Shown: positions 1 through 22,891 of the stretch, in pieces
Layout: each line of letters starts with the position of its first letter
How positions within the stretch are numbered: the first letter of the stretch is position 1
From: Candidatus Aenigmatarchaeota archaeon
GTDB lineage: Archaea > Aenigmatarchaeota > Aenigmatarchaeia > CG10238-14 > WAMV01
Assembly: GCA_015522145.1 (NCBI GenBank)
Contig: WAMV01000005.1
Location: 1 to 22,891 of the forward strand
Reading direction: 5' to 3'
DNA length: 22,891 nucleotides
Notes under the pieces: model-generated
The model's database searches: none
Seen by the model: the letters and a program-made list of their open reading frames with translations, nothing else
Told to the model about the DNA's origin: nothing
Made by a program: the position numbers and the translations under genes

Positions 1-170
1 CTTTCAAGTTTAGCAGCCCTGTGAACTATTTGCCTTTTTTGTTCTATTTTGCTCTTATAGGTATGATATCTTATTACAATGTTAGAAAGAAGCTTATTGT
101 TGTTTTAGATGTAACTATATCATTTTTCTTGGTATGGTTTGTAGTATGGACTCTGTTACTTAATCTGTAG
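1..170 (+). CDS. 3' end of a small membrane protein, EMC6-like/DUF5379-type (partial, runs off window start)
   Basis: Open frame from nt 3 reads FKFSSPVNYLPFLFYFALIGMISYYNVRKKLIVVLDVTISFFLVWFVVWTLLLNL* (TAG 168-170). Two hydrophobic segments and a C-terminal WFVVWTLLLN resembling archaeal EMC6-like proteins. Confidence 0.55.
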   Translation, partial: FKFSSPVNYLPFLFYFALIGMISYYNVRKKLIVVLDVTISFFLVWFVVWTLLLNL

Positions 171-392
171 TAGCTGTAGAAGTTTTTTTGCTGCATAAAT
201 ATGGCTACATTCTTTTTGTTTTAAAGAAAAGTACTTACAATCACAACTCCAGATTTTTTTGTCTTTATAATAGATAACATCATGATTTTCTTTAGTTCCC
301 TTAACAGAAAAATGAATTCTTTTATTTGTGATTATTTCTATACTAACTTTCTTTTTCCTGAATAAGAAATAACCTTTTTCGCTTTTCTTCAT
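156..392 (-). CDS. SWIM zinc finger protein
   Basis: WSCDC...ECSHIYAA matches the CxCxnCxH SWIM motif, preceded by the typical beta strands. Confidence 0.8.
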   Translation of the reverse strand: MKKSEKGYFLFRKKKVSIEIITNKRIHFSVKGTKENHDVIYYKDKKIWSCDCKYFSLKQKECSHIYAAKKLLQLLQIK

Positions 393-420
393 TAATTAAT
401 GATTGGATTAAAAATAATTT

Positions 421-1005
421 ATGAGACTAACAAATCTATTGGTCATCATAAATATTGTGGTGTTTTTTATTTGGCCCTTCCTTAACATTTCTCTAAACGA
501 TATAGGGTTTAGTGCAAAAAATTTCTATGAGGGAAAATATTACACAATACTTTCCGCGATGTTTATTCATGGAGACATTTTACATTTGTTTTATAATATG
601 TTCTTCCTCTTTTTCATAGGTAACGCTTTAGAGGCTAAAGTTGGAAGATTAAAATTTTTGACAATTTACATTTTTTCTGGTGTAGTCTCTTATGTACCGT
701 TTTTCATAAGGTTTTTTGGCTATGAATACGATACCATAGCTATAGGAGCCTCTGGAGCTATTTCTGGGTTAGTTGGGTATGGTTTTATAGCCACACCCTG
801 GCTGGTTGTGATTATACCTCCAGGATATGCATTACCTCTTTTTATTTTTGGATTTTTGTACTTTTTTTCTAATGTTTTGAACATTTTTGCACCTTCACAA
901 ATAGCCTATGCTGCTCATGTTTTTGGATTCTTAGGTGGGTTAATTTTAGGAATATTAGACAGATTTAAAAAGCGTTCAAAGAAAATTAATTACTATGTAT
1001 ATTGA
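421..1005 (+). CDS. Rhomboid family intramembrane serine protease
   Basis: Multi-TM protein with HGDILHLFYNM, catalytic GASG and AAHVFGFLGG motifs. Confidence 0.93.
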   Translation: MRLTNLLVIINIVVFFIWPFLNISLNDIGFSAKNFYEGKYYTILSAMFIHGDILHLFYNMFFLFFIGNALEAKVGRLKFLTIYIFSGVVSYVPFFIRFFGYEYDTIAIGASGAISGLVGYGFIATPWLVVIIPPGYALPLFIFGFLYFFSNVLNIFAPSQIAYAAHVFGFLGGLILGILDRFKKRSKKINYYVY

Positions 1006-1945
1006 CATTAAAGAGCAGTTGATAAAAACAGTAAAGGAAATTAAAGCTAGAGGATTTGTTAAAATATTAGTTCAGATTCCAGATGGTTTAAAAAGAGATG
1101 CGCTGGAATTACTGAAGATTTTCGATGAAAACGATATAGAAGCTCATTTGTGGGTAGAGAACACATATGGGGCTTGTGATATGCCCATTCATAGAGCCAA
1201 AGCCTATGGTTATGATGCTATAGTACATATAGGTCACACAGATTTTGGGGTTAAAACAGACTTACCACTTTTTTACGTTGAATTTTATTATGATTTGGAT
1301 CCTACGGAAATTTTAGAAAAAAATCTTTCAAAATTAGAAAAATACAAAAACATAGGTTTAGTTGCCAGTCTACAATTTCTAAAATCTTTAGATAAGGCAA
1401 AAACTTATTTGGAGGGTGTTGGGAAGAAAGTTTTTGTTGGAAAAGCGAGTAATATGTATGCAGGCCAAATATTAGGCTGTAATGTTATGGCAGGTCTAGA
1501 AGTTGAGAGAAAGGTCGATTGTTTTATTTGTATAGGGGCTGGCAAATTTTATGGTTTAGGATTAGCTTTAATGACAGACAAGCCAGTATTCAATCTAGAT
1601 TTTGATAAAAAATCTTTGGAAATTTTGGACAAAACAAAATACGAAAGGATGATAGCTTGGAATTTGGCCAAATTTGAAGAAGTTAAGAAGGTTGGAGTGG
1701 TTATAAGCACCAAACCAGGACAATATTTTGATGTGCAAACTATTAAGAAATTTTTGGAATCTTTTGGTAAAGAAGTGTTTGTCCTGATTGGAGATGAAAT
1801 TACACCTGAAAAAATTGAGGGAATGGGTATAGAGTTCCTAGTTAATACCGCATGTCCAAGAATAGGATGGGATGATATGGAAAGATATCCAATACCAATC
1901 ATCAACTACACAGATTTGGTAAAACATTTAAAAAACAAAGCATAA
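995..1945 (+). CDS. dph2: Diphthamide biosynthesis Fe-S enzyme Dph2
   Basis: QIPDGLK, YGACD, HIGH, GQILGC, STKPGQ and TACPRI motifs; three cluster-binding Cys. Confidence 0.95.
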   Translation: MYIDIKEQLIKTVKEIKARGFVKILVQIPDGLKRDALELLKIFDENDIEAHLWVENTYGACDMPIHRAKAYGYDAIVHIGHTDFGVKTDLPLFYVEFYYDLDPTEILEKNLSKLEKYKNIGLVASLQFLKSLDKAKTYLEGVGKKVFVGKASNMYAGQILGCNVMAGLEVERKVDCFICIGAGKFYGLGLALMTDKPVFNLDFDKKSLEILDKTKYERMIAWNLAKFEEVKKVGVVISTKPGQYFDVQTIKKFLESFGKEVFVLIGDEITPEKIEGMGIEFLVNTACPRIGWDDMERYPIPIINYTDLVKHLKNKA

Positions 1946-1954
1946 TAAGCTAAT

Positions 1955-2218
1955 ATGGACTTCAACATTTTGGAAAAGGAAAAAGATAAAATTTTGATAG
2001 AGTTTCCAACAGAGGGTTATACACTTCTAAACCCTATAGTAGAGGAACTATGGAAAGAAAAAGAGGTGTTGGAGGCCACTGTCATTAAAGAGCATCCTTT
2101 TCTATCCACATCCAAACTTTGGTTAGTTGCCCCAAATCCAAAAACTAAGCTCAAAAAAGCTACTGAACGTCTGTTAAAAAATATTGCACAGCTTCAAGAA
2201 GCTCTTAAGAAAATCTAG
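1955..2218 (+). CDS. rpoL: DNA-directed RNA polymerase subunit L (Rpo11)
   Basis: 87 aa; EGYTLLNPIVEELW and EHP motifs typical of RpoL/Rpb11. Confidence 0.85.
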   Translation: MDFNILEKEKDKILIEFPTEGYTLLNPIVEELWKEKEVLEATVIKEHPFLSTSKLWLVAPNPKTKLKKATERLLKNIAQLQEALKKI

Positions 2219-2715
2219 CAAACCTTTTCACCGAATTCTTCTAACAAAGATTGTTTTATGTATATAGGAGAATTTGTCCTGACGGCTAGGGCTATACCAT
2301 CACTGGGTCTTGAATCAAGCTGTAAAACTTGGTTGCCCTTTCTTAATATGATTTGGCCTATAAAAGTGTTATTTCTTACATCATCTATTTTTACACCCAA
2401 GACTCTTATACCAAATTTGTCCAAAACTTCCTTCATTATATCATGAGTTGTTGGCCGAAACATTATTTGTTTTTTTATACCAAGCTCAATAGATCTAGCC
2501 TGGCTAGTTTCGGTTCTGGCTATCAATCTATAACACTCTGAAGATAAGGAAACTACTCCCACGTTGTTAATTACTGCAGCATCAGGATAAACTTGAACAT
2601 AACCTTCTAAATCTATTAGGTAAGGATATTCTATTTCTCCAACATTTTGTGAGTTTTGAGAAAACAAAAGAATAACAATAGAAAGAATCAGTACCAACAA
2701 ACCAAGCTTTTTCAT
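2215..2715 (-). CDS. Bifunctional nuclease family (DUF151) protein with N-terminal signal/membrane anchor
   Basis: RPTTHD and LDSRPSDGIALAVR motifs; N-terminus MKKLGLLVLILSIVILLF is a basic + hydrophobic signal. Confidence 0.88.
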   Translation of the reverse strand: MKKLGLLVLILSIVILLFSQNSQNVGEIEYPYLIDLEGYVQVYPDAAVINNVGVVSLSSECYRLIARTETSQARSIELGIKKQIMFRPTTHDIMKEVLDKFGIRVLGVKIDDVRNNTFIGQIILRKGNQVLQLDSRPSDGIALAVRTNSPIYIKQSLLEEFGEKVC

Positions 2716-2752
2716 AAAACTTATTTGTTAATATTAACATATAATAGATTAT

Positions 2753-3190
2753 ATGGGTTTCAAAGCAATCTCACCTTTGGTTGCCGCAGTGCTATTGGTT
2801 GCTATTACCATGACCATTGCTGGAATGCTGGCGTTTTGGGCATCAACTTTTATAAAAACTCAGACAGAAACTTTTGAAAATCAAACACAACAAACAAAAT
2901 GTAGTTTTGCTAGCGTTGATATTTTCGATTGTTCTTATGATACTTCATCTGGAACCCTGACCCTGGTTTTGCAAAACACTGGTGGTATAGCCTTACAGAA
3001 TTTGACAGCTAACGTACTTTATTCTGATAAAACAACCACTTCTCACACTTTAGAAGGAAAACTTGGTCTCGCTGAAATAAAGTCATTCCAGATTAGTTTG
3101 GCCCCCAACAAATCTATATCTCAAGTAATAGTTGGTTCTGCAGAGTGTCCAAACATGCCTACAGCAAGCTCAAGATGCAGTGTGTCTTAG
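2753..3190 (+). CDS. Archaeal type IV pilin-like protein
   Basis: Class III signal peptide KA|ISPLVAAVLLVAIT; beta-rich head with several Cys. Confidence 0.9.
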   Translation: MGFKAISPLVAAVLLVAITMTIAGMLAFWASTFIKTQTETFENQTQQTKCSFASVDIFDCSYDTSSGTLTLVLQNTGGIALQNLTANVLYSDKTTTSHTLEGKLGLAEIKSFQISLAPNKSISQVIVGSAECPNMPTASSRCSVS

Positions 3191-3227
3191 CTTAATTTTA
3201 TTATCTGATTTTAGCTAAGATTAATTA

Positions 3228-3695
3228 ATGAAAGGAATTTCAGTTATAGTTTCAGCCGTTTTGCTAATAGCCATAACAGTTGCTGTAGCAAGCATTCTTA
3301 ATGTTTGGATCCTTAGCTTTTCAAAAACACAAACCTCTGAAATTGGGAGCAGGGCCGAGGAGAGTATAACTTGTAGCTATGGGGCTATAAGCTTGAGAGA
3401 CTTAAGATTTCAGAGCGCTACAAATGAGCTTCAAGGTAAAATTGTTAACACAGGAAACATAAAATTGGGGGATTTGGTTTTGTATGTAATTTATGATAAT
3501 GGAACTCTCTCTCAAAACCCTCTTTGCGAAGCTGGTAATAGTGTTGTTGTATGTAGCTCTTCAAATCTAACCCTTAAACCAAGTGAGCTTGCGTTATTCA
3601 AACTTAAAATTGGATCTAACTATGATAGCGTTAGAATATCAACTAACTGTACTGGGGTTTATGATGAAGTTAGCAAAGGCGATATATTAAGCTAA
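3228..3695 (+). CDS. Archaeal type IV pilin-like protein
   Basis: Class III signal peptide KG|ISVIVSAVLLIAIT; NTG motif and several Cys. Confidence 0.9.
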   Translation: MKGISVIVSAVLLIAITVAVASILNVWILSFSKTQTSEIGSRAEESITCSYGAISLRDLRFQSATNELQGKIVNTGNIKLGDLVLYVIYDNGTLSQNPLCEAGNSVVVCSSSNLTLKPSELALFKLKIGSNYDSVRISTNCTGVYDEVSKGDILS

Positions 3696-4523
3696 AATCA
3701 GATACACACCAACTCCTATGAAAGTAAGTACTACACTATGCTTAATTCCTGCTATAACTGAACCTTCACTCATCTTACCCACTATGAGGCCAGCGAATAA
3801 GCCTTGTAGGAATATGAGGTTTCTGAGAACTATTTTAAACTCAGCTACTATAGCTTCAGGTGTGCCAAATCCCTGAACATTTGGTATGCTAGTCTGCAAG
3901 CTTGGTATCAGGAATTTTTCCAGTCCTATGACTACGCCGAGAAACACAAAAAATATGACATAACCAGTTATCATTTGGGTTTGTAAGTACATTTTTCTTT
4001 CCATTCGTAATCGTTCAATTTCCAAGGCTGTAGAGCTTAAAGCATCAAACGTCTCGACAATATCCCCACCATACCTATGACTTTCTATAACTGAAGCAAC
4101 AAGCCTAGAAATAAATCTAGAATTAACTTCCTTAGCAAAGTTTGTTAGAATTTTTTCAATAGGTATTCCCCATTCTATTTGTGCAGCTATTTTTTTTACG
4201 TAGGGTGTGAGACTTTTGTAATCGTTTTTGGATACAAGCTTTAAGGCTTCTGTGAGCGTAAAACCACCTCTTACAGCTTCTACCAAATCTGTTAGGAATG
4301 CAGGAAACATGTCTTCAATCTCCTTTTTTCTTCTATAATTTGAGTAGAATAAAATCAGAATTGGAATAACTGTTGCAAAGCTACCAAAAAACAGTATAAT
4401 AGTATAGAGAAGTCTGTAGCTTGAAAACAAATAAGCTAAAGTAAGGGTTATTACTGCTAAAGTTGCGGAAAGAGCTATAACTATAAACTCTTTAATTCCT
4501 ACTTTGATTTTTGGCATCTTCAT
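3687..4523 (-). CDS. Type IV pilus platform protein (TadC/T2SS-F family)
   Basis: IEDMFPAFLTDLVEAVRGG and YGGDI motifs flanked by TM helices; start overlaps upstream stop (ATGA). Confidence 0.9.
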   Translation of the reverse strand: MKMPKIKVGIKEFIVIALSATLAVITLTLAYLFSSYRLLYTIILFFGSFATVIPILILFYSNYRRKKEIEDMFPAFLTDLVEAVRGGFTLTEALKLVSKNDYKSLTPYVKKIAAQIEWGIPIEKILTNFAKEVNSRFISRLVASVIESHRYGGDIVETFDALSSTALEIERLRMERKMYLQTQMITGYVIFFVFLGVVIGLEKFLIPSLQTSIPNVQGFGTPEAIVAEFKIVLRNLIFLQGLFAGLIVGKMSEGSVIAGIKHSVVLTFIGVGVYLILA

Positions 4524-5389
4524 ATTTCAACCTCTATAACACTCAGGAATAATAAAAACCCTATGTTTATTACTGGTACCAAAACATATGTGCTTAGTTT
4601 TGTTAATGTCACTATGTCAAACCCAGCTAAGGTGGGTTGAAACATTGCTAGCACACCAAACAGAGCAACTATAATTAGAGGTGCGGCTATAAGTATGCCT
4701 GTATAAAACTCAGCATACGTAGCTAACTGATTAATAAATTTCTGTCTTTTAGTCCTCCACTCAAATAGTGTCTGCTCAGATAGAACCTTCAAATACTGTT
4801 TGATGTTTCCACCAGCTTCTATTGTTGAGACAAATCCAATCAACACTTCTTTAAATCTGTCGCTGGGAGTTCTTTGGGAAACTTCTCTTATTGCTGTTAA
4901 AGGGTCTTGACCAAAAACTTCTATGTTCCTAACAATTTTTTCAAACTCTCTAGAGATTTCTCCATACTCTTTAAACTTTGATATTATTTTGAAGAGGTGT
5001 TGAGGAGGGACCCCAGATTGAGCTATGGCTCCCATGTGTGTCAATACAAAAGGTAAGTTAGTCTCTATATCTCTTTTCCTTCTTATAGTTTTTTCTATAG
5101 GATAAAACACTCCAATTAAGAAAACCATCAAGAATAATATAACTGGTAGAAAAATGAACGCTGCTATGTTTATGAGAGGAGACCAATTAAACATCCTAGA
5201 AAGCCAGTACAGAAACGGTATAAAAATTATGTTGGCTATAACACCATACAAAATTAAACATGAAACGTAAACTTTTGTGGGAACCCTAATGTCTGCTTTT
5301 ATCAGGTAGTCTGTTAGAAATTCAAGTTGAGGCGCTATCATATCTACCAAATTTCCAAAGAGCTTTGAAGCCAGAGAAGATAGTATCAT
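4520..5389 (-). CDS. Type IV pilus platform protein (TadC/T2SS-F family)
   Basis: IETNLPFVLTHMGAIAQSG, TPS and AGGNI motifs. Start placed at ATG 5389 (ATGA overlap with ATPase stop, purine-rich GGGGAG upstream) rather than 5413. Confidence 0.9.
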   Translation of the reverse strand: MILSSLASKLFGNLVDMIAPQLEFLTDYLIKADIRVPTKVYVSCLILYGVIANIIFIPFLYWLSRMFNWSPLINIAAFIFLPVILFLMVFLIGVFYPIEKTIRRKRDIETNLPFVLTHMGAIAQSGVPPQHLFKIISKFKEYGEISREFEKIVRNIEVFGQDPLTAIREVSQRTPSDRFKEVLIGFVSTIEAGGNIKQYLKVLSEQTLFEWRTKRQKFINQLATYAEFYTGILIAAPLIIVALFGVLAMFQPTLAGFDIVTLTKLSTYVLVPVINIGFLLFLSVIEVEI

Positions 5390-7128
5390 ACCATCTCCCC
5401 TATTAACGACCAAACACTAATCAACTTTCTTTTGATTTTTCGAGGAACACTAACCTGAATTTTAGCTTTTTCTTTAACTTCCTCTTTTTCTTGTTCTATT
5501 ACATCCTTACTTTTTTTCTCTATACCTATCTTTTGCAGTATTTTTTCTGGATCTTTATAGTAAGTTCTTATTATTTCTGTGACTTCTCTAAAGTCTTTTA
5601 TACCATTCTCCAACATCCACAAAAGGATTTTTTCCCTTATTTTTAGCTCCCTGTAAACATCTTCTAACCTTTCTCCGTATTTTTTGGCAAAGGCTTTTAT
5701 TTTATAACTCTCACCAACCTTCTTTATTTTTTTCTCCATGGCATCCCACTCAAAAACTTTACTATACTTAACTCTATCTTCACTCTCATCGTAACCTATT
5801 ATTTCTGTAATTTCCTTTACTATTCTAGCACTAGATCCCTTTTCCTTAACGAAGGACATTATGATTATAACATCTAAACTTTCTAACAGGCTTGGTGACA
5901 GGGAAATTGGTGGAGTTATAAGCCTTCTGATAACTCCTTCTACAGAGCTAGCGTGAAAGGTACTCATGCTACTGTGCCCAGATGCCATTCCCTGGAACAT
6001 AACATAAGCTTCTTTTCCTCTAACCTCTCCTACTATAACATAATCAGGATTTTGTCGGAAGCTTTCCTTTAAGAGCTCAAATAAAGAAACAGCACCATAT
6101 TTTTCGCCTGTTGGAAGCAATGCTCCAAAACCAGGTCTAGCTAGTGTTGGTACCCAATGTTCATGGGTAAGCATAAGCTCTCTTGTGTCCTCTATGGTCA
6201 CTATTTTTGCTTCTGGTTTGATAAACATAGAAATTGAGTTGAGAAAAGATGTTTTTCCAGTTGAGGTCCCTCCAACAATTAAGATGGATGCTCTTTTCTC
6301 AACCAAATACCATAAGTAAGCCATTACTTCAGCAGAAGCTGTGCCTAACTCTATTTGTTCTACTGGTGAGAAGGGTTTTTCTCTAAATTTTCTTATTGTG
6401 AAAGTTGGGCCTTTGGTGGCTACGTCTGAAGCAAGAGTTGCTGCTACTCTGGACCCATCTGGTAGTGTTGCATCTAATATTGGTTCGGCATAACTAACGT
6501 ATCTGCCTGCTCTCTCAGCCAGCTTAACAACCAACTCTCTAAGTCTCTCAACATCATCTATAACAATGTTTGTTCTTAAGGTACCATAAATTCTGTGGAC
6601 TACGTAAATAGGTATGCCTACCCCATCACAGCTAATATCCTCTATATTAGGGTCGTTAAGCACAGGGTCTATTTCATTATAACCTATAAAATCCCTGTAA
6701 ATGTAGTACATTATTTTAACGAACTCAGACTTATCTAGCTTGATTCCTAAATCTTTGATTATTCTCAAAACATTTTCTTCCAAGTATTTCAAAGCATTTT
6801 CTAAATTTTTTACTTTGCTCATACTTACATCTACTGTTTGCATCAAACCTTCAACAATTTTTTTGTATTTCTTTTTCTCTATTTCATCCAGCTTGGGCTC
6901 GATTACATTGTAAATCAGCTGGTTTAGCTGAGGGTCAAATTTTATGTTTACATAGACAAAGGGTTCTATAATAGGATATGTCACATCTACAGTTGTTATA
7001 TCTTTTGGTTTTTTTAGCTCGTAAAACATAGAAACTTTCTTTTTGATTTCAAAACCAGGTAAAGACAGTTCTCTACTTTCTTTTAAAATTTTCTTGATTT
7101 TTCTATACAACAAGCCTTTGAGAGGCAT
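5386..7128 (-). CDS. Type II/IV secretion/pilus assembly ATPase (FlaI/TadA family)
   Basis: Walker A GGTSTGKT, Asp box TIEDTREL, RQNPDYVIVGEVRG, His box GH...TFHA. Confidence 0.95.
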   Translation of the reverse strand: MPLKGLLYRKIKKILKESRELSLPGFEIKKKVSMFYELKKPKDITTVDVTYPIIEPFVYVNIKFDPQLNQLIYNVIEPKLDEIEKKKYKKIVEGLMQTVDVSMSKVKNLENALKYLEENVLRIIKDLGIKLDKSEFVKIMYYIYRDFIGYNEIDPVLNDPNIEDISCDGVGIPIYVVHRIYGTLRTNIVIDDVERLRELVVKLAERAGRYVSYAEPILDATLPDGSRVAATLASDVATKGPTFTIRKFREKPFSPVEQIELGTASAEVMAYLWYLVEKRASILIVGGTSTGKTSFLNSISMFIKPEAKIVTIEDTRELMLTHEHWVPTLARPGFGALLPTGEKYGAVSLFELLKESFRQNPDYVIVGEVRGKEAYVMFQGMASGHSSMSTFHASSVEGVIRRLITPPISLSPSLLESLDVIIIMSFVKEKGSSARIVKEITEIIGYDESEDRVKYSKVFEWDAMEKKIKKVGESYKIKAFAKKYGERLEDVYRELKIREKILLWMLENGIKDFREVTEIIRTYYKDPEKILQKIGIEKKSKDVIEQEKEEVKEKAKIQVSVPRKIKRKLISVWSLIGEMV

Positions 7129-7131
7129 AAT

Positions 7132-7413
7132 CTATTCTCTATGTTTCTTTCTAACAGATATACCAGGCTTAACATATCCTCTAAACCTTGAACATTCTAA
7201 GCAAACTCTAAGTTTTTTCTTGAACGTGTGCATATACTTTGGGTCAATTTGTTTTTTAAGCGTGGGATCGTTTAACCCAAAAGATCTATAAACAACGATT
7301 GTTTTGTACTTAGGAACCAATTTGTGGCAGTAATCACAGTGTACTCTTACTTCTCTTCCTCTTTGTTTTGTATGTTGATACGTTCTTTTATATGGAGCTT
7401 CGCTTACAGGCAT
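7132..7413 (-). CDS. rps26e: 30S ribosomal protein S26e (eS26)
   Basis: RGREVRVHCDYCHKLVPKYK...CLECSRFRG matches the eS26 zinc-binding pattern. Start at ATG 7413 with SD GGTGA at 7418-7422; ORF-track extension to 7494 is unlikely. Confidence 0.85.
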   Translation of the reverse strand: MPVSEAPYKRTYQHTKQRGREVRVHCDYCHKLVPKYKTIVVYRSFGLNDPTLKKQIDPKYMHTFKKKLRVCLECSRFRGYVKPGISVRKKHRE

Positions 7414-7480
7414 AAACTCACCTAAATCTATGTTGTATTTTTGTAAATTTAAATCAACACCTTTAAATAAATTTTTAGTT

Positions 7481-7762
7481 ATGAAATATCCCAAAGAGGT
7501 TTTAACTAAATCTAAGACAGGAAAGATTGAGGCAAGAATTCTGGAAGAAGAAGGCCAATACTATATTTATAGTTACGAAGACATCGCTTCTGGTAAAAAA
7601 GAAAATAAGACAAAATTAATTCTGAAAAACCAGGACAAACATAAAGAGTTTTTCTTAATTCCACTTAAAGAAAGGGGTAAATTTTTGGCTTTAGAATCTG
7701 AGCCTAAAGATGAAATAGCTGTCTGGGACCCAAAAACTAAAAGTGTAAGAAAAATAATTTAG
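7481..7762 (+). CDS. Hypothetical protein (93 aa)
   Basis: ATG at 7481 (MKYPKEVLTKS...) avoids overlap with rps26e; typical composition; 3 bp before archease. Confidence 0.65.
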   Translation: MKYPKEVLTKSKTGKIEARILEEEGQYYIYSYEDIASGKKENKTKLILKNQDKHKEFFLIPLKERGKFLALESEPKDEIAVWDPKTKSVRKII

Positions 7763-7765
7763 TAT

Positions 7766-8179
7766 ATGAAGTACGAGCTCTGGGATATTACAACTGCAGA
7801 CGTAGCTTTTATCGCCTATGGCAAGAGTTTAGAGGAATTAATGGCCAACTCAGCCTATGCTATGTTTGATATAATGGTTGATTTGAAGGATGTCGAGCCT
7901 AAGGAAGAAAGAGTTGTAGAGGTTGAAGGAGAAGATTATGAAGAAATGTTGTTCAATTTTTTAAATGAGCTTCTTGTTTTTTACGGTGCTGAAAATCTTA
8001 TTTTTAGTGAGTTTGAGGTTAAAATAGATGGCAACAAACTTAAAGCTGTTGCTAAAGGCGAAGTTTTTGATGAAAATAAACACAAAAGTAAGATAGAGGT
8101 TAAAGCAGCCACCTATCACAAAATGAGAGTTTGGCAAGAAAATGGAATTTGGAAAGCAAGCGTTATTCTTGATATCTAA
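7766..8179 (+). CDS. Archease (RtcB cofactor)
   Basis: TADV...YGKSLEEL, EVKAATYH and C-terminal LDI motifs. Confidence 0.95.
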   Translation: MKYELWDITTADVAFIAYGKSLEELMANSAYAMFDIMVDLKDVEPKEERVVEVEGEDYEEMLFNFLNELLVFYGAENLIFSEFEVKIDGNKLKAVAKGEVFDENKHKSKIEVKAATYHKMRVWQENGIWKASVILDI

Positions 8180-9630
8180 CCTTTAACAACACCTATGGGC
8201 ACAAGCCTGACTATTGGTCTTGCTATTCCTGCCTCTTTACATACTCTAACAACTTCGTCAACATCCTTATATACGCCTGGGGCCTCCTCAGCAACTCCAC
8301 GCCAACTACCAGCTTTTACTAAAATGCCTTTATTTGCTAATTCTTGCACTACTCTCTCACCTCTATATTCTCTTAATGCTCTAGCCCTAGACTTCACTCT
8401 ACCTGCTCCATGAGCTATGCTAGCAAAAGTAATCTGCTCAGATTTATCAGTACCTATTAATATATAGCTTGCTGTTCCCATGCTTCCAGGAATCAAAGCT
8501 GGTTGGCCAAAAGATTTGTAATCTTTAGGTACATCTTTCCATTTTGGACCAAAAGCACGGGTAGCACCTTTCCTGTGCACTAAAACTTTTCTTTTCTTTC
8601 CATCTATTTCATGTTCCTCTAGCTTTGCCATGTTGTGTGTAATGTCGTAAACTATATTCATAGCCATATCCTCTGGCTCCATTTTGAAAACTTGTTTAAA
8701 ACTTTCCCTAACCCAGTGGGTTATCATCTGCCTATTAGCAAATGCAAAATTTGCTGCAGTGTTCATAGCAGCAAAATAATCATAAAATAGCCTGGTACCA
8801 GAAGGTGCAAAAGCTAACTCCCTGTCTGGCAACTTTCTTAACAAATCTCTATACTCCCTTTCCATCATTTGTAAATAATCTGTAGCTACTTGGTGTCCAA
8901 AGCCCCTACTGCCACAATGAATCATAACTGTTACTTGTCCTTCTTTGAATATTCCCATAGCTTTAGCTATTTCAGGTTCAAATATTCTGTCAACTTTTTG
9001 AACCTCTAAGAAATGATTACCTGCTCCCAAAGTTCCTAGTTGAGGTGCACCCCTTTTCATTGCTTTCTCAGAAACTTTGCTAGGATCAGCGTATTGCTCT
9101 TCTGTACCCTTATCTTCTATATGCTCCAAATCCTTCTCCCACCCATAGCCATTCTCTACAGCCCATTTAGCACCATACTTAAGAACTTCCAACAATTGCT
9201 CCCTGCTTAGCTTGACTTTTCCTCCTCTTCCAACACCACTAGGCACATTAACAAAGATAACATCTAACAATTGCTTTAGTTTTGGCCTAACGTCTTTTTC
9301 TTCAAAATTAGTTGTTAATACACGTACGCCACAATTTATGTCAAAACCCACACCACCAGGGCTTATGCCGCCATCATCATAGCTTATGGCTGCCACACCA
9401 CCAATCGGGAAGCCATAGCCGGTATGCATGTCTGGCATGGTAACAATATGCTTTTGCACGCCAGGCAAGCAGGCAACATTTGCTGCTTGCTCTATGGCAG
9501 CGTCTTCCACAGCTTCTAGCAACCTTTCAGATAAAAAGAATCTAGATGGTGTATTCATACAAGGCTTAGTACCTTTAGGTAATTCCCATTCATAATCTCC
9601 AACACGCCTTAGCTTTTCTTTCCACACCAT
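8176..9630 (-). CDS. rtcB: tRNA-splicing/RNA repair ligase RtcB
   Basis: PDMHTGYGFPIGG, GFDINCG, GNHF, HCGSRG, HN, HRKGATRAF and HGAGR all intact; no intein. Confidence 0.98.
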   Translation of the reverse strand: MVWKEKLRRVGDYEWELPKGTKPCMNTPSRFFLSERLLEAVEDAAIEQAANVACLPGVQKHIVTMPDMHTGYGFPIGGVAAISYDDGGISPGGVGFDINCGVRVLTTNFEEKDVRPKLKQLLDVIFVNVPSGVGRGGKVKLSREQLLEVLKYGAKWAVENGYGWEKDLEHIEDKGTEEQYADPSKVSEKAMKRGAPQLGTLGAGNHFLEVQKVDRIFEPEIAKAMGIFKEGQVTVMIHCGSRGFGHQVATDYLQMMEREYRDLLRKLPDRELAFAPSGTRLFYDYFAAMNTAANFAFANRQMITHWVRESFKQVFKMEPEDMAMNIVYDITHNMAKLEEHEIDGKKRKVLVHRKGATRAFGPKWKDVPKDYKSFGQPALIPGSMGTASYILIGTDKSEQITFASIAHGAGRVKSRARALREYRGERVVQELANKGILVKAGSWRGVAEEAPGVYKDVDEVVRVCKEAGIARPIVRLVPIGVVKG

Positions 9631-9718
9631 ATTTGAATTATTTTAGTTAGATTTTATTTAAAACTTAGTTTACTAAATCAAAATCTTTAAATTGTTAAAA
9701 ATTGTTCAACATAATGTA

Positions 9719-10522
9719 ATGAGTATTGAAGAATTGTATATCGTGAACCATTTGTTGAATATAAAATATTTAGAAGATTTGGCCTTGAAAAATAAAGTAC
9801 ATATGAGTTTAATACCACAAGAAGATGATTATTCTATACACTTAGAGAAAAAATTAAACAAAAACTTGAAAAAAATAAAAGAACAACAAGTTTCTGTAAA
9901 AGAAAGGTTTGGAAAGAGTTATAGACCAGAACAAACATCTCACCAAGAATTGAATGCTTATCTACAGCTGTCTACACCTCTAGAAAACATTAATGTAAGG
10001 GATTTAACTAAAATGAGTTTATTATCGTGTTATGTTGCTCAAAGGCTTTATGATGCTATATATCATTATTTGTTTGGAAATTTAGATTTTCAAGAGTATA
10101 GAAGAAATAGAGAAGAAGCGTATGCTCAATTTCAGGAAAATGTTAAGAAAAATCAAATCAACGAAAATTATTTAGACTCATTAACACATTATATAAAAAA
10201 TTCTCTAGAAGAGTTAGATAGAAATTTTGGTCTTGAAGGATTAAATATAGAAATACTTGCTAAACGACTTGCCAAAAATGCTATAGAGTATAGTATTTTA
10301 ATGAAGTGGTCCATACCAAAAACCTTAGAAAGTAAAAGAAACGATGCTCTACATTTTTATACAGATGGGGGTTTGGCTACATATGTTGAAAAACTCAATT
10401 GGCTTCTGGATAAACATTTACCATCAGAAGAAGAAATAATAAAAATATATAAACATTCTCACAACAACAAAGGATTTTTATGTAGGGTTTATTTCGTTTA
10501 TAATTTACTTAGAACAATTTAG
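9719..10522 (+). CDS. Hypothetical helical protein with HEPN-like RxxxxH motif
   Basis: Long AT-rich ORF; ATG 9719 lies ~25 nt after TTTAAA; RNDALH encoded at 10337-10354. Confidence 0.6.
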   Translation: MSIEELYIVNHLLNIKYLEDLALKNKVHMSLIPQEDDYSIHLEKKLNKNLKKIKEQQVSVKERFGKSYRPEQTSHQELNAYLQLSTPLENINVRDLTKMSLLSCYVAQRLYDAIYHYLFGNLDFQEYRRNREEAYAQFQENVKKNQINENYLDSLTHYIKNSLEELDRNFGLEGLNIEILAKRLAKNAIEYSILMKWSIPKTLESKRNDALHFYTDGGLATYVEKLNWLLDKHLPSEEEIIKIYKHSHNNKGFLCRVYFVYNLLRTI

Positions 10523-11067
10523 ATTTCTATTTTTTTACTTTTGTGGTATATAGGAACATAAAATGGATTTTTATCATTTGATCTATTTTGATAGATTGTT
10601 ATATGTATTTTAAACCCACTTTTATATGAAACAATTATTTGAGGTTGAACACCATCCTTATTTTTATAATCTCCTAGTGTGTTTTTTATAAATAATTCTA
10701 TTTTTTCAAAATTTTGTAGTAAATATTCAGCTTGCTCTTTAGTTAAGGAAGTTATATCAATAGGTAGAATACTGAAATCTTGATTGTATTTTAAAGATTC
10801 TAAAGTTTTTTCTATCTTATTATAAAGTTGTTTTATTGGGTCTAATTCGTATCGTGCTTGGTGTTCTAACCTGTATAATTCATTTTCTAAGTTAGCTAAC
10901 TTTTTTTCTACTCTTGGATCCTTTGAGTTTAATTTGTTTGCCTGCTCTACTAATTTTTCTAATTTTCTTTTAATATTCTCTGATAGTATGTTTCTGTGTT
11001 TGTTTAATTCTATAATTTTGTGTTGTATTGCTTGAATGCGTCTATACCTATGGGCTAGTGGTTTCAT
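10519..11067 (-). CDS. Hypothetical protein, N-terminal coiled coil
   Basis: 182-aa ORF with heptad-like K/E/L-rich N-terminal half; no family recognised. Confidence 0.6.
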   Translation of the reverse strand: MKPLAHRYRRIQAIQHKIIELNKHRNILSENIKRKLEKLVEQANKLNSKDPRVEKKLANLENELYRLEHQARYELDPIKQLYNKIEKTLESLKYNQDFSILPIDITSLTKEQAEYLLQNFEKIELFIKNTLGDYKNKDGVQPQIIVSYKSGFKIHITIYQNRSNDKNPFYVPIYHKSKKIEI

Positions 11068-11131
11068 ATATAAAATAATTTTATCTTCAAGTATATTTAT
11101 TCATTAGTAAAAATATAACAGCAGTTTTTAA

Positions 11132-11647
11132 TTAACGTTCATACAAACTTCTAAAAAGCGGAATAAAAGTATCCAGATCATGAATTTCTAGTCTCCCTTC
11201 AGTTTCTTGATATATATACCCATACACTTCTGGATCGTTCAATACTTTATCATGGGTAAGATAAAGTATCTTAACATTTTTTTGCATAACATAAACTATA
11301 AGAGAAGCTATAGTAGCTAAGTCCATTTTATCATCTATCTCAAGAAAATTTTCTTTTAATTTTTTCTGATATAATTTGCTAAGCTCTTTTAAGTACTTGT
11401 TCTTCTCTTCTCTGGGTATATATTCTAAATCTAATTCTGGTAGGTAGATTTTATTGTTTGTCAAATTTAAGTATTCCAATCTATTAAGAGGTGTTATAAA
11501 AACTTTGTTTTGTTTGAATAATTGTGTGGTAATCTTTTTTAGTTTTTTTCTATCTTCTTTATTAATTCTATTTTTTGCTTTTGACTTATCAAAAATATCA
11601 ATTACTATATTGGTATCATACACAACCAAACTATAGCCATTATACAT
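11132..11647 (-). CDS. PIN domain ribonuclease (VapC-like)
   Basis: VVYDTNIV, ITPLNRLEY, DKMDLATIA and YLTHDKVL supply the four acidic PIN residues. Confidence 0.8.
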   Translation of the reverse strand: MYNGYSLVVYDTNIVIDIFDKSKAKNRINKEDRKKLKKITTQLFKQNKVFITPLNRLEYLNLTNNKIYLPELDLEYIPREEKNKYLKELSKLYQKKLKENFLEIDDKMDLATIASLIVYVMQKNVKILYLTHDKVLNDPEVYGYIYQETEGRLEIHDLDTFIPLFRSLYER

Positions 11648-11652
11648 CCTCT

Positions 11653-11814
11653 CTAAACCAACATTCTAAACAAAAATTCTAGTATCACTAAAACTATGGA
11701 GAGCCATAAAACTTGTTTTGGCTTGATTTTAAATTTCATATCCTCTTCTTCAGGAAACCTAATAAGGCCACCAAAGCTCATTGGCATTACTACTCTTCTT
11801 TGCCTTCTAACCAT
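11653..11814 (-). CDS. secG: Preprotein translocase subunit Sec61beta (53 aa, absent from ORF track)
   Basis: MVRRQRRVVMPMSFGGLIRFPEEEDMKFKIKPKQVLWLSIVLVILEFLFRMLV*: GLIRF..E...KI.P motif followed by a single TM helix. Confidence 0.9.
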   Translation of the reverse strand: MVRRQRRVVMPMSFGGLIRFPEEEDMKFKIKPKQVLWLSIVLVILEFLFRMLV

Positions 11815-11850
11815 AAAAGAAGGTTAAGAATGAAATAATTTATTTGTTTT

Positions 11851-12113
11851 GGGGGTGTGTTGGTTGTAGCCCCCCTTCTGTTTGGGTAGCATTCGTCTGA
11901 GCGGCTTACGCCTTGCGCCTCATCGAGGTCTAGGGGCCGTTTCACCTTGCTGCGTATCATAGCTCATATCTAATCCTTGCTCAAGCACAGCAAGTATCGT
12001 TTCTGATCCCCCAGCTGCGCTTTCGCGCAGCTACTTTCGTAGCCCTCTCAGCGGGGGGAGCTTCCTCAGCCTTGCGTTGAAGCAAGGCCGAAGCTACCCA
12101 ACCAACCCACCCC
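11851..12113 (-). ncRNA. rnpB: RNase P RNA (reduced, type M-like)
   Basis: Minus strand shows P1 GGGGUGGGUUGGUU/AACCAACACACCCC, P2 GGGUAGC/GCUACCC, CR-I GAGGAAGCUCCCCCC, CAGAAAC, UGAAAC, GCAAG and CR-V AACAGAAGGGGGGCU. Confidence 0.96.
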
Positions 12114-12135
12114 GTATATTTTGTTTTATTAGGTT

Positions 12136-12143
12136 TATTTAAA
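12136..12143 (-). promoter_or_regulatory. TATA box of rnpB
   Basis: TTTAAATA on minus strand ending ~23 nt upstream of the P1 5' end. Confidence 0.65.
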
Positions 12144-12146
12144 ATT

Positions 12147-14900
12147 TTAAACCTTCCAGAATTTTCTGGCCTTGATATTTTCTATTTCTTTTTGAAGAAG
12201 TGTTTTATAGAATTCATTCTCATCTCTATAGAATTGATTTAATATTCGCACGGCCGTAACAGGTCCAACATTTTTAGCAGCTAAAACCAAACAGGCTTTT
12301 TTACCATAGTTCAAAAATAACTCAGCGGATTTTTTGATGTGTTCCCATATTTTCATTTCTTCTTCCTTCAGTTTTTTCCTCTTGGAAACTTTTTTAAATA
12401 TTCTGTAAGCTTTACCATTCCTTTTCAGACAAGCTAAAAGAAGAGAGCCACAGTTACCACATCTTAAATGAGTAGGTATCTCTTTAACCAAGTAAGTTCT
12501 CTCCCACATAAGGCAGTTGATGCAAACTAGAGTTATTTCACTTTCCAACAACCTTTTCTTAAAAACTTCTAGTATTTGAGAGGTTATTTCTGAAGGAATG
12601 GTAATGTCGAACTTCATTGTTTGTTCAGCCAATTTAGTTAAAGGTGAACACTTGCTAGAGATAGTTATTTTAATTTCACCTGATTTTATTCGTTTAAGCA
12701 CCTTTTCAGCTTGCTCTATATCCATTTTTTCTGTTTCAATTTCTCGTATAGTTTCTTTGTATACTGGAGTACCTCTGTACTCCTCTATTAATTTTCTTAG
12801 CATGGGTTTGGTTAGCTGAGATGTTTGTTGTATTAAACCAAATCTTTTAGCAACATGTAGAAACCTCCAGGAGAATAAATTAGTGTTTTCCAGGCTTAGC
12901 TGAATGTAATATTTTAAATGTTCTGGGTTTATGTTGAAAGCTTCTATAATATCTTGTTCATTGATTTTAGGATTTCTTACGAAAATTCTATAAGCATCGT
13001 GCTTTACCTCTACAGTTCCGAATTTTGCAGAAAGGAAAGAAGATATAAATTTGGCTAGGGTTTCATTAACCAAACTTCCGAAACAACAATTGATTACGTA
13101 ACCGTCTTCCAGCTTTTCTATAACAATTTGATCATCATAGCCGGTTGCGTAGCTTTTTTGTTTTTTGAAAAATTGGTTAACCTGTCTTATGGCTTCTTCA
13201 TCCATTCTATATTCTTTAGTTAAAATGTCTTGATTCGCTTTATCGCTTGCCAACATTTTTCTTAATTTGCCTACTTCTTGGGCCACGAAATAAGGTACTG
13301 GTATTAATTCTCCTTCCCAGCTAGGCACAGCTTCAGCTACAAAACTTGGTTCAACCAAAACTTTATTCTCTTCTACACTAACCACTCTGTAAGCTTCCCC
13401 ATTTAATATAAAACTGTTTCCCTCCTCACAATGTAATCTAACAAATTCTTCATCAAGGTTGCCTACATAGGTGTTATCAATAATATTATAGACTTTGTAC
13501 TGTTTTGTATCGGGAATGGTGCTTAGATTTGAGAAATAATAATCAAATATTCTAGAGCCTTTCGCAAGCTTGCCTTCGGTTATTCTAATTATTCTTAATG
13601 ACTCCAGTTCTTTACACACAGCATAAAAATCATCAAAGCTCAAATTTCTGTAAGGCCAAACACTTCTAACCCTTTCATACAGTTTTGTTACTTCAACTTG
13701 ATTCAAATCTAGAACAAATCCCGCTATTTGATGAGCAAGGACATCTAAAGCGTTTTCATGGATTCTTAACTTTTCTAGCTTATTCTTAATTGCAAATTTG
13801 GCTATAGCTGAGCTTTCTAGTACATCTTCTATGTCACCACATATAATAATGCCCCTGCTGACATCAGTAACTTTATGACCGCTTCTTCCAATTCGTTGTA
13901 TGAGTTGAGTAACCTGTCTAGGTGAGAGGTATTGTATTACTAAATCTACAGTACCTATGTCTATACCTAATTGTAGGCTTGACGTAGCGATAAGAGCTTT
14001 TAGCTTACCTTTCTTAAAATCCTGTTCATTTTTTATTCTTACCTCTTTGCTTAAGCTACTGTGGTGTATGCCTATGCTAATATCGCTTACTTCTTTTATC
14101 CTTTTGGCAAGAATTTCCGCAAATTCTCTTGTATTGGTAAATACGATACAAGAATTAGATTTCTCAATCAATTCTAAAACTTTTCTTAATCTGGCTGCTG
14201 CATCCTTAGTTATCATAAGTTTTGCAGCTATTTCAGTATCTTTGGTTGTGGGTTTTGGGTAACTAACAATAATTTCTTTTTTCTTCACAATTTTGCTTCT
14301 TTTTATTATAGCTTTTGTATTGAAGAATTTGACTATTTTTTCTGGTTCTCCAACAGTTGCCGACAACATAACCGTTTGAAAATCACCAGCTAATAACCTA
14401 AGTCTTTGCAAAGCCAGTGCTAGCTGTACTCCTCTCTTAGAATCAACTATCTCATGAACTTCATCTAAAACCACAACTTTTACATTTTTTAGGTGTTCCC
14501 TCAGCTTTTTACCTGTCAGTAAGGGCTGTAAAGTTTCTAAGGTTATAACGAACATATCTCCAGGAAACTCACTTTGTAATTTTCTTATATGGGCAGAGGT
14601 ATCGCCATGTCTTAGCACTATTTCTAGCTCTAGCATATTACCAATTTTTGTTAATTTCTCTACCAAATCTCTATTAAGGCTTTTTAATGGTGTTATGTAA
14701 AGTATGCTTATTGGTTTTGGTTTTTCTTCCAACCACCTATCGAAAACGGGTAATAAAGCAGCTAGCGTTTTACCTGTACCCGTTGGAGATATTAATAAAA
14801 CGTCTTTACCCTCGTATATGTCTTGATATGATATTTTTTGTATTTCAGTGAGTTCTTCAAAACCTAGTTTTGAAAGCACTTCTTTGATTTTTTCGTGCAT
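12147..14900 (-). CDS. lhr: Lhr-family ATP-dependent SF2 helicase
   Basis: SPTGTGKT, RHGDT, LDEVH, LSAT, HHSSLS, QRIGRSGH, PSWEGE and a C-terminal CxxC/CxxC. Start placed at ATG 14900 rather than TTG 14939. Confidence 0.93.
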   Translation of the reverse strand: MHEKIKEVLSKLGFEELTEIQKISYQDIYEGKDVLLISPTGTGKTLAALLPVFDRWLEEKPKPISILYITPLKSLNRDLVEKLTKIGNMLELEIVLRHGDTSAHIRKLQSEFPGDMFVITLETLQPLLTGKKLREHLKNVKVVVLDEVHEIVDSKRGVQLALALQRLRLLAGDFQTVMLSATVGEPEKIVKFFNTKAIIKRSKIVKKKEIIVSYPKPTTKDTEIAAKLMITKDAAARLRKVLELIEKSNSCIVFTNTREFAEILAKRIKEVSDISIGIHHSSLSKEVRIKNEQDFKKGKLKALIATSSLQLGIDIGTVDLVIQYLSPRQVTQLIQRIGRSGHKVTDVSRGIIICGDIEDVLESSAIAKFAIKNKLEKLRIHENALDVLAHQIAGFVLDLNQVEVTKLYERVRSVWPYRNLSFDDFYAVCKELESLRIIRITEGKLAKGSRIFDYYFSNLSTIPDTKQYKVYNIIDNTYVGNLDEEFVRLHCEEGNSFILNGEAYRVVSVEENKVLVEPSFVAEAVPSWEGELIPVPYFVAQEVGKLRKMLASDKANQDILTKEYRMDEEAIRQVNQFFKKQKSYATGYDDQIVIEKLEDGYVINCCFGSLVNETLAKFISSFLSAKFGTVEVKHDAYRIFVRNPKINEQDIIEAFNINPEHLKYYIQLSLENTNLFSWRFLHVAKRFGLIQQTSQLTKPMLRKLIEEYRGTPVYKETIREIETEKMDIEQAEKVLKRIKSGEIKITISSKCSPLTKLAEQTMKFDITIPSEITSQILEVFKKRLLESEITLVCINCLMWERTYLVKEIPTHLRCGNCGSLLLACLKRNGKAYRIFKKVSKRKKLKEEEMKIWEHIKKSAELFLNYGKKACLVLAAKNVGPVTAVRILNQFYRDENEFYKTLLQKEIENIKARKFWKV

Positions 14901-14996
14901 AATGGTGATTGGAACTTCTGAAAAATTAAAGTTTCTCAATAAACTACTGATGGTGGTAAATTAAGCAAAATAGCTAGATGAATTTGTTAAAAAATT

Positions 14997-15413
14997 ATGA
15001 AAAGATTAATAGCGCTTCTATTAATAATTCCTATAGCAACGGCAACACAAGTAACTCTTCAAAACGGTAGTGTTAGTGATGTGGGTAATCTAACACTAAC
15101 AACCAACTTTGGTATGATTGTGGGAACTCTCAAGTTCAAGTTAGGACCTTTCTATTGGACACCTAAGGAAATCGTTCTCTTACCTACCAATGTCACCGTG
15201 GATGAGTTTTTCAGTAATGCTAGCATTTATGAATATTTGGAAATTCCAGAAAACGTTACATTCAGTACTTGCAGAACTGTAGTATATTACAATCCGGCCT
15301 ATGGCTATGCTTTCAAAATTTACAACACTCAAACAACTACCCAAATATTAAATAACGGAACATTCTGTGGTTTGGGTTATGAAGGCACTTATAACGTTTT
15401 TGCTTCTTACTAG
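14997..15413 (+). CDS. Secreted/surface hypothetical protein
   Basis: Signal peptide MKRLIALLLIIPIATA; T/N-rich with several NxS/T sequons. Confidence 0.7.
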   Translation: MKRLIALLLIIPIATATQVTLQNGSVSDVGNLTLTTNFGMIVGTLKFKLGPFYWTPKEIVLLPTNVTVDEFFSNASIYEYLEIPENVTFSTCRTVVYYNPAYGYAFKIYNTQTTTQILNNGTFCGLGYEGTYNVFASY

Positions 15414-15552
15414 CCTTTTTCTTTTTTTAATTTTTTTAAACAATCCAGCTTCCATTACGGGTCATTTTTATAAGTCCAGATTCGTTAAAATTGCTACTGT
15501 TAAGATAATTAACGCTCGAGTAATAGTTTTGCATTATTTACCATATTTTTAA
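15379..15552 (+). CDS. Possible small membrane protein (TM + ITG motif)
   Basis: From ATG 15379: MKALITFLLLTSLFLFLIFLNNPASITGHF...; overlaps both neighbours. Confidence 0.3.
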   Translation: MKALITFLLLTSLFLFLIFLNNPASITGHFYKSRFVKIATVKIINARVIVLHYLPYF

Positions 15553-16342
15553 CAGATTTTTCACTTCGCCCAAGAAGTCTTCTCAAAAATTTGAAATCAG
15601 AATAAACCAAATCTTTTATTGTCACAATCCCAACTTCGCTAAGCTTCTCAATTTCCTTTTCATTTAAGCCTTTTAGTATGGTTATGGGCTTTACCTTAAA
15701 CTTCTCTATGTAATACTCTATACCCCTTCCTTCTGGAGAGTTCCAACCCATTATATCTATACCTCTACACTTAGCGTATTTTTTAGCGTGAGCGCTGAAT
15801 TTAGAGTTTGAAACTAAAATCGCTTTATCGAAATATATTCTGTTTTTCTCTTTATAGTAAGCTTCTCTCAGATCTTGAAGAGTCGAGTTTAATTGTAACA
15901 GTACATCCATTCCTATCATTGTGTGGAAAGAAATGTGGTGTTTCACTTCAATTAAATAAATCTTATCATCCTTCTTTGCTATTACATCTATTTCATGTTC
16001 GCTACACAAACCCTCTACTATTCTACCATGCTCTGTTTTATAGCCCATCTCCTGAAATAATCTTTGGACAAAAATTTCAAATCCTGGTTTAGGTGGTAGC
16101 AAGCTTAGTGCCTCTCTTAAATCCATAAATCGCCTTATTTCAGGCATATAGTTAGATAATTGGGTATAAACCAATCTCAACAGTTTTTTAGTTGGTATAC
16201 CGTCGTAGACCTTTTTTTCCACTTCGTTAGCCACTATATTAGCTATTCTGTTAGATGCCCCAAGCTTTAAACATGTTTTTACTATTTTTCTTCTATCAAA
16301 AGGCTGTTTGGTTCCATCAGCTTTTGTGACGTAAATAACCAT
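15509..16342 (-). CDS. ATP-cone + Mrr-like PD-(D/E)xK endonuclease + C-terminal helical domain
   Basis: N-terminal VTKADGTKQPFDRRKI (ATP cone); FEIFV...HEIDVIA...LIEVKH nuclease motif. Confidence 0.88.
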   Translation of the reverse strand: MVIYVTKADGTKQPFDRRKIVKTCLKLGASNRIANIVANEVEKKVYDGIPTKKLLRLVYTQLSNYMPEIRRFMDLREALSLLPPKPGFEIFVQRLFQEMGYKTEHGRIVEGLCSEHEIDVIAKKDDKIYLIEVKHHISFHTMIGMDVLLQLNSTLQDLREAYYKEKNRIYFDKAILVSNSKFSAHAKKYAKCRGIDIMGWNSPEGRGIEYYIEKFKVKPITILKGLNEKEIEKLSEVGIVTIKDLVYSDFKFLRRLLGRSEKSVKNMVNNAKLLLER

Positions 16343-16407
16343 AATAATAGATTGATTTTTAAAGTTTATTAAACATTAATGATTAACTTTAGATGTTAAC
16401 AGTAAAC

Positions 16408-16415
16408 TTTAAATA
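16408..16415 (+). promoter_or_regulatory. TATA box for the unknown ncRNA
   Basis: TTTAAATA ~25 nt upstream of 16441; same octamer and similar spacing as at rnpB and the tRNA. Confidence 0.6.
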
Positions 16416-16440
16416 TAGCTAAAATCAAAATTTAATATTG

Positions 16441-16674
16441 TTGGGCATATGGGTAGGATAATCCCATCGAACAATGATGGGATTATCTGGCCATTATAGG
16501 CTCTGGTGCCGGTCCAGGCTAATATGGTGAATGGGCAACCCTCCGAAAGGAGGGTAAATCACCATATTAGCTCCCGGGGCACCACCCTATAATGGTCGAG
16601 GGGTCTGTAAGTAGCGGTGTGGACCGGGCACTTCCGGGTCACTTGCTACGATCAGGCCTCTCTACCCAGCCCAA
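16441..16674 (+). ncRNA. Unidentified highly structured ncRNA (four-way junction)
   Basis: GC-rich island between genes. Terminal helix 16441-56/16662-74 and three arms (16457-87, 16488-598, 16599-661). GAAA tetraloop and G-U wobbles favour the + strand. Confidence 0.8.
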
Positions 16675-16676
16675 AA

Positions 16677-17165
16677 CTATAATTCTTCTTTGATTTTGGA
16701 TTTCAAAGCTTCTTTTTTCATACCAAAATAAGCTTCAAGCTCTTTAGTTAGATAAATAATCTTTGTTCTTCCTTGCTGTTTAGTTTTTATGAGACCTCTC
16801 TCTTCTAATTTTTTTACATAATCATAGACTTTGTTTCCCTGAATCTTAACTAAATCAGACTGTTTGACAGGTTCATTAAGTATTATTAAACCAAGTGTCC
16901 TTGCCATGCCTGGTGATATGTCAGCGTTAGTGGCTATATGCTTTATGTACTCCCTGTATTGTGGCTTAATCCTAATTTCATACCCTAACTTTGTCTCAAC
17001 CAAATCTAAGCTTTTATCCTCTAACTCCTTTTTTAGACTTTGTAAAACAAACAAAGCTTCGTTTTCGTCAGAATTTATAAGCTTAGCTATTTTACTCAAA
17101 CTTATTGGTCTTTCAGATGCAAAAAGTGCTGCCTCGACAACTCTCTTCTTTTCTTCAAAGTTCAT
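16677..17165 (-). CDS. scpB: Segregation and condensation protein B
   Basis: VEAALFASERPIS and RTLGLI...PVKQSDL...LEERGLI...GRTKI motifs; start ATG 17165 (alternative GTG 17183). Confidence 0.92.
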   Translation of the reverse strand: MNFEEKKRVVEAALFASERPISLSKIAKLINSDENEALFVLQSLKKELEDKSLDLVETKLGYEIRIKPQYREYIKHIATNADISPGMARTLGLIILNEPVKQSDLVKIQGNKVYDYVKKLEERGLIKTKQQGRTKIIYLTKELEAYFGMKKEALKSKIKEEL

Positions 17166-17187
17166 AACAAAAATATATTTCACTTCA

Positions 17188-17862
17188 TTATTCTAAAGCT
17201 TTTAGATATATTTCAGCAAATGGTTTTTCTTGCTTGCTCCTTACCTTATCTTTAGCTTCTAAATGAAGCACGGGAACAAAATTATCTACAACAGAATCTC
17301 TTTCCCATCTACCGACAAGCTTAGAAAAGGGTACTTCTTTCATTTCTTGTTCTAGTTTTTTAATTTTTGTAAAAACCTTTTCTATTTTTTGCTCTATGTC
17401 TTCCTCTTCAATTCTAACTTCAATTTCTCTTCTTATGATATCCCTTTCAAAGAATTCTCTAGCTTTCTTCTTTTCCTTTATCTCCATTGCTTTTCTAACA
17501 GCAGAAATGAGCTCCTCTATAGTTATGGGTCTCTTAACCCGTTTTTTAATTGGGTAAGCAACTTCTATTTCTTCTAAAGGAATTTCCAACTCTATTAGCT
17601 CTGCTGCTTTTTCTTCTTTAGGTTGATATAAAAGTTGCTCGGCTTTCATTCTTAGCAATATAGAAGCTACAAATACAATTTTTGCTGGAATTCTAAAATC
17701 TAGCTCTTTAGCCTTTCTCAAAAACTTCAAAAATCCATAAACAAGCTTAGAAATATCAACGTCCCAAGGGTCTATTTTCTCTTCTCCTACAACATAATAA
17801 ATTAATTCTTCCCAACTTTCCTTCTCTATTATTGTTTTTAGTATATTTTCTTCTTTGCTCAT
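17188..17862 (-). CDS. scpA: Segregation and condensation protein A (kleisin)
   Basis: IDPWDVDI, ASILLRMKAE, RPITIEELI and FVPVLHL...Q.KPFAEIY motifs; coupled to smc by ATGA overlap. Confidence 0.93.
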   Translation of the reverse strand: MSKEENILKTIIEKESWEELIYYVVGEEKIDPWDVDISKLVYGFLKFLRKAKELDFRIPAKIVFVASILLRMKAEQLLYQPKEEKAAELIELEIPLEEIEVAYPIKKRVKRPITIEELISAVRKAMEIKEKKKAREFFERDIIRREIEVRIEEEDIEQKIEKVFTKIKKLEQEMKEVPFSKLVGRWERDSVVDNFVPVLHLEAKDKVRSKQEKPFAEIYLKALE

Positions 17863-20348
17863 GGTAATTTCACCATTAAAACTTTTGATTCGCCATTTTC
17901 CATAGTAACTCCATATATTCTATCTGCTAGCTTAAGTGTTTGATCGTTATGCGTAATAACGATAAACTGAGTGTTTTTGGAAAGTTTTTTAACGTATTGG
18001 GCAAATTTTTTGGAATTTTCTTTGTCTAAGGCAGCATCTACCTCGTCTAAAACATAAAATGGAGCCATTCTGTAAAATTGTAATGCAAATATGAAAGCTA
18101 AAGCAGTTATGCTTTTTTCCCCACCAGACAAAGCATCTATGTTAATTGGTCTTCCTCCCTTTGGGTTTGCCTTAATGATTAGGCCGGCATTTATATCATC
18201 ATTTTCTAGCTCTAGCGTAGCGTTGCCTCCAGTTAAGTTATAAAAAACTTCTGCAAATTTAGCTGAAACCTTATTAAATGTTTTCATAAAAACTTCTCTC
18301 TTCTTTTCTTCAATCTCGTTAATCAGTTTTATGATGTCTTGTCTTTCTTGAACTATTTTTTCGTATTTTTCTTTGAACTCTTCAAAGTCTTGCTTAGCTT
18401 TTTCATATTCTTCCACAGCCCTCCAGTTTATAGCTCCTAAACTTCTCAATTCTTGCTCTTTTTTCAGAAGCATATCTCTTAAAACGTTAGGAGCTTCTTT
18501 AATTGGTTTAACATCTTCATATTCTTTAAGCTCTTCTTGCAAAGAGTTTATTTCTACATCTAGCTTAGCTATTTCTATCTTCAAGCTGTTAATTTTGTTA
18601 TCAATTTCTGTTTTCTTCAAGTATAGCTTCTTTCTTTTTTGCTTTAATTTTTCAAGCTCAGTTTCTGAAATTATCTTAGCCTTTTCTAACTGTTTGTATT
18701 GAGTGGTGTCAACGACCAAGCTAGAAATTTTCTGTTCCAACTCTTTGTTGATTTTCTCCAGCTTTTCTATCTGTTCTAGCAATTTTTCTCTTTGTTTTAT
18801 TGCCATGTCTATTTCTTTGGAAATTTTCTTAGACATTGCATCTGGATGATGTGTAGTTATATAACCACCAGTAATATAGCCAGTTGTTTCTATTAAATCT
18901 CCATCAAGGGTTACCATTCTTGCTTTCCCAACACCTATTCTTTTAGCAACCTCTAAATCTTTAACCACTAGTGTATTTCCAAAAACATATTCTATTGCTT
19001 TTATGAATCTTGAATCGTATTTGACTAAATCGCTAGCCAAACCATAAACTCCATATTCTTTAAGCAAGCTTCTATCTACAACTTTGCGAACGGTTATCTT
19101 GTCTAAAGGTATAAAGTTTGCTCTACCAAGCTTTTTTTCTTTTAGAATTCTTATACATTGAAAAGCAACGTCTTCGTTTTCTACAATAATATCAAACAAA
19201 TGATGTCCAGCTGCAACTTCTATAGCAATCTTAAACTTTTCTGGAACTTTAATCACATCTTTTACGATTCCATAAACACCCTTTATGTTCATAGATAACA
19301 ATTCTTTAACCGGTCTTGGTATAGTTGCAGAAATTTCTTCCATTCGTTCTTCCAAGCTTCTGAGTTTTTCAATGTTCTGTTCTATTCTTTTTATTTCGTT
19401 TTTGTAGCTTTCTATAAGCTGCTTATTCAGCTCTAACTGGGATTTAAGTCTTATTCTTTCTCTTTCCTTCTCAATTTCTTTTGAGAATTTTAGGAGTTGG
19501 GAAAGTAACTTAGTAATATCCTGCTCCTTTTTAGCCAACTCTTCCTCTAACTTATTTATTTTTTCTTCTGTTTGAGTTAGATACTCTTTGTATATTTCAA
19601 TCCTATTAATAATTTTTTCTTTTTTTTGGTTGAGCTCGTTAAGTTTTGCATGCAATAAAGAGGCTTTTAGTACTTTGATTTTTCTACTTATTTCCTCATA
19701 CAGCTTAGCAGCTCTCATCTCTTCTTCAAGCTTCCTTACATTTCTCAACTTTTGTTCATAAATTATCTCAGCCTGTCTTAGCTTTTCATCAACTTTCTCT
19801 AAATCCCTTAAAGCTTTCTCTTTTCTTTGGTTGTATTCCTCTATGCCAGAAATTTCATCTATAATTCTCCTTCTTTCTACAGGGTTCATATCCAGTATTC
19901 TGGTAGTATCGCCTTGGTACACAATATTATAACCATCTGCCCTTATCTTAGCTATGGAAAGTACTTGCAATATTTTATCTCTTGTCGTGGTTCTTCCATT
20001 GAGTTTGTAAACAGACACACCTTTTTTATTTATTTTCCTGGTAATGATTATCTCGTCCTGATCAAAAGGGAAAACGCGCTTAGAATTGTCAAAATATATT
20101 TGTACCACAGCTTCTTGAGCACCTTTCTTTATGCCTGCGCCATCATAAATCAATTTTTGAAGCCTATCTGCCCTTAAGGACTTAGCAGAAATTTTGCCCA
20201 AAACAAAGGTTATAGCATCTACTATATTGCTTTTCCCAGAGCCGTTTGGTCCAGCTATAGCTGTAAACCCTTTAGAAAATGGTATAACAGTTTTTTTGTT
20301 AAAGCTCTTAAAACCCTGAATAACTATCTTGGTTATGTAAGTATCCAT
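17859..20348 (-). CDS. smc: Chromosome segregation protein SMC (short-armed, 829 aa)
   Basis: GFKSF, GPNGSGKSN, hinge GVYG...GRANFIPL...RMVTLDGD...GYITGG, LSGGE and LDEVDAALD. Confidence 0.96.
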   Translation of the reverse strand: MDTYITKIVIQGFKSFNKKTVIPFSKGFTAIAGPNGSGKSNIVDAITFVLGKISAKSLRADRLQKLIYDGAGIKKGAQEAVVQIYFDNSKRVFPFDQDEIIITRKINKKGVSVYKLNGRTTTRDKILQVLSIAKIRADGYNIVYQGDTTRILDMNPVERRRIIDEISGIEEYNQRKEKALRDLEKVDEKLRQAEIIYEQKLRNVRKLEEEMRAAKLYEEISRKIKVLKASLLHAKLNELNQKKEKIINRIEIYKEYLTQTEEKINKLEEELAKKEQDITKLLSQLLKFSKEIEKERERIRLKSQLELNKQLIESYKNEIKRIEQNIEKLRSLEERMEEISATIPRPVKELLSMNIKGVYGIVKDVIKVPEKFKIAIEVAAGHHLFDIIVENEDVAFQCIRILKEKKLGRANFIPLDKITVRKVVDRSLLKEYGVYGLASDLVKYDSRFIKAIEYVFGNTLVVKDLEVAKRIGVGKARMVTLDGDLIETTGYITGGYITTHHPDAMSKKISKEIDMAIKQREKLLEQIEKLEKINKELEQKISSLVVDTTQYKQLEKAKIISETELEKLKQKRKKLYLKKTEIDNKINSLKIEIAKLDVEINSLQEELKEYEDVKPIKEAPNVLRDMLLKKEQELRSLGAINWRAVEEYEKAKQDFEEFKEKYEKIVQERQDIIKLINEIEEKKREVFMKTFNKVSAKFAEVFYNLTGGNATLELENDDINAGLIIKANPKGGRPINIDALSGGEKSITALAFIFALQFYRMAPFYVLDEVDAALDKENSKKFAQYVKKLSKNTQFIVITHNDQTLKLADRIYGVTMENGESKVLMVKLP

Positions 20349-20386
20349 GCTCCCTAATTAATTTTATGGTTTTCAATCAAATAGAT

Positions 20387-20644
20387 TTAACTTACTGTAA
20401 AAATGTGTTTTAGCTCATTGGGAATTTTTATTTTGTTAAAATGGAGCAAAGCATCTAAGTACGCCCAAACTATGACAGCTGCTTCAAAAGCCTGTAGATA
20501 CATGCCTTTCTCATAAAAATGATTAGCATCTCTCCAGTATGCTTTAGCTAAGCTTAACAATTCGCTCTCTTCGATAGTTTCTAAATTTTCCATGACCTTG
20601 GAAATTTTATCAATTTCTTTCTTGGCTATATCTTTTAGGTTCAT
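20387..20644 (-). CDS. DUF357 domain protein
   Basis: AKAYWRDANHFYEKG...AFEA...WAYLDA pattern. Confidence 0.85.
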   Translation of the reverse strand: MNLKDIAKKEIDKISKVMENLETIEESELLSLAKAYWRDANHFYEKGMYLQAFEAAVIVWAYLDALLHFNKIKIPNELKHIFTVS

Positions 20645-20675
20645 AAATTTGTGTATGTTTATTAAAAATTAAAGT

Positions 20676-21596
20676 ATGGTACTAAACCCACCAGAAAGGT
20701 TATTAGAAAGGCTAAAAACTTTGTGGCCAGATGAGTATGAAGAAATTCTAAGTTATGCAGCTAGACCTTTACCTGATGCAATAAGAGTTAACACTTTAAA
20801 AATAAGTGTAAAAAAATTCTTGCAAATAACAGAATTAGAGCTTGAAAAAGTAAGTTGGTACAGGTATGCTTTCATTGTTAAAAATCAAGTAACTTTGGGC
20901 AACACTTTAGAGCATGTTTTGGGTTATGTTTATTCCCAATCTTTAGCTAGCATGCTTCCTGTTTTAGCTATGAAACCTAGAAAAAATGAAAAAATACTGG
21001 ATTTATGTGCAGCCCCAGGCTCTAAAACTACGCAAATAGCTCAGCATATGCAAAATACAGGCGTAATAGTAGCTAACGATATACATTATAAAAGACTTAA
21101 AGCTTTAGCTTCTAACCTTCAAAGATGTGGAGTAATGAACACTTTAGTTATACAAAAAAGAGGAGAAAAGTTATACAAGTTGACAAACGAAAAGTTTGAT
21201 AAAGTGCTTGTAGATGCGCCTTGTAGTGGGGAGGGTACTGTTAGAAAAGACGAATCAGCTTGGAACAATTGGAGCTATGGTAAAGTTAGTTATTTTTCAA
21301 AATTGCAAAAAAAACTGATAGTAAGCGCTTTTAACATGCTTAAGCCAGATGGTATTTTGCTTTATTCTACTTGCACTTTAGCACCAGAAGAGAATGAAGG
21401 TGTTATAGATTATTTGTTGAACAAATTTGAGAATGCTAGACTTGAGAAAATAAGAATTAATGGTGTTAAGCTAAGGCCTGGTATAGTTGAATTTGGAAAA
21501 TTTAGGTTTAGTGAAGAGGTAAAAAAATGTGCGCGAGTATTATTTCAAGATTTAGACTCGGAGGGATTTTTCCTTGCCAAAATTAGGAAAGTATGA
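20676..21596 (+). CDS. RsmB/NOP2 family RNA cytosine-C5 methyltransferase
   Basis: IRVNTLK, LDLCAAPGSKT, VDAPCSGEG and YSTCTL.PEENE motifs. Confidence 0.95.
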   Translation: MVLNPPERLLERLKTLWPDEYEEILSYAARPLPDAIRVNTLKISVKKFLQITELELEKVSWYRYAFIVKNQVTLGNTLEHVLGYVYSQSLASMLPVLAMKPRKNEKILDLCAAPGSKTTQIAQHMQNTGVIVANDIHYKRLKALASNLQRCGVMNTLVIQKRGEKLYKLTNEKFDKVLVDAPCSGEGTVRKDESAWNNWSYGKVSYFSKLQKKLIVSAFNMLKPDGILLYSTCTLAPEENEGVIDYLLNKFENARLEKIRINGVKLRPGIVEFGKFRFSEEVKKCARVLFQDLDSEGFFLAKIRKV

Positions 21597-22038
21597 AGTG
21601 TTGAGTGAAAAGGAAGTAAAGGAGTTTCATTCACGCTTAAGACTACAGTTTGGTATTGAAGCTAAATTTGATTTTGTATTGTTAAAAAGAAAAAATAGAA
21701 TATTGATTGCTAATAAAGAAATTTTGAAAAATAAAAAATTGTTCAAATTAAACGTGCAAAGAGCAGGTTTATACATCGCAAAAGTTGATGAAAAAAGTAT
21801 TAAGCTAAGTATAGAGGGTTCTCAAATTTTTGGAAAGTATGCTAAGAAAAATATTGTTGAGCTAAACGAAGAAGAGTTCAAAAAATGGATGCAAGGCTTA
21901 GATATTAGAAAATCTTTAGCTAAAGGTGTTTACATAGTAAAATACAAAGAACATTATCTAGGTACAACAACTTCTGATGGCAAAAGACTTATGAATAGAG
22001 TCCCTAAAGAAAGAAGGTTTAGTTTATCAGAGTCGTAG
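21574..22038 (+). CDS. PUA/Nip7-like partner of the m5C methyltransferase
   Basis: TTG start with SD GGAGG at 21560-21564; RAGLYI...KLSIEGSQ...KNIVEL...WMQGLDI resembles the RsmF C-terminal PUA-like region. Confidence 0.75.
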   Translation: MPKLGKYEVLSEKEVKEFHSRLRLQFGIEAKFDFVLLKRKNRILIANKEILKNKKLFKLNVQRAGLYIAKVDEKSIKLSIEGSQIFGKYAKKNIVELNEEEFKKWMQGLDIRKSLAKGVYIVKYKEHYLGTTTSDGKRLMNRVPKERRFSLSES

Positions 22039-22081
22039 GTCTTCATCATTAATCAGCGCTCAGCGGGTATCATCACTTAAT
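22024..22081 (-). ncRNA. Box C/D guide sRNA
   Basis: Minus strand: C GUGAUGA (22076-70), guide UACCCGCUGAGCG, D' CUGA (22056-53), C' AUGAUGA (22049-43), guide AGACCUACGACU, D CUGA (22030-27). All four boxes are consensus with 13- and 12-nt guides. Confidence 0.92.
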
Positions 22082-22083
22082 CA

Positions 22084-22221
22084 TGGGCCCGGCGGGATTC
22101 GAACCCGCGACCTACGGGTTTCTTTGCCATCATTAAATCAGAGCTTTTAAGCTCAGCTGGCTTAAAAGCCTCGGCGGCTTCACATCGCCTCCGCCGCTCT
22201 ACCATGCTGAGCTACGGGCCC
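22084..22221 (-). tRNA. tRNA-Lys(UUU) with two introns (30/31: 22190-22170, 21 nt; 37/38: 22162-22120, 43 nt)
   Basis: Acceptor GGGCCCG/CGGGCCC-A, D arm GCUC/GAGC, T arm GCGGG-UUCGAAU-CCCGC. Removing both BHB introns gives anticodon arm GCGGG-CUUUUAA-CCCGU. No encoded CCA. Confidence 0.92.
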
Positions 22222-22244
22222 TCTAAAAATTAATCTTACGTGAT

Positions 22245-22252
22245 TATTTAAA
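22245..22252 (-). promoter_or_regulatory. TATA box of tRNA-Lys/sRNA unit
   Basis: TTTAAATA on minus strand ~24 nt upstream of tRNA position 1. Confidence 0.65.
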
Positions 22253-22256
22253 AAAA

Positions 22257-22424
22257 TTAAATTTTTGGCAAAAGTAAGCCGTTCTTTTCCTCATACTCTA
22301 TTTCCTGTCCAACAAAGTTTTGAAGTTTTTCTGCATCACTTGCCTTTACAGATCTTTTAAATTGACCGTTTTCGTTTTCAAGCAAAACCCAATTCCTACC
22401 AACTTCAACAACCTTTGCTTTCAT
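22257..22424 (-). CDS. Small hypothetical protein (55 aa, absent from ORF track)
   Basis: MKAKVVEVGRNWVLLENENGQFKRSVKASDAEKLQNFVGQEIEYEEKNGLLLPKI*; fills the gap between rpl37e and the tRNA promoter, TTTAAATA ~28 nt upstream. Confidence 0.65.
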   Translation of the reverse strand: MKAKVVEVGRNWVLLENENGQFKRSVKASDAEKLQNFVGQEIEYEEKNGLLLPKI

Positions 22425-22460
22425 AAAATTATTTTTCTTATAAGCTGGATTATTTAAAAT

Positions 22461-22643
22461 TTAATAAGTTCTTTTCCCATGTCTTTTAGATTGCCAAGAA
22501 TAGCGCCTGAGTTTTTTAGTTTTACCATAACCACAAGATGCACAATAACCTTTAGAGAAATGATAACTTGTTTTACCACAACGCCTACAACGTATATGCT
22601 TTACACCAATTTTTTTACCAAAACTAGGAGTTCCTTTAACCAT
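22461..22643 (-). CDS. rpl37e: 50S ribosomal protein L37e
   Basis: KGTPSFGK...HIRCRRCG...CASCGYG motifs; SD GGTGA upstream. Confidence 0.97.
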
Positions 22644-22663
22644 GTTTAGTCACCTTAAAAGAA

Positions 22664-22885
22664 TTATTCTACTGGGGTTGCGTAAACTATTGTGTCTCCT
22701 CTTATTAGCAAAGTTCCTACTTTAATTTTTGCGTTGCTGTTATTTACTTCTGCATCATCTAACCACAAGTTTAAATGCAAATCTAAGGCCTTTAAAGTGC
22801 CTGTAACTTCTTCCCCATTCTTTAATTTTACAAGAACTCTTTTTCCTTTTGCTCTATCTAATGCATCTATTGGTCTTTCACTCAT
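22664..22885 (-). CDS. Sm-like archaeal protein (SmAP1/Lsm)
   Basis: RP.DAL...GTLKALDLHLNL.LDDA...IRGD; conserved position upstream of rpl37e. Confidence 0.95.
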   Translation of the reverse strand: MSERPIDALDRAKGKRVLVKLKNGEEVTGTLKALDLHLNLWLDDAEVNNSNAKIKVGTLLIRGDTIVYATPVE

Positions 22886-22891
22886 GTTAAT

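Follow-up and report, generated by a model that had tools for sequence, protein, structure and literature searches.

A candidate stand-alone gene for a predicted circular RNA with a four-way junction in an Aenigmatarchaeota-like genome

What is encoded by the strongly folding stretch that separates two minus-strand genes in an Aenigmatarchaeota-like archaeon, and in what form would its product occur in the cell? The window analyzed here is the whole stretch of 22,891 nucleotides that contains this locus. It belongs to an assembly of 323 kb in 19 contigs from hydrothermal vent metagenomes, compared with mostly 0.4-1.2 Mb in relatives, and represents the only genome of its family in our set, the ScpB proteins of relatives being 40-50% identical. 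The named relatives of its ScpB carry the label Aenigmatarchaeota, and a Logan contig encodes a ScpB with 67% identity. We know of no cultured member of the lineage. The original prediction had proposed an independently transcribed RNA of about 234 nt located between an ATP-cone/Mrr nuclease gene and the end of the smc-scpAB operon, and Pfam matches bear out this location:

15509 to 16342, minus strand: divergent neighbor, encoding an ATP-cone, Mrr_cat and AF1548-like protein (Pfam)
16677 to 17183, minus strand: convergent neighbor scpB, the end of smc-scpA-scpB (Pfam)

The predicted architecture was recovered almost entirely by folding and by listing stems. The terminal helix (UUGGGC 16441-16446 with GCCCAA 16669-16674), the AUA bulge (16447-16449) and the next helix (UGGGUAG 16450-16456 with CUACCCA 16662-16668) lie where they had been described; arm A is a perfect 12-bp stem (16457-16468 with 16476-16487), and arm C starts at 16598/16599 with the helix that had been claimed. 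In arm B, the GAAA cap and the segments of 12, 7 and 7 bp were reproduced, whereas the third segment has 14 bp instead of 13. A junction free of unpaired nucleotides, as postulated, is formed in two registers that are one branch-migration step apart: the U16488-G16598 wobble suggested earlier is present among the maximal stems, and the minimum free energy (MFE) register uses G16456-U16488 and G16598-C16662. The element has an MFE of -139.8 kcal/mol (z -12.2; 0 of 200 shuffles equally stable) with ∼78% of its bases paired. At -0.53 kcal/mol per nt, it is the strongest-folding island listed in the 323-kb assembly, the partial 16S rRNA reaching -0.50. The parts of the fold used below are as follows:

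16457 to 16487, plus strand: arm A, a hairpin of 12-13 bp by maximal stems, its loop probably variable
16489 to 16597, plus strand: arm B, a long hairpin with the GAAA tetraloop at 16545-16548
16511 to 16516 (GGUCCA) with 16573 to 16577 (CCCGG), plus strand: mid internal loop of arm B
16531 to 16537 (AUGGGCA) with 16556 to 16558 (AAA), plus strand: distal internal loop of arm B
16598 to 16662, plus strand: arm C, with a weak apex; its positions 16620-16627 complement 16509-16516 of arm B (8 bp)
16450 to 16456, plus strand: inner helix h', paired with 16662-16668 and predicted to become a short loop-capped hairpin after ligation

The asymmetry between the strands agrees with the earlier claim that wobble pairs favor the plus strand. 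G-U pairs account for 7 of 91 pairs at 37°C and 9 of 90 at 60°C on the plus strand, and for 1 of 84 on the minus strand (37°C); the GAAA tetraloop is also on the plus strand. The minus strand has an MFE of -123.3 kcal/mol (z -11.6), the plus strand being more stable by 16.5 kcal/mol. The signals flanking the element on the plus strand are:

16408 to 16415, plus strand: TATA box TTTAAATA, with an A-rich BRE-like stretch upstream
16437 to 16448, plus strand: start predicted from the TATA spacing at A16437 or G16440, and a short 5' leader
16675 to 16700, plus strand: U-rich 3' trailer, a likely terminator, overlapping the stop of the opposite-strand scpB

The box and its spacing had been described as shared with rnpB and a tRNA, and they agree within 2 nt: the distance is 32 nt to G16440, 30 nt for rnpB and 31 nt for the tRNA at 22221. 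The 16S rRNA leader (contig C19) possesses the same TTTAAATA-type promoter with a spacing of 30 nt. When compared with the 16S promoter and the beginning of its leader, the 75 nt around the TATA box reach a score of 42, whereas the best window elsewhere in the genome scores 38.5 (9,974 windows, one every 60 nt, outside the element's own contig). This likeness is limited to the promoter and the first 13 nt.

The element was then compared with known RNA families. The Rfam scan gave no family at gathering score, and the only overlapping match was mir-7131 (E 0.13, 26.7 bits versus a cut-off of 74). Motif checks likewise support the earlier statement that the hallmarks of SRP, RNase P, 5S, tRNA, C/D and H/ACA RNAs are absent. 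Archaeal SRP RNA (RF01857) was rejected in both linear and permuted form (no helix 8 CAGG..GNRA..AGCA motif, no model match), as was 5S rRNA (RF00001) with or without expansion (no loop C/loop E motifs, no three-way junction, no model match). The P4 motif GAGGAA of RNase P RNA is absent, and the rnpB gene of this genome lies at 11855-12110. Neither a T arm nor a cloverleaf indicates a tRNA or tRNA half, the relaxed ARAGORN output being uninformative noise. For box C/D sRNAs, the plus strand contains no RUGAUGA or CUGA box; for box H/ACA sRNAs, the only ACA sits in loop A and there is no unpaired hinge. The catalytic core sequences of hairpin, hammerhead and other Rfam ribozymes were not found in the element. 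An antisense or guide role was rejected (no match elsewhere in the genome exceeds 12 nt, shuffles giving 12-14, and rRNA matches are 8-10 nt), and so was a coding RNA (no rolling-circle frame, longest stop-free stretch of 38 codons). Regarding omega/reRNA, retron and other RT-associated RNAs, no TnpB or RT was found in the window or in the incomplete assembly.

The 16S-like promoter also bears on a further explanation, in which the element is a diverged or circularly permuted housekeeping RNA missing from the assembly, such as 5S rRNA, SRP RNA or a pre-rRNA spacer. The assembly has no 5S, SRP RNA or SRP54 matches, whereas these are present in 38 of 40, 39 of 40 and 5 of 5 relatives, respectively, and a permuted SRP RNA is described for Thermoproteus in the available part of PMC4731332. 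However, profiles built from 25 5S rRNAs, 15 SRP RNAs and 27 23S leaders of relatives miss the element in linear or doubled form, the 23S-leader profile thereby rejecting a pre-rRNA leader or spacer, and the key motifs are absent. The genuine SRP RNA is probably present in the assembly as a 3' tip truncated by a contig end (C1:10743-10764, minus strand; weak match, E 34). Since the assembly is small and incomplete, with no 23S rRNA, a break inside 16S and this SRP tip at a contig end, the absence of 5S and SRP RNAs is to be expected, and we regard a housekeeping origin as very improbable.

Several other RNAs of the host and its relatives were observed during these comparisons. The 23S leaders across the order (L088-L091, L137-L160) contain a conserved cluster of C/D-like boxes, with the recurring guide-like words GGACACC and CGAACTGTC; they also share a hairpin, likewise conserved, that lies between TGCAAC and GGGTGAAG. 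One locus (L092, G023:C9) holds a second 23S gene with a bacterial-looking promoter region, possibly a contamination of the G023 bin. Single long GC-rich hairpins lie outside genes in the host (C10:19263-19401, C12:20699-20803, C3:9398-9572) and in relatives (L110:19830-19939, L133:894-992), possibly as H/ACA-type guides. The RNase P-like RNA of another relative (L099:8874-9155, G038) has an apparently reduced and unusual specificity domain.

Contigs from three studies (X2, X3, X6) cover the RNA locus. The X3 contig shows 97 differences in an ungapped alignment to 15442-16888. The X6 contig comes from a mat metagenome produced by another study; its alignment to 16440-16732, which extends into scpB, contains 11 substitutions and 3 gaps, two of them deletions in the arm A loop (16472, 16475). 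In relatives such as L005, L007 and L010, scpB and the ATP-cone gene are directly adjacent, therefore the RNA gene must have been inserted or relocated in the host. This adjacency, together with the folding of the minus strand, could speak for a mobile or DNA-level element (a MITE or an integrated viroid-like sequence) or for a cis element in the minus-strand scpB-nuclease transcript. Such an origin is improbable in our assessment. The element is present in a single copy in the incomplete assembly, with no target-site duplication at its ends among the repeats listed; the assembly, as noted, contains no TnpB or RT, and there is no convincing match in the viral, phage and plasmid collections. 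Moreover, the promoter, the G-U bias and the GAAA loop all belong to the plus strand, and the element keeps its position in contigs that have diverged by about 7%.

Covarying homologs, which a new RNA class would be expected to have, were found neither in 370 genomes of the class nor in the collections listed here; only the near-identical contigs were recovered. BLAST gave one weak match, to the promoter only, among 40 relatives, and 10 matches of 19-25 nt, none with a similar fold, in the 370 class genomes, where a gapped motif had 5 matches versus 3 for the control. A covariance model (R1) had no match in 117 genomes of the order and 150 of the phylum (overlapping sets); it was built on one sequence, and distant homologs can escape it. 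The same model found no such RNA at 29 scpB loci of relatives, nor was one found at 29 ATP-cone/Mrr loci, where the best 200-nt window reaches -20.2 versus -47.0 at the element (70°C). Thus, a fixed link between the RNA and the nuclease gene within the order is not supported. A GTDB pattern scan returned at least 119 stretches, with a best score of 9.6 bits among the 80 screened; viral collections gave 28 loci in one scan and none in four others (best 8.5 bits). BLAST yielded two 29-nt matches in a phage collection and none in a plasmid collection, and 13 distant loci reached via ScpB in JGI metagenomes were all devoid of the RNA. A fold survey of ∼590 of 650 kb of G038 and nine stretches of G005 contained no similar orphan RNA, its sole R1 match (E 0.11) lying inside 16S rRNA with non-native pairing. 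The accessible parts of the literature mention neither this RNA nor stand-alone circular RNA genes of Aenigmatarchaeota, and supplementary circRNA tables could hold unnamed cases. As no homolog was found, the fold stands without covariation support.

The original reading as a plus-strand, uncatalogued RNA with its own promoter is therefore upheld by the fold, the promoter, the strand asymmetry, the single copy and the failed family tests, whereas the term class is not, given that no covarying homolog was found. That this locus is a real and so far uncatalogued functional RNA gene we consider highly probable.

The closing helix with its AUA bulge had been taken for an ordinary stem; it has the geometry of an intron-type bulge-helix-bulge (BHB). 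The motif scan identified a 5' strand with a 4-bp central helix, followed by the 3-nt bulge AUA and a 7-8 bp inner helix. The central helix pairs GGGC 16443-16446 with GCCC 16669-16672, and the two bulges are AUA 16447-16449 and AAA 16673-16675. The orientation is the canonical one of an excised intron on the plus strand, and the motif lies within the MFE fold. According to the BHB rule, cleavage occurs after the second base of each bulge, which gives:

16448/16449, plus strand: predicted 5' cut between U16448 and A16449 (BHB rule)
16669 to 16677, plus strand: 3' strand of the BHB, with GCCC 16669-16672, the bulge AAA, imperfect outer pairing and a predicted cut between A16674 and A16675

In the host assembly, the outer helix comprises just one U-A pair if the bulge is taken as 3 nt, or 3 bp if it is taken as 2 nt. 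The MFE fold closes the 3' bulge by pairing UU with the bulge A's, and 1.8 kcal/mol (37°C) or 1.3 kcal/mol (70°C) would be needed to open it. The X2 and X3 contigs have the four-A form with no gap listed, and thus the same imperfect outer helix. The X6 contig has an extra A behind 16672, which produces a strict 3-nt bulge and a 3-bp outer helix, at a contig depth of 2.8 where such a lone difference could be an error. A relative (G027) possesses a genuine pre-16S BHB whose outer helix is slipped and imperfect in the same manner, and A-rich bulges are common to the BHB of the element and the pre-16S motifs of relatives.

The rarity of this geometry was estimated with shuffles and other nulls, all designed after the features had been seen: among 200,000 shuffles of the flanks, 1,166 pass the BHB test that was applied to the element, and of the shuffles that form an outer helix at all, only 2.8% show the 3/0 bulge geometry. 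A combined scan for a TATA box, a BHB and a strong fold was applied to 1.72 Mb, comprising the host assembly and loci of relatives, among them 15 SRP and 25 5S loci. Four of the 987 candidates pass, and the three besides the element are located within 23S loci or in a stretch that looks like coding DNA; none of the 15 SRP and 25 5S loci pass. The BHB geometry makes a 226-nt circle the likely product instead of a 234-nt linear RNA.

The assembly encodes the enzymes that such processing would require. EndA (189 aa) is encoded on contig C1 (C1:5638-6204); the one EndA unit found resembles the homotetrameric type and is probably strict. The ligase and its neighbor are located in the window, physically unlinked to the RNA gene:

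8176 to 9630, minus strand: RtcB RNA ligase (NCBIfam RtcB-family matches)
7766 to 8179, plus strand: neighbor of rtcB matching PRK00407 (labelled hypothetical), which we take to be a probable archease

According to the available part of PMC6379350, homotetrameric EndA is inefficient on relaxed motifs. In several intron-containing tRNA genes of the host (C3:2975, C7:79567, C13:77), the scan found no strict BHB. The single-unit EndA must therefore be able to cleave relaxed sites, within tRNAs at least.

Other features of the host were noted around these genes. Between rtcB and rnpB, the window contains three low-GC ORFs with no convincing Pfam family (9692-10522, 10519-11067 and 11132-11647, together 9692-11647), possibly acquired DNA. 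The intron-containing tRNA at 22084-22221, missed by ARAGORN at default settings, is directly followed by an element resembling a C/D-box sRNA (22024-22080, minus strand). On contig C12 (minus strand), two halves of one tRNA (22454-22520 and 23093-23152) are separated by ∼570 nt and carry complementary extensions of 13 nt. The intervening DNA contains an open frame of 212 codons on that strand; the locus represents either a split tRNA or a tRNA interrupted by a long intron with an ORF.

The chief competing reading is a stable linear ncRNA of about 235-240 nt, with a bulged terminal stem that only protects the ends and resembles a BHB by chance. The UU pairing of the MFE fold, the imperfect outer helix in three assemblies and the probably strict, single-unit EndA are all in its favor, as is the observation that in relatives, too, SRP and 5S RNAs begin at the promoter and open with a closing stem. 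However, the BHB geometry is rare in the nulls, none of these SRP and 5S loci pass the same scan, the X6 allele forms a strict BHB, and the complement in arm B described below is most easily used after removal of the leader. We hold the linear form to be rather unlikely. Circularization via the BHB is the best reading, and we predict with reasonable, though limited, confidence that the RNA is circular.

The circular reading can be outlined in four steps. A strong stable-RNA promoter would give a transcript of ∼250 nt from about 16437-16440. Its ends would fold into the intron-type BHB, the geometry of which is present in the sequence, and EndA would cut both bulges. RtcB would then join A16674 to A16449 by the known pathway into an exonuclease-proof, four-armed ring of 226 nt. 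Finally, the loss of the leader would free GCCCA in a new 7-nt loop, where it may pair with the complementary UGGGC of arm B, either between molecules or within one molecule, arm B then bending back at the mid loop. The product and its complement are:

16449 to 16674, plus strand: predicted mature circular RNA of 226 nt with a perfect four-way junction
16532 to 16536, plus strand: UGGGC in arm B, the exact complement of GCCCA 16669-16673 and a copy of the leader strand

In the circular form, the fold has -126.1 kcal/mol at 37°C, and modeling at 70 and 85°C retains all four arms. In the precursor, GCCCA 16669-16673 is paired with the leader, and the sequence suggests a kissing contact with UGGGC that would become available only after processing. 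The duplex would contribute -10.0 kcal/mol at 37°C and -4.9 kcal/mol at 70°C. An equally strong loop-loop helix arises in 12 of 20,000 shuffles of unpaired bases, and UGGGC appears in another loop in 63 of 20,000. If the RNA is circular, we consider the chances for and against this contact to be even. With distances to the junction of 7 and 42 nt for the two loops, kissing within one molecule would require a sharp bend.

The second complementarity, between 16509-16516 of arm B and 16620-16627 of arm C, is equaled in between 0 and 12 of 300 nulls, the count varying with the choice of null. Before loop penalties, this pairing would yield a net of only about -5 kcal/mol (37°C) and -1 kcal/mol (70°C). 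Both loop strands begin at a distance of 22 nt from the junction, an arrangement that recalls the hairpin ribozyme, in which, as described in part in PMC3672286, internal loops on adjacent arms of a natural four-way junction dock. A catalytic or switching RNA of this kind is nevertheless very improbable: there is no Rfam ribozyme match, the loop A and loop B sequences given in the available part of PMC3672286 are not seen in the element, the gain from pairing is small, and the strand directions appear poorly suited to arms lying side by side. In comparison with that ribozyme, the element is much larger, encoded in DNA and equipped with its own promoter.

Since both contacts would be awkward within one molecule, pairing between rings is plausible. 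A self-dimer by secondary structure brings little gain. The most likely job of the predicted ring would be that of a heat-stable structural scaffold, binding protein or forming multimers. We slightly favor the view that the locus is a stand-alone gene for a circular RNA with such a scaffold role, the function being judged from structure. It can also be speculated that splicing acts as an assembly switch, the leader masking GCCCA until EndA and RtcB have acted and the rings then assembling into a defined multimer or cage; this remains an unlikely extension of the model. Equally speculative is the corollary that the arm B-arm C complement would serve as a second contact, after a first kiss between the ligation loop and UGGGC. 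Self-assembling RNAs with inter-loop pairing, such as phi29 pRNA and OLE, ROOL and GOLLD, are linear and of bacterial or phage origin. The element shares with them long helices with complementary loops that may pair between molecules, a comparison made via Rfam only; unlike them, it is archaeal and predicted to be circular, and it has no Rfam match.

The closest known parallel is the permuted and circular SRP RNA of Thermoproteus tenax, for which the available part of PMC4731332 describes a short leader and trailer forming a BHB that is cut by EndA, with RtcB as the proposed ligase. Both are stand-alone genes with a leader-trailer BHB, and the functional loop created by ligation in T. tenax resembles the predicted ligation loop here. 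In contrast to the element, which lacks SRP motifs even when permuted and for which circularity is a prediction, the T. tenax RNA keeps the SRP helices, binds SRP19 and SRP54 and comes from a host with a relaxed heterotetrameric EndA (PMC4731332, same part). The element also shares motif geometry and enzymes with excised BHB introns and circular pre-16S/23S rRNAs. These are, in the portions available of PMC7714728 and PMC12558985, by-products or intermediates of a tRNA, rRNA or mRNA leader, whereas the flanking 'exons' of the element comprise only 9-12 nt plus a short trailer, and the circle itself would be the product. The circular box C/D sRNAs of Thermococcales, which are hyperthermophilic archaea, are likewise small stable RNA circles, as is predicted here; however, they are ∼60-70 nt long, carry C/D boxes and depend on the ATP-dependent ligase Rnl (PMC9014305, accessible part), whereas the predicted circle has 226 nt and no C or D box.

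The fold of the element is absent from Rfam, and the route of its biogenesis is already known. The archaeal BHB circles described in the portions of these sources available to us are tRNA introns, rRNA precursors, one mRNA-leader intron and one rescued SRP RNA. If the reading proposed here is true, the splicing machinery would also produce RNAs with a function of their own, and a genome well under 1 Mb would keep a separate gene solely for a 226-nt ring.

Follow-up and report, generated by a model that had tools for sequence, protein, structure and literature searches.

A candidate loop–loop lock in an orphan structured RNA gene of a very small DPANN archaeon

An internal-loop pocket and a hairpin tip of one orphan structured RNA are complementary over two separate stretches, and we consider that the two probably dock in some form. 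The RNA is encoded by a Candidatus Aenigmatarchaeota archaeon, in a 22,891-nt stretch of DNA that was analysed as a whole (hereafter the window) and that is contig C5 (WAMV01000005.1) of a 323-kb, 81% complete assembly (GCA_015522145.1). The host genome, of ~0.4 Mb, is that of a very small DPANN archaeon, and reads matching it occur in hydrothermal-vent sequencing runs; no RNA run was among those listed, which is neutral as evidence. The arrangement that we propose, and whose chances we judge to be about even, is an intramolecular lock: the tip of arm C would sit in the pocket of arm B of the same molecule and compact a stable, possibly circular RNA. A preliminary description of the DNA had read the complementarity as a paranemic-crossover-like docking of two loops. 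Of that reading, a match beyond chance, a net favourable energy before penalties and steric feasibility in cis have held up; the flat, side-by-side paranemic form has not.

The RNA gene lies between an ATP-cone/Mrr-like gene and scpB, both of which are encoded on the minus strand, and is antisense to both. It forms an island of 54% GC in a genome of 34% GC. The plus strand of 16440-16678 folds with −140.5 kcal/mol and a z-score of −12.5, and the minus strand has a z-score of −10.0. The gene and the elements at its start are as follows.

16440 to 16678, plus strand: orphan structured RNA gene of ~239 nt with predicted ends, a linker-free four-way junction (P1, A, B, C)
16408 to 16415, plus strand: TATA-box-like element TTTAAATA, a putative TATA box 25 nt upstream of the predicted start
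16432 to 16443, plus strand: 12-nt word across the predicted start, with two copies in the 323-kb assembly, the other being the start of the 16S rRNA leader

The element TTTAAATA also precedes the 16S leader and the RNase P RNA at a like spacing; by itself the 8-mer is frequent, with 47 copies in the genome. The sequence thus has the look of a real, stand-alone gene for a stable non-coding RNA, with a 16S-like promoter and predicted expression. Its secondary structure was resolved into the following features.

16450 to 16455, plus strand: closing helix P1, paired with 16663-16668
16456 to 16488, plus strand: arm A, a 13-bp hairpin, with two 1-nt loop deletions in the X5 contig
16489 to 16597, plus strand: arm B, made up of 12 bp, a 3x1 loop, 7 bp, the 6x5 pocket, 14 bp, a 7x3 loop, 7 bp and a GAAA tetraloop
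16501 to 16503 and 16585, plus strand: 3x1 loop of arm B, the hinge in 3D models
16511 to 16516, plus strand: 5′ strand of the pocket, partner of 16620-16625 (helix H1), unpaired with a probability of 0.80-0.97 at 60 °C in the nested ensemble
16573 to 16577, plus strand: 3′ strand of the pocket, partner of 16634-16638 (helix H2), unpaired with a probability of 0.74-0.88 at 60 °C
16598 to 16662, plus strand: arm C, made up of 10 bp, a 3x3 loop, an upper stem and a two-state tip
16620 to 16638, plus strand: arm C tip, comprising the H1 strand (16620-25), an 8-nt linker and the H2 strand (16634-38), with an alternative local CCGG/CCGG hairpin

Related strains retain the locus. A contig from one of them (X3), which spans 15442-16888 with 97 differences, crosses the whole RNA without a gap. 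Another (X5) differs over 16440-16732 by 11 substitutions and 3 indels, and all of these indels fall in the loop of arm A or in the terminal A-run. None of the 40 differences listed, out of 153, falls inside the RNA.

The pairing proposed in the preliminary description was confirmed letter by letter. GGUCCA (16511-16) and UGGACC (16620-25) are perfect reverse complements, and so are CCCGG (16573-77) and CCGGG (16634-38), for a total of 6 + 5 Watson–Crick pairs. H1 can be extended to 8 bp (16509-16/16620-27) and H2 to 7 bp including two G-U pairs (16573-79/16632-38), if the lower B stem gives up its top 2 bp. The loops had been placed 21-22 bp from the junction and are close to that distance: both lie 22 nt out on the 5′ strands, and 20 and 24 nt out on the 3′ strands. 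The pocket and the tip loop are each carried on 19 bp of stem. The alternative pairs that had been noted within arm C are also real, and correspond to the nested minimum-energy fold. The upper C stem itself has two registers, in which GUG at either 16617-19 or 16619-21 can pair with 16640-42.

To gauge chance, the two-sided 11-bp match was sought under several nulls. With strict pairing, it arose 12 times when the C tip was shuffled, 37 times when the letters of the B loop were, and 9 times in structure-preserving shuffles, each out of 20000; for partners at most 14 nt apart anywhere outside arm B, it arose in 5 of 3000. When G-U pairs were allowed, the corresponding counts were 233, 345 and 135 per 20000 and 188 of 3000. 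Overall, the chance level is 0.05-0.2% for strict pairing and 0.7-6% with G-U pairs, for a loop pair that was picked post hoc among about seven loops. Among 79 internal loops of at least 4x4 nt in 57 natural RNAs, a control set of mostly related, non-independent SRP and 5S RNAs, the single loop to reach 11 bp was this pocket. The two helices do not carry equal weight: the 5-bp helix comes more cheaply than the other, because the RNA contains four self-complementary CCGG words (at 16509, 16574, 16624 and 16634).

The energy of docking was then estimated. Opening both loops, with the upper C stem slipped by 2 nt, costs 12.0, 8.7 and 7.0 kcal/mol at 37, 60 and 80 °C, respectively, and the two new helices give back 25.1, 18.9 and 13.5 kcal/mol. 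Net docking of the 6+5 form accordingly amounts to −13.1, −10.3 and −6.5 kcal/mol, pseudoknot and association penalties left out. In the nested minimum-energy fold, the C tip stays paired with itself until 80-90 °C, and the pocket is largely unpaired. Pseudoknot penalties may cancel the gain at growth temperature, such that docking is plausible and perhaps marginal there.

Strand polarity constrains the form that docking could take. The 5′ flank of the tip is the partner of the pocket 5′ strand, and the C stem therefore enters the pocket apically. If the crossover were flat and paranemic, the same polarity would force arm C back towards the base of arm B, an arrangement that would no longer be side-by-side docking; this part of the preliminary description was not supported. 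We built coarse 3D models with a home-made three-bead A-form representation, in which strain is in arbitrary units, each case was run from 3-5 starts and undocked controls gave 0.0 in three of four runs. With stems intact, cis docking from a side-by-side start reached low strain (1.6-11.2) in four of five runs and failed in one (172), and from a B/C-coaxial start it reached low strain in none of five (106-208). Four runs with the central junction stacked gave 0.3, 6.7, 44 and 77. Cis docking combined with the stacking seen in H/ACA RNAs gave 3.6, 11, 40 and 74, and a further set of runs with this stacking at native arm lengths reached 2.8 at best; the opposite stacking gave 13-140. One fully stacked form had a strain of 6.9-36 with kinks of 60-90°, and the other a strain of 60-304 in three finished runs. 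The linking number was 0 in all four native-length models. In low-strain models, the new helices were splayed ~60-80° from parallel and arm B was bent by ~45-65° at the 3x1 loop. An early idea that intramolecular docking is impossible was ruled out by the low-strain cis models, which speak for the feasibility of docking and not for a preference. The preliminary description had also drawn on the equal lengths of the two arms. Variants with 5 or 8 bp removed from arm B, or 5 bp added to or removed from arm C, still docked (best strain 3.4-8.4 vs 2.8 for native lengths), and 5 bp added to arm B was the sole variant that did worse (19.8). Equal arm lengths thus permit docking and carry no weight as evidence for it.

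The closest likeness is to the pocket of H/ACA RNAs in complex with substrate. In the P1S and P2S helices of that complex, as in the orphan RNA, both strands of an internal loop pair with one partner strand to form two helices of 5-6 bp (PMC2377435). The stacking described there (PMC2377435), with the 3′-strand helix on the lower stem and the 5′-strand helix on the upper one, is also that of the least strained stacked model of the orphan RNA. The orphan RNA also has a single U (16639) after the 3′-strand helix. The two-sided pocket of box H/ACA RNAs is therefore present, but its partner is in cis and inverted, with the loop of the partner at the base of the pocket and its stem at the top. Membership of the box H/ACA class was rejected on further grounds. 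The class has a single-stranded ANA 14-16 nt from the top of the pocket, 3′ of the hairpin (PMC2377435); at that spacing the orphan RNA has no free ANA, and the nearest AUA (16589-91) is paired in the 12-bp stem. No K-turn or K-loop lies 5-6 bp above the pocket, where there are 14 uninterrupted pairs, and no box C or D word was found. An exact target in rRNA or tRNA did not turn up in the assembly, which lacks 23S, 5S and part of 16S; Cbf5 is encoded in the genome.

Designed RNA paranemic crossovers (Afonin, Cieply and Leontis 2008, as cited in PMC10376919; CASP15 target R1128, PMC10168427) offer a second comparison, and paranemic cohesion has been termed a synthetic structural feature (PMC12847892). 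As in those designs, two closed loops of the orphan RNA would exchange strands via two half-turn Watson–Crick helices, of 6+5 or 8+7 bp, and remain unlinked; these attributes appear in the sequence and the models. The helices of the designed motifs are parallel, whereas the feasible form of the orphan RNA is splayed: parallel, coaxially stacked helices would need antiparallel arms and were not reached within one chain. The orphan RNA differs further in that its partner side is the tip of a hairpin, for which another fold competes. Other RNAs whose donor and acceptor loops differ from each other and could pair in cis or in trans are phi29 pRNA and the bicoid 3′UTR (PMC7357161) and, with their bridges, GOLLD, ROOL and OLE (PMC12286853). 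In pRNA and bicoid a single helix of 4-6 bp is used and oligomers have been demonstrated (PMC7357161), whereas the orphan RNA would form two helices.

Several other explanations of the match were weighed. It may be a coincidence, the C tip remaining a local hairpin, the pocket binding protein or nothing, and the complementarity being due to CCGG palindromes that recur in an RNA rich in G and C. Local tip pairs do dominate the nested ensemble, and four CCGG words, a post hoc choice of loops and up to 188 matches in 3000 shuffles with G-U pairs also speak for coincidence. We nonetheless regard it as unlikely, given the low rates under strict nulls, one of which kept arm C fixed, the presence of G or C at 9 of the 11 pocket positions when the other loops are mostly A/U-rich, and a 2-nt slip that re-forms the C stem exactly at the docking boundary. 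Alternatively, the pocket could take the tip of another molecule with the arms antiparallel, in a true paranemic crossover that would build head-to-tail chains, rings or dimers like those of phi29 pRNA and bicoid. Polarity indeed makes the fully stacked crossover antiparallel (145-179° between the B stem and the partner C stem in dimer models), the 8+7 register is near the 8-nt cohesion of designed tiles (PMC12847892), and long-range pairs that covariation had predicted in GOLLD and ROOL turned out to be intermolecular (PMC12286853). However, a tethered partner should beat a free one, and the oligomerisation interface envisaged in the preliminary description fared poorly in the models: dimers had a strain of 22-88 when open (6 runs) and 89-174 when closed and two-fold (6 runs) against 6.9 for the best cis model with the same stacking, a weak and unequal comparison in that the dimer runs were shorter and had fewer steps. 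Cohesion between molecules is, on balance, quite unlikely. The RNA might also be a regulated switch or a trans guide, with both states populated and an open pocket that pairs with another RNA or senses temperature or Mg2+. The two tip registers would suit this, as would a net gain that at 80 °C, with penalties left out, is down to −3 to −7.5 kcal/mol. Being antisense to both neighbours, the RNA is not their leader switch, and the assembly, which lacks 23S, 5S and the 3′ part of 16S, contains no exact target in H/ACA order and two wobble-rich matches in A/U-rich context; we consider such a role very unlikely.

Two further explanations concern the descent or activity of the RNA. It could be a remodelled SRP RNA that lost the SRP54-binding domain after the lineage lost the SRP pathway, the lock replacing the Alu loop–loop helix. 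SRP RNA was found in 58 of 60 relatives and not in this assembly; nor were SRP54, FtsY, SRP19 and SRP_SPB found in it, at 81% completeness, and SecY and signal peptidase are present, so loss of the SRP pathway in the lineage is possible. Moreover, the lineage SRP model, run over 11.9 kb, has its best local match in the RNA (8.2 bits, E 0.067), and the Alu region of the relatives' SRP RNAs contains GGUCCA in 7 of 30 and UGG[GA]CC in 9 of 30. A score of 8.2 bits is nevertheless at the level of any hairpin: the opposite strand scores 7.0 bits, and Rfam members score 97-170 bits. The symmetric SRP54-binding loop of helix 8, invariant in 18 of 18 aligned relatives, is absent from the RNA. SRP profiles gave no match even with doubled or permuted sequence, and positive controls worked; specifically, nhmmer with an SRP RNA profile of the same order found nothing in the doubled circle and recovered a held-out control at E 2e-53. 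Alignment scores were like those of shuffles, 39 of 60 of which were as good. The 81% completeness of the genome weighs on the same side, and we judge SRP descent to be highly improbable. A self-cleaving ribozyme with an active site formed on docking is barely credible. The orphan RNA shares with the hairpin ribozyme a four-way junction and two loop-bearing adjacent arms, an analogy made in the preliminary description. The hairpin ribozyme docks by non-canonical contacts, and its loops are nearer the junction than those of the orphan RNA. The analogy found no backing in the sequence: the loop A/loop B consensus and the hairpin and hammerhead core words are absent, no ribozyme family matched at E up to 10, and Watson–Crick docking would use up all pocket nucleotides.

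The RNA matched no family of Rfam 15 at the gathering cut-off, the only matches being to microRNA hairpins far below it. We also rejected 5S rRNA, which was found in 58 of 60 relatives and not in this assembly and which is marked by loop C, loop E and a fold of two domains: the covariance model scored 5.6 bits (E 5.5), no profile matched the plus strand, and the only 9-mer resembling loop C is buried in arm A. The proteins uL5 and uL18 of this genome both appear normal. In three relatives (L113, L114 and L115; genomes G058, G034 and G018), the 5S rRNAs have insertions of ~18-20 nt in or beside loop C. A permuted tRNA was likewise rejected, as no T-loop word was present.

Beyond the related strains, no homologue was found in 371 genomes of the phylum. 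A BLAST-type DNA search of 60 relatives returned nothing but matches of 14-35 nt, and one of 370 other genomes of the phylum returned matches in four at E up to 0.01; on inspection, these four and five of the short matches from relatives had no similar fold. A single-sequence covariance model found nothing in 117 genomes of the order, nor in 38 relatives with laxer filters. Five genomes reached via their scpB loci yielded just short A/T-rich matches, phages two records with a 29-nt chance match, and plasmids none. Three patterns run against viral contigs gave 0, 0 and 1 matches, the single one being DNA of 70% GC with a different fold. Among relatives of scpB (6 genome and 13 metagenome loci), no such RNA occurs in up to 500 nt downstream, and at loci L061 and L067 scpB directly adjoins the ATP-cone gene, with no RNA between them. 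A link of the RNA to SMC-ScpAB or to the Mrr-like nuclease is thus unsupported by synteny at scpB loci. Downstream of cdc6, for which 22 of 118 genomes of the order had a match, no structured RNA was found. The SMC protein of this genome (window 17859-20348, minus strand) has only 829 aa, and that of a relative aligns over the same length; a typical SMC is longer.

The ends of the RNA hint at possible processing. They can pair into a relaxed bulge-helix-bulge (BHB), composed as follows.

16443 to 16449, plus strand: 5′ half of the relaxed BHB, a strand of the 4-bp helix and a 3-nt bulge
16669 to 16677, plus strand: 3′ half of the relaxed BHB, a helix strand and the A-run, the bulge here being 2 nt

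One published definition of the motif asks for a helix of 4 bp and for one or more bulges of 3 nt (PMC4731332), a relaxed definition that covers the pairing of 16443-49 with 16669-72, in which the second bulge is 2 nt. Slipped registers are 1.8-6.8 kcal/mol costlier. In the X5 contig, an extra A after 16672 would make the second bulge 3 nt; at a depth of 2.8, this letter may be an error. The genome encodes a splicing endonuclease, RtcB and archease. It is conceivable, though we place the chances clearly below even, that the tRNA splicing endonuclease cuts the ends and RtcB ligates them into a circle of ~226 nt. The precedent is the permuted, BHB-circularised SRP RNA of Thermoproteus, whose gene likewise stands alone, lies ~25 nt downstream of a TATA box and has ends that pair as a relaxed BHB (PMC4731332), in a genome that, like this one, has many tRNA introns and lacks a canonical SRP RNA gene (PMC4731332). 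Thermoproteus differs in that it keeps SRP54, SRP19 and the helix 8 motif (PMC4731332); none of these was found here, and the circularised orphan sequence fails SRP profiles.

Outside the window, ORF annotation covered 135 of ~380 ORFs, so an unusual protein partner of the orphan RNA may be encoded among the others. Other RNAs of this genome were noted in passing. The RNase P RNA (window 11855-12110, minus strand; 120.9 bits) is short, at 256 nt, and a 39-position stretch of the model near the 3′ end is reduced to 4 nt; we read this stretch as P15-P17. At window 22024-22221 on the minus strand, an intron-containing tRNA is followed directly by a box C/D sRNA-like sequence, the two probably forming one transcript. 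A tRNA-Arg with anticodon CCU (C12:22444-23172, minus strand; L139:5444-6172) has a ~630-nt interruption whose ends form a 13-bp stem. Within it, the ribosome-binding-like word GAGGAGG precedes the coding sequence of a LAGLIDADG protein of 208 aa (Pfam LAGLIDADG_3, E 2.1e-20). The insert resembles a homing-endonuclease intron, here placed in a tRNA gene; in archaea, such introns are known mainly from rRNA. A K-loop-like hairpin, UGA...AUGA, possibly an L7Ae site, occurs in the 16S leader (L146:7220-7365, C19) and in several tRNA introns (C5, C8, C10, C11 and C19). Arm A of the orphan RNA contains similar K-loop-like words, but its register pairs them.

For the intramolecular lock, we propose the following course. 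Arm B would fold first and leave the pocket open, with the C tip initially self-closed (CCGG/CCGG). The upper C stem would then slip by 2 nt, and the tip would open and pair with both strands of the pocket. The new helices may stack on the two parts of the B stem, one below the pocket and one above it, as in an upside-down H/ACA pocket–substrate complex, with arm B bent at the 3x1 loop. Joined by the lock, the two long arms would make a compact body that withstands heat, and the ends of the RNA are perhaps cut and ligated to a circle. The likely job of the RNA, guessed from the shared promoter word, would be that of a protein-binding scaffold expressed like rRNA.

In literature searches whose coverage leaves out most subscription journals, we found no account of this RNA or of natural paranemic docking. 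On the broadest interpretation, which we offer as speculation and hold to be somewhat doubtful, the RNA would be a case of paranemic-type cohesion in a natural RNA, acting as an intramolecular clamp or a polymerising interface, within a new class of abundant, probably circular RNAs of ultra-reduced archaea. If the lock is real, it would be a natural counterpart, protein-free and heat-stable, of a motif from RNA nanotechnology, and would amount to the H/ACA pocket inverted in cis. A genome of ~0.4 Mb keeps few dispensable genes, and a 239-nt RNA with an rRNA-like promoter therefore probably has a core job that is as yet undescribed in archaea.
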